Shown here one piece after another: positions 1 through 45,633 of a stretch of 45,633 nt of DNA; positions within the stretch are counted from its first letter, which is position 1; each line of letters starts with the position of its first letter. The notes under the pieces were generated by a model. It searched no databases. It saw only the letters and a list, made by a program, of their open reading frames with translations, and was not told the origin of the DNA. Location: positions 1 through 45,633 of the IMG/VR virus record IMGVR_UViG_3300043119_000202; one strand, written 5' to 3'. The stretch is from a virus. A program made the position numbers and the translations under genes.

Positions 1-127
1 CGTGGTTGATCAGCTCAAGAAGAACTTCCCGAACCTGCGCGTAGAAACCGCACCGGAAATGTCCACCGCTGCTGGTGAACTGGTCTACTTGATCGTGGAA
101 GAGTACGAAGGCGTCCGCACCATCGAG
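1..127. repeat. Terminal direct repeat, copy 1. Identical to 45507..45633; an assembly overlap closing a circular or circularly permuted genome.
   Basis: Compared base by base: 1..127 (cgtggttgatcagctcaag...ccgcaccatcgag) recurs exactly at 45507..45633, inside one continuous reading frame. Confidence 0.95.
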
Positions 128-262
128 CCGACCTTCACCGAGAAGATGCGCGTGCATCCGATGGTGCTGGGTCTGTCGAGCTGGCAGCAGAAGCGCAGCC
201 AGGGCACCGTTGGCGCGATTATCTATCGTCCGCTGATGGTCGCCAGTCTGATTCTGACCTAA
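2..262 (+). CDS. Major capsid protein, C-terminal part (continuation of 44764..45633 across the junction; unique part is 128..262)
   Basis: The frame of 2..262 is continuous with the open frame 44764..45633 (45508 corresponds to 2, and 45508-44764 is divisible by 3). The joined product is about 334 aa. It sits directly after the scaffold and cement genes. TAA stop at 260..262. Confidence 0.8.
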   Translation: MVDQLKKNFPNLRVETAPEMSTAAGELVYLIVEEYEGVRTIEPTFTEKMRVHPMVLGLSSWQQKRSQGTVGAIIYRPLMVASLILT

Positions 263-268
263 CATAGC

Positions 269-290
269 GCGGGGCTTCGGCCCCGCCTTT
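269..290 (+). terminator. Hairpin after the capsid gene (attenuator or weak intrinsic terminator)
   Basis: gcggggc-ttcg-gccccgc, a 7-bp GC stem, followed by ctttact. The T tract is short. Confidence 0.45.
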
Positions 291-305
291 ACTACTGGAG
301 AATTT

Positions 306-650
306 ATGAGCACTGTAACTATCGGCTGCAAGCTCCCGAACGGTATCCTGATGTCGGCCCAGGTTGGCGGCAAGGAAGTCGAGTTCCGCATCAACGGCTG
401 GAACCAGAACCTGATCCAGGGGACTGGCCATGGCATCACCCATGACGTGCCGAAAGACCTGTGGGACGCCTGGCGCGAGCAGTTCAAGGACTCCAAGCTG
501 GTCAAGGGCGGCTTTGTGTTTGCCCACGCTCAGGAGCGCTCGGTTAAGTCCGAGGCGAACGAGAAGAAGGGCAACAAGTCTGGCACTGAGCAACTGCCGC
601 AACTGACCGGCGACGCCAAAGAGGGCGGGCTGGGTAAGGTTGAGAAGTAA
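306..650 (+). CDS. Hypothetical head-module protein (114 aa)
   Basis: ATG preceded by ctggag. The ORF is bracketed by hairpins at 269..286 and 669..693. No motif recognised. Confidence 0.7.
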   Translation: MSTVTIGCKLPNGILMSAQVGGKEVEFRINGWNQNLIQGTGHGITHDVPKDLWDAWREQFKDSKLVKGGFVFAHAQERSVKSEANEKKGNKSGTEQLPQLTGDAKEGGLGKVEK

Positions 651-668
651 CCCAGCGCCACATGCAGG

Positions 669-693
669 AAAGCCGCCTTTGTGCGGCTTTTTT
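669..693 (+). terminator. Rho-independent terminator
   Basis: aaagccgc-ctttgt-gcggcttt followed by a T run (tttttt). Confidence 0.75.
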
Positions 694-725
694 GTTATGC
701 TGAAACGAACAACCCACTAGGGCGA

Positions 726-1148
726 ATGATTATGGCCGTTGTAGTTTTTGACATTGCAGAGTTCCGGGCGCTGTACCCGAACATCGTGGCGACCGATGCG
801 CAGCTTCGGATGTTCTTCAGCATTGCCGAGGGATTCCTCGACAACACGGATTGCAGCATCGTGAAGGACGTTGAGGCGCGCAAGACCATGCTTTATTTGC
901 TGGTGGCGCACCTGGCGACGCTGAATCAGCAGGCAGAAAGTGGTAATGCTGTTGTTGGCCGCGTGGCCAGCGCTACGGAAGGTTCCGTGTCGATCTCGCT
1001 GGACTACGGCAGCATGGGCAATAACGAGCGCTGGTATCTACAGACACCATACGGCGCGACCTACTGGCAGATCACCAAGAAGTACCGCTCCTTCCTCTAC
1101 CGCCTCGGCAAGTCGCCCATGCCGGTGCGTAGGACGTATGTTCAATGA
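726..1148 (+). CDS. Head-tail connector protein, DUF4054-like (putative)
   Basis: The ORF-track start at 681 lies inside the terminator, so ATG 726 or 732 is more plausible. Position after the capsid gene. N-terminus MAVVVFDIAEFRALYPN resembles DUF4054 family starts (from memory). Confidence 0.55.
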   Translation: MIMAVVVFDIAEFRALYPNIVATDAQLRMFFSIAEGFLDNTDCSIVKDVEARKTMLYLLVAHLATLNQQAESGNAVVGRVASATEGSVSISLDYGSMGNNERWYLQTPYGATYWQITKKYRSFLYRLGKSPMPVRRTYVQ

Positions 1149-1561
1149 GCCTGGCCGACAAGCTGCAAAAGATCGCCGCCCAGCGTGCGGTTAAGGCGCG
1201 TGTCGGGATTCTTGAAGATAAGACGTACCCGGATGGCGCGGGCGTTGCAGAAGTCGGCTACATGAACGAATACGGCACCGAGACGATCCCGCCGCGCCCG
1301 TTCTTCCGTAAAGCCGTATCGGACAACCGTGACAAACTGCCGGCCATGATGGCGGCGCTTCTCAAGCAACACGACGCGGAAACGGCAATGCGGCTGGTGT
1401 GCGAGCACATGGCGGATGAACTGAAAATGTCCGTCATGACCTGGGAGGAGCCGCCGAACGCGCCGAGCACCATAGCCGCCAAAGGCTACAACGCCCCCCT
1501 ACGCGGCCCCGACCGCCTCCTCCGCAACTCATTCAGCTACGAGATAAATCCATATGATTAA
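1145..1561 (+). CDS. HK97 gp10-like head-tail joining protein (putative)
   Basis: ATGA overlap with the upstream gene. Motif EYGTETIPPRPFF resembles the gp10-family E.G....PARPF signature. Confidence 0.55.
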   Translation: MSLADKLQKIAAQRAVKARVGILEDKTYPDGAGVAEVGYMNEYGTETIPPRPFFRKAVSDNRDKLPAMMAALLKQHDAETAMRLVCEHMADELKMSVMTWEEPPNAPSTIAAKGYNAPLRGPDRLLRNSFSYEINPYD

Positions 1562-1937
1562 CGTCCGCGCAATGGCCAACGGCATGACCAGCCTGGTGAA
1601 CCCTAACCTGGCAGCCGTGCTGAGGGTGAACGAAGGTTCCACGGTTGATTCCGAGGGCAACCAAGTGCCGAACTTCGTCGAGCATCCAATTCAGATTCAG
1701 GCGCAGTCGCTCGGCTCTGAGGAGAAAGACCATCTCGGCCTAGTTGACCGTCAGGGCGAGTACATCACCGTGTACGCATACGGCAGCATCACGGCCATCC
1801 AGCGCTGGCTGGAGCGTGGCGCTTCAGAGCTGGTGTTTACGCCCTACGGTGAGTCTGCGGCTGTCCGCTGGTCGGTTGACAAAGTGCTGGAATCGTACAG
1901 AGCGTGGGTGAGGCTGTTGCTTGTGAGGATTACTTGA
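1554..1937 (+). CDS. Hypothetical head-tail or neck protein (127 aa)
   Basis: Overlapping start (catATGAtt) indicates translational coupling within the morphogenesis operon. Confidence 0.6.
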   Translation: MINVRAMANGMTSLVNPNLAAVLRVNEGSTVDSEGNQVPNFVEHPIQIQAQSLGSEEKDHLGLVDRQGEYITVYAYGSITAIQRWLERGASELVFTPYGESAAVRWSVDKVLESYRAWVRLLLVRIT

Positions 1938-2134
1938 TATAAATTGATGGTGCAAGTCAGAGATGAGCCGCCCATAACAACGCGGAACTCGCTGACAAGA
2001 CAGCCGGGAAAGACCGGCCCGATCACCTGCAATGCATTGGGAGTTCCCGGTGGGCAGGCTGCATCGGAGAGTGATTTGACTCAACGCACAGCCGGCACTC
2101 TGCCGGGACAGATCACTCTACCAATGCACAAAAT

Positions 2135-2209
2135 TGACAAGTAGCACAGCGGTAGTGCCCCCGGCTGTTAACCGGGCGGTCGCAGGTTCGAATCCTGCCT
2201 TGTCAGCCA
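2135..2209 (+). tRNA. tRNA-Asn (anticodon GTT), CCA encoded
   Basis: Manual cloverleaf: acceptor tgacaag/cttgtca; D stem gcac/gtgc; anticodon stem cccgg/ccggg with loop ctGTTaa; T arm gcagg-ttcgaat-cctgc; discriminator g followed by cca. Confidence 0.9.
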
Positions 2210-2215
2210 ATTAAA

Positions 2216-2291
2216 GCCGCTATAGCTCAGACGGCAGAGCGCCTGCCTTGTAAGCAGGATGTCGGGAGTTCGATTCTTCCTGGCGGCACCA
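2216..2291 (+). tRNA. tRNA-Thr (anticodon TGT), CCA encoded
   Basis: Manual cloverleaf: acceptor gccgcta/tggcggc (one G-U pair); D stem gctc/gagc; anticodon stem cctgc/gcagg with loop ctTGTaa; T arm gggag-ttcgatt-cttcc; a followed by cca. Confidence 0.9.
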
Positions 2292-2409
2292 GTCCCCGCA
2301 CCCACGAAACGGGGCGCCACCGGCCAACGCAGGAGCGAACGCCGGCAACGAGATGGACTGTCCCGCCATGGCGGTTAGGGCTTACTTATAAAAGCACTAG
2401 GAGAGAAGC

Positions 2410-2694
2410 ATGAATAGCGAGAATGAGAAGTTGCGGGCGCTGTTGAAGCGCTTATATCCGTCAGTTTCGATATCTGACCAAGTACGGATAGATGAAGCCC
2501 TATCCCAGCAGGCCGAACAGTGGATCAGCGTTCATGACAAATTGCCAGAATGCGGCGAAAGAGTGCTTTGCTGGATAGACATCGGAGATATGAAGTACAC
2601 GGAGGTTGTAACATGGCACGGCTCTTTTTTTGGTGACATTGTGGCGCTTAAAGTCACCCACTGGCTCCCCCTTCCATCCCCTCCTACCCCATAA
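2410..2694 (+). CDS. DUF551-like protein (accessory)
   Basis: RBS aggagag before the ATG. WISVHDKLPECGERVL...THWLPLPSPP matches the DUF551 pattern (from memory). GC is lower than the flanks by eye. Confidence 0.65.
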   Translation: MNSENEKLRALLKRLYPSVSISDQVRIDEALSQQAEQWISVHDKLPECGERVLCWIDIGDMKYTEVVTWHGSFFGDIVALKVTHWLPLPSPPTP

Positions 2695-2715
2695 CCCCGC
2701 ACTAGGACAGAAACC

Positions 2716-3138
2716 ATGACAAAAGAAGAACTTGCAGCACAGTTGAACGGCATTGAGTACCCGGCACATCGCAGCATTACCGGCCACACTATCGAGCAAG
2801 CCAAGGCAGCAGGTTTGGTGATCGTGTACGGTGCCAGCGATGACCTGATGGAATTTGAGGGCGCTATTCGTGACGAAGTTGGATGTTATGACGGAGGTGA
2901 GGCGCTGATCGACAAAGAGGGCGTGTTGCCTGAGTTTGAAAGCGCCAGCGAGGACGAAGACGAATGCGCGAAATACTTCGCCAGAAAGCCGGGCGCCAAG
3001 ATGATCGAAGCGCTATGGTGTGCCGAGCCAGGGTATAGCTGGACGTACAAGACGGATATCCCGCACGCGACGTTCGAGATCGTCGATGATGGCGAGCCGT
3101 ATTGCCTCGGCATCGTGTTCAACATCGACGACCTCTAA
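2716..3138 (+). CDS. Strongly acidic hypothetical protein (140 aa)
   Basis: Clean ORF. Hand count gives about 30 Asp/Glu against about 10 Lys/Arg, including the run SASEDEDE. Confidence 0.65.
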   Translation: MTKEELAAQLNGIEYPAHRSITGHTIEQAKAAGLVIVYGASDDLMEFEGAIRDEVGCYDGGEALIDKEGVLPEFESASEDEDECAKYFARKPGAKMIEALWCAEPGYSWTYKTDIPHATFEIVDDGEPYCLGIVFNIDDL

Positions 3139-3165
3139 CCCACAACCCCACCAATATGCAATACT

Positions 3166-3193
3166 AAGCCCCATCACCGAATGGGGCTTTTTT
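3166..3193 (+). terminator. Rho-independent terminator closing the accessory island
   Basis: aagcccca-tcaccgaa-tggggctt followed by tttttt, abutting the next ATG at 3194. Confidence 0.75.
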
Positions 3194-3703
3194 ATGGCCG
3201 TTTCCACAGACGATCACTACGAAATAATCACCGAGCTTCGGCAGTTCATCCTGGCGACTCTGCCGGATGCTACGCCCGCGCAAGTTATCCGCGACACGCA
3301 GAACTATGCGGCCCTGCCGTATAACGCGATAACTATCGCCATGCTGTTCGATTCAGAGCTGGACTATTCTTCGACGTATTACGATGCAGACGCCGAACTT
3401 GCCGCCGTGCATAACTCAGTCGAGGCGCGAGTGCAGTTTTCGTTCTACGGCAAAGAGGCGCCGAAACGCAGCAGGATCATTGCCCAGTTGTGGCGGAACT
3501 ATTACACATGCGACCGCCTGACCAAGTGCAAACCGCTCTATGTTCAGTCGCGGCAGCGCCTGCCGTATATAAACGACTCTTCCCAATATGAAGACAGGTA
3601 TATCTTAGACCTTGCTTTGCAGTACAATCCCGTGGTAACTCACGCGCAAGACTTTGCGGATAGCGCAGAGATTGCAATCATTCCAGTAAATGAGGGTAGC
3701 TAG
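3194..3703 (+). CDS. Tail-module protein upstream of sheath (tail completion or terminator-like, putative)
   Basis: The ORF-track start at 3020 would run through the terminator and overlap 2716..3138, so I chose ATG 3194 (MAVSTDDHYE). The stop abuts the sheath start at 3704. Confidence 0.55.
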   Translation: MAVSTDDHYEIITELRQFILATLPDATPAQVIRDTQNYAALPYNAITIAMLFDSELDYSSTYYDADAELAAVHNSVEARVQFSFYGKEAPKRSRIIAQLWRNYYTCDRLTKCKPLYVQSRQRLPYINDSSQYEDRYILDLALQYNPVVTHAQDFADSAEIAIIPVNEGS

Positions 3704-5200
3704 ATGGCTTTTAACTCAGTGCCCGCTGATCGCATTGTCAGCGTAGTACCAAGCGCAATTGGAACGGGCGGCACCGCGCTGTCTATGTCCACTCTGCTTG
3801 TTTCCCCCACTACTTCGCCGCGCATCATCGGTGTGCGAGAGTTCGGCAGCGCCGCAGAAGTCGGCCAGGTGTTCGGCCTGCTGTCGGATGAATATGCGTT
3901 CGCTGAGCGCTATTTCCTCGGCTACGAGGGCGCGACCAAGATCCCGGAACGCCTGTGGATGGCCGGCACCAAAGAAACCGCACTGCCTGCCGTTCTGCAA
4001 TCGGCCAGCCTGCGCAGCGTGACGCTTGACAGCATCAAGCAAACCGGCGCGCTAGGTCTGGTCATTGGCGGCACCAACTACAACCTGACCGTGAACCTGA
4101 CCAGCGCTACCAGCTTCAGCGATGCGGCCTCGATCATCACCGCCGCGCTGACCACTGCGACCGCCCCCGCGGCGTGTGCGTTCGTGGCGAGCGCCCAGGT
4201 GTTTGAGATCACCACCACGGCTACCGGTACCGCTGCGACCATCACCCTTGCTACTGGCGCAATGGCAGAAGTCCTGCGACTGAGCGAGGCAGAAGGCGCA
4301 CAGGCAGAGAACGGCACCGCCGCCATGACCGTTGCCGAGGCGCGCAGCTACTACCTGAACTTCACCTACAACTTCGCAGTATTTGCCGATCTGGTTGAGC
4401 CGGACGCCGACACCAAGAAAGAGATTGCCGAGTGGACTACCCTGCGCCGTAGCCGGTTTATGTCTGTCGTGCAGGACACCACTGGCGGCGCTCTGGTAGC
4501 CAACAACCCGGCATCGTTCGGCGCTTGGCTGACCGAGACCGAGCAGGACGGCACCCTGCCGTACTTCGGCAGCATCGACAAGATTGCGGCGCTGTGTGGC
4601 GGTATTGCTGCGATTGACTTCAAGCGCCTGAATGGCCGGCGCAACATCATGTTTATGCGCCAGGCTGGCCTGGCTGCTGACGTGACCAGTGAGGCCGATT
4701 ACACCGCCCTGATCAGCAACGGCTATACGTTCTACGCAGCGTTCGCCACTGCCAACGACCGCTTCCAGTTCCAGACTAATGGCGCAGTTGCCGGCAAATT
4801 CCGCTGGGCTGACAACTACATCAACCAGATCTATCTTAACAGCCAGCTCCAACTGGCCCTGATGAACATGCTGATCAGCTACGGTTCGATCCCCTACAAC
4901 GACGTCGGCAAGGCATACCACCGCGCCGCCGTGATGGACCCCATTAACGAGATGATCAACTTCGGCGGCATTCGCCCGCTGGTTGACCCGGCAGCGCTCA
5001 GCCAACAACAGAAGTCGATCATCAATAGCCAGGCTGGCCGCGATGTTGTGCCTGATCTGCTGGCGAAGGGGTACGTGGTTGATATCAAAACCGCTGATGC
5101 GCAGACTCGCGGGAATCGGGGCAGCATGCCGTTTACGCTGTGGTACACCGACGGCGGCAGTGTCCAGTCGGTCAACCTCGCATCCGTCAACGTACAATAA
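3704..5200 (+). CDS. Tail sheath protein (DUF3383-type, putative)
   Basis: 498 aa, directly followed by a tube-sized gene, a chaperone pair and the tape measure, which is the canonical myovirus order. Confidence 0.7.
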   Translation: MAFNSVPADRIVSVVPSAIGTGGTALSMSTLLVSPTTSPRIIGVREFGSAAEVGQVFGLLSDEYAFAERYFLGYEGATKIPERLWMAGTKETALPAVLQSASLRSVTLDSIKQTGALGLVIGGTNYNLTVNLTSATSFSDAASIITAALTTATAPAACAFVASAQVFEITTTATGTAATITLATGAMAEVLRLSEAEGAQAENGTAAMTVAEARSYYLNFTYNFAVFADLVEPDADTKKEIAEWTTLRRSRFMSVVQDTTGGALVANNPASFGAWLTETEQDGTLPYFGSIDKIAALCGGIAAIDFKRLNGRRNIMFMRQAGLAADVTSEADYTALISNGYTFYAAFATANDRFQFQTNGAVAGKFRWADNYINQIYLNSQLQLALMNMLISYGSIPYNDVGKAYHRAAVMDPINEMINFGGIRPLVDPAALSQQQKSIINSQAGRDVVPDLLAKGYVVDIKTADAQTRGNRGSMPFTLWYTDGGSVQSVNLASVNVQ

Positions 5201-5212
5201 GGAGCCACTGAC

Positions 5213-5659
5213 ATGACAATGGCACAAAACCCCCGCACCATTACCGCCGCGAACAGTATCGTCCTGTTCTCGACTGAGAACTACTTTTCCAGCCCAATCC
5301 AGCTCCAAGGGTTCCAGGCCGATAACGCCTTCGGTTTCGGCGACGCCACCAACGGCGAAACCCGCATCGGCGTTGACGGCCTCCAGTCTGGCGGGTGGGT
5401 TAGCCATGAGGTCGCCTTTACGGTGTTCCTTGAGGCCAACTCTGCGTCCCGCATCCAGATGGAGCAGTTCCGCGCCTACTGCAACGCGCAGAAGGAAACC
5501 GAGCGCGTCACGTTCGATATCACCATGCCGAGCACTGGCCAGCGCGTGAACGCCTCCGGCTTCATGGTCTCGCACAGCGGCGGCACCAGCGCGCAGAAGC
5601 TGCTGGCCGGCACTCAGTACGTGTTCAACCTGGTCATCAACGGTGAGGAAAGCATCTAA
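5213..5659 (+). CDS. Tail tube protein (DUF3277-type, putative)
   Basis: RBS aaggag upstream. 148 aa between the sheath and chaperone genes. Confidence 0.65.
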   Translation: MTMAQNPRTITAANSIVLFSTENYFSSPIQLQGFQADNAFGFGDATNGETRIGVDGLQSGGWVSHEVAFTVFLEANSASRIQMEQFRAYCNAQKETERVTFDITMPSTGQRVNASGFMVSHSGGTSAQKLLAGTQYVFNLVINGEESI

Positions 5660-6105
5660 TGGCGATTCTGACTAAAGAAGTCACGATTGCCGAGGGCAGC
5701 GACGAAGGCAAGACCTTCGTCGTTTCCCAGATGCCCCTGCTTCGTGGCGACCGATGGGCTAACCGTGCGGCGCTGGCGCTGATGAAGTCGGGCGTGGACG
5801 TTTCTTCGCTGAAGGGTCTGGAAGGCGCGCGGTCTGGCGACTTCACCGGCATGCTGGACATTGCCGAGATTCTGAACGCTGTGCTGAAAGCGCTGGGCGG
5901 CATTGAAGAACACGTTGCGCAGGAATTGCTGGACGAGCTGCTGACTGTCGTGAAGCTCAAGCTGCCTGACGGCGCAACACGGCCAATCATCCCGCCAAGC
6001 GAGCATGCAGCCGGCGATATCACCAGCATTGCAACCCTGTGGAAACTGCGCATCGAGGCTATCAAGGTGAACCTTGATTTTTTGAAGGCAGGCGTTACCC
6101 GGTAA
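5659..6105 (+). CDS. Tail assembly chaperone (frame-0 product)
   Basis: Position immediately upstream of the tape measure gene. Contains the slippery run at 6078..6084 near its 3' end. Confidence 0.65.
   Translation: MAILTKEVTIAEGSDEGKTFVVSQMPLLRGDRWANRAALALMKSGVDVSSLKGLEGARSGDFTGMLDIAEILNAVLKALGGIEEHVAQELLDELLTVVKLKLPDGATRPIIPPSEHAAGDITSIATLWKLRIEAIKVNLDFLKAGVTR
6078..6084 (+). promoter_or_regulatory. Candidate -1 programmed ribosomal frameshift heptamer T TTT TTG
   Basis: In the 5659 frame the codons read gat ttt ttg. The -1 frame is open from 6078 through 6335. The site lies 19 nt before the frame-0 stop (taa, 6103..6105). Confidence 0.5.
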
Positions 6106-6119
6106 TTGAGCAGGACGGG

Positions 6120-6335
6120 GTGCAGATGCCGCTGAATCAGGCGGCGTTTGCTCGCTGCGTGAACCTGTCGAGCGAGGCGTACTATTGCATGCACCACAAA
6201 CTTGCAACGTATGCTGAGCTTGACACACAGCTAACGCTAGAAGACGCCTTTAATCTAATCGAGCTACACCACGTATCAACCCACAACGATGGGCTTCTGG
6301 AGTCTTTGAAGAATGAGTTCGCATCTAGTCGATAA
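6120..6335 (+). CDS. Tail assembly chaperone -1 frame extension (fusion about 225 aa), or an independently initiated small ORF
   Basis: Frame is -1 relative to 5659..6105 (6120 mod 3 = 0; 5659 mod 3 = 1). It overlaps the tape measure start at 6313. Confidence 0.5.
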   Translation: MQMPLNQAAFARCVNLSSEAYYCMHHKLATYAELDTQLTLEDAFNLIELHHVSTHNDGLLESLKNEFASSR

Positions 6336-8607
6336 GCTGGTCATGGAGCTTGAGCTATTGCTGGGCGAGTTCCGTCAACAGACCAAGGAGGCCGAGCGTG
6401 AATCAGATAGAGTCAGGGGCTCTCTTGAGAGAACGCGCAGAGAGGCAGAGCAAACATCTAGCAGCTTGGCGTCCGCCGCCTCAAGTATCCGAAAAATCTT
6501 CGCAGCGGTCAGCAGCATCATTCTTGAGCGACTAGCCACCAACATCGCCAAAGTAAACGACCAGCTCTATTTCATGCAGCAGCGGCTAGGCCAGTCGGCT
6601 CGCAGCATTACCCTAATGAGCAATGCCGCCGCCGCTTTGGGTGGCGATGCTGCTGCGATGCAGAACACCATGAAGGGGCTGAACCAGTCCATCCAGCAGC
6701 TTGTCATCATGGGTGACGCCTCTGCCCTGCCGTTCTTCAACGCGCTCGGCGTAGGCGTTACCGATGCACACGGCAAAGTGCGCGACATGAACGCCATCAT
6801 GCTGGACATGGCCGAGTCGTTCAGCCGCATGGATCGCCGCCAGGGCTACGCGCTTGCGTCCGCCATGGGCATCGATGACGACACGGCCAAGGCGCTCATG
6901 CAGGGCCGCGAAGCCATGCAGGCCATGATTGACGCTCAGTCTGTGCTGTACACCAGCACGCAGCAGGAGCTAGCGGCCAGCCGTGAGCTACGCCGTCAAC
7001 AGGCTCTGCTCGGCGCATACTGGGACGGCATTAAGCTAATGCTTGGTAACGCGATTGTTCCGTTGTTACTCAAGGTTACGCAGGGCGCACAGCGGTTTGT
7101 CGATTATCTCATGCGCAATGAGCGCGCCGTTAAGCGGTTTTTCGAGGGGCTGGCATATGTCGTCGGTGCGCTTACCGTCGCGGCGTTTGCTAAGGCGGCG
7201 TTGGCAGCCGTGGCACTACTGGCGCCGTTCGCCCCGCTGATCGCCGCCGTCACGTTGCTGTCCGCTGGATTCTTGCTGCTTTATGACGACTACAAAACCT
7301 GGGCCGAGGGCGGCAAATCGCTGTTCGACTGGGAAGCCTTCCAGGCATACATAGACGGCACTGAACTGTCGGTCGATAACCTGGCCAACGGGTTCGTTCG
7401 CCTGCTAACCGGGTACAACAGCTGGGAGGAAGCGCTAGGCGCATTCCGCAAGTGGCTGGAGCTGAAAGGCTTCCTCGATAACGGAAAGCTGTCCGTGGAC
7501 TCGCTGGCCGAGGGGTTCCGCAACCTGGGCAGGGATATGCTGGAATCCATGCCGGTATTGCAGGCCATTATTAGCGCCATGAGCAAGATCGCATCGGGCG
7601 ACATTAGCGGCGCTCTGAGCGATCTTGCAAGCATCCCCAAGGCCGCATTCAAGAACGCCGCAGGGCTGCTAGGTGGCGCCGTGGAGCATGTTGCGGGTGC
7701 AGTTGATACGTCAATGGGGCAAGACCCGTCGAAGGGCGGTACGCTGTCGGGTATCGTGCGCGGCGTGCGTGATGCCGTGGGCGGGTTTTTCGGTGGTGGC
7801 GGCAGTGACGCAACCAGCGGTGACATTGAGGCCATGCTGGCCGCTCAGGATAAGAAATACGGATGGCCCGAGGGCCTGGCAAAAGCCGTATGGATGCAGG
7901 AGACGAGCGGGCGTAAAGAGTTCATCGACAACCCGGCCAAGTACCACTACGAGAAGAACGAAGAAGGAAAGCGCATCGCGCCGCATACCGGCAAGGTGTC
8001 AACTGCGTTCGGCCCGTTCGGCATTCTGGAGTCCACTGCGCGCGATCCGGGCTATGGTGTCACGCCGCTGCAAAACAAGTCGCTTGAGGAGCAGATTCGA
8101 TTTGCCTTCGAGTACCTGGCCGCACTAGAGAAAGAAGCCGGAAGTCTGGCGGGTGGACTTGGCCGATATGGCGAGGGCAGCGGATACGCTAAGAAGGTCG
8201 AAAAGCGTCTTGAGGAAGTGCAGACGACAAAAGCGCCTGCTGTTAAAGAAAGCGCGCGCGCCGAGGTAGTAGAACGCAAGAATGCACCAGCGCCGGCGCC
8301 TGTGCCGACTACCAAGCCAGAGCCGCGCGAAAGTTTTAACTTGCTCCGATACCTGTCCGATCTCACCAAGATCACGCAGCCAAAAGATCAAACTTCTAAC
8401 GAAGCGCGAAACTTTACGCGCGGCGCTTCGGTGTCTGCTGGCAGTCGCCAGAATGTCACGGAAGTTCGCAATGACACCAAGGTCGATATCCATCAGCTGA
8501 ATGTACACACCACTGCTGCTACACTGCCGGCTATTACAACTGAGGCACTTGGAACAGCTATGGACAAGAGCGCAAACATGCTTAACCAGACGGCGAGCGG
8601 TTTATGA
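6313..8607 (+). CDS. Tail tape measure protein with a C-terminal lytic transglycosylase-like domain
   Basis: 764 aa, helical and Ala/Gly-rich with hydrophobic segments. Region about 7830..8130 encodes WMQETSG...AFGPFGILEST, resembling an SLT catalytic Glu-Ser context. Confidence 0.85.
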   Translation: MSSHLVDKLVMELELLLGEFRQQTKEAERESDRVRGSLERTRREAEQTSSSLASAASSIRKIFAAVSSIILERLATNIAKVNDQLYFMQQRLGQSARSITLMSNAAAALGGDAAAMQNTMKGLNQSIQQLVIMGDASALPFFNALGVGVTDAHGKVRDMNAIMLDMAESFSRMDRRQGYALASAMGIDDDTAKALMQGREAMQAMIDAQSVLYTSTQQELAASRELRRQQALLGAYWDGIKLMLGNAIVPLLLKVTQGAQRFVDYLMRNERAVKRFFEGLAYVVGALTVAAFAKAALAAVALLAPFAPLIAAVTLLSAGFLLLYDDYKTWAEGGKSLFDWEAFQAYIDGTELSVDNLANGFVRLLTGYNSWEEALGAFRKWLELKGFLDNGKLSVDSLAEGFRNLGRDMLESMPVLQAIISAMSKIASGDISGALSDLASIPKAAFKNAAGLLGGAVEHVAGAVDTSMGQDPSKGGTLSGIVRGVRDAVGGFFGGGGSDATSGDIEAMLAAQDKKYGWPEGLAKAVWMQETSGRKEFIDNPAKYHYEKNEEGKRIAPHTGKVSTAFGPFGILESTARDPGYGVTPLQNKSLEEQIRFAFEYLAALEKEAGSLAGGLGRYGEGSGYAKKVEKRLEEVQTTKAPAVKESARAEVVERKNAPAPAPVPTTKPEPRESFNLLRYLSDLTKITQPKDQTSNEARNFTRGASVSAGSRQNVTEVRNDTKVDIHQLNVHTTAATLPAITTEALGTAMDKSANMLNQTASGL

Positions 8608-9305
8608 TTCCTGGCATGCCTAACATCCCTAACTTGCCAGCCGGCCCAGGTGGCATTGTTCAGGAAGGTCTTAACTCGCTGATCAGTTTCGGCGGCGCGT
8701 TCGCTATCGGGCTGATCTTTGGCGACCGCTGGGGCATATTCAACGAGTTCGGCATTCCCATCCTGCTGGCGGATAACGTCACCTCGGTGGAGTTCCAGAA
8801 CACGGCCAATGTTGCCAATGCGCCTTTGGAGAAAGGCACGTTCGCCAGCTACAACAAGGTGCAAGACCCGTACACGGCTACCGTTCAGATGACCAAGGGC
8901 AGCGGCGGAACGCTTGAGCGTGGGGCGTTCATCGCTCAGCTTGAAGCGCTGTCCCGCTCTACCCTGCTGTTCAACGTGCTGACGCCTGAATACGTTCACC
9001 GCAACGCGGCTATCACCGGGTTCGGCTACCGTCGCCTGCCGAACGAAGGTAACAGGATCATCGTGGCGAACATCGAGCTGAAAGAGGTTCGAGAGGTACG
9101 GGTGCAATACGAGCAGGAAGAGGTGGCCAACCCCGAGGACTCTCGCACAACTGATGCCGGAGAGGTCGAGAACGAGCCTGGCGAGTCTATTCTGAGCCAG
9201 GGCGCGCGCGCTGCTGGCGAGATTGCTACCGGACTGCGTGATAAGGGTCTGGAATTTTTGGATCAGGTGCAGTCGGCTCTAGGCGATATTGAGGTGCAAT
9301 TTTGA
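8604..9305 (+). CDS. Baseplate or distal tail protein (putative)
   Basis: ATGA overlap with the tape measure stop. Position only. Confidence 0.55.
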   Translation: MIPGMPNIPNLPAGPGGIVQEGLNSLISFGGAFAIGLIFGDRWGIFNEFGIPILLADNVTSVEFQNTANVANAPLEKGTFASYNKVQDPYTATVQMTKGSGGTLERGAFIAQLEALSRSTLLFNVLTPEYVHRNAAITGFGYRRLPNEGNRIIVANIELKEVREVRVQYEQEEVANPEDSRTTDAGEVENEPGESILSQGARAAGEIATGLRDKGLEFLDQVQSALGDIEVQF

Positions 9306-9580
9306 TTGAAGTAATCCCACTGCGCGCCGTGCCGAATCAATCGTTAGTCGCTAGGCCGGGCGGCCAGGTGTACGCAATAGATATTGTGACGCGTCGCGGC
9401 AGGCTGTATATCACCGTGCGCGTGAACGGCGAGACTATCGCCCGCAATCGCGCCCTGCTGTCCTATGCGCCCATTGAAGGCGACTTGATGCTAGTGGACA
9501 ACCAAGGCAACGACGATCCGACATATCAGCAACTCGGGCAGCGCTTCCTGCTGACGTACTGGCCTCCTGCCGATGAATAA
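9302..9580 (+). CDS. Small baseplate protein (plug-like, putative)
   Basis: TTG start overlapping the upstream stop (tTTGa). 92 aa; VPNQSL...G..Y.I recalls baseplate-plug family starts (from memory). Confidence 0.45.
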   Translation: MIEVIPLRAVPNQSLVARPGGQVYAIDIVTRRGRLYITVRVNGETIARNRALLSYAPIEGDLMLVDNQGNDDPTYQQLGQRFLLTYWPPADE

Positions 9581-10457
9581 GAAGGTAATCCGCGCCACCA
9601 TCACGCTGGTTGGCGACACGTTCGACGAGAGCGGAACGAACGTATTGACCGCCGAGGGGCTGCGCGTCTCTACCGTAGTGCGTTTCGGTGGTGGCGCCAT
9701 CATGCCGAGTGCTGAGGTGACTATCTACGGCCTGTCGCTCTCGACTATGCACAAACTCATGCGTATCCGCTGGCAAGACCTGAATAGCATGCTTAACCGC
9801 ATCCGCATCGAGGCCGGCGAGCAAGGGCAGCCGCTGATTCAGGTGTTCGAGGGCAACATTACGTTCGCCTATATCGACACCAGCAACGCGCCTGAGATTG
9901 CGCTGCGCATCTCGAGCATGGCGGGGATTTTGGAGGCGTACCGGCCAGCAAGCCAGCTGGCGTTTCCAGGGGAGACGCCAGTGGTGCGGGCCATCGCTGA
10001 TATATGCGAGCGCATGGGCTACATATTTGAGAACAACGGCGTGCCTGAGTCGCTAACGATGCAGAACGTCACGCTGGTTGACACGGACATGAACAAGATT
10101 CGCAAGCTGTGCAGGGATTACCAGATTGACCTGTACGTTGAGCACGGGCTGATCGCCATTGCACCACAGGGCGCACCGAGGGCGCTGCGCATTCCAGTTC
10201 TGACGCCGAAGACCGGCCTTCTCGGTTATCCTGTGCCGACGATCCAGGGCGTTGACGTGCGCTGCCTGTGGGACCCGATGATCAGGTTTGGCGGTATCAT
10301 CCGTATTGCCGATTCTCTGATGGAAACTACTAACGGCGACTGGCGAGCGTTCGGCGTGACCACAACTCTTGAGTCTGAGCTGCCAGGCGGCGCATGGTTC
10401 ATGGATATCCAGGCTACTTTCAGAGGTGCAAACGATGCCGCCATCAGCAGAGCGTAG
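9573..10457 (+). CDS. Baseplate hub protein (putative)
   Basis: 294 aa between the tape measure and the spike-like gene. Overlapping starts. Confidence 0.55.
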   Translation: MNKKVIRATITLVGDTFDESGTNVLTAEGLRVSTVVRFGGGAIMPSAEVTIYGLSLSTMHKLMRIRWQDLNSMLNRIRIEAGEQGQPLIQVFEGNITFAYIDTSNAPEIALRISSMAGILEAYRPASQLAFPGETPVVRAIADICERMGYIFENNGVPESLTMQNVTLVDTDMNKIRKLCRDYQIDLYVEHGLIAIAPQGAPRALRIPVLTPKTGLLGYPVPTIQGVDVRCLWDPMIRFGGIIRIADSLMETTNGDWRAFGVTTTLESELPGGAWFMDIQATFRGANDAAISRA

Positions 10458-11082
10458 GCCGTTTACGCCCGAGCAGTCAGTCCCTGGGCCGATGCAGCAG
10501 GAGGCCATTATTGCCCGGCTGATTGGTCGCGTGTTTACGCATAGCGTTGTGCGCGTGGTCGCTGTTGATCCAGGCGTTACCGGCCCGGTCGGCTTTGTGG
10601 ACGTTGTAGACCTGGTGCAGCAACTGGACGCCAGCAATAACGGAATACCAAACGAAACGCTGTACAAGCTGCCGTATTTCCGCCTGCAAGGTGGCCACAA
10701 CGCCATAATTATTGACCCGAAAGTTGGCGACATAGGTATGGCATCGTTCGCCATGCGCGACATAACCAGCGTGAAGAAAGACAAGGTGGAAGGCCCCCCG
10801 CCCTCGCGCCGTGAGTACGATGTTTCGGACGGCCTATATATCGGCGGCTTCCTGAATGGCGCCCCGGTTCAGTTCATCGAGTTCTTGGAGTCGGGCATCA
10901 ACATAACTTCGACCGGCACCGTTACAGTCAATGGCACACTGTTGCAGGTTAACTGCCCGATCCGCGCTACTGGGGATATTACCGATAACGTGAGCACTCA
11001 GAACTTGAGTATGGCCGGCACACGCGCTGTGTATAATGGGCACAATCACGGCAGTGGCCCGACACCGAATCAGGAAATGTAA
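10435..11082 (+). CDS. Baseplate spike / assembly protein V-like (Mu gp45-like, putative)
   Basis: ATG 10435 has RBS gaggtg 6 nt upstream. The ORF-track start at 10369 has none. Confidence 0.6.
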   Translation: MPPSAERRPFTPEQSVPGPMQQEAIIARLIGRVFTHSVVRVVAVDPGVTGPVGFVDVVDLVQQLDASNNGIPNETLYKLPYFRLQGGHNAIIIDPKVGDIGMASFAMRDITSVKKDKVEGPPPSRREYDVSDGLYIGGFLNGAPVQFIEFLESGINITSTGTVTVNGTLLQVNCPIRATGDITDNVSTQNLSMAGTRAVYNGHNHGSGPTPNQEM

Positions 11083-11438
11083 TGGCTACGACACTGTTTC
11101 TTATGCCCACCACCTGGGACTTGACGCTAGACGCAGACGGCAACATCGCCGTGGCGACTGATATATACCAGCAGGCTCAGGACATATCGACGGCATGCCG
11201 GACTTTCACGGGTGATCTGTATTATGATACGGCGACCGGGATTCCTTACGACACCGAGATTCTAGGCGGAACCGGGTTTCCCCTGGCGCTGTACAAGATG
11301 TATTTAGAGGACGCCGCCAAATCAATCGGCGGCGTTGTTTCGGCGCAAGCTGCAATCAGAACAAATGACCGGCGCAACGTAATAGGCGCTATCATCTTCA
11401 CGAACGAAGAAAACCAGACGGGCCAGATTAGTCTATGA
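11082..11438 (+). CDS. Baseplate wedge protein (gp25/W-like, putative)
   Basis: 118 aa. TAATG overlap upstream, followed by the J-like gene. Confidence 0.6.
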   Translation: MATTLFLMPTTWDLTLDADGNIAVATDIYQQAQDISTACRTFTGDLYYDTATGIPYDTEILGGTGFPLALYKMYLEDAAKSIGGVVSAQAAIRTNDRRNVIGAIIFTNEENQTGQISL

Positions 11439-12646
11439 CAATCCCGAACATTCAGTTTACGGCACAGGGCATCGATGCGCCGACACGCGAAGCGGTGACG
11501 AATGGCCTGTGGGCGCTCATGCGTCAGGCGTTCGGGCCGAATATCACCGAGGACTCACGCACGCCGCAAGGCCAGCTAGTCACGTCGCTGACTGCCGTTA
11601 TCACTGACCGGGATTCTCAGTTTATCGAGCTGGCAAACAACTTCGATCCGCGCTATTCGTTCGGCAAGTTTCAGGATGCGCTTGGCGCGATCTATTTCCT
11701 GAGCCGTTCGCAAGCAACGCGCTCAGTTGTCACGCTTGCTTTCACGGGATTGGCTGGCAGCATCGTACCTGTTGGCGCTAAGGTTCAAGATGGCAACGGC
11801 AATATATGGGAAACTACGCAGATGGGCACCGTTGACGTGCCAACCGGAACCGTTACGGTTAGCGCGCGCGCTCAAGTCCCAGGCCCTATTCAGGCTGCTA
11901 CCGGCACGATTAACAATCTGCTGGACACGCTACCAGGCATCGACCGGGCAGAGAACCTAGTCCCGGCAGTACCTGGCAGCAATGAAGAATCCCGCTCCGA
12001 CTTCGAGCTGCGCCGCGCGGACTCGGTGGCTGCTAATAGCAGGCTGACAAACAGCGCGGTGTTCGGCGCAGTGTTTGATCTGCCAGACGTTATTGACGTT
12101 CGCGTGATTGATAACCCGTCTGACGCTGCAATCACTGTTGGCGCGACCAACTACCCAATGATCCGCAACAGCCTGCTAGTTTCAGTGGTCGGTGGCGATG
12201 ATTACCAGATCGCCGGCAAGATCATGGCTAAGGGAGGAACCGGCTGCGCGTTCGTCGGCAACACTGAAGTGCTGTGGAAAGACACCGATAACTATGACGA
12301 CGGATTCCCGCCTGAATACCTGGTGAAGTTCCTGCGCCCTACTATCGTTCCGCTGTACTTTGATATCCGCGTTGCTGACTTCAACTCAGTATCTGGCCCG
12401 CAAATCACCGCCGCACGCCAGAGCATTGCTAACCAGCTAGCATCCGGCCCACGTCGCACGCGCATTGGCGGAACAGTTGTGGCGTCGTCGTTCGGACGCG
12501 GACTAGACTCAGCGCTTGGCGTTGTTGAAATCAAAGTCTCAACAGACGGCGCTACCTGGCTTAGTCTGATAGAATTTGGCATCGACCAGTTCCCGTCCAC
12601 TGCTGCAAACTTGATTACGGTTAGTCAGTATGTCGCCGCTCCTTAA
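11435..12646 (+). CDS. Baseplate J-like protein
   Basis: 403 aa. ATGA overlap. Position W-J-I-fibre as in P2/Mu-type baseplates. Confidence 0.7.
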   Translation: MTIPNIQFTAQGIDAPTREAVTNGLWALMRQAFGPNITEDSRTPQGQLVTSLTAVITDRDSQFIELANNFDPRYSFGKFQDALGAIYFLSRSQATRSVVTLAFTGLAGSIVPVGAKVQDGNGNIWETTQMGTVDVPTGTVTVSARAQVPGPIQAATGTINNLLDTLPGIDRAENLVPAVPGSNEESRSDFELRRADSVAANSRLTNSAVFGAVFDLPDVIDVRVIDNPSDAAITVGATNYPMIRNSLLVSVVGGDDYQIAGKIMAKGGTGCAFVGNTEVLWKDTDNYDDGFPPEYLVKFLRPTIVPLYFDIRVADFNSVSGPQITAARQSIANQLASGPRRTRIGGTVVASSFGRGLDSALGVVEIKVSTDGATWLSLIEFGIDQFPSTAANLITVSQYVAAP

Positions 12647-13259
12647 ATCGACCATCATGTCGCAATACGCAAACAGTCCCGTGCTGTTGCGTTTGATTGA
12701 GGATATTGGCGACCGTATCGATCCGACTGCCGATATTGAGCAGTTTTACAACATTGTGATGAACTTGCATACGGCTCAAGGTTTCGGCCTTGATATATGG
12801 GGCCGCATTGTCGGTATATCTCGGCGCGTATCCATTGCCGACCCGGAAGGCGAATACTTCGGGTTTTCTGACGGATTTTATCCGTTCAATCAGCGGCCTT
12901 TTTTCTCGCCAACTCAGAACGCATACGAGCTGCCGGATAATGTTTATCGTGGCCTGATTTTTATTAAGGCAACCGTAAACATCATCAATGCCACCGCGCC
13001 AAATATTAACCGGTTGATGAAAGCTGCTTTTAACGGCAAGAAGTGCTATTTTCTCATCACTGGGCACATGAAGGCGCGCTATGTTTTCGAGTTCGCGCTG
13101 ACTCCATTTGAGCGATTCCTTGTTTACAATACGGATATATTGCCTCGCCCGTGCGGCGTTCAAATTGAAGTTATAGACGCAATACCGCCAGAGACTTTCG
13201 GATTCACTGGCACTGGCTTCCAACCTTTCAACCAAGGGACATTCTATGGCGGACTATAA
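12630..13259 (+). CDS. Baseplate/tail-fibre connector (DUF2612-like, putative)
   Basis: 209 aa between the J-like and fibre genes. Markedly lower GC: hand count of line 12961..13020 gives 25/60. Confidence 0.6.
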
Positions 13260-14943
13260 GATTCTCACTATTCCGTTTGCGCGCGACGCCGTGCCGGATA
13301 TGGTGAACGATATCCCTGAAACTCCGAGCCCTTCAGAGCCTCAGCTGGCGTCGTATCGCCAAGGGTTCCCGGTTATCACGACCATCCCGCTGGTGGCAGG
13401 TGGCCTTCCGCCTGAAGGCCAAGACTTCAACGGTATCTTGCGCGATATCACCCAGCACATCGTTCATCAGAACCAGGGGGGTATGTACAAGTTCGCACCT
13501 GAAGTTGTAGCTGCTGGCGGTTATGCCAAGGGCGCCGTTCTGGCATCCAATGACGATCTTTCGCTGTGGGTGTCGCTGCAAAACAACAACGTGCAGGACT
13601 TCAACACCGGCACGCCTACCCAGTGGGCGCGGATTGCGTTTAGCGGGCTGGATGCGCTGCTAAATACAAAGGCGGACAAGGCTGTTTCTATCAATGCTGG
13701 CACCGGCCTGACTGGCGGCGGCAACTTGAGCGCAAACCGTACTTTGTCCGTCAACTACGGAACCACTGAGGGTACTGCTGCTCAGGGCAATGATAGTAGG
13801 TTGAGTGACGCACGCGAATGGTCTGCTGAAACTGTATCACAGGCAGAAGCTGAGGCAGGTACTGCAACCACCCGCCGGGCGTGGACAGCAGAGCGTGTGC
13901 GGCAGGCTATTGTTGCGTGGTGGAATGGCGTTAGTAGTGCGTGGGGTAGGGGCTTTGTGGCGTCTGCTGATGCCGCAGCTGGCCGTACTGCACTGGAATT
14001 GGGTAATGCTGCTACGGCGAATGTGACTACCAGTGCAACGGATACAACCGCCGGTAGGTTATTAAAAGTTGGTGATTTTGGGCTTGGGGGGCCGGTTTTT
14101 CACCCGACCGACTGGAACACAACTATGTCCAGTGGTATTTACAGCTCAGGTGGTAATCCATCAACGGGCATTATTCCTTATGATCCCCCGTTCGGCTCAA
14201 CATTAGTAATGCGGTATATGGAGGGGGGTTCTCCAGTTTTAACGGCAAAACTGCATATTAGATATGATGCTGTAGAGCCTAGAGCATATATTCAGAGTGG
14301 AAACCAAGCCCCTTGGCGAGAACTCTACCACACCGGCAACCTGTCTATCGTGCAGACAACCGGCCAATCCGCCGCATCAATTATGAGCCAGAAGGCGGTG
14401 ACTGATGCGCTTTCTGGATTTGTTCTTGCCACGCAAGCCGAGGCAGAAGCGGGAACCGATAACTCAAAGTACATGTCGCCGCTTCGGGTTTTTCAATCAC
14501 TGCGCTCGGCTGCGGCACTCGCCACGGAAACGCTACGCGGCGTGCTCCGCGTAGGCACTCAAGCAGAGGTGGAAGCGGGAGATCTGGACGACGTGGCGGT
14601 CACCCCGAAAAAGCTGCGCTTCGGTGTTTCCTATCTGATCGCGGCCAATGGGTACTTGGCCTTTCCGAAGTGGCTCGGCGGGCTCGTCATTCAATGGGCA
14701 AACGTGCAGGTCTATACGAATGGGTCCAGCGGCGGAACGTCCTATCTGACACTCCCAATGGCATTCCCTGGCGAGTTTTTTGGCGCGTTGGCGATCAAGA
14801 AGAACACCCCCGCGGTCAATGGGGCGGAAACAGTTCAGGCCGCGCCTTACACGCTCAGCCAGGTGGCAATTAGCCTTGACTCTGCGTCGGGCCAAGAGGG
14901 CGCTGGAAATCGGGACATCTTTTACATCGGGCTAGGGAAATGA
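13246..14943 (+). CDS. Tail fibre protein
   Basis: 565 aa. Three copies of the motif (S/T)QAE(A/V)EAG..., Gly-rich segments, and a C-terminus [14 protein letters not shown]...TLPMAFP typical of gp53-like fibre tips (from memory). Confidence 0.8.
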
Positions 14944-15512
14944 CTATGAAATTCTTCTTCTGTGCCGAAACCCTCGGCTTGTATCCGGGCGCCCCTTATG
15001 GCGATGCACTCGGCAAACCCGTTGTCGAGATCACCCCCGCCCGCTACCTGGAGCTGGCAGGCCAGCAACTCGCCGCCGATGAAAACGGCAACCCAGTGCT
15101 GGCCAGCGCCGTCTACGCGCCAACCGAGGCGGACCTATGCGTCCGTATCGACAGCGCAGCAGATCGAGCCCGCCGCGCCGTAGCAGGCGACCCCCTGCGC
15201 GCTGTTGAATACGACCGAGCCCGTGTGGCTGCCGAGCAGTTCGCCGCCGCCGGCTACGAGGGCGAAGTGCCTGCCATGGTCGCGGCCTGGGCCATCAACG
15301 GGCGCACGCCGCAGCAAGCGGCAGACAGCATCCTCGCCGAGGCAGCGGCCTACACCCACGCCCTGGAGCTGCTGCGCACCACACGCCTTGCCGCGAAGGA
15401 GCAAATCCGCGCGCTGATGGGCGCCAACCAGGTCGAACAGGCCCAGCAGGTAGCAGACCAGACCATCGCCGCGATCGAGGCCGCCGTCGCCGGCATTGGG
15501 AATAACGCCTAA
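14940..15512 (+). CDS. Tail fibre assembly / chaperone-like protein (putative)
   Basis: ATGA overlap with the fibre stop. Ala-rich 190 aa. Call by position only. Confidence 0.45.
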
Positions 15513-15934
15513 TGGTCGCCCTGGCCTTGTACAAAGGGCGCGGCCAGCTGGGCAACGCCTTCATCCGCTGGTGGACTGGCTCGCAGTATTCGCACTGTGA
15601 GTTGGTCGTGGGTGACTGGTGCTATTCCAGCTCCATGATGGACAAGGGTGTGCGCCGCAAGTACATCGACACCGATAGCGGGCACTGGGATCTGATCCCG
15701 CTGCCCTTCGCTGATGGCGAGCGCATCCGTGACTACTTCGAGCGAACCGATCACCACCGCTACGGATGGCTTGGCCTGATACGCTCGCAGTTGTTCAACC
15801 GCAACAGGAATACGCACGGTGCGCAGTTTTGCAGCGAGTGGTGCGCGAACGCGCTGGGTCTGCCGAACGCGCCGAGTTATAGCCCGGCTTCGCTGGGCAG
15901 GCTGGTGCAATACATTAACGAGGTCAAAAAATGA
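15512..15934 (+). CDS. Permuted papain-like (YiiX/C92, NlpC/P60 superfamily) cysteine peptidase/amidase-like protein
   Basis: WWTGSQYSHCELV (His context) and AQFCSEWCANAL (Cys context) match the permuted papain-like pattern (from memory). Confidence 0.5.
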   Translation: MVALALYKGRGQLGNAFIRWWTGSQYSHCELVVGDWCYSSSMMDKGVRRKYIDTDSGHWDLIPLPFADGERIRDYFERTDHHRYGWLGLIRSQLFNRNRNTHGAQFCSEWCANALGLPNAPSYSPASLGRLVQYINEVKK

Positions 15935-16491
15935 TCTACGCAAAATGGCTCGCCTTGTCGTTGCTGGATTGGCTGCTGCTACTGACCGTCCCCGTGGCTG
16001 CTCCAATAATCGCGGCAATCTACCGCGAGCAACCTTATGGTCTAGCCCCGTATTCATGGGGCTGGATATGGGGCACCTACGACAACCCGCCGCAGGGGGA
16101 CGAGGGTTTTGTTCGCAAACGGGCGCCGTTCCCCGGCTATACCACCGGCTGGCGAGGATATCTAAACCGCTGCATGTGGATGATCCGTAACCCGCTGTAT
16201 GGGTATGCGCGCAAGGCTGCTGTCGATTATTCGCCATCGCTTGTGGTGACGCACAAAGGGCGCGAGGATATCAGTGACAAATACAAGCGCCCCGGCTGGT
16301 ACTTCGCTCAAGCCGTAGACCTGGCGGGCCGTACCGTGGCGTTTGAGTTCTATTGCGTGCTGCCCTGGGGCTTCGGTCGCTGCTTGCGCGCACGCCTAGG
16401 CTGGAAGATCATGACCGACAAATTCCAGCGGTACGGATTCGCGCAACTGGTGAACACATTCAACCCATTCGACGGATACGGCGACGACTAA
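15931..16491 (+). CDS. Membrane-anchored protein of unknown function (186 aa)
   Basis: ATGA overlap upstream. N-terminal hydrophobic helix LALSLLDWLLLLTVPVAAPIIAAI, then the Trp/Gly-rich motif WGWIWGTYDNPPQGDEGF. Confidence 0.6.
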   Translation: MIYAKWLALSLLDWLLLLTVPVAAPIIAAIYREQPYGLAPYSWGWIWGTYDNPPQGDEGFVRKRAPFPGYTTGWRGYLNRCMWMIRNPLYGYARKAAVDYSPSLVVTHKGREDISDKYKRPGWYFAQAVDLAGRTVAFEFYCVLPWGFGRCLRARLGWKIMTDKFQRYGFAQLVNTFNPFDGYGDD

Positions 16492-16500
16492 GGGCAGGGC

Positions 16501-16797
16501 ATGGCAGACGATATGAGCAGCATTCCGCCGCGCGTGGGAAGCCTGGAAATGGAAGTTCACACAGTCAAGCACCGGATAACGATGCTTGAGGATACCCATC
16601 GTGAAATTCCGCATAGGGTGACGAAAGTAGAGATTGCTGTAGAGCGTCTGCCAGCCATCGATAAGCGCCTGGAGCAGCTTGAGGATCAGGTGGCCAAGGG
16701 GTTTAACAAAGTATTGGGCGCAGTTGGTGGTGCCGGCTTCATACTTGGCATGATCGAGTACGGGCCTAAGCTGCTGAAAATTTTAGGGGGTAGCTGA
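16501..16797 (+). CDS. XhlA-like membrane protein (lysis accessory, putative)
   Basis: Coiled-coil N-terminal part and a single C-terminal hydrophobic helix (GAVGGAGFILGMI). Lies immediately upstream of the endolysin and holin. Confidence 0.45.
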   Translation: MADDMSSIPPRVGSLEMEVHTVKHRITMLEDTHREIPHRVTKVEIAVERLPAIDKRLEQLEDQVAKGFNKVLGAVGGAGFILGMIEYGPKLLKILGGS

Positions 16798-16937
16798 TGC
16801 AGATGGCGGGGTGGATCGTCGCGGTAGCATTGGCTTTGGTTAAGGATAGCGAACGCGCAGCCGTGGCGAATGAATGCCGGCAGGGTGGGGCGTTTGTCAG
16901 CAAGCGGACAGGTTTTGAATGCGAGGTTAAGCGATGA
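16797..16937 (+). CDS. 46-aa membrane peptide (not in the ORF track)
   Basis: ATG overlaps the upstream stop (cTGATGc) and its stop overlaps the endolysin ATG (gcgATGA). Hydrophobic N-terminus MQMAGWIVAVALALV. Confidence 0.4.
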   Translation: MQMAGWIVAVALALVKDSERAAVANECRQGGAFVSKRTGFECEVKR

Positions 16938-17404
16938 ACATTGAACGAGCGCTGGAAATACTGCTTAGGCATGAAGGCGGATATGTTGACCACAGTTCCG
17001 ACCCGGGCGGCGCAACGAATCACGGCATCACTGAGCGCGTGGCCCGCAAGCACGGCTACACAGGACACATGCGCGACCTGCCGCTGAGTATGGCCATAAC
17101 GATCTACCGCAAAGACTACTGGGACGCCATTCGTGCCGACTCGCTGCCGGACGCTATCAGGTTCCACGTGTTTGACGCGGCAGTGAATAGCGGCGTAACT
17201 CAGGCAATCAAGTGGTTGCAGCGCGCTGGCGGGGCTGTAGAGGATGGCATCATCGGGCCGCGCACTATTGCCGCTGCCGCACGGGTGACGCCGGCGAAGT
17301 ACAGCGCTATCCGTCTGCGGTTCATGACCGGGCTGCCGACCTGGGGCGCGTTCGGGCGCGGATGGGCGCGTCGCATTGCCGACAACTTGGAAATCGAATC
17401 ATGA
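16934..17404 (+). CDS. Endolysin, glycoside hydrolase family 108 with PG_binding_3-like C-terminus
   Basis: The GH108 signature LRHEGGYVDHSSDPGGATNHGIT is present. Confidence 0.85.
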   Translation: MNIERALEILLRHEGGYVDHSSDPGGATNHGITERVARKHGYTGHMRDLPLSMAITIYRKDYWDAIRADSLPDAIRFHVFDAAVNSGVTQAIKWLQRAGGAVEDGIIGPRTIAAAARVTPAKYSAIRLRFMTGLPTWGAFGRGWARRIADNLEIES

Positions 17405-17838
17405 GCATCATAGCCGCCGCAACCGCCCTGCTGCCTACCCTGACCGGCATCCTCGACAAGGTAATCCCAGACCCCGAGGCGCGCGCCAAGGCACAGCTTG
17501 ACCTTCTGCGATTGCAGCAGGAAGGCCAGTTCAAAGAGCTGGACGCACAGCTACAGGTCAACCTGGCACAGGCCGAGATTAACAAGATCGAAGCCGCCAG
17601 CCAGTCGGGGTATCAGGCGGGCTGGCGACCACTGGCCGGGTACGTGTGCGTGGCGGGGCTGGCCTATGAGTTCCTGTTGCGTCCGCTTCTGCCGTGGGCG
17701 TTGAACGTGTATGGCGCTGATGCACCGGCCCTGCCGTCGCTCGATGGCGTGCTGTTTGAGCTGATGTTCGGCATGCTAGGCCTGGGTACGCTTCGCACGG
17801 CTGACCGCTGGAAGCGGATGAATGCGCTCAGCAAGTAG
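17401..17838 (+). CDS. Holin (3-TM, DUF3154-like)
   Basis: ATG 17401 overlaps the endolysin stop (ATGA). N-terminus MSIIAAATALLPTLTGILDKVIPDP and C-terminal hydrophobic helices fit the 3-TM holin family (from memory). Confidence 0.65.
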   Translation: MSIIAAATALLPTLTGILDKVIPDPEARAKAQLDLLRLQQEGQFKELDAQLQVNLAQAEINKIEAASQSGYQAGWRPLAGYVCVAGLAYEFLLRPLLPWALNVYGADAPALPSLDGVLFELMFGMLGLGTLRTADRWKRMNALSK

Positions 17839-17887
17839 CGCCCCGCTTCCATCCGTGCCATACTAACCGCACTCCTAGTGGTACTTC

Positions 17888-17912
17888 GCCCGTCTTCGTG
17901 ACGGGCTTTTTT
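17888..17912. terminator. Convergence terminator between the late (+) and early (-) arms
   Basis: gcccgtc-ttcgt-gacgggc followed by tttttt on the plus strand. On the minus strand the hairpin directly follows the TAA of the 55-aa HTH gene. Confidence 0.8.
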
Positions 17913-18078
17913 ATGCCAGTTCGCCACTCCCAGCCACCTGCCGAACCGCCAGCACATACCACGCCGGCGCTTCGTCTGTAGACTCATAATTCTGGATCGT
18001 GCGCCTGCTGAGCTGCAAAAGGGCAGCTAGCTGGCGCTGTGTTAGGCCGGTTTGGTGGCGTAGGGTGCGGATGGTCAT
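17911..18078 (-). CDS. 55-aa XRE-type helix-turn-helix protein (Aca-like or Cro-like; not in the ORF track)
   Basis: Hand translation: MTIRTLRHQTGLTQRQLAALLQLSRRTIQNYESTDEAPAWYVLAVRQVAGSGELA. The ATG overlaps the upstream stop (ATGA). The stop abuts the terminator. Confidence 0.6.
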   Translation of the reverse strand: MTIRTLRHQTGLTQRQLAALLQLSRRTIQNYESTDEAPAWYVLAVRQVAGSGELA

Positions 18079-18278
18079 CGGATCACCGGGCGGCGCGCAT
18101 AAATAAAGCTCTTAAGATAACGTGCGCGATTCATTTCTTTCGCTGCCATTTCTCTCGCACGGTCTGCGGCGATGTTTTGGCCTGCGCGATCAGCTGCACG
18201 AGAAAAACGCATCTTGCGACGGGCGCTTTCTACGCAGGCGGCCATTTCTTCCTTCTGTTTCCAAAATGCAGCAGCCAT
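18075..18278 (-). CDS. 67-aa Arg/Lys-rich helical protein, unknown function
   Basis: ATG 18278 is preceded by ggggaaaag. The longer ORF-track start at 18392 would include the promoter at 18322..18350. Confidence 0.5.
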   Translation of the reverse strand: MAAAFWKQKEEMAACVESARRKMRFSRAADRAGQNIAADRAREMAAKEMNRARYLKSFIYARRPVIR

Positions 18279-18321
18279 ATCTTTTCCCCTAGTGATTCCC
18301 AGTTTCTCCGGGCTTGGCGTC

Positions 18322-18350
18322 ACTATAGGCGCAGTTGTTGCGCCTGTAAA
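18322..18350 (-). promoter_or_regulatory. Sigma70-like promoter TTTACA-17-TATAGT with an inverted repeat filling the spacer
   Basis: The minus strand reads tttaca ggcgcaacaactgcgcc tatagt. Inverted repeat AGGCGCA-N5-TGCGCCT lies at 18327..18345. Confidence 0.55.
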
Positions 18351-18485
18351 CACCCTTACGATATTTTTTATTCGACGACTGCACCCGGCCAAATCGACCG
18401 CGCCACCTCTAGCGCGTCCTCGGTGTCTTCCATCAAGATCATGATGAACGGCGCGCGACCCGGTATTAGGACGCGCCAGATTCTT

Positions 18486-19151
18486 TTATTCATTGAGCCA
18501 CCTGCCCCACTGATCGCCCATTGCGGCGGCAATGCCTGGATATGTGGCGCTTCTTTCTAGCCAGCGATCAGCGCCAGGGATGAGTCGGTTCTGGCCGCTG
18601 TCCGTCTGGTTTGCCCAGCGCGGTCGCCCATTAACCATGCGCGGCTCGGCGTATCGCGTAGGCTTCAGTAGCGGGACACCATCGCTCAACCATAATCCGG
18701 TTGCCTTGCTGGCGTCGTCGCCGAATTGGTACGGCTGGACGATCTGCGACGGTTTGCGGATCGCCTTACTTACGAATGACTTGCCTGGGTTCTCGATTGC
18801 TACCGGGAAAGGCAACGCCAGCAACTTGCGGAAGTTATCCAGCGCTTCGTCACGGGCTGCACGGCGCTCGGCACCCACTAGGGTTCCGGGCTTGACCTTT
18901 TGATGATATGGCCCGTCTGTAAAAGCCCAAGCTGCTGAGCAAGTCAGATAAGTACACATAGGATGAAGAACAGCAAAGTCCCATCTATCCGAAAGCATAT
19001 CCCAAACGTCTCCCAGGTAGTGAAACAGCGCATTATCACGCGACGGCAGCAAGTCGCACGTCCACACTTCATGACCATGCGCTTCAAACGCCTTGCGCGT
19101 CAGCGGGCACGCGCTGTATCCAATCAATACTTTACTCACTCTGCCACCCAT
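18486..19151 (-). CDS. Compact DNA (cytosine-5)-methyltransferase-like protein
   Basis: KVLIGYSACPLTRKAFEAHGHEVWTCDLLP...GDVWDML...FAVLHPMCTYLT (PC-like motif) and AIENP (ENV-like motif). The start is uncertain: ATG 19151 or GTG 19139. Confidence 0.65.
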   Translation of the reverse strand: MGGRVSKVLIGYSACPLTRKAFEAHGHEVWTCDLLPSRDNALFHYLGDVWDMLSDRWDFAVLHPMCTYLTCSAAWAFTDGPYHQKVKPGTLVGAERRAARDEALDNFRKLLALPFPVAIENPGKSFVSKAIRKPSQIVQPYQFGDDASKATGLWLSDGVPLLKPTRYAEPRMVNGRPRWANQTDSGQNRLIPGADRWLERSATYPGIAAAMGDQWGRWLNE

Positions 19152-19614
19152 TCCCCTTCGGCGGCACAGGCTTACGCCGCACAAACTCTACCGTCTCACC
19201 CCGGGCGCGCAGCCATGCCGTCAACGGCTGCGGCGTGCTCCAGCCTATCGCCCTGGCCACCTCTGATTTTGTCATACGCCTGGCCATGCTGCGTATTGCA
19301 GTTGCTGCCGGCACGCCATGGCGCGCTTCGTATCTTGCCGCTATGCCAGTCGGCTTGCTCAGCTTGGCGCGCCTGATCCGCTCGATTCGCTCAGCGCTGT
19401 GCGGCCCGCGCTCGCGCTGGACGTTGCACTTGCCATGCGCCGGCCATTCGATCACTACGCCGTGTCGCTTGATAAGTCGGCGAAACGATGACGGCGAGCT
19501 ATAGCCAAGAATGCCGGCAGTGGTGTCACAGCCGTAACCGTCTGCCGCGTAGCCGCGCACGACTTCCCAGAAGGGTTCGCCGTATTCCTGTTCTACCTGC
19601 TCTATGATGGTCAT
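19132..19614 (-). CDS. Hypothetical DNA-binding-like protein (160 aa)
   Basis: Clean ORF with ATGA coupling upstream. Basic C-terminal half. Confidence 0.55.
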   Translation of the reverse strand: MTIIEQVEQEYGEPFWEVVRGYAADGYGCDTTAGILGYSSPSSFRRLIKRHGVVIEWPAHGKCNVQRERGPHSAERIERIRRAKLSKPTGIAARYEARHGVPAATAIRSMARRMTKSEVARAIGWSTPQPLTAWLRARGETVEFVRRKPVPPKGNGWQSE

Positions 19615-20567
19615 GCTGGCACCCGCTCCGGCACGGCCTCAGCCCGCTGGCAATGCCCGCACTGCCACGTCCACACGCCATCCATAGCGACCAGCTCCAT
19701 CGGCTGATAGTGGCACTTCGGCGGCTCCACTACGCGCCCGAGCGCCGCCAGAACCGGAACGCCCGGATGAATGTCGAGCGCATCCGTCACGCGCTGCACG
19801 ATGTTGACGGCGCACTGCAACACGGCCTGGTCGCTCTCCATCCTGGAAAGCGCCTTAACCTTCGGCTGGTGCTCCATGCAGACCTTGAAGCGCACGTCCT
19901 TGGCTAGCTGGCGGATGGCGGCGGCTGTGCCGTGGAATTTCAGCGACAAGGCCAGCATCAGCGTCAGGTCGATAGCGTTGTATTGCATCGAGGTGGTGCG
20001 CTGGAGCCAGCGGGGGAGGGTTATGGGGTTGGGCATGGTTAGGTGTCCTGGTGGTATGTAGCGAGGGCGCTTTGCGATTTCGCTGACCATCTCTACAGAA
20101 TGGATTGGCATATCGCGCTCGTCTTCGATAAAGGCGTCCGCACGCATCTCGATCTTCTCCAGCGCCTCCACCAGCGCCCGCAAGTCCGGGCCTGACTGCG
20201 GGGTGGTGCTGAACACCTGCTGATTTGCCGGAATATTCTCGCGCATCTTCATGCCGGCCAGCACAGTGCTCAGCGGGCATCCGCGCTTGATCTTGGTTGC
20301 GGGAGGAAGCATCACGTCGCACGGAATGCGCTGTTCCAGCAATCCCCGCGTCGCCTCAAGCTGGGTGCGCAGCTCGTAACCCTGCTGCATCAGCCTGGGC
20401 ATTCCCTCTTCGACTGTGCGCTTCAGGCGCCCATTCTCAGCCCGCAGCGCCTCGGCCTCTGCGCGCATGGCGTCGTAGTCGGTTGCAAGCACTAAAACCA
20501 CGCCTTGCTGGATTTCTAGGTATGCAGCAGCGATTGGCCCAACTGTAATTCGTCTTGCGTCGGTCAT
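19611..20567 (-). CDS. Hypothetical protein with an N-terminal ATDYDA coiled-coil module (318 aa)
   Basis: ATG 20567 has RBS aagagga. The ORF-track start at 20603 overlaps the upstream gene. Confidence 0.6.
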   Translation of the reverse strand: MTDARRITVGPIAAAYLEIQQGVVLVLATDYDAMRAEAEALRAENGRLKRTVEEGMPRLMQQGYELRTQLEATRGLLEQRIPCDVMLPPATKIKRGCPLSTVLAGMKMRENIPANQQVFSTTPQSGPDLRALVEALEKIEMRADAFIEDERDMPIHSVEMVSEIAKRPRYIPPGHLTMPNPITLPRWLQRTTSMQYNAIDLTLMLALSLKFHGTAAAIRQLAKDVRFKVCMEHQPKVKALSRMESDQAVLQCAVNIVQRVTDALDIHPGVPVLAALGRVVEPPKCHYQPMELVAMDGVWTWQCGHCQRAEAVPERVPA

Positions 20568-20569
20568 AG

Positions 20570-21031
20570 TCAATCCTCTTGCGGCCAGGCGCCCCAGCCC
20601 CATGCTTGTTTGTCCTCAGTTGGATGCTTGTCGGTACGAGGTCTGCTCGGGCAATCCCAACTGCGACCCTTGACCATCCACAGCATCTTCCATCCGGCAG
20701 CACGAAGACTCGCGCCGGATTCCGATGCCAAAATGTATGTAAGACCACGCCGAAAGCCTTTCGCTTCTGCTGCGCGCTTGCTCGCCGCGTACAGGATGCT
20801 GCACGCGTTCTGAGTGCCGTCAGTGCAAAGGCGAGTGACCTCACACGTCAGGCCATCATCCAGTGCGCGGGCCACAGGCCTTCCAACGCATGCGACTCCG
20901 ACCAAAACCCCATCGTCGTTGTGCACGGCGTGGCGCCATAGCTCTCCGACCGGTGCGCCGTGGTGCCGATGCTTTTCCTTGATGTATGCGTGGGCCTGAT
21001 CGCGTGTTATTGGGCGTAATTCAAGACGCAT
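20570..21031 (-). CDS. GNAT-fold protein of the XF1762 / Mom-like type (putative DNA- or protein-modifying acyltransferase)
   Basis: AHAYIKEKHRHHGAPVG...GVACVGRPVARALDDGLTCEVTRLCTDG...SILYAASKRAAEAKGF...TYILASESGASLRAAGW matches the family pattern recalled from memory. TGATG coupling upstream, after aaggagaggtg. Confidence 0.45.
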   Translation of the reverse strand: MRLELRPITRDQAHAYIKEKHRHHGAPVGELWRHAVHNDDGVLVGVACVGRPVARALDDGLTCEVTRLCTDGTQNACSILYAASKRAAEAKGFRRGLTYILASESGASLRAAGWKMLWMVKGRSWDCPSRPRTDKHPTEDKQAWGWGAWPQED

Positions 21032-21330
21032 CACACCTCTCCTTCTTCGGTGGCAGCGGCGGGGCGTTGTTCCCGCTTCGCGAATTTCAGAATATCGATT
21101 TTCATGCCTATGTCGTCGAGCGCCTGGCCTTCGGCGAGAACTTCGCCTCGTTCAGAAACAATGACGCGCGTTCGCCAGCCATTCGGGTGCTCAATGAACC
21201 AAGCATGCGCAGCCAGAACAGTTCCGGCAGCGTCTGGATTTCTTGCGTACTCAGTAGTGGCGCTGTCCTTCCACCACCTGATGCCGAGTTCGTTTACAAA
21301 ATCCGGCTCCGTATCGAAAGGCGGCCTCAT
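21031..21330 (-). CDS. Hypothetical protein (99 aa)
   Basis: ATGA coupling with the upstream gene. Confidence 0.6.
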   Translation of the reverse strand: MRPPFDTEPDFVNELGIRWWKDSATTEYARNPDAAGTVLAAHAWFIEHPNGWRTRVIVSERGEVLAEGQALDDIGMKIDILKFAKREQRPAAATEEGEV

Positions 21331-21926
21331 GCCTCACCCCCATTGAGAAGGGCGTAAAGGCGCCGCTCGGCCTGCACCCTTGTGTCATGATCTTGGCTCA
21401 CCAGATCAGCCAGCAACTCCCTCGGCACGCTCACATGCGCGGACTGCTGGGCCTCGAAACCGTTGTACCACTTGCCGCCTTCCTTGAAATCGTCAGGCCA
21501 GCAGTGCTCGCAGTATTCGTTGTGGTCGCACTTGCAGTGAGTCAGGTCGCGTGCGCCCCATGCCGCCTGCTTCGCCACCTTGTACGAATGCTCGCAGCAG
21601 AACTCAGCCTTAACCGGCTCTGCGCTGGATAGCAGGGCGTCGATGCTTTCCAGTAGCGCGGGAAAAACTTTGCTACATCGTAGGCTGTCAGCGGTTTCCC
21701 GCAGCACCGCGTCGCGCTTGGCCACCTTGGCATTCAGAACTATGTGCGAATGAAGCGCGTCTTGATAGAACTCCTCCTTCACATCTAGCGCATGCCGCAA
21801 AGCACTTTTCTCACGCTCAGCCGCATCGAGCCGGGATTGCAGGGCGTCGTAGTCTGTTGCTTTCACATACTCGCTATGCTCAGGGCCATTTTTGAAAATC
21901 CAACGATTTACTTCTTGCTCACTCAT
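21327..21926 (-). CDS. Hypothetical protein with an ATDYDA coiled-coil module and a Cys/His-rich C-terminal half (199 aa)
   Basis: RBS aggaga before ATG 21926. The sequence CCEH...HCKCDHNEYCEHCW is present. Confidence 0.6.
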   Translation of the reverse strand: MSEQEVNRWIFKNGPEHSEYVKATDYDALQSRLDAAEREKSALRHALDVKEEFYQDALHSHIVLNAKVAKRDAVLRETADSLRCSKVFPALLESIDALLSSAEPVKAEFCCEHSYKVAKQAAWGARDLTHCKCDHNEYCEHCWPDDFKEGGKWYNGFEAQQSAHVSVPRELLADLVSQDHDTRVQAERRLYALLNGGEA

Positions 21927-22170
21927 TGCTGTTCTCCTGTGCGCTGGATACGTATTCCCGCAGCAACTTCATCTTGCATGCCTGGCAGACAATGCCGCTG
22001 CTCGCCTGATAGGGGATATCCAGAGCCATGACGGCAACCGCATATCCCGGCCCAACATCTCGGCCATCTCCTGGTGTTACCTGAATGCGAATCTCGCCGT
22101 CGGCTGATCCGCACTCTTTCCCGCACAGATCGCACGTCACCACGGTTACGGTTTTAGTTGTAATGCCCAT
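21919..22170 (-). CDS. Zinc-ribbon protein (83 aa)
   Basis: CDLCGKEC ... CQACK pairs of cysteines. ATG 22170 overlaps the upstream TGA (TGATG) after gggaggg. Confidence 0.55.
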   Translation of the reverse strand: MGITTKTVTVVTCDLCGKECGSADGEIRIQVTPGDGRDVGPGYAVAVMALDIPYQASSGIVCQACKMKLLREYVSSAQENSNE

Positions 22171-23207
22171 CACTCACCCTCCCGCTCACGTTTCGCTAGG
22201 AGGGCGCTAGCAGCCTCAACTGTTCTGTCGATTGAGGCTTGGCGCTTTGGCTTGTGGCTGGCGTAGGCCGCTCGGTGATGTTCTGCTGCATCAATGGCAA
22301 GATCGCGCAGGTCTTCCAGCAACTCCACCGGCACCCGCACCTCCCCGGCATCGCGGGCGGCGAGCTGGGCCAGTTCTTCGCGGTGCTCCCGACTGGACTG
22401 CTCGTTTCCGTCGAATCGCTTCTGTATTTCTGCCGCCATCAGCCGCTTGTGCTGGGCGACGGTCATGAGGGGTTCGGTTTCCCACAGTGACTTACGCTCT
22501 ACGCCGGCCTGCCATTTCTCCTGCTCGCTATGGCGGTAGCGCCACGCCACCACCTCCACCTCTTCCTGAGCCGATCCAGCAGCCGGCAGGGAAGGGGCTT
22601 CATCAGGCCGCTCAAACACGCGATTCAGCACGTCGGACAGCACTGCATAGGCGTCGGCGCAACTGGCAAAACGTGCAGCGGCTTCGCTCTGTTCACCCGC
22701 AGCGATGGTCCAGATGTCGCCGTCCAGGCTGTCAGCGTCATCGCGGAATAATCCGGCTGCGATCAGCTGCACCAGGGCGGGCTTGGCTTCGCGGTAATCG
22801 TCGGTGCTGGCAGTGAATGGGCATCCGTTGTCGCCCGCCAGCGCTTCAAGCAGGCGAACCCATACGAACTCAGGCGTGGGCGCCTGCTCAGCCTTGACGG
22901 TTGGGGCGGCCAGCAAATTAGCCAGCAGCTCAGGCGCGATCAGTTCAGCGCTCATATCGTGAAAGCAGCGGACACTCTCCAGCGCATCGGCTATTTGCTC
23001 AGCTGTCGGGATTGGCATGTAGCCATCCGGCACACCCACCGGCAGGCTGGCGCGGGTTTTCCACACAATCCAGGCGTTATTCACGTAGCGATCAACGTAA
23101 TCGCCATGCTGCTCCCGCTCAAAATTGGCCGTATACGGCCCCATGAGTCGGCTAAACGATCTCTCAAACGCCGCCCGCTCCTGATCCATCTTCTGCTGTT
23201 CGCTCAT
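22170..23207 (-). CDS. Hypothetical protein (345 aa)
   Basis: ATG 23207 follows ggaggggaag. The ORF-track start at 23225 is a GTG without an RBS. Confidence 0.6.
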   Translation of the reverse strand: MSEQQKMDQERAAFERSFSRLMGPYTANFEREQHGDYVDRYVNNAWIVWKTRASLPVGVPDGYMPIPTAEQIADALESVRCFHDMSAELIAPELLANLLAAPTVKAEQAPTPEFVWVRLLEALAGDNGCPFTASTDDYREAKPALVQLIAAGLFRDDADSLDGDIWTIAAGEQSEAAARFASCADAYAVLSDVLNRVFERPDEAPSLPAAGSAQEEVEVVAWRYRHSEQEKWQAGVERKSLWETEPLMTVAQHKRLMAAEIQKRFDGNEQSSREHREELAQLAARDAGEVRVPVELLEDLRDLAIDAAEHHRAAYASHKPKRQASIDRTVEAASALLAKREREGE

Positions 23208-23268
23208 CTTCCCCTCCAAGGGCACTTATCTGAGTTGTGATCGTCTCGACCGCAATAGCAGCAGCCGG

Positions 23269-23436
23269 TTATGCGAAATATGCCCACAATATAGCGCATA
23301 CGATGATGCCTCCCGTTACGATCAACTCGACGGGGCGCACGATATCAAGACCGCCGATCATGCGCTCGCCATAGCGGCGTTGGTTGCTGATGTGCTGCTC
23401 AACCTGTGCGCGGTTTGCTTTGGTTGCTTGTTTCAT
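23269..23436 (-). CDS. Tail-anchored small membrane protein (55 aa)
   Basis: ATG 23436 is preceded by gaggtg. C-terminal hydrophobic helix LIVTGGIIVCAILWAYFA. Confidence 0.45.
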   Translation of the reverse strand: MKQATKANRAQVEQHISNQRRYGERMIGGLDIVRPVELIVTGGIIVCAILWAYFA

Positions 23437-23555
23437 CTGCTGCACCTCGAATAAGGGCAGCGCCTGGTTATCATGGATGGCCGCTGTGCAACCGTGTTTC
23501 CGATGATAGAGCCAGTTCACTGGGAAGGGTGTGGCCGCTGGGCAGTCACGGGGTT

Positions 23556-23584
23556 AATATAAGTTATAAATTGTGGTATGGCAA
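23556..23584 (-). promoter_or_regulatory. Sigma70-like promoter TTGCCA-17-TATATT
   Basis: The minus strand reads ttgcca taccacaatttataact tatatt, in the AT-rich gap after the methyltransferase stop. Confidence 0.45.
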
Positions 23585-23592
23585 GAGGCTAA

Positions 23593-24624
23593 TCAGATAA
23601 GGCTTTCCTGGGTCATTTGCTCGCCTTGATCAAAACGATCAGCGGCAAGCTCAAGATTGATTCGCGCCTGCTTGAAATAGCTGTCTTTCAGCTCGATACC
23701 GATAGCTTTACGGCCCATGCTAACCGGGCTGTAAACCTCGCTACCAACGCCCATAAACGGCGTTAGAACAGTCTCGCCCTTGTTGCTGTACATGTAGACC
23801 AGCCGGTCGATAACGTCGAGTTGCAGCGGGTGGACGTGCTTTTCGTCGTCATCCTCTTTGCTGTCACGGAAAGGCAGGACGTTGTCGATACGAATGTCGT
23901 CCCAGAACGCATCGGCATAACGACGCCAGGTGTAGTGGCTCAGCTTGTTGGTTTTCGGGTCTTTGTGGTTGGCATACTTGGTATTCAGGTACTCCCACAA
24001 CTGTTCGCAGGTATCCATGTGCGGGTTATCTTCTGAGTTGTTCCACGCCTCCAGAAAGTGCGGGAGGATGGGCTGCTCGCCAAAGTACGGAAACTCAGTA
24101 AGGCCAAAGTCATGAGTGACTGGCACCTCGGTGTCGCCCTTGCGGGTGAAGATCAGCACATAGTCAGGCATAGCAGAGAAACACTTGGTCATATCCTCTA
24201 CCACCAGCTTGTGCATCAAGCTCTTCACCATCGTGCGCATGCGCACCTTCAGCGGCTCCTTGCGGATACCTTGACGGCAACGGAACTGAAACCCGTGTTT
24301 CTGGTGGATCTTGATAATCTCCCCAGGGAAGTCCCACAGGTTACAGTCGTTGTCGAAAACATCGGTGCAATGCACGGCAGTGATTCGGCCAGGCTTGGTA
24401 ATCCGCGCAATCTCTTTAACCATGAACTCGTACTGAATCAGGAACTGTTCCCGAGTCTCGCAGTTGCTCATGTCGCGGTGGTCGCTGCTGTATTGGTACA
24501 GGCCGCAAAATGGCGGGCTATAAATCGACAGATCAACCGAGTTGTCTGGAATGGTCGGCAATACCGCCATGTTGTCGCCGTTGTAGATGCTGTAGCTTTC
24601 GGTGTGGATTTGATCTTTGACCAT
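23593..24624 (-). CDS. DNA methyltransferase, beta-class N4/N6 (motif IV = SPPF, suggesting N4-cytosine specificity)
   Basis: IYSPPFCGLYQYS lies near the N-terminus and LTPFMGVGSE (FxGxG-like AdoMet motif) near the C-terminus. Confidence 0.8.
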   Translation of the reverse strand: MVKDQIHTESYSIYNGDNMAVLPTIPDNSVDLSIYSPPFCGLYQYSSDHRDMSNCETREQFLIQYEFMVKEIARITKPGRITAVHCTDVFDNDCNLWDFPGEIIKIHQKHGFQFRCRQGIRKEPLKVRMRTMVKSLMHKLVVEDMTKCFSAMPDYVLIFTRKGDTEVPVTHDFGLTEFPYFGEQPILPHFLEAWNNSEDNPHMDTCEQLWEYLNTKYANHKDPKTNKLSHYTWRRYADAFWDDIRIDNVLPFRDSKEDDDEKHVHPLQLDVIDRLVYMYSNKGETVLTPFMGVGSEVYSPVSMGRKAIGIELKDSYFKQARINLELAADRFDQGEQMTQESLI

Positions 24625-24634
24625 GATGATTCCC

Positions 24635-26002
24635 TCAGATGAATTTAGGCAGCTGGATTGCTTTGTCGTGACCTTTTACGGTCATGCTGAAATCGCGGTT
24701 AGCGTTTGCCACTAGGTTCCCGTATAGCTCGATTGCCTTCTGTGTTTTCTGCTGTAGCGCCTCCATAACGCGCTCCTGGCCGTCGCTGATAACCAGATCA
24801 CAGGTTACCGGGTGCTTTTGCCCGAAACGCCAGAATCGGCGAACAGCTTGGTAATACTGCTCATAGCTCCAGGTCGGGAAATATACGGTGTGCTGGCAGT
24901 GCTGCCAGTTCAGACCCATCGAGGTCATTCTGGCCTTAGTGATAAGGCGCTCGATGTTACCCCTGGCGAAATCGACAAGGATCGACTCTTTTTTGTCGAT
25001 TGTCATGCCTCCAATGATCTCGACGGCATCCTTGTCCATTGATGCCAGCAGTGCACTCTCTTCGTTCAGGTTGCACCAGTAGACCGAGGTCTTACCCGAT
25101 GCCAACTGGTACGCCTTTTCGCAGCGCTCAGTCACGGTTAGCTTCTGTTCCTCGCGCACCTCGGTCATGGTTTTAGCCGGCATGGCGAACAGAGAAGCCT
25201 GTCCGCCGATAGACCACTGTTTGTCGTTGTGTACCACATGGCTGTTAGTGTGCAGCGGCGGTAGCTCATAGCCCTTGTCGGAGAACCCAAGGTCTGACGG
25301 CTTCTTGACCATGATCGACCACTGATTCACCCACGCAAAAAAGTCCTTTTCTGCGTGAGGCTTCAGGTAGAACTTTTCACCGATGTTGCGGTTGTTGCTG
25401 TCCACGCTGTTCTGGTTGCTACGGAAAAACTTCCCGAGCATGTCCATATAGCCCATATAACCGAGCGCCTCCGAGCTGTTGCCAAGCTCGATAAAGTCGT
25501 TTGGCGAAGGCGTTGCGGTGGACAGGAAGCGGTAAGGCACCTTTTTGATAAACGCCACGATGGCGTCACGGGTTTTACCGGCAAAGTTTTTCAGTATGCT
25601 TGACTCGTCCAGCATGACGCACTCGAAGTCATCCGGGCAAAGTAGGTGCAGGCGCTCATAGTTACAGACGACGATCTTTTTCGAGAAAGTGCCGTCCTTG
25701 CTGTGTTCAATGTCGTCAATCCCGATTCGCTCGGCTTCGTCGATAAACTGGAATGCAACAGCAAGCGGCGTCAGAATCAGCACGCGCTTGTTTGTCACGC
25801 GGATGATGTTCTCTGCTACGGCCAGTTGTTGCAGTGTCTTGCCCAGGCCGGTATCAGCGAAGATCCCGACGCGCCCCTTGCGCACAGCCTTGGCAATGAT
25901 GAACTCCTGAAAGTCGAACGCACCTTCAGGCATCCATACCGGCTCAAAACCAAAGTTGCCAATCGTGTGGCGCTTTGATTCTAGAAACTCCTGATAATCC
26001 AT
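24635..26002 (-). CDS. SNF2-family (SF2) helicase
   Basis: Walker A GIFADTGLGKT and motif II VMLDESS. ATG 26002 (MDYQEF) chosen over the TTG at 26014. Confidence 0.8.
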   Translation of the reverse strand: MDYQEFLESKRHTIGNFGFEPVWMPEGAFDFQEFIIAKAVRKGRVGIFADTGLGKTLQQLAVAENIIRVTNKRVLILTPLAVAFQFIDEAERIGIDDIEHSKDGTFSKKIVVCNYERLHLLCPDDFECVMLDESSILKNFAGKTRDAIVAFIKKVPYRFLSTATPSPNDFIELGNSSEALGYMGYMDMLGKFFRSNQNSVDSNNRNIGEKFYLKPHAEKDFFAWVNQWSIMVKKPSDLGFSDKGYELPPLHTNSHVVHNDKQWSIGGQASLFAMPAKTMTEVREEQKLTVTERCEKAYQLASGKTSVYWCNLNEESALLASMDKDAVEIIGGMTIDKKESILVDFARGNIERLITKARMTSMGLNWQHCQHTVYFPTWSYEQYYQAVRRFWRFGQKHPVTCDLVISDGQERVMEALQQKTQKAIELYGNLVANANRDFSMTVKGHDKAIQLPKFI

Positions 26003-26169
26003 TAACCCCTCCAACTCTCAAAATACCGCACCTTCTGTATGGTGCGATGGTGAACTCCATATACCTCAGCCTGCTGTTTCATTGTCAGGCCGCGTCTGTT
26101 TACTCGTATTTCCTCGACCTGGCTGGCGGTCAGCTTTGGCCGTCGATGGGGTTGGTGTGCGGCGGGCAT
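26002..26169 (-). CDS. 55-aa helix-turn-helix protein (Hin/resolvase-type HTH; not in the ORF track)
   Basis: Hand translation: MPAAHQPHRRPKLTASQVEEIRVNRRGLTMKQQAEVYGVHHRTIQKVRYFESWRG. Its TAA overlaps the helicase ATG (TAATG). Confidence 0.5.
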   Translation of the reverse strand: MPAAHQPHRRPKLTASQVEEIRVNRRGLTMKQQAEVYGVHHRTIQKVRYFESWRG

Positions 26170-26182
26170 AGTTGATCAACTC

Positions 26183-26359
26183 TCAGCAATTGGCGTTGTG
26201 GCGTTCAATCTCGCGGTTCATCGCTTCGCAGACTTTGCGGGCACGATTCTCGTTGGTTCCGAATTTAGCGATCACCTCACCCTGCACACCGAGAATTACA
26301 AACTCGCCGTTGCGAATGTTGACGCCAGATTTCGGGGTTTTCATGTTGTGCTTGATCAT
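26183..26359 (-). CDS. 58-aa hypothetical protein
   Basis: ATG 26359 is preceded by ctggaggg. The longer ORF-track form would include the promoter at 26400..26428. Confidence 0.5.
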   Translation of the reverse strand: MIKHNMKTPKSGVNIRNGEFVILGVQGEVIAKFGTNENRARKVCEAMNREIERHNANC

Positions 26360-26399
26360 TTCCGCTGCCCTCCAGGGCGTTGTTCGTTTCGATGGCTTA

Positions 26400-26428
26400 A
26401 CTATATCCAAAAAATAACGACGTGACAA
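26400..26428 (-). promoter_or_regulatory. Sigma70-like promoter TTGTCA-17-TATAGT with inverted repeat GTGAC-N2-GTCAC over the -35
   Basis: The minus strand reads ttgtca cgtcgttattttttgga tatagt. Inverted repeat gtgacaagtcac lies at 26422..26433. Confidence 0.5.
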
Positions 26429-26429
26429 G

Positions 26430-26636
26430 TCACAAAACGTGATTTTCAATCAACCACGTCAACGCCTCACCCTTCCATTGTTTCCCGGTGAAACCCTGCG
26501 CCCTGGCGATTTCCTCCAGCTTGCGCATGGTCGCGCCGTAGACGATGAACTGGATGCGTCCACCGCCCAGCTTGGCCAGCGCTTCAGCCTCCTGCTTGCG
26601 CTGCTTGGCTTTGCGTTCTGAGTCGGTCATGGGCAT
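26430..26636 (-). CDS. Hypothetical small protein (66-68 aa)
   Basis: Two in-frame ATGs (26636 and 26630). The second overlaps the upstream stop (ATGA). Confidence 0.55.
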   Translation of the reverse strand: MPMTDSERKAKQRKQEAEALAKLGGGRIQFIVYGATMRKLEEIARAQGFTGKQWKGEALTWLIENHVL

Positions 26637-26782
26637 GGGGTCAGCTCCAGATCGCGATCATTCCATCCGGCCAGCCACCAGTGGCGCAGCTCCCAGTTAA
26701 GCGTGGCAGGCGGTATCTTGTTGCCGCCCTGTTCGCGGCGTTCGCGGCCTTGGTGGTAGGCGCGGGGTTCGTTGGGTTTCAT
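26627..26782 (-). CDS. 51-aa Rmf/CrpP-like peptide (not in the ORF track)
   Basis: Hand translation: MKPNEPRAYHQGRERREQGGNKIPPATLNWELRHWWLAGWNDRDLELTPCP. ATGA overlaps at both ends. The pattern AY.QG...G....P......W..GW recalls Rmf/CrpP. Confidence 0.45.
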   Translation of the reverse strand: MKPNEPRAYHQGRERREQGGNKIPPATLNWELRHWWLAGWNDRDLELTPCP

Positions 26783-27063
26783 GGGTTGCGCTCCATGGCG
26801 GTGTCGATGGCGGCGTCGATGTCATCTCCAGACCACGGGATAAGCTCCCAAGAGCCCACCTCGGCAATTGTGAGAGATCCACTCATTCCGCATTGCTCGC
26901 GAAGCCACCTGTACCGCGCCGCATCAGCCTCTGCCGCTCTCAGGCGGGCGATAAGGCCGCGAAGCGGCCCGGCATGAATCTTTAGTGTTGACCCGCCAAA
27001 TGACAAAAACCGCTCAATCTCCGCCAACTGCTCGTCTGTAATGCTGGTGACTGGGCTTTTCAT
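26779..27063 (-). CDS. Hypothetical protein (94 aa)
   Basis: Clean ORF with overlapping stop/start contexts at both ends. Confidence 0.6.
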   Translation of the reverse strand: MKSPVTSITDEQLAEIERFLSFGGSTLKIHAGPLRGLIARLRAAEADAARYRWLREQCGMSGSLTIAEVGSWELIPWSGDDIDAAIDTAMERNP

Positions 27064-27287
27064 GCTGTTCTCCTCAGTAAGTGCTTCGCATCCCGAAGCC
27101 GTTGAACCTGTTTGCTTGCCGCTCGCCGCGCCTTGTCAATCAAGCAATCCCGCACGCCTTCGCAGTATTGCCGCTGATAGTGGCCATCGTTGATATAGCT
27201 GATCAGTGCGCCTAGTTCGATCATCGGCGCTGGCGATATACCCAGGCGGCGTATCGCCTCGCGTGCCTGGCGTTCGTGGGCGGTCAT
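27060..27287 (-). CDS. Hypothetical protein (75 aa)
   Basis: Overlapping start and stop with its neighbours. Confidence 0.6.
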   Translation of the reverse strand: MTAHERQAREAIRRLGISPAPMIELGALISYINDGHYQRQYCEGVRDCLIDKARRAASKQVQRLRDAKHLLRRTA

Positions 27288-27550
27288 GCTTGGCTCCTTG
27301 CCTTGGCGATGGCGGAGCGGGCAATACCCTGCATCCGCTTAATGCATCCAGAGTTGTTCTCATGAATCGGTGAGTTCATTTCTGCATGGACAACATTATC
27401 CAGCGCCTCCAGCAGCTCGGCATTCAGGGATTGCAGGGCGTCATGACTTGTGCGCCAGTAGCATACGTCGCACAGGTCTTCATATTTTCCAGCGAGTCGC
27501 CCATGCAGGTGATGGTTGATCGCATAGCTTCCGCATATACATTGCATCAT
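27284..27550 (-). CDS. Hypothetical Cys/His-containing protein (88 aa)
   Basis: CICGSYAINHHLHG...CDVCYW suggests a zinc-binding N-terminus. Confidence 0.55.
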   Translation of the reverse strand: MMQCICGSYAINHHLHGRLAGKYEDLCDVCYWRTSHDALQSLNAELLEALDNVVHAEMNSPIHENNSGCIKRMQGIARSAIAKARSQA

Positions 27551-27918
27551 TCTTCATCCTCCAAACTATCCGCATAAACCTGAGCCAGTGGGCGCACCAA
27601 TTCTTCAGCCATTGCGCGCACGTCCTCTTTCGTGATCAGCAGGCGCAGTGCGGCGCTTGCTTTGTCGATATCGCCAGCCAGGACGTTGCGCAGTACCTGG
27701 CCTAGTGCGCCGTCGTAGTCCTCGCCAAAGTTGTAGGTATCGACAACATGCTTTGCCAGCGCATCGTCAAGCCGCATGACTTCTTCTTCGATCCGCTTGC
27801 CTGCGACATACAGCGTGTCTTCGATCAGGTCGTCGACCGCGCCGGCCAGCCAGTTCTGGCCCTCGGTGGTGTCGAGGAACTGGTCAGGTTGCAGGTGGTG
27901 CATTGGAGCGTTGCTCAT
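27547..27918 (-). CDS. Strongly acidic early protein (123 aa)
   Basis: ATG 27918 (MSNAPMHH) overlaps the upstream stop (ATGA). Hand count: 27 Asp/Glu against 10 Lys/Arg. Confidence 0.6.
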   Translation of the reverse strand: MSNAPMHHLQPDQFLDTTEGQNWLAGAVDDLIEDTLYVAGKRIEEEVMRLDDALAKHVVDTYNFGEDYDGALGQVLRNVLAGDIDKASAALRLLITKEDVRAMAEELVRPLAQVYADSLEDEE

Positions 27919-28070
27919 ACCACCCCCTCCCATTCCCGCTTAGCATCCCAATACGCCGCAAGCGCGGCACCCATTGCAAGCCAGTCGCGCATGGCGTGCA
28001 GCTCGCGTAGTTTCTTGATTGCTCGATTCAGCCGGCCCATGGCGGCGGCTCGTTTGGCTGGGGTGTTCAT
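27915..28070 (-). CDS. 51-aa hypothetical protein (not in the ORF track)
   Basis: RBS aggaga 6 nt before ATG 28070. Hand translation: MNTPAKRAAAMGRLNRAIKKLRELHAMRDWLAMGAALAAYWDAKREWEGVV. Its stop overlaps the next ATG. Confidence 0.45.
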   Translation of the reverse strand: MNTPAKRAAAMGRLNRAIKKLRELHAMRDWLAMGAALAAYWDAKREWEGVV

Positions 28071-28085
28071 GGTGTTCTCCTGTGG

Positions 28086-28310
28086 CTAGTAATTTCTATC
28101 GAACCAATAATCATGGCCCTCATTGGAATCTGACCAAGGAAACAACATATCCAGAGAATCTGTTTCTTCAATAAAGGATTCTGGATCGCATCCGCTTTCT
28201 TTGACGTTTGCGATTACCCGGTCAGAGTCGCGGCGCACAGCGGCATCAAGGGCATCGCCCGATAGGCCGATTGATTTATGGAATCTGGTGAGCTGGTCAA
28301 TGTATTTCAT
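28086..28310 (-). CDS. Hypothetical acidic protein (74 aa)
   Basis: RBS ggaga upstream. GC is lower than the flanks by eye. Confidence 0.6.
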   Translation of the reverse strand: MKYIDQLTRFHKSIGLSGDALDAAVRRDSDRVIANVKESGCDPESFIEETDSLDMLFPWSDSNEGHDYWFDRNY

Positions 28311-28345
28311 GGTTTTCTCCAGTGGTGTGACCTGTCCTTAGTATT

Positions 28346-28771
28346 TTATATATCTTGCGAGGGAGTGCAAGGGTTATTTTTAACGTATGCCTCGACAGCC
28401 TCCATTGCCGCTTCCCAGCCTAGCGCGACCGCTATGATGCAGCCGCGCGCTTGACATGCATCCAGGTACTCAAGCTGGCCAGGCTGCCATTTGCTTTTTG
28501 TGTGGTCACGTCGCTTTATCTCGATGATCAGCGAGGGACAGCCGGGTATCACTACGTCTGACGCCCCCGTGTTCATGCCCTCGGCCTTGTGCCGCTGCGC
28601 CTGTTGCGCCGTGCGCTTTCCTTCGTTGCGCGGATGCAGCGCAACATCGGCAAGCGTTGGGTGGCGCTTGCGCAGTTGGGAAAAGAACGTCACTTGTTCG
28701 GCGGCTTCTTGCGGGCAGTCGCCACGAAATGACATGTCGCCGTATACGGGAAGCCAATCGTAGAACTTCAT
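28346..28771 (-). CDS. VRR-NUC domain nuclease
   Basis: GASDVVIP...LIIEIKRRDH...QPGQLEYL fits the D...ExK...Q VRR-NUC core. Confidence 0.65.
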   Translation of the reverse strand: MKFYDWLPVYGDMSFRGDCPQEAAEQVTFFSQLRKRHPTLADVALHPRNEGKRTAQQAQRHKAEGMNTGASDVVIPGCPSLIIEIKRRDHTKSKWQPGQLEYLDACQARGCIIAVALGWEAAMEAVEAYVKNNPCTPSQDI

Positions 28772-30570
28772 GCAATCAACCTCTGTTGTAGTTGTTCATC
28801 GTCAGTCGGTGCGCCAAAGCCCAGCGCTTCCCAAAAGTCGCCTTTCTTGACGTAGGTGATGGTGCGCGGCGTGGTGGTGAAGTCGTCAGTGGCCAGCGCG
28901 AACGCCATGCGCTTCTGCGCCTGCCAGTTGGTGCTCTCCAGCAGGTAGATGGGGAACTTGCGCCGTGGCGTTGTCACCTCTGCCGTGATCATGTCGTTAC
29001 CCGAGCGACTGACCCCGCGCGTGTAGGTGATCCCCAGCACTTCCTCGGTCTGCGGCTTTGTCGGGTCTTTCTTGTGCGCCTGGTGCATCTCAATGAGCTT
29101 GCTCGCCGGGTCTATCAACTCGCACTTACAAGCAGAACAGAACCGAGCCGCAATATCATTCGCATGGTCACACACCGGGCAAACCTTGCAACTCCAGTAG
29201 TAGTCACAGCGCTCGCCAGTGCGCATGTGGACATGCTGGCAGCGGCGCCCGTAGTGGGCTGCGAGCGGTACGCTCTCGCCTTTATGATTTTCAACCTGAA
29301 TTCTTTCTCCGGTTAGGTCCGTAAAATACCCATTTGCATCTACGTTAAACCCCTCCTCATTTCTTCGCGCACTGAAGATGTTTACTCTTTCGCATGATTC
29401 GCAAATAGCCTCTATCGGCTCGCCTTCTTCGCCTTTATATGAAGCCTTGATACTTGGATTGAATATGTCCCCATCTTCCGCGTGGCGCTCGAAGTTTTTT
29501 GCATAGTCAAGAAGGAGAACGTCTTCTTTTCCTTCAAACAGGCGAAGGCCCCTTCCTATAATTTGAGCAAGAAGGCGCGCCGACTCGGTAGCGCGCATCA
29601 GAACAATGCCGTCCACACGCGGGCAGTCCCATCCAACGGTCAAAACGTTCACGTTGATAAGGACGCGCAATCCACCGGAACCGAACTTCTCAAGGATTTT
29701 GTCTCGGTCTTTTGTTTTCCCGTGAACAACAGCGGCAATGCCAGGATGAAGGCTGGCGTAAATCTCTTCGGCGTGCTTGATGGTCGCCGCGAAAAACACG
29801 ATAGACTTGCGCCCTGCCATCCGATCCATGGCGTCTGCAACAATCGCGGCGGTCTTCCGCCCGTGCCCAACAAACACCCGATCAACGTCACCAGGGGCGA
29901 ACTTGCCAGCCTTGTTTGGCGTTAACGATAGAGCATCGTAGCTGTCGCGACCTGTGTCGCCCACGATTGCCGGTGTGAGGTATCCGGCGTCCAGTAACTG
30001 GCGCGTGCTTACCGTGTACAGTTTCTTTGCGTAGTAAGGATCGCGTGCAATGTTTTCAGGTAGTGCCCGGCCATTCTCATCTTCCCGATAAACGTAACCA
30101 TCGGTGGTTGTGAATGGTGTCCCGGTGGTGCCTATAACTCTAAGGTTTGGACTACCCTTCTTCATGTCTTCGATGATTTCACGGATCACCGGCGTCGTGC
30201 CTTCGCATTCATCGATGATCACGGCGGCGAACTCGGAGCCAAGGCGGCGCGCCACCGGCTTAAATGTCATGGGTGTAGCAAAAACCACAGGGTGGCGTAG
30301 GCTTTTCTGTTTTGCGCTAGCGCTGTATATGCTTGCCTTCAATCCTAGCCCTGTGTACTTGCTCTGGTTCTGAATAACAAGCTCAGAGCGAGGTGCAAGG
30401 CAAAGAATTCTCTTTCCGCTCATTTCGTGAATTATGCGTGCAACTTCGGCGATATAGATTGATTTTCCGGCACCCACGGACATTTCTGAAAGGCAAGGCA
30501 GAGTGGACTTCTTTACCCATTCGATGGTTTTGTCTACAGCTTCTTGTTGGTATGGGCGAAGAGTTATCAT
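28768..30570 (-). CDS. SF2 DEAD/DEAH (ResIII-type) helicase with a Cys-rich C-terminal region
   Basis: RPYQQEAV, Walker A SVGAGKS and motif II IIDECE. The C-terminus carries several CxxC pairs. ATG 30570 overlaps the HNH stop (ATGA). Confidence 0.8.
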   Translation of the reverse strand: MITLRPYQQEAVDKTIEWVKKSTLPCLSEMSVGAGKSIYIAEVARIIHEMSGKRILCLAPRSELVIQNQSKYTGLGLKASIYSASAKQKSLRHPVVFATPMTFKPVARRLGSEFAAVIIDECEGTTPVIREIIEDMKKGSPNLRVIGTTGTPFTTTDGYVYREDENGRALPENIARDPYYAKKLYTVSTRQLLDAGYLTPAIVGDTGRDSYDALSLTPNKAGKFAPGDVDRVFVGHGRKTAAIVADAMDRMAGRKSIVFFAATIKHAEEIYASLHPGIAAVVHGKTKDRDKILEKFGSGGLRVLINVNVLTVGWDCPRVDGIVLMRATESARLLAQIIGRGLRLFEGKEDVLLLDYAKNFERHAEDGDIFNPSIKASYKGEEGEPIEAICESCERVNIFSARRNEEGFNVDANGYFTDLTGERIQVENHKGESVPLAAHYGRRCQHVHMRTGERCDYYWSCKVCPVCDHANDIAARFCSACKCELIDPASKLIEMHQAHKKDPTKPQTEEVLGITYTRGVSRSGNDMITAEVTTPRRKFPIYLLESTNWQAQKRMAFALATDDFTTTPRTITYVKKGDFWEALGFGAPTDDEQLQQRLIA

Positions 30571-31322
30571 TGTCTGCACCCCATCACCGAAAAGAATTTA
30601 TTAGCCTGAATCTCGCAATGTGCTGCACCTTTCGAAAGGTTATCTTTTGCCCATAACGGTTGAAGATTCGTGTAGTGGTTTAATGCTATAACTTCTTCTT
30701 CCGTTGCCCCTAAAGCAAGAGGGATTATGTGATCTATATGCCACTCCCCTCTGTTGTCCCAGGACATTCCTTCCTTGAACTTAGACTCAAGATGGCGTTT
30801 TAATTCATCGAAAGAGCACCCGATTATTTCCATGGTTTTGCTTTTTTTGCTATATCCATTCTTTTTGAAAGACTGCAATATCAACCCTCGGATATTATCT
30901 CTAAGCCGAAAAATTGGCTCTTCGTAATACCTCGTGATGAATCTTTCTTTTAGTTTTGAAGAAGTGCGCTTCCTGTATTCCTTGTCGTACTCCTGCTTTA
31001 GCTTCTTGTTTTTAAAGTACCACTCGGATGATTTTTTAATGATGGCTGCTGCGTTATCCTCATGATATCTGCGCTTGTTCATTTTTATTTTTTCTTTATT
31101 TTCTTCCCTGTACCGCTTTTGGACTTCCCTGATCTTTTCCTTGTTTGCTTCCCTGTATTTCTTATCGCTAATGGATTTTTTTTCTGAATTCAGATATCTA
31201 GTCTCGCGCATACATTCTTTGCATTGAGATCTTCGCCCTGAAGGCCCGTCTATCTGAATGTTAAAACTTGAATGGGTTTTCACTATTTTGCATTTACTGC
31301 ATTTTTTAGTTTGCTCAGACAC
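30567..31322 (-). CDS. Free-standing HNH endonuclease
   Basis: WHIDHIIPLALGATEEEVIALNHYTNLQPLWAKDN (HNH core). N-terminal CSKC...CKEC and Lys-rich Y(R/K)E.NKEKI repeats. AT-rich: hand counts of 20/60 and 21/60 GC in lines 31081 and 30901. Confidence 0.8.
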   Translation of the reverse strand: MSEQTKKCSKCKIVKTHSSFNIQIDGPSGRRSQCKECMRETRYLNSEKKSISDKKYREANKEKIREVQKRYREENKEKIKMNKRRYHEDNAAAIIKKSSEWYFKNKKLKQEYDKEYRKRTSSKLKERFITRYYEEPIFRLRDNIRGLILQSFKKNGYSKKSKTMEIIGCSFDELKRHLESKFKEGMSWDNRGEWHIDHIIPLALGATEEEVIALNHYTNLQPLWAKDNLSKGAAHCEIQANKFFSVMGCRQ

Positions 31323-31419
31323 TGATTCTCACTCCGCTCAAGTGGCCGCTAAAAGAAAGGGCGCTCGGAAACTAGTAGCGTTCTAGCTTATCGGATGGCC
31401 GTCCTATCCGAGCAGGATG

Positions 31420-31428
31420 ATTATATCA
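31420..31428 (-). promoter_or_regulatory. Extended -10 promoter element TGATATAAT upstream of the HNH gene
   Basis: The minus strand reads cgTGaTATAATcat. The TGA is also the stop codon of the YqaJ-like gene. No good -35 element. Confidence 0.4.
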
Positions 31429-32325
31429 CGTAAACCGCCAACTATCCTTACTGGTGCTTGTCCACTTCGACAGGTCGGCATCGGGTGCCAGCTCTGCCAG
31501 CGCCTTGGCATACGCTACCGACTTGCGGCCAGCCACATGGGTAAGCTTGCGCCCGTGGACTAGCGCGTCTTTGCCGTCTGCCAACTGGATCAGCGCGGCC
31601 ATCAGTTCCTTTTCACGCGCTGCGTCTTCTTTCTGCCGTTGGCGCAGTGCGTCAATCTCGCTGATGATCTCGCCCGCCGCTGGCGTGTCGATCACGACGT
31701 GCAACGGTTCCAGGTGCTCGGGATTGTTCAGTTCCTCGATGTACAGCGCATAGAACGCACTGATCGCCGGCAGGTTCTTATCCAGCCACTCGGGGTCGGC
31801 CTCTACGCGCTCGATGTTGATCTGCTCGGGCACGTAGTCATGCGCCAGCGGGTCGCCTTTGGGCGCCACGTACTGCGCGAAATAGGCATGAGTGCGGCCT
31901 GCTGCGAGCATTTCCATTTGTACTTGGCAGGCATAGTGCGGCTGGTCGGCAAGCGGCTTGAACTTTGCCTGCTGCTCGTTACGCAGGCCAAACGGCACTT
32001 TAAGCTCCAGCACGCCGCCGTCGCTGGTCAGGCCGTCCGGGCTGGCGCCCATAAGGTCGCCGTAGGGGAAGAACCCGCACTGCTCGACACCTAGGCCGGT
32101 TTCGCGCATGAAGGCTAGCAACGCGCGCTGCTCGTTGTTGTTGCCGTGGGATGTTGCGGGGTTGCCGGTGAACTCAGATTCTGCCCCGTGGTATTCGCGC
32201 ACCATGGCGCGCAGTACGTCGTTGGGGGTCTGCCAGGGGGATAGGCCGAGGATGGCGCCGATACGGCTGCCAGTGATGCGTCCTTTGCGTTGTTCGAACC
32301 ATTCGGGGGTGCGTTGGTCGGTCAT
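31426..32325 (-). CDS. YqaJ-like (lambda Exo-type) recombination exonuclease
   Basis: N-terminus TPEWFEQRKGRITGSRIGAILGLSPW is the YqaJ signature. Confidence 0.8.
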   Translation of the reverse strand: MTDQRTPEWFEQRKGRITGSRIGAILGLSPWQTPNDVLRAMVREYHGAESEFTGNPATSHGNNNEQRALLAFMRETGLGVEQCGFFPYGDLMGASPDGLTSDGGVLELKVPFGLRNEQQAKFKPLADQPHYACQVQMEMLAAGRTHAYFAQYVAPKGDPLAHDYVPEQINIERVEADPEWLDKNLPAISAFYALYIEELNNPEHLEPLHVVIDTPAAGEIISEIDALRQRQKEDAAREKELMAALIQLADGKDALVHGRKLTHVAGRKSVAYAKALAELAPDADLSKWTSTSKDSWRFT

Positions 32326-32372
32326 TGTTTTCTCCAGTGGCTTGAGTGCGGCCCCGTAGGGCCGCTGTTGTT

Positions 32373-32903
32373 TTAGAACGGGATATCGTCGTCAAGGTTG
32401 TCGGCCACTACGGCAGGCTTCGGCGCTGGCGCCGTAGTACCAGCCTTAGCCGGCGAAACAGCCTGTACCCAGTTGCCCGACTTCGACTTGTCTTCCAGTT
32501 CCCATACGCCCATCTTGAGCACCATCGGTCGGTTGCACAGCTGGGCAAGGCTCATGTCGCTGGGCATGTTTTCTTGCCGCTGCTCCATGCTGGTGAACAG
32601 ACCGCCGCCCGCGTTGCTGGCGATAGCGGCCAACATGCGCTTGGCCTTGTCGGCCTTGGCTGCGTCTTTGTCGTAGACCTGCACCTTCTGGAAAATCACG
32701 CGGTTGGCGTACTCGGCGGGCTTGCTGATTCGCCACTTCACCTTGATGTACTGGTTTCCCTGGTACTCGTCGTTTTTTGCTTCCTCGGCAATCGCCAGCA
32801 CGCTGGTGCCGTCAGGGATGGGCGCAAGATCGCCGCCGCCCATCTCGAATTTGCCTTCGGTCTTTTGTGCGCTGCTGCCGTCGCTAGTTGCCCAGAAGCT
32901 CAT
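32373..32903 (-). CDS. Phage single-stranded DNA-binding protein (DUF669-like) with an SSB-type acidic tail
   Basis: The C-terminus ends ...DNLDDDIPF, matching the bacterial SSB tip. Position between Sak4 and the exonuclease. Confidence 0.65.
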   Translation of the reverse strand: MSFWATSDGSSAQKTEGKFEMGGGDLAPIPDGTSVLAIAEEAKNDEYQGNQYIKVKWRISKPAEYANRVIFQKVQVYDKDAAKADKAKRMLAAIASNAGGGLFTSMEQRQENMPSDMSLAQLCNRPMVLKMGVWELEDKSKSGNWVQAVSPAKAGTTAPAPKPAVVADNLDDDIPF

Positions 32904-33748
32904 TGTGCCACCTCACTGTTGTAGAACTTGACGTATTGAATGATCGGGTTGCTGCCATGCTCGACAGGAATCTCTGCCGGCATGTTGTAGCGGTTTTTGG
33001 CGTTGATATAGCCCACCTGGCCGTCGCCGGTCGTGATCAGCTTGCGTTCGCCGGTCTGCACGACGCGGCCAAGCTTTGTGGTCTGGCCCCGTTTGTTGGT
33101 TTCGCTGCCTTGGATGAACTCTTCCTTGACCAGATACAGCACGGCGTCGCATTGGCTGGTGTAGATCGACAGCGACTGGTTATCCATGTCCATGGAAAAC
33201 ACGCTGTAGTCCGCTGCCGCGTCCGGGCGGTTGCGAATCTTCTTGATGCCGGTGTGCGCCAAGAACACGATCCCCATACGCTTGACCGCGCGCAGTTGCT
33301 CGCACTTGTACACAAACTCAGCGTGCCAGCTCGCCACCTCTGAATAGCCCTTGTGGAATCCACCGGAAGCATCGGCCACGGTGTTAACTCCGTCGCGCAG
33401 AGCGATTTCATGGCCGAACAGCATGTCAAGGCTGGTGATGCTATCGACCACCAGTGTGGTGAACCCGTGATCCGTGCTGATCAGTTCATCCATGATCGAA
33501 AGCAGCGTCTCGCGGGTGCTGCGCAGGTTGCCGACTTCATCCTTGGATGCCTTCGGCAGTCGCGGCAGGACGCTAGGCTTGGCGTCGTCTTCCCAGCTTT
33601 CGAACACTGACGCGCCGTCTTCTGCCATGACCATCAGTGCGCCGGGGAACATTGCGCCGAGCGTGGTCTTGCCGGTGCCAGGGGTGCCGACGATGGTGAT
33701 CATTGGCGGCTTGGTTTTTGGCTTTGCAGCCCGTGCCAGGTGGCTCAT
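32900..33748 (-). CDS. Sak4-like RecA-fold ATPase (AAA_24) recombination protein
   Basis: Walker A ITIVGTPGTGKTT. ATGA coupling at both ends. Confidence 0.75.
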   Translation of the reverse strand: MSHLARAAKPKTKPPMITIVGTPGTGKTTLGAMFPGALMVMAEDGASVFESWEDDAKPSVLPRLPKASKDEVGNLRSTRETLLSIMDELISTDHGFTTLVVDSITSLDMLFGHEIALRDGVNTVADASGGFHKGYSEVASWHAEFVYKCEQLRAVKRMGIVFLAHTGIKKIRNRPDAAADYSVFSMDMDNQSLSIYTSQCDAVLYLVKEEFIQGSETNKRGQTTKLGRVVQTGERKLITTGDGQVGYINAKNRYNMPAEIPVEHGSNPIIQYVKFYNSEVAQ

Positions 33749-33927
33749 TGTGCGGCCTCCTGATTCTTGTCATCGAGGAACTTTTGCAGCGCTTGCACGG
33801 TGGACAGCTTCGGGTCGCGTGCGGCGCCGGACAAAAGGTGGTTGATGGTGCCGAGCGAAACGCCCGACTTGTAGGCGATTTCTGCGCGGTCGTGCTTGCG
33901 CAGTTCGGTGATCAGTTCTTGCAGCAT
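33745..33927 (-). CDS. 60-aa XRE/Cro-like HTH protein
   Basis: ATG 33927 is preceded by a perfect aggagg. The sequence AYKSGVSLGTINHLLSG is present. The ORF-track start at 34035 overlaps the primase gene. Confidence 0.6.
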   Translation of the reverse strand: MLQELITELRKHDRAEIAYKSGVSLGTINHLLSGAARDPKLSTVQALQKFLDDKNQEAAQ

Positions 33928-33977
33928 TGTCGAACCTCCTAAGTGAGTACAGTTAAATAGTAGCAGCGCAAAAAAAC

Positions 33978-36335
33978 CTATGCAATAGAATAGTAAGAGA
34001 AAACGCGCCCATTCCCTCCCTTGCGCTGCTCGCACTTCAAGCGGCCATGCTCGACCAGATAATCAAGCGCAGCTTGGATGCCTGCGTCGCCAATCTTCTT
34101 GCCTCCCGGCACGCGCTGCTTGAGTACGCCCGGCGTCATTTCCTTGTCTGCGTTCTCGATGGCGGTCATGATCGAAAGCAGCAGGCCGTTACCCTTCTCG
34201 CCAGCATCGTTCGATTCCAGGCTGTCGCCGGCCTTGGCTTTGTTGATCTTCATCTGCGTCACGCGCTTGACCAGTTCGTGCGCCCATCCCATGTGCTCCA
34301 GCTTGATCACGCCATCAGCGGCGCCCAAGATGCCGGCGACCTTGATCGCCAGTTCGGTCGCGCCAAGCGCCTGGCTTTCTAGTCCCGTGCCCGCGTCGCG
34401 CTCATGAATGGCTACCTCACGCCAGTATTGGCGCACGCTGCCTAGCATGCGCTCAGCCTCTGGCGACCACTGGATATAGCGCCAATCGCCGATACGCTCG
34501 ATGCGCCGGCCTTTCCATGCATCTGCGCTGCCCGCACACGACAGCGCCAGCAGGCGCATTAGCACATGCTCAGGCATCGGCCCGTGATAAACCTCGGCGG
34601 CGTCTTTCTCCATGGGCACCGTTTCCAGTTCCTCGAAGATCAGCGAGCGGCCCAAGAATCCGCCAGTCAGCAGGGACTTGTTAGCGTTGATCGCCTCATG
34701 GAAAGAGTGCGGCTCACTCATGCCAAAAAACGTCAGGTATGGTTCCACCAGGCCATACTCTGCGCGGTCACGGTCGCCTATCGCTTTTGCCACTTCGCTG
34801 TCTGGGTTGGCCTTGGCGTACTCATAGGGCGATTCGTCATCGTCCAGTTCTGCCCGCTTGATCGCTGCGGCCAGTTGCTTGTCCATCTTCTCGACCAGTT
34901 CGCGCTTCACGTCGCCGGACACGTTATGCACGCCAGTGGCCACCGAGTACATGGCGATCAGCTCGGCTGTCAGGTCTTCCAGGTAGTGCGCCCCGCTGCG
35001 TGCTGCGCCGCTTACTTTCTTGAGCTGCTCGCCAAATTCGTCATACGTGTAGATGATGATCTGGTGCTGAATCGCGTTGCGCACCAGTTCCTGGCTCGAC
35101 TTGAACTTGCCGTGCTCAGCAGGCGACAGCCCCAGCGCGCGGTTGGCTTCGTTGATGCACGCCTTGATCGGCCCCTTACCGGAACGGCTCCCAGCAATCG
35201 CAAACGTCATCAGGTTGAGGCTCGTATTGCGACCAGCGACCAGGTGGTGCAGACCTGCCGCGTTGCTGACGATTTGCAGCGCAGCGGCTACGGCCAGTTG
35301 TTCGCGCGGCATGGCGCAACGGCTGTTGATCCAGCGGCATATCTCGCCGACCAACCCTGGGGGATTCAGCAGGTCGTACTTTTTGGCCGCAGGCTTCGTT
35401 TCGGGGATCTCACCCCAGTCGGTGTTATCCGTGAACGTAACAGGCGCGTGCCAGCCTGCCTCGCGGGCGTATTCGATCAGCGTGCCAATCGTGGCGCGCG
35501 TCGCCGCTTTGCCGAAGCTGTGCCACTTCTTGTCCATGCTGCGCTCGTCGTGCGCGTCGCTGCGCTGCGACCACTCGCACCACATGGCATAGCCGTCTGC
35601 GCTGCCGCCAGTGGCGTCATGCAGACCCATGCCGATGCGAATCCACTTCTCATAGTCGCGCCCGTTGTTGGGGATCGCAGACACGATGCCGCGCAGGTCG
35701 TCGTTGCTGTAGTCGGTGGTGGTGCCGTTGTGGATGAACCTGGCGCGTTCTGGCCGGTTCAGCAGCTCCATGAGCGCAATCGGCGCTTCGCCGGTATCAA
35801 CGGGTCTGCCCAGTATAGCCTCATAGCGTTGCCCGCTGGCGTGTTCGCAGCCGGCGCCTACCACAAAGCCAGTAGACTTGAAGTCGATGCCGGGGTATTC
35901 GCGCAGGGTGCCAGCCAGTGATTTGCCAAGCCAATCTGCTGGCACGTTGAAATACCAGTGCTCACCGTTGCCGCTGCCGGTGCGGACGATGTAGCGCGCC
36001 TTGTCGCGGATGTGCGCCAGCGCCTTGGCAGATTCAAACCCGCCGTTGCGCCCGTCCACGTCCACGATAATCAGGCCGCTTGATGCCACTACCACGCCGT
36101 GGTTGTCGATCAGCTGGTTGCCGAAGAAATCCCCGTCGAAGTCTTCCAGGTAGGCCAGTTGGTCGTCATCGTAGGGCTGCGTGTGCTGCCAGTTGCTGGC
36201 GCGCGGGTGCTTGCCGATGGCCTCGCATTCGGGATCGCCGCATCCGCAGCGGGTGCCTTTGGCGTCGCGGATGATCTGGTGTAGCGGAAAGATGATCCAC
36301 TCGGCGGCTAGTTCGTCGGTGTAGTCGATGGTCAT
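33978..36335 (-). CDS. Bifunctional primase-polymerase (Prim-Pol) fused to a P-loop ATPase/helicase-like region
   Basis: N-terminus IFPLH...GKHP...IIVDVDGRNGG (Prim-Pol DxD). A mid-region P-loop IAGSRSGKGP. 785 aa. Confidence 0.8.
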   Translation of the reverse strand: MTIDYTDELAAEWIIFPLHQIIRDAKGTRCGCGDPECEAIGKHPRASNWQHTQPYDDDQLAYLEDFDGDFFGNQLIDNHGVVVASSGLIIVDVDGRNGGFESAKALAHIRDKARYIVRTGSGNGEHWYFNVPADWLGKSLAGTLREYPGIDFKSTGFVVGAGCEHASGQRYEAILGRPVDTGEAPIALMELLNRPERARFIHNGTTTDYSNDDLRGIVSAIPNNGRDYEKWIRIGMGLHDATGGSADGYAMWCEWSQRSDAHDERSMDKKWHSFGKAATRATIGTLIEYAREAGWHAPVTFTDNTDWGEIPETKPAAKKYDLLNPPGLVGEICRWINSRCAMPREQLAVAAALQIVSNAAGLHHLVAGRNTSLNLMTFAIAGSRSGKGPIKACINEANRALGLSPAEHGKFKSSQELVRNAIQHQIIIYTYDEFGEQLKKVSGAARSGAHYLEDLTAELIAMYSVATGVHNVSGDVKRELVEKMDKQLAAAIKRAELDDDESPYEYAKANPDSEVAKAIGDRDRAEYGLVEPYLTFFGMSEPHSFHEAINANKSLLTGGFLGRSLIFEELETVPMEKDAAEVYHGPMPEHVLMRLLALSCAGSADAWKGRRIERIGDWRYIQWSPEAERMLGSVRQYWREVAIHERDAGTGLESQALGATELAIKVAGILGAADGVIKLEHMGWAHELVKRVTQMKINKAKAGDSLESNDAGEKGNGLLLSIMTAIENADKEMTPGVLKQRVPGGKKIGDAGIQAALDYLVEHGRLKCEQRKGGNGRVFSYYSIA

Positions 36336-36353
36336 GGTGGTTTTCCTAGTGGT

Positions 36354-36719
36354 TCATCGGCATTTGCGGCACATGATGGAGCCAATCCGTACAGCGCTGG
36401 TACGGTAGCGACCGGTGTGCCCGCACGAAAGCCAGCGGTATTCGCGGTAGCCGTTGGCCTGTCGGCCGGGGAGCATTTTCAATCCAACGTCTCGCGCGTC
36501 CTTTGCGTGTCGTTCGTCCACGCATTTCTGGCAGGCAATGCTTTTTTTACGTACCGAACTGGTTGCTCGTTCAGCCACGTGGCCGCATTCGATCCAGCGG
36601 TAAAGCCGGTATGCCGGGTGCGAGCCTGGGCCTACCAGCTCAAGCCCAGCCGCCTTTGCTTCTGCTGCGAGTTGTTCTGTTTTGTCTTTTTTCATGGTTT
36701 CGCTCAAAAAAAATCCCAT
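36354..36719 (-). CDS. Tandem zinc-ribbon protein; first gene of the leftward operon
   Basis: Internal duplication YRLYRWIECGHVAERATSSVRKKSIACQKC / YREYRWLSCGHTGRYRTSAVRIGSIMCRKC. The start is ambiguous (36719 or ATG 36695). Confidence 0.6.
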   Translation of the reverse strand: MGFFLSETMKKDKTEQLAAEAKAAGLELVGPGSHPAYRLYRWIECGHVAERATSSVRKKSIACQKCVDERHAKDARDVGLKMLPGRQANGYREYRWLSCGHTGRYRTSAVRIGSIMCRKCR

Positions 36720-36852
36720 GTAGACAGCACCCGGTGGAACTCACCATCTGGCCGACCTTAGCCGAGGAGCTTTGACCAGTGGTGAACGGGTGCTGACTGC
36801 ATGGGACTGTCTCGGCTTCAGGTCTGAGAGGCGTTCCACGGCCTCGGTGCAG

Positions 36853-36880
36853 ATATTAGCGCAGCTGCGCGCCGTGTCAA
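36853..36880 (-). promoter_or_regulatory. Leftward early promoter TTGACA-16-TAATAT
   Basis: The minus strand reads ttgaca cggcgcgcagctgcgc taatat. The spacer contains the perfect 12-bp palindrome gcgcagctgcgc (36859..36870). Confidence 0.6.
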
Positions 36881-36991
36881 GCGGCGCAGGATTTTTCAGG
36901 ATTCTTGAGAATCAACATTCTGTTTCGTGCGTAGAGCATTGTTTTATAAGGACTTTTTAATTGAAATACATGATAAATAAATTACTTAATA

Positions 36992-37007
36992 CTACTACTA
37001 GTAGTAG
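36992..37007. repeat. Perfect 16-bp palindrome CTACTACTAGTAGTAG in the AT-rich core of the control region
   Basis: Read directly; the reverse complement is identical. Flanked by an AT-rich tract at about 36940..36990. Confidence 0.9.
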
Positions 37008-37110
37008 ATGAGTCCGCCAGGGGTATATAAGGGAGTCTATTTATACTGATCCTGATTTGAATGTGTGTCTTATGGGTATAAATCTGTCTGAATCTTAGGA
37101 GCGCATATTC

Positions 37111-37200
37111 TGCGAATTCTGCTCACGAGCCGCTCTATCTCGGGCCTTGCAGCCTATTTGGTGATTTTAATCCTGAGCTGGGATATGCGAATCCTGCTCA
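37111..37200. repeat. Two direct copies of TGCGAAT(T/C)CTGCTCA, 75 bp apart
   Basis: 37111..37125 tgcgaattctgctca and 37186..37200 tgcgaatcctgctca (14/15 identical), each preceded by ATAT. The second lies in the inverted repeat cctgagc/gctcagg. Confidence 0.8.
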
Positions 37201-37219
37201 GGGTCGCCGCAAAAAACCC

Positions 37220-37247
37220 TTGCATCCCTCGTAGAAAGAGATAAAAT
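37220..37247 (+). promoter_or_regulatory. Rightward promoter TTGCAT-16-TAAAAT
   Basis: Reads ttgcat ccctcgtagaaagaga taaaat, about 33 nt upstream of the first plus-strand ORF. Confidence 0.5.
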
Positions 37248-37280
37248 AACAACATCAACCACCACTCAGGAGTCCACCCA

Positions 37281-37490
37281 TTGAACACAAGCCAACACAT
37301 TCTCGACCTGATGACCAACGACCTGCCCGAGCAGGATGATCTGGTGATCGACGAAATCATCAAAGACGGCAAGCCGCTGCCGTGGGTCTACGTTCGCGTT
37401 CTGGTGCATCGTGCGGCCAAGCAAATGGGCGTTAAGATCAAGACGCGCATTCGCAATGGCAAGTTGCTGGTTTGGCGCGTACAGCCATGA
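37281..37490 (+). CDS. Hypothetical protein (69 aa, TTG start)
   Basis: RBS aggag lies 7 nt before the TTG at 37281. Confidence 0.55.
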   Translation: MNTSQHILDLMTNDLPEQDDLVIDEIIKDGKPLPWVYVRVLVHRAAKQMGVKIKTRIRNGKLLVWRVQP

Positions 37491-37654
37491 CCCACTGCCC
37501 AACCTGCGGCGCCGAACTGGTCGCCCTGCGCAGCATCAACGCGAAGATGTGCAGCAACGGCAAATGCCAACAGGTGATCGACTGGCACCTGGCACCCGGA
37601 CAAAAACCCCTTGTCGGCAGTAACCGGCAGGATCGTAAAACCACTGGAGAGTGA
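37487..37654 (+). CDS. Zinc-ribbon protein (55 aa)
   Basis: ATG 37487 overlaps the upstream stop (ATGA). The sequence CPTCG...CSNGKC is present. Confidence 0.5.
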   Translation: MTHCPTCGAELVALRSINAKMCSNGKCQQVIDWHLAPGQKPLVGSNRQDRKTTGE

Positions 37655-37657
37655 ACG

Positions 37658-38008
37658 ATGAACGAATACGCAGAACTGGTCGCCGCACTGGCTAAGCCTG
37701 GCGAGCATATCAAGGCGGACATGACCGCCGACCAAGCCCACTTGCTGCACATGGCAGTCGGTGTTGCTGGCGAGGCTGGCGAACTGCTGGACGCGATCAA
37801 GAAGAACGCGATCTACGGCAAGCCGCTGGACTTGAACAACGTGATTGAAGAACTGGGCGACCTGGAGTTCTACATGCAGGGCATCCGTGCGGCTATCAGC
37901 GTGCCGCGTGGCACCGTGCTGGCGTGCAACATGGAGAAGCTGCGCAAGCGTTATTCGTCTGGCGCGTACAGCAACGGACAGGCTCAGCAGAGGGCGGATA
38001 AGCAATGA
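37658..38008 (+). CDS. mazG: MazG-like nucleoside triphosphate pyrophosphohydrolase
   Basis: GVAGEAGELLDAIKK and EELGDLEFY, the EExxE/D metal-binding helices typical of phage MazG. Confidence 0.75.
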   Translation: MNEYAELVAALAKPGEHIKADMTADQAHLLHMAVGVAGEAGELLDAIKKNAIYGKPLDLNNVIEELGDLEFYMQGIRAAISVPRGTVLACNMEKLRKRYSSGAYSNGQAQQRADKQ

Positions 38009-38367
38009 AAACTGACCGCGAATTGCTTGAGCTGGCGGCGAAGGCGGCAGGAATTGAGGTGAGGCCGCATCCGAACCGAGGAATCAGCAAAAACCTGATT
38101 TTTATCGGGAGTAATGGTAATTGGAACCCACTCAGCGACGATGGCGACGCGCTGCGGTTGGCTGTGGCGCTCGGCCTAGAGTATGTCGTCGACCGAGTTC
38201 CAGGCAGTGGCACCATGCGACAGCATGGCGCGCCAGTGCGGGTGCGGGTTTGGGCGAACTGGTGGCACAAGGTCGAAGTTGGGCCTGGCTTCGAAATTGA
38301 TCTTCTTGCAGCGGTTAGGCTAGCCATCGTCCGCGCCGCAGCCGCTATCGGGGAGGCGATGAAATGA
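38005..38367 (+). CDS. DUF2591-like hypothetical protein
   Basis: The N-terminus DRELLELAAKAAGIE is typical of that family (from memory). Confidence 0.5.
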   Translation: MKTDRELLELAAKAAGIEVRPHPNRGISKNLIFIGSNGNWNPLSDDGDALRLAVALGLEYVVDRVPGSGTMRQHGAPVRVRVWANWWHKVEVGPGFEIDLLAAVRLAIVRAAAAIGEAMK

Positions 38368-38576
38368 CCCAAACAACCCGAGTAACCCGCCTGCACGTCC
38401 TGCCAGAAGGCGAGCCGCTGTTCTCTGAACAGGCGTTCACGGTCGAAATTGACGACGAAGCCGGTGGAGAGTTCGTTGTTGTCCGCGACAGAGATGGCGA
38501 GATTCGGCTTAACGCAGAAGAATGGCCCGCGCTGCGCGAGGCGATTGATCGGATGGTGAAGGAGTGTAGGGAATGA
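38364..38576 (+). CDS. Hypothetical acidic protein (70 aa)
   Basis: ATGA coupling at both ends. Confidence 0.55.
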   Translation: MTQTTRVTRLHVLPEGEPLFSEQAFTVEIDDEAGGEFVVVRDRDGEIRLNAEEWPALREAIDRMVKECRE

Positions 38577-38908
38577 GCCACAACCACTATTTCCGCGACG
38601 TATCAAACCTACAAAACCTTGACGTTTACCGCTTGCTGGAGCTGTTCAACGTGACGTGCCCGGTGGCGCAGCATGTGGTCAAGAAGGCATTGGCAGCCGG
38701 TCAGCGTGGGCACAAGTCGTTGCACAAGGATTGGCAGGACATTGCCGACAGCGCTGCGCGTAAGTTGGAGATGATGCGGGAGGATGACGGCTGGACCGAC
38801 GATGCGATTAAGTCCGCTTCGTTCTCTGATAAAACAACCAACGCCGGCCCCATGCTACACTGCCCGGACTGTTCCGCTGAACATTGCCATGTGTGGCGAG
38901 GTAACTGA
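38573..38908 (+). CDS. DUF3310-like hypothetical protein
   Basis: NHYF...DVYRLLELF...HVVKKALAAGQRGHK...D resembles the DUF3310 pattern (from memory). Confidence 0.5.
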   Translation: MSHNHYFRDVSNLQNLDVYRLLELFNVTCPVAQHVVKKALAAGQRGHKSLHKDWQDIADSAARKLEMMREDDGWTDDAIKSASFSDKTTNAGPMLHCPDCSAEHCHVWRGN

Positions 38909-38909
38909 T

Positions 38910-39209
38910 ATGAGAACTCTAATTCTTGCCGCCCTGCTGATCACCACCCCAGCTATGGCCGACTGGAACCAACGCGCCCAAGGCTGCGCCATGGTTGCAG
39001 CTACCGCCCGCAGCATCATGCAGGAGCGCCAGAACGGCATTCCGAAGCAACATATGCTCAACATGGTCAGCAGCGAGTACGGTCGCAGCATCATCGAGGA
39101 CGCCTATACCGTCGAAATATTCGATGGCGACCACCAGGTTAAGATTCGCCGGATCATCATCGAGGCGTTTCGGGATCGCGTTTACGTTAACTGTTTGAAT
39201 GGGTATTGA
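38910..39209 (+). CDS. Secreted small protein (99 aa) with a signal peptide
   Basis: MRTLILAALLITTPAMA-DW looks like a cleavable signal peptide. The ORF-track start at 38784 overlaps the upstream gene. Confidence 0.55.
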   Translation: MRTLILAALLITTPAMADWNQRAQGCAMVAATARSIMQERQNGIPKQHMLNMVSSEYGRSIIEDAYTVEIFDGDHQVKIRRIIIEAFRDRVYVNCLNGY

Positions 39210-39211
39210 AG

Positions 39212-39601
39212 ATGGCGAGGCCAGTAGGACGTCCAAGCAAATACACCGATGAGCTGCAAGCGCGCGCAGAAGAGTACGTTTCCACTTACGCGGAGCTTGG
39301 CGATGTTGTACCTACCGTAGTTGGCCTTGCTTTGTTCCTTGGGGTATCGACAAGTACGGTCTACAACTGGGCAAGCGAAGAAGTTAGCCAGGAATTTTTG
39401 GACATCTTTATGCGTGTAGAGCAATTACAGCATCAAAGATTGGTCAATAACGGCCTTGCTGGCACGTTCAATCCAGCCATTACAAAGATGATGCTGACCA
39501 AGCACGGATACTCTGACAAGATCGAGCAGGCGCACACCTCCCCCGATGGAAGTATGTCACCAACTCGCATCGAGTTAGTTGCTCCCGACATGGATGCTTA
39601 A
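39212..39601 (+). CDS. terS: Terminase small subunit
   Basis: MARPVGRPSKYTDE...TVYNW (HTH-type TerS N-terminus). Immediately precedes TerL. ATG 39212 preferred to the TTG at 39206. Confidence 0.7.
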   Translation: MARPVGRPSKYTDELQARAEEYVSTYAELGDVVPTVVGLALFLGVSTSTVYNWASEEVSQEFLDIFMRVEQLQHQRLVNNGLAGTFNPAITKMMLTKHGYSDKIEQAHTSPDGSMSPTRIELVAPDMDA

Positions 39602-40842
39602 TGTCCACTCTGCGCATTGAAATCCCGCCAAAGCTAATCCCTGTATTCGCAAAGCCAGTTATGCGGTACAGGGTGGCCTACGGCGGGCGCGGTTCGGGCA
39701 AGACTTACACCTTTGCCAAGATGCTTGCGCTTCGTGGCGCCATGTTTGCGAACGCCGGTATATCCGGCGTTTTGCTCTGTGGCCGCGAATATATGAACTC
39801 CCTGAATGAGTCATCGATGGAGGAAGTAAAGGCCGCGATTAGGTCAGAGCCTTGGCTAACTTCTGTGTATGAAGTTGGCGAGAAATACATTCGGACAAAG
39901 TGCGGTAGTGTTTCGTTTGTTTTTGCTGGCTTGCGGCACAACTTGGACAGCATCAAGTCCAAGGCTCAAATCCTTATCGCCTGGATTGACGAAGCCGAAA
40001 CTGTTAGCGATATAGCCTGGAAAAAGCTACTTCCAACTGTGCGCGCTGAAAACTCTGAGGTATGGGTGACGTACAACCCAGAGGTTGAGGGTAGCCCTGT
40101 CGATATTCGATTCAGGAAGGCGGACTTAGGCGGCGACGGCGTAGTTGTTAGCGTCAACTATGACGACAACCCTTGGTTCCCGTCAGTGCTGGAACTTGAG
40201 CGCCAGCGCGACCTGAAAAACTTGCCGTATGAAGAGTATGAATGGATTTGGGAAGGCGCTTATCGCCAGATCAGCGACGCGCAGATCTTCCGAGGCAAAT
40301 ACAAAGTCGAAGAGTTCCAGCCTAACCCGAAAACTTGGAACGGGCCATATTGCGGCTTGGACTTTGGGTTCGCCAACGATCCAACTGCCGCTGTTAAGTT
40401 GTGGGTAAATGACGACAAGCTGTATGTTGAATATGAAGCGTACAAAGTAGGTCTTGAGATTGACGAAACATCGGAGTACGTCAACGGGCTTATTCCTGAG
40501 TTCTCCCGCCACGTTGTCAGAGCAGATAACGCGCGCCCGGAAACTATCAGCTACTTGCGGCGCAAAGGTATGCCAAGAATCAAGGCGGTCGAGAAAGGCA
40601 AAGGCAGCGTTGAGGATGGCATCGAGTTCATAAAGTCATTCGATCAGGTTATCATCCACCCACGCTGCACAAACACGGCTAAAGAGTTCAGGCTATACAG
40701 TTACAAAGTGGATCGTCTTACCGAGGAAATCAGGCCCGACCCGGTTGATGATAACAACCACGCCATTGATGCTATAAGATATGCCCTTGAGCCAGCTATG
40801 AAGCGCAAAGGCATGAAAATCAACCCAGAGGCACTAAGATGA
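39601..40842 (+). CDS. terL: Terminase large subunit (PBSX / Terminase_3 type)
   Basis: Walker A YGGRGSGKTY and Walker B LIAWIDEAE. 413 aa. TAATG coupling with TerS. Confidence 0.9.
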   Translation: MSTLRIEIPPKLIPVFAKPVMRYRVAYGGRGSGKTYTFAKMLALRGAMFANAGISGVLLCGREYMNSLNESSMEEVKAAIRSEPWLTSVYEVGEKYIRTKCGSVSFVFAGLRHNLDSIKSKAQILIAWIDEAETVSDIAWKKLLPTVRAENSEVWVTYNPEVEGSPVDIRFRKADLGGDGVVVSVNYDDNPWFPSVLELERQRDLKNLPYEEYEWIWEGAYRQISDAQIFRGKYKVEEFQPNPKTWNGPYCGLDFGFANDPTAAVKLWVNDDKLYVEYEAYKVGLEIDETSEYVNGLIPEFSRHVVRADNARPETISYLRRKGMPRIKAVEKGKGSVEDGIEFIKSFDQVIIHPRCTNTAKEFRLYSYKVDRLTEEIRPDPVDDNNHAIDAIRYALEPAMKRKGMKINPEALR

Positions 40843-42326
40843 TTAACCCATTCCGGCGCAAGCCTGACCCTGCGATTGAGCTGGAGCGCGAGAAGCTGGA
40901 GCTTGAAAAGAAGCGCCTGCGCCTGGCCCAGCACCTGCTGGCTGAGCAGTCCGCACCAAAACAAGCACCGGAATATAAAGCCCCCTGGCTGCCCGCCGGC
41001 GTAGTGCCCGCTGGCAAGACTGCGCCGGTCGCGCAGGATAGCTGCTCCAGCATCTACCAATACGCCGGCGAGCAAGACGCGAACTTCTTCCCGGCGTTCG
41101 TTGGCTATCCCCAACTAGCCATGCTGAGCCAGTCGAGCGACTACCGCAGCGTGCCCGAGACTACCGCCACCGAAATGACCCGCAAGTGGGGCAAGTTCGT
41201 GCCGGTGGGTGACGACGACAACGATGCCGACGCCGAGATCCGCGCTGAGAAAATCGAAGCGCTCGAAACTGAGTTCAAGCGCCACGACATTCGCAGCATG
41301 ATTCAGCGCGTGATCGAAGTGGAGATGACCATGGGCCGCGCCCAGGTGTTTATCGACCTAGACCACGCCGACACGTCGCTGCCGTTCGTCACAAGCCCCA
41401 TTGGCGTCAAGAAAGGCGCGCTCAAGGGGTTCAGTGTCATTGAGCCGATCTGGTCTACCCCGAGCGCCTACAACGCCAACGACCCGACCCGCAAAGACTT
41501 CTTTGTCCCCGAGCGCTGGTACGTCATGGGCCAGGACGTGCATGCTGACCGCCTGATCACCGTCATCATGCGCCCCGTGCCTGACATGCTTAAACCCGCC
41601 TACAACTTCGGCGGTATGTCCATGCTGCAACTCATGATGCCCTACGTGCAGCGCTACCAGCGCACGGCTGACAGCATCAGCGACCTGGTGCATGCATTCA
41701 GCCTGACCATCTTGGCCACGGATATGAGCAGCATCCTCGCGGGCGAGAACGACCCGAACACCCTGCTGCGCGCCGGTCTGTTCAACAAGTACCGTGACAA
41801 TACCGGCCTGATGCTGCTGGACAAGGAAGCCGAGGAAATCAGCCAGATCAACACGCCGTTGACTGGCCTTCCCGAGTTGCTGCGTCAGGCACAAGAACAG
41901 ATGGCCGCGCCTTCGCACACGCCCCTGGTCAAGCTGCTGGGCGTCACCCCGAACGGGCTTGGCGCCAGCGCCGAGGGTGAAATCGAGGTCTACCGCGACT
42001 ACATCAGCGCGCAGAACGAAGCGCACATCCGCCCCGTCATCGAGCGCATCAGCGAGATCATGCAGCTCTCCCTGTTCGGCGAGGTTGACCAGTCGATTCG
42101 CTGGGAGTTTGAGCCGCTGAAGCAGATGGACGCTAAGGAACTGGCGGAAATAGGTGAGGTGAAAGCAAGAACGAGTGTCACCCTGGTGGACGGCGGAATC
42201 ATCTCGCAGGAAGAAGCGCGCCAGACCTTGGCGGACGATCCGGCTAGCGATTATTCGAACATCGTCGTGGAGGATGTGCCAGAGATGCCAAGCGGCGAGT
42301 TTGAGGATACGGAACTGATCGTATGA
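40839..42326 (+). CDS. Portal protein (DUF1073 type)
   Basis: 495 aa between TerL and the Mu-F-like gene. ATGA coupling. Confidence 0.8.
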   Translation: MINPFRRKPDPAIELEREKLELEKKRLRLAQHLLAEQSAPKQAPEYKAPWLPAGVVPAGKTAPVAQDSCSSIYQYAGEQDANFFPAFVGYPQLAMLSQSSDYRSVPETTATEMTRKWGKFVPVGDDDNDADAEIRAEKIEALETEFKRHDIRSMIQRVIEVEMTMGRAQVFIDLDHADTSLPFVTSPIGVKKGALKGFSVIEPIWSTPSAYNANDPTRKDFFVPERWYVMGQDVHADRLITVIMRPVPDMLKPAYNFGGMSMLQLMMPYVQRYQRTADSISDLVHAFSLTILATDMSSILAGENDPNTLLRAGLFNKYRDNTGLMLLDKEAEEISQINTPLTGLPELLRQAQEQMAAPSHTPLVKLLGVTPNGLGASAEGEIEVYRDYISAQNEAHIRPVIERISEIMQLSLFGEVDQSIRWEFEPLKQMDAKELAEIGEVKARTSVTLVDGGIISQEEARQTLADDPASDYSNIVVEDVPEMPSGEFEDTELIV

Positions 42327-43093
42327 TCACCCGCAAATCAGTAACCCTACGCCCCATCCGGCCCAACGCCGGATTGCAGGCAAAGTACCGCGCCGAGCTG
42401 AACGCCCTGCTGCGCCAGGTACGTGAAGACGTGCTGGCCGAGGTCGAGCGGTACAAGGACGTGCCCGCCCAGCCTGTGGCGCTGGATGCGCACCCGCTCG
42501 AGAACGCCATTCGCGCTTTGATGATCAAGTGGATCAGCAAACTGGGCGACCTTGGCGAGAACATTGCGCGCGGGTTTATCAAGGGCAGCCTCAATCACTA
42601 CGACGGCAATCTGAAGCGCCAACTTCGCCAACATGGTTTTACCGTCAAGCTGCAACTGACCGACAAAACCCGTGAGGCGCTACAGGCGTCCATGGGCATG
42701 AATGTGGGCCTGATCCGGTCTATCCCGTCGCAGTATCTGGCGCAAGTTGAGAAGTACGTTTATGAAGCAACTAGCGGCGGGTTTGATCTAGCCACGCTGA
42801 CTAACAACTTGCAGCACGCCTATGGCATTAGCCGGAATCGGGCGAAGTTGATTGCACTTGATCAATCCAACAAAGCGAATGCCGTAATTGAGAAGGCAAG
42901 GCGCGAAGAACTTGGAATAAAACGCGCGGTATGGGTACACTCATATGCAGCGAAAGAGCCGCGCCAGTCTCACGTCAAGGCAAATGGTAAAGTGTTTGAG
43001 ATTGCCAAAGGCTGCTATATTGACGGCGAGTACATCCAGGCCGGCGAGAAGATTAATTGCGGCTGTGTCAGTCGGTCGATTATTGAGTTTTGA
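42323..43093 (+). CDS. Head morphogenesis protein (SPP1 gp7 / Mu F-like)
   Basis: NRAKLIALDQSNKANA...VWVHSYAAKEPRQSHVKANGKVF...CGC fits the Mu F C-terminal pattern. Confidence 0.7.
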   Translation: MITRKSVTLRPIRPNAGLQAKYRAELNALLRQVREDVLAEVERYKDVPAQPVALDAHPLENAIRALMIKWISKLGDLGENIARGFIKGSLNHYDGNLKRQLRQHGFTVKLQLTDKTREALQASMGMNVGLIRSIPSQYLAQVEKYVYEATSGGFDLATLTNNLQHAYGISRNRAKLIALDQSNKANAVIEKARREELGIKRAVWVHSYAAKEPRQSHVKANGKVFEIAKGCYIDGEYIQAGEKINCGCVSRSIIEF

Positions 43094-43095
43094 AC

Positions 43096-44265
43096 ATGAA
43101 CGAAAAACTTGCATTGGATAGCCAGCGCTCCAAAGACGAGTCTGGGCATTTGAAGGTCGCGAGAACGATCCTAAGCAAAGCCGCCGTCAACCCCTATTTC
43201 GGGCGAGAGATTCCGGACTACCTCGAACTTGGCCTTGACCCGGATAAGGTCTACAAACTGCTGCGCGACCCGTCCGCACTGGAAAGCGGCGCGGATACGT
43301 TCAAGGGCAAGCAACTGCTGATCAAGCATGAGTATGTCGATAGCAAGAAGCCCGAGAAGGAACTTGTCATCGGCACTGTCGGCAGCAATATCGAATATGA
43401 AGACGGCAAGCTGTACGGCGACATTACTGTATGGGACGCCGAGGCAATCGAACTTATCGAATCCGAGAAGATGGCCGAACTATCGGCGTCCTATTGGTAC
43501 AAAGCAAACATGGTGCCGGGTGAGTTTCAGGGCGAGGCTTATGATGGTACTATGCTTGACATCCACGGCAACCATGTGGCATTGGTCGCGCGTGGACGTA
43601 TTGGCCGCGATGCCATCATTTCGGACAAACTACCTTTTGAACTGGAGTTCCATATGTTGAAAAAAGGCACCAAACAGCGAGTCGCGGCCAAGCTGCAAAC
43701 TCTCGCAAAGGGTGGCATTGCTAACGATAGCGATGTCGAAGAAGTAATCCGCGAAGTTGCGGAAAACATCGAGCACAAGCCGAGTTTCGACGAAACCAAG
43801 CTGCGCGAACTGGCCGGCGACAACTACGACGCCATTGTCGAGATGATTGGCGGCAAGGCTGCTGAAGACGAAGTGCCGGAAAAACCCGAGGGCGGCGCTG
43901 ATAAGCCTGCCGAAGACGAGAAGGACGAAGAGGCCGAAGAAGTGAAAGACGAGCCGAAGAAAGAAACCGCCATGGACGCCGACGCCATCGCCGCCAGCGT
44001 GCAGGCACGCATCGAGGGCAAGTATGCCGCACGAGACAAGGTTGAGCCGCTGGTTGGCCGTATCGCCCTGGATGGCTTCAAGGACGCTGCCGCGATCTAC
44101 GCCTACGCGCTCAAGCAGAAAGGCATTGCCTGCGACGGCGTGAACGAAGCCGGCCTGGCCCAGCTTGTCACCATGGCCGCTTCGCAATCCAAACGCCCGC
44201 AGGTCGCGCTCGACTCTGCGATGCACGAGCCTTCGGCTCTGACCAGCCGCTTCCGTAAAGCCTAA
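43096..44265 (+). CDS. Scaffold / prohead-processing protein (DUF2213-like)
   Basis: The sequence IHGNHVALVARGRIG is present, with an acidic Glu/Lys-rich central linker. ATG 43096 preferred to the TTG at 43090. Confidence 0.6.
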   Translation: MNEKLALDSQRSKDESGHLKVARTILSKAAVNPYFGREIPDYLELGLDPDKVYKLLRDPSALESGADTFKGKQLLIKHEYVDSKKPEKELVIGTVGSNIEYEDGKLYGDITVWDAEAIELIESEKMAELSASYWYKANMVPGEFQGEAYDGTMLDIHGNHVALVARGRIGRDAIISDKLPFELEFHMLKKGTKQRVAAKLQTLAKGGIANDSDVEEVIREVAENIEHKPSFDETKLRELAGDNYDAIVEMIGGKAAEDEVPEKPEGGADKPAEDEKDEEAEEVKDEPKKETAMDADAIAASVQARIEGKYAARDKVEPLVGRIALDGFKDAAAIYAYALKQKGIACDGVNEAGLAQLVTMAASQSKRPQVALDSAMHEPSALTSRFRKA

Positions 44266-44278
44266 GGGGATTACCATC

Positions 44279-44752
44279 ATGGCATTTCAACAGACTCTGA
44301 ACCGCGATCCGTCCCGCGCCGTGGCCGGTGACTTCGCATCCACCAACCCGCGTAACGTCATGCTGGCCGGCGAAGGTTCGCTGCGCACTGCTGAAGCGAT
44401 CACCGTTGGCCGCTTCGCGTTCGCTGACCTGACCATCGGGCTGGTTTACACCGCTAACGTCACTGGCCGTCGCGTGGGCTTCGTTCACCGCAACAACCAG
44501 GCCATTGTCCCCCTGGGTCAGGCTGCAAGCATGGTTATCCCGGCTGGCCGCGAGACCGTCCTGTTCACCGATGGCGACTTCTACACCGTGCTGGATGCAG
44601 ATTCCACCGTCGGCGCTGCCGTCACCGCTGTGGCTGCTACCGGCGTGCCGTCCCTGACTGCTGCTGGCGCTGGTCACATCGCCACCGGCTTCATTGCTGC
44701 CGAGGCTAAGCCTGCCGGCGAGCTGGTCAAAATCACCAAAGCGTCTATCTAA
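44279..44752 (+). CDS. Head decoration / cement-like protein (putative)
   Basis: 157 aa directly upstream of the capsid gene. MAFQQTLNRDPSRAVAGDFASTNP resembles cement-protein Gp24-type starts (from memory). Confidence 0.5.
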   Translation: MAFQQTLNRDPSRAVAGDFASTNPRNVMLAGEGSLRTAEAITVGRFAFADLTIGLVYTANVTGRRVGFVHRNNQAIVPLGQAASMVIPAGRETVLFTDGDFYTVLDADSTVGAAVTAVAATGVPSLTAAGAGHIATGFIAAEAKPAGELVKITKASI

Positions 44753-44763
44753 GGAGCGCGCAA

Positions 44764-45633
44764 ATGTCTGAGAAACTGAACTTTCACGCGCTCGCTCAAG
44801 ATGCGGGTATCGTGTATCAAACTGGTTTTCAGCCGCGAGAGCTGGATAACATGGCTCGCGCCACTGTTGCCAACGACGCTGACCTGATCACCGCACCGAA
44901 CGCCGGCATCCTGGCCTTATTCACCACTTACGTCGATCCGCGCGTCATCGAGATCGCTGTGGAGCCGATGAAGGCCGCGCAGATTTTCGGCGAGACCAAG
45001 AAAGGCACTTGGGTAGACGACAACCTGCAATTCCCGATTGCAGAATCGACTGGTGAAGTTTCCAGCTATGACGACTTCGGCACCAACGGCATGTCCGGCG
45101 CTAACGTCAACTGGGAAAACCGCCAGCCGTACCACTACCAAACCATCGTCGAAGTGGGCGAGCGTGAGGTAGAGCGTGCCGGTGCTGCGAAACTGGATTG
45201 GGTGGCCCGCAAGCAAATCGCCGCCGCTCTGGTGCTGAACAAGTTCCAGAACAAGTCTTATTTCTTCGGCGTGTCCGGTCTGGCCAACTATGGCATCCTG
45301 AACGATCCGTCGCTGTCGGCGTCGCTGCCTGGTGCCGGCTGGGGGCCGCTGACCGCTGATCAGGTGTTCGCTTCGATCCAAGGCGCGCTGTACGGTCGCC
45401 TGATCGGCCAAACCAAGGGCCTGATCGACCGCGACTTTGCCGGCGTGCTGCTGTTGTCTCCGCAGAACGAAGTGAATCTGCTGAAAACCAACCAGTACAA
45501 CGTGAACGTGGTTGATCAGCTCAAGAAGAACTTCCCGAACCTGCGCGTAGAAACCGCACCGGAAATGTCCACCGCTGCTGGTGAACTGGTCTACTTGATC
45601 GTGGAAGAGTACGAAGGCGTCCGCACCATCGAG
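44764..45633 (+). CDS. Major capsid protein, N-terminal part (open at the window end; continues at 128..262)
   Basis: RBS aaggag at 44751..44756, then ATG 44764. 290 codons with no stop up to the window end, in frame with 2..262. Confidence 0.8.
   Translation, partial: MSEKLNFHALAQDAGIVYQTGFQPRELDNMARATVANDADLITAPNAGILALFTTYVDPRVIEIAVEPMKAAQIFGETKKGTWVDDNLQFPIAESTGEVSSYDDFGTNGMSGANVNWENRQPYHYQTIVEVGEREVERAGAAKLDWVARKQIAAALVLNKFQNKSYFFGVSGLANYGILNDPSLSASLPGAGWGPLTADQVFASIQGALYGRLIGQTKGLIDRDFAGVLLLSPQNEVNLLKTNQYNVNVVDQLKKNFPNLRVETAPEMSTAAGELVYLIVEEYEGVRTIE
45507..45633. repeat. Terminal direct repeat, copy 2 (identical to 1..127)
   Basis: See copy 1. Confidence 0.95.

Follow-up and report, generated by a model that had tools for sequence, protein, structure and literature searches.

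A probable acr-aca-type operon with a replaceable cargo gene and a candidate Aca-type repressor in a phage genome

What is the role of a small, self-contained gene cassette in which a promoter with an embedded inverted repeat is followed by a 67-aa open reading frame, a 55-aa helix-turn-helix (HTH) gene and a GC hairpin? We addressed this question for the window, that is, the whole 45,633-nucleotide stretch of viral DNA analysed here. The preliminary description of this DNA had recognized an acr-aca-like layout, and that reading was supported by the variable cargo gene, by an AcrIE4 homologue among the cargoes and by the operator signature. The cassette is probably a self-limiting anti-defence operon of the acr-aca type, and it lies distally in the early minus-strand gene block. 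The promoter hexamers with their 17-nt spacer, the perfect inverted repeat within it, the ribosome-binding site and the ATG that opens the 67-aa ORF were all present as first described, and their coordinates are collected in Table 1.

Table 1. Features of the cassette and its immediate surroundings; positions are those of the window.
Feature	Position	Strand	Description
DNA methyltransferase gene	19184-18486		About 400 bp upstream of the HTH gene
Promoter TTTACA-17-TATAGT	18322..18350	-	Sigma-70-type, read from the sequence; the cassette's own
-35 box TTTACA	18350-18345	-	Separated from the -10 box by a 17-nt spacer
-10 box TATAGT	18327-18322	-	
Operator AGGCGCA-N5-TGCGCCT	18327..18345	strandless	19 bp, perfect inverted repeat; predicted site of an HTH dimer
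Replaceable cargo slot	18087..18321	-	5' UTR and cargo ORF; boundaries from blastn homology
5'-UTR hairpin CCCGG-AGAAA-CTGGG	18298..18312	-	Centroid fold; about 5-10 nt from the predicted transcription start
Ribosome-binding site aggggaaaag	18290-18281	-	Upstream of ATG 18278
67-aa cargo gene	18075..18278	-	ATG 18278, TGA 18077-18075; candidate anti-defence effector
55-aa XRE-type HTH gene	17911..18078	-	ATG 18078, TAA 17913-17911; candidate Aca-type autorepressor
GC hairpin with T6, intrinsic terminator	17888..17912	+	Stem 17888-17906, 7 pairs (6 GC), then TTTTTT

A consensus scan of both strands between positions 17000 and 22000 revealed the cassette promoter as the sole sigma-70-like site, with 10 of 12 matching bases. 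Chance alone would give 1.6 such sites per 5 kb, so that a single site in this interval is not above expectation, and the significance of the promoter therefore comes from the uniqueness of the operator and from the conservation of promoter and operator in related loci. The 19-bp inverted repeat fills the spacer and takes in one base of each hexamer, and its pattern occurred once in the window even when up to two mismatches were allowed. We found the promoter to be kept in seven distinct loci, with the hexamer variants TTGACA and TACAGT in L017. In particular, all 14 bases of the operator half-sites were invariant in six aligned loci, and the half-sites of a further locus, L012, were identical to them, while the central four bases read CAAC, CTGC, TATG, TCTA, ATAG or CCGC, L012 having the TATG of L006. 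Each HTH locus with upstream DNA contained exactly one operator, and loci with only a homologue of the 67-aa gene contained none; the operator appears to travel with the HTH gene rather than with the 67-aa gene. Exact scans for the operator pattern revealed no additional locus in viral contigs and genome contigs, and a scan of a metagenome collection returned only L016, which is the same contig as L007.

Sister phage contigs carried homologues of the HTH protein with 79-94% identity, all preceded by the same promoter and operator, and seven related loci had the arrangement in which one or more small genes are followed by an HTH gene that closes the operon. Upon comparison of the window with L017, L006, L007, L015 and L012 by blastn, homology stopped exactly at 18322 and restarted at 18086-18076, which places the slot borders at the last base of the -10 box and at the HTH start. 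The homology with L003 ran through the 5' UTR to 18285, and thus the ORF alone was exchanged in that locus. The slot contained at least five unrelated small-gene sets directly upstream of the HTH homologues, in backbones that were otherwise syntenic. These cargoes were the basic 67-aa protein of the window, a Cys-rich 64-aa protein (L003), a 101-aa protein (L006, L015 and L017), an acidic 51-aa protein (L007, L008 and L009) and a pair of 70 and 98 aa (L012), of which the truncated L013 retained just the tail of the 98-aa gene. The preliminary description had proposed to look for variable small genes beside the HTH homologues and had counted a fixed, conserved neighbour against its reading; as evident from the comparison, the neighbour was variable, and one of its forms was a homologue of AcrIE4, a validated anti-CRISPR. 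All HTH loci belonged to a single narrow lineage of phages (79-94% identity in the flanks), so that few independent events lie behind the association.

The 51-aa cargo matched the Pfam family PF25703 (Anti-CRISPR protein F31) with 62.8 bits at a cut-off of 27, and it matched the AcrIE4 domain (residues 5-52) of AcrIE4-F7 (PDB 7vzm) with an E-value of 3e-10 and approximately 42% identity over 48 residues, as counted from the alignment. The N-terminal domain of AcrIE4-F7 is a Cas8e-binding domain that blocks type I-E CRISPR-Cas (PMC8887544). The other cargo genes showed no significant match in Pfam, and the 64-, 98- and 101-aa proteins showed none among PDB sequences.

The exchange of cargoes bears directly on a second reading, in which the cassette is a type II toxin-antitoxin module with a 67-aa toxin and an autorepressing XRE-type antitoxin in the reverse gene order of HigBA. 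A toxin-first, HTH-second layout behind a promoter with an operator resembles that of acr-aca loci (PMC9410906), and NCBIfam gave matches of the HTH protein to antitoxin families (Y4mF/HipB at 3e-7 and MqsA at 1e-6), all of them far below the cut-offs. However, near-identical HTH proteins (up to 94%) were found with at least five unrelated upstream proteins, which is incompatible with a co-evolving toxin-antitoxin interface. Additionally, the 55-aa protein consists of a four-helix DNA-binding domain with no toxin-binding domain, the 67-aa protein matched no toxin family, and members of its own family usually occur without an HTH partner. We rejected the toxin-antitoxin module because the partner is exchanged among HTH proteins that are 79-94% identical, and we consider this reading scarcely credible.

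The XRE type of the HTH protein was borne out by Pfam, in which HTH_31 matched at 2e-8 and HTH_3 at 7e-7. The start of its gene and the stop codon of the 67-aa ORF share the sequence ATGA, as had been described, and the two genes are probably coupled in translation through this overlap. The pN/pS values of 0.12-0.43 revealed purifying selection, and the structure model showed four helices with a pLDDT of 87.8. A profile search with the HTH protein yielded a single locus (L017) in viral contigs and no locus in genome contigs, and the peptide was absent from the AcaFinder supplements. Literature text searches for the 67-aa and HTH peptides, AcrIF31 and AcrF31 returned no paper.

To relate this protein to known repressors, we compared it with the described Aca families. 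A resemblance to Aca1 had been noted in the preliminary description, and at most it would hold at the level of the fold: among 350,542 PDB chains, Foldseek placed four entries of Aca1 of phage JBD30 at ranks 1-4, with TM scores of 0.75-0.79 and 31-35% identity, although these matches were insignificant (E 0.12-0.19, the best being 0.12) and many other XRE proteins followed close behind. The resemblance did not extend to the family level. Against the Aca1 family HMM, which was built from the Shehreen 2022 member set, the HTH protein scored 21.7 bits, compared with 130-160 for members; phmmer against the PDB gave an E-value of 0.47 for Aca1, the profile search gave 0.005, and the hhalign alignment spanned only the 33-residue HTH core. 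The scores against the HMMs of Aca1 to Aca10 reached at most 22 bits, compared with 88-173 for members. They were at most 6.1 bits for Aca2, Aca4, Aca5 and Aca8 (members 103-173) and 11-22 bits for Aca3, Aca6, Aca7, Aca9 and Aca10 (members 88-137), the latter being equal to the cross-family background, which rises to 42 bits between different Aca families. The hhalign probabilities were alike (91-97%) for Aca3, Aca6, Aca7, Aca9 and Aca10, which indicated no specific affinity for any of them. Membership in Aca1 to Aca10, for which an HMM and BLAST comparison had been suggested at the outset, was ruled out by the family HMM scores. As judged by their descriptions, membership in Aca11, Aca12, Aca13 or Aca14 is unlikely: Aca11 to Aca13 come from Streptococcus elements, with Aca12 measuring 140 aa and Aca13 being devoid of an HTH, and Aca14 belongs to the ribbon-helix-helix proteins (PMC12282945, PMC13551039). 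These comparisons point to a distinct XRE-type family outside Aca1 to Aca10, which we regard as a candidate new Aca family.

The same structural search is relevant to the proposal that the HTH protein is a general phage regulator, with the small ORF being incidental. In this view it would be a switch of the Cro type, a late switch or a controller, similar to C proteins, of the methyltransferase next to it. Foldseek also returned C.Kpn2I, C.EcoT38IS, C.BclI, C.AhdI and phage repressors, and a methyltransferase gene lies upstream of the cassette (Table 1). However, the operator is found once in the 45.6-kb genome, in the promoter of the HTH gene itself, leaving no other target gene, and a restriction endonuclease is absent. 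L007 and L015 have no methyltransferase yet keep the promoter, the operator and the HTH gene, and the HTH gene follows a variable gene and not a fixed one. The variable partner and the retention of the module in methyltransferase-free loci led us to reject a controller of the methyltransferase, and a general regulator of any of these kinds is very unlikely.

The acr-aca-type reading leaves the function of the 67-aa protein to be considered. Its gene showed pN/pS values of 0.12-0.27 against three homologues and is, by these substitution patterns, a conserved coding gene under purifying selection. The Arg/Lys-rich, helical character noted earlier was confirmed by a pI of 11.2, with 17 Lys/Arg among 67 residues, and by an AlphaFold model with a pLDDT of 90.5, in which helices 2-31 and 35-62 form a helical hairpin. 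The family is small (approximately 16 clusters in 5.8 billion sequences) and has an invariant SARRK core and a conserved MAAxxWKxK N-terminus. The protein matched nothing in Pfam (E up to 1), PHROGs or NCBIfam and no PDB sequence at E up to 10, and it showed no likeness in sequence or fold to the anti-CRISPR and anti-defence families described in Pfam, PHROGs, NCBIfam and the PDB; profile searches of viral contigs with this protein found no locus. The suggested structure prediction and Foldseek search thus gave a confident model, but the matches in the PDB and BFVD were uninformative, being generic helical hairpins (for instance rubrerythrin, ferritin and PspA) with E-values above 0.03. Against an anti-defence role of the protein, the homologues in L002, L010, L011, L018 and L020 have neither this HTH gene nor another aca-like gene downstream. 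It is from its position alone that the 67-aa protein becomes a candidate inhibitor of bacterial immunity, and genes upstream of aca genes are not always acr genes (PMC13551039). CRISPR-Cas is the default guess for its target because an AcrIE4-like gene occupies the same slot. A further point against an inhibitor is its strongly basic nature: the other cargo proteins of the slot have pI values of 4.0-5.9, compared with 11.2 for the 67-aa protein. The majority of known Acr proteins are acidic.

The basic composition and the two conserved motifs would also suit a nucleic-acid-binding regulator. According to this explanation, the operon is Aca-like and autoregulated, but its 67-aa product does not inhibit a defence; it is instead a small regulator that binds nucleic acid, such as an arginine-rich protein with the RNA hairpin of its own 5' UTR as target, or a regulator of the N-like or early-gene kind. 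The family members of L002, L011, L018 and L020 lie just behind sigma-70-like promoters, each with a different inverted repeat, and the copy in L010 has no evident promoter upstream. The L002 member opens an operon that is oriented divergently from a Cro-like HTH gene and replication genes, and N occupies this position in lambdoid phages. Additionally, every examined member has a short GC hairpin before the ribosome-binding site, the sequence of which varies by locus. Against this explanation, the 67-aa gene of the window is the penultimate gene of its operon; only the HTH gene and a convergent operon lie downstream, so that there is nothing to antiterminate. The hairpin has no second copy within the 45.6-kb genome and hence no second nut-like site, and L003 has the same 5' UTR and hairpin in front of an unrelated ORF, which indicated that the hairpin is not specific to the 67-aa protein. 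Similar short GC hairpins were found in the 5' UTRs of other cargo types as well as of 67-aa homologues elsewhere. The folding energies were mostly insignificant, with z-scores from +1.2 to -2.3, and the hairpin of the window was insignificant on its own (z = 0.41). The same slot of a sister phage is moreover filled by the AcrIE4 homologue. We rejected an N/nut-like role of the hairpin at the window locus on the grounds that it is unique, common to the unrelated cargo of L003 and energetically unremarkable, and we consider a regulatory function of the 67-aa protein unlikely overall, while giving it more weight than the toxin-antitoxin and general-regulator proposals.

The GC hairpin at the end of the cassette had been taken for the terminator of the cassette. 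We found the hairpin in its place, but its T-run lies on the plus strand, so that it terminates the convergent lysis operon and not the cassette. On the minus strand, the hairpin GCCCGTC-acgaa-GACGGGC (17906-17888) is preceded by an A-run (AAAAA) and followed by GAAGTACC, with no U-tract. The sequence suggests that its main role is to terminate the convergent holin/lysis operon, whose end is at 17838; for the cassette transcript it would act as no more than a weak terminator or as a hairpin that stabilises the 3' end. Rfam gave only sub-threshold sRNA-like matches, which ended on the plus-strand terminator. The neighbouring genes were anti-restriction genes: two encode DNA methyltransferases, one a Mom-like protein and one a protein with a faint Lar-like match, and this neighbourhood fits the known clustering of anti-defence genes. 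A comparison of the DNA with annotated phage records revealed no close relative, with patchy matches to Pseudomonas phages and to a holin.

An acr-aca-type operon of this kind would be expected to work as follows. At the start of infection no HTH protein would be present, and the near-consensus promoter would fire, giving one mRNA that carries both the cargo gene and the HTH gene. Their translation would be coupled through the overlap, and the basic helical hairpin encoded by the cargo gene may inhibit a host defence. As the HTH protein accumulates, a dimer would bind the palindrome between the -35 and -10 boxes, and the occupied spacer would exclude RNA polymerase and switch the operon off. 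The HTH protein is predicted to bind and repress this operator. Every Aca family that has been tested represses from an inverted repeat located within the core promoter (PMC9410906), and the repeats of Aca11 and Aca13 are situated between the -35 and -10 boxes (PMC12282945).

Aca genes are the chief means of discovering anti-CRISPRs, since Acr proteins lack sequence features in common. A further Aca-type marker, with its operator defined and its slot sharply bounded, offers a short list of candidates for testing, namely the proteins of 67, 64, 70, 98 and 101 aa; the probable hosts are environmental Pseudomonas-like bacteria. The HTH protein supplied in trans could work as an 'anti-anti-CRISPR', and the operator and HTH protein could together act as an orthogonal repressor-promoter part. 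The 67-aa family is of note in that it is very basic and recurs in first position behind repressor-controlled early promoters of other phages; if the protein proves to be a defence inhibitor, acidic DNA mimicry is an unlikely mechanism. A bolder proposal can be put forward tentatively, as a possibility falling somewhat short of an even chance. It holds that the HTH protein founds an unnamed Aca family with its own operator and that the genes of the slot represent several new families of anti-CRISPR or anti-defence proteins (the SARRK family of 67 aa and those of 64, 70, 98 and 101 aa). The 67-aa protein would then be an unusual, strongly basic helical-hairpin inhibitor and no DNA mimic, acting perhaps on a nucleic acid such as crRNA or the target DNA, or on a defence complex at an acidic surface, and it would be immediate-early, repressor-gated and present in several unrelated phage backbones. 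The acr-aca operon concept is unchanged by these findings; the kind of operon is known, and what may be new in it are the Aca family and the anti-defence genes.

Upon comparison with described systems, the AcrIE4 homologue, which corresponds to the N-terminal domain of AcrIE4-F7, was found to fill exactly the slot of the 67-aa gene, although it is unrelated to the cargo of the window, with a pI of 4.05 compared with 11.2 and a compact four-helix fold compared with a two-helix hairpin. The Aca11 and Aca13 operons, compared by description, come from mobile elements of Streptococcus, that is, from Gram-positive hosts, and carry type II-A Acr cargo; Aca13 is no HTH protein, unlike the protein described here, and both also regulate a second, downstream operon, whereas the window has a single operator. 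Aca10 (Pseudomonas citronellolis WP_074980464.1, PDB 7xi5), Aca3 and Aca6 are, like the HTH protein of the window, single-domain XRE-type proteins of approximately 55-70 aa, and HTH_31 is the top Pfam domain of Aca10 as well. BLASTP gave 45-48% identity with Aca10 members across the 33-residue HTH core, and the profile-profile probabilities for Aca10, Aca3 and Aca6 were approximately 91-97%, but the likeness was confined to the generic core, with HMM scores of 19-22 bits that equal the cross-family background, and the C-terminal helix motif EAPAWYVLAVRQVA was not common to these families. The operator sequence was not found among the Aca promoter sets searched.

The Aca1 operons of the Mu-like Pseudomonas phages JBD30, DMS3 and D3112 (structures 7c0g, 7vjm, 7vjn and 7fa3) differ from the cassette in several details. 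Aca1 has 79 aa, compared with 55 aa for the HTH protein, which lacks the N-terminal extension of approximately 20 residues and approximately five residues before the last helix; additionally, Aca1 promoters have two inverted repeats (PMC9410906), whereas the cassette has one, inside the spacer. The general architecture is nevertheless shared. Both systems have a strong promoter with an inverted-repeat operator, followed by one or more small exchangeable cargo genes and then by a small HTH autorepressor, predicted as such in the window. AcrIE4-family cargo occurs in both, the host genus is likely to be the same, and the operator length of 19 bp agrees with that in the title of PDB entry 7vjm, which describes Aca1 with a 19-bp palindromic DNA.

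The window comprised an entire 45.6-kb phage contig (JGI 3300043036 Ga0484712_000089), with near-identical copies in Logan assemblies. Structural and lysis genes were carried on the plus strand and the early genes (Prim-Pol, AAA_24, YqaJ exonuclease and two helicases) on the minus strand; no integrase was found among the large ORFs. Two neighbouring tRNA genes, tRNA-Asn(GTT) and tRNA-Thr(TGT), were also observed. The cassette lay at the far end of the early gene block, where it converged on the lysis genes. Its promoter, palindrome, 67-aa ORF, ATGA overlap, 55-aa HTH ORF and hairpin were all located on the minus strand where a preliminary description had placed them. The promoter was the sole sigma-70-like site between 17000 and 22000 (10/12 matches), and the operator pattern occurred once in the window with up to two mismatches allowed. 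The hairpin had been described as the cassette terminator; it was present, but on the cassette strand it had an A-run upstream and no U-tract. Because its T-run lies on the plus strand, it terminates the holin/lysis transcript.

Features of the cassette, its surroundings and the related loci (L numbers, related contigs; other positions refer to the window)
Feature	Position	Strand	Remark
Promoter TTTACA / 17-nt spacer / TATAGT	18350-18345 / 18327-18322	minus	read directly
Perfect palindrome AGGCGCA-N5-TGCGCCT	18345-18327	minus	fills promoter spacer; predicted operator
RBS, then start of 67-aa ORF	ATG 18278	minus	
55-aa HTH ORF	18078-17911	minus	entered via ATGA overlap
GC hairpin	17906-17888		T-run on plus strand
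41-aa ORF MNKRIWRVLIPGRAPFIMILMEDTEDALEVARSIWPGAVVE	18368-18493	minus	phrog_8532, E 6e-12
9-bp insertion GTAAGGGTG	18351-18359	minus	abuts -35 hexamer
Second DNA methyltransferase, phrog_757	19184-18486	minus	upstream of cassette
DUF7740 protein, faint Lar-like match	20603-19611	minus	upstream of cassette
Mom-like XF1762-family protein	21034-20570	minus	upstream of cassette
N6/N4 DNA methylase	24624-23593	minus	upstream of cassette, same strand
Terminase and portal	39.6-42.3 kb	plus	structural block
Tail-fibre protein	13246-14943	plus	
GH108 endolysin	16934-17404	plus	
Holin	ends 17838	plus	lysis block
tRNA-Asn(GTT), tRNA-Thr(TGT)	2135-2291	plus	inside structural gene block
5'-UTR hairpin, window	18298-18312	minus	
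5'-UTR hairpin, related loci	about: L006 1175-1190; L007 1094-1108; L002 3650-3661; L011 1407-1418; L020 6094-6105; L010 1126-1140; L018 5980-5992		
Block CCCATCGAAACGAACAAC	about: L002 3630-3650; L011 1388-1406; L020 6076-6093		directly upstream of hairpin
NinX-family gene (PF10765)	L003 2969-3394; L006 1676-2050; L012 907-1347		between HTH and convergent lysis genes
Extended HTH gene	L014 835-1110		91-aa protein

The 41-aa ORF ended 17 nt before the -35 box, and every related locus kept it directly ahead of the promoter. The 9-bp insertion was absent in 6/6 related loci, where an A/T-rich stretch abuts the -35 box in its place; the insertion could thus weaken an UP-element-like contribution.

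We compared contigs encoding homologues of the HTH protein and found the same promoter and operator preceding the HTH gene in seven distinct loci: the window, L003, L006, L007 (also representing L008, L009 and L016), L012, L015 and L017. The shared arrangement was TT(T/G)ACAGGCGCAA-NNNN-TGCGCCTA(T/C)AGT. All 14 half-site bases were invariant, while the four central bases varied (CAAC, CTGC, TATG, TCTA, ATAG and CCGC, with TATG common to L006 and L012), as would be expected where a dimeric HTH reads the site. An exact match to the pattern was present once in each of these seven loci and in 0/6 loci carrying only a homologue of the 67-aa protein, indicating that the operator belongs to the HTH and not to the cargo, the small gene or genes between promoter and HTH. 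On blastn, the window matched L017, L006, L007, L015 and L012 as far as 18322, the final base of the -10 box, and again from 18086-18076, where the HTH gene starts; in L003 the 5' UTR was common too and the ORF alone differed. The slot held a basic 67-aa cargo in the window, a Cys-rich 64-aa cargo in L003, a 101-aa cargo in L006, L015 and L017, an acidic 51-aa cargo in L007, L008 and L009, and 70-aa plus 98-aa cargoes in L012. In the truncated L013, the upstream part was missing and the 98-aa gene was reduced to its tail, in front of the HTH. A toxin-antitoxin reading of the 67-aa/HTH pair fails, as nearly identical HTHs come with different partner genes. A regulator of the Cro or late type with a fixed neighbour, the counter-reading named in the preliminary description, fails likewise, since the operator is single and the neighbour variable; the presence of just one operator in the genome favours a dedicated autoregulator.

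In L014, the HTH was fused in frame with a foreign, unrelated 38-residue N-terminal segment and no operator was found upstream; this may represent a fusion of the Acr-Aca type or have arisen by recombination. NinX-family genes followed the HTH in three loci, and in the window, which has none, the HTH abutted the shared hairpin; thus, the 3' side of the module also gains and loses genes.

Aca genes are defined by guilt-by-association, that is, by an HTH adjoining a known Acr. The 51-aa cargo matched Pfam PF25703 ("Anti-CRISPR protein F31") with 62.8 bits (cut-off 27) and aligned with residues 5-52 of AcrIE4-F7 (PDB 7vzm; E 3e-10, about 42% identity counted from the alignment). The HTH adjoining it was 94% identical to that of the window, and at the sequence level this pairing is the one by which Aca genes are recognised. 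The N-terminal domain of AcrIE4-F7 is the AcrIE4 module, which binds Cas8e at the PAM-recognition site and blocks type I-E CRISPR-Cas in P. aeruginosa (PMC8887544). The association check proposed earlier thus had a positive outcome, as HTH homologues follow different small genes in related phages, one of them AcrIE4-like.

The 55-aa ORF encoded an XRE HTH (HTH_31 2e-8, HTH_3 7e-7); its homologues were 79-94% identical with a pN/pS of 0.12-0.43, showing that it is a gene. Each of the families Aca1-Aca10 was represented by one HMM, built from the member sequences in the supplementary data of Shehreen et al. 2022 (PMC9410906). True members scored 88-173 bits against their own HMM, whereas the window HTH scored 21.7 (Aca1), 21.5 (Aca10), 20.0 (Aca6), 18.9 (Aca3) or lower, equal to or below the cross-family background of up to 42 bits; membership in Aca1-Aca10 was rejected. 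In profile-profile comparison, Aca1, 3, 6, 7, 9 and 10 all had similar probabilities (91-97%), with alignments confined to the HTH core. The AlphaFold model contained four helices (pLDDT 87.8), and its four best PDB matches were Aca1 of phage JBD30 (TM 0.75-0.79, 31-35% identity, E 0.12), with many XRE proteins close behind. The likeness to the Aca1 tail noted in the preliminary description therefore appears to lie in the fold and the motif (…NY.S…EAP..V..A…A) and not in the family, the score being far below that of members. Judged by these profiles, the HTH is outside Aca1-10, and it is probably also outside Aca11-14, whose published descriptions are of proteins from Streptococcus, one of 140 aa, one that is not an HTH and one of the RHH type (PMC12282945, PMC13551039).

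A lack of conservation had been named as a ground against the 67-aa ORF; however, same-length homologues were 70-77% identical and pN/pS was 0.12-0.27, so it is a gene. Distant homologues (38-56% identity) were mostly 62-70 aa, a few being longer. Only about 16 clusters, sharing MAAxxWKxKxExxxCVxSARRKxRFxR, emerged when 1.84 billion representatives were searched exhaustively by HMM and 5.8 billion sequences by profile. The protein was predicted with high confidence to form a two-helix hairpin (H2-31, H35-62; pLDDT 90.5). Its pI was 11.2, with 17 Lys/Arg; the other cargo proteins had a pI of 4.0-5.9. As anticipated, it was uncharacterised, with no match in Pfam, PHROGs, NCBIfam or PDB and only generic helical hairpins in Foldseek. 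Its homologues outside the window did not adjoin this HTH; their neighbours were small early genes of phages. Four of them (L002, L011, L018 and L020) lay directly behind a sigma-70-like promoter, with a different inverted repeat in each, and the L002 gene was the first of an operon transcribed away from a Cro-like HTH and replication genes. Such contexts fit a function that is immediate-early and repressor-gated, defence inhibition for example. A small nucleic-acid-binding regulator is also compatible; going by position alone, that is, the slot its gene occupies, we consider a defence inhibitor more likely.

Every 5' UTR of the cargo slot, and likewise every 67-aa homologue elsewhere, had a short GC hairpin a few bases before the RBS, its loop 3-5 nt long and often A-rich. 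The hairpins were alike in shape and different in sequence, with mostly unremarkable folding energies. Regulatory RNA hairpins have been reported in 5' UTRs of Aca1, Aca2, Aca10 and Aca12 operons (PMC13551039); by analogy, this hairpin could add a second level of control, at translation, or be a mere mRNA-stabilising stem. An N/nut-like pairing of the 67-aa protein with the hairpin fails for the window locus, where nothing lies downstream to antiterminate, the hairpin is unique, and the same hairpin precedes an unrelated cargo gene in L003. Three members of the 67-aa family, in phage surroundings that otherwise differ, had the 5'-UTR block CCCATCGAAACGAACAAC in common, behind differing promoter/operators (AGTGA-AATA-TCACT in L002, GTGAC-TT-GTCAC in L011 and ATAAT-C-ATTAT in L020), and was absent from the window copy.

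Because DNA-modification or anti-restriction genes lie directly upstream (18486-24624, minus strand), the cassette is part of an anti-defence cluster. Mom-like and DNA-modification genes have been reported in association with Aca-regulated regions (PMC13551039). The phrog_757 methyltransferase was missing from L007 and L015 and is thus itself a variable gene; since these loci keep the module without it, a role of the HTH as a C-protein or methyltransferase controller also fails.

Taken together, the conserved HTH and operator, the exchanged cargo and the AcrIE4-like protein in the slot support, from sequence comparison, the earlier interpretation as an acr-aca-type operon, here with an HTH outside Aca1-10 and an uncharacterised cargo. 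The cassette introduces no new principle; it is of use as a new marker and as the source of a few candidate inhibitors, one atypically basic. The promoter would be open at entry, giving a burst of cargo protein and HTH by coupled translation, and an HTH dimer would then bind the spacer palindrome and shut it. Every tested Aca family represses the acr promoter via an inverted repeat within the core promoter (PMC9410906), and for Aca11 and Aca13 this repeat lies between the -35 and -10 boxes (PMC12282945), the same placement as in the cassette.
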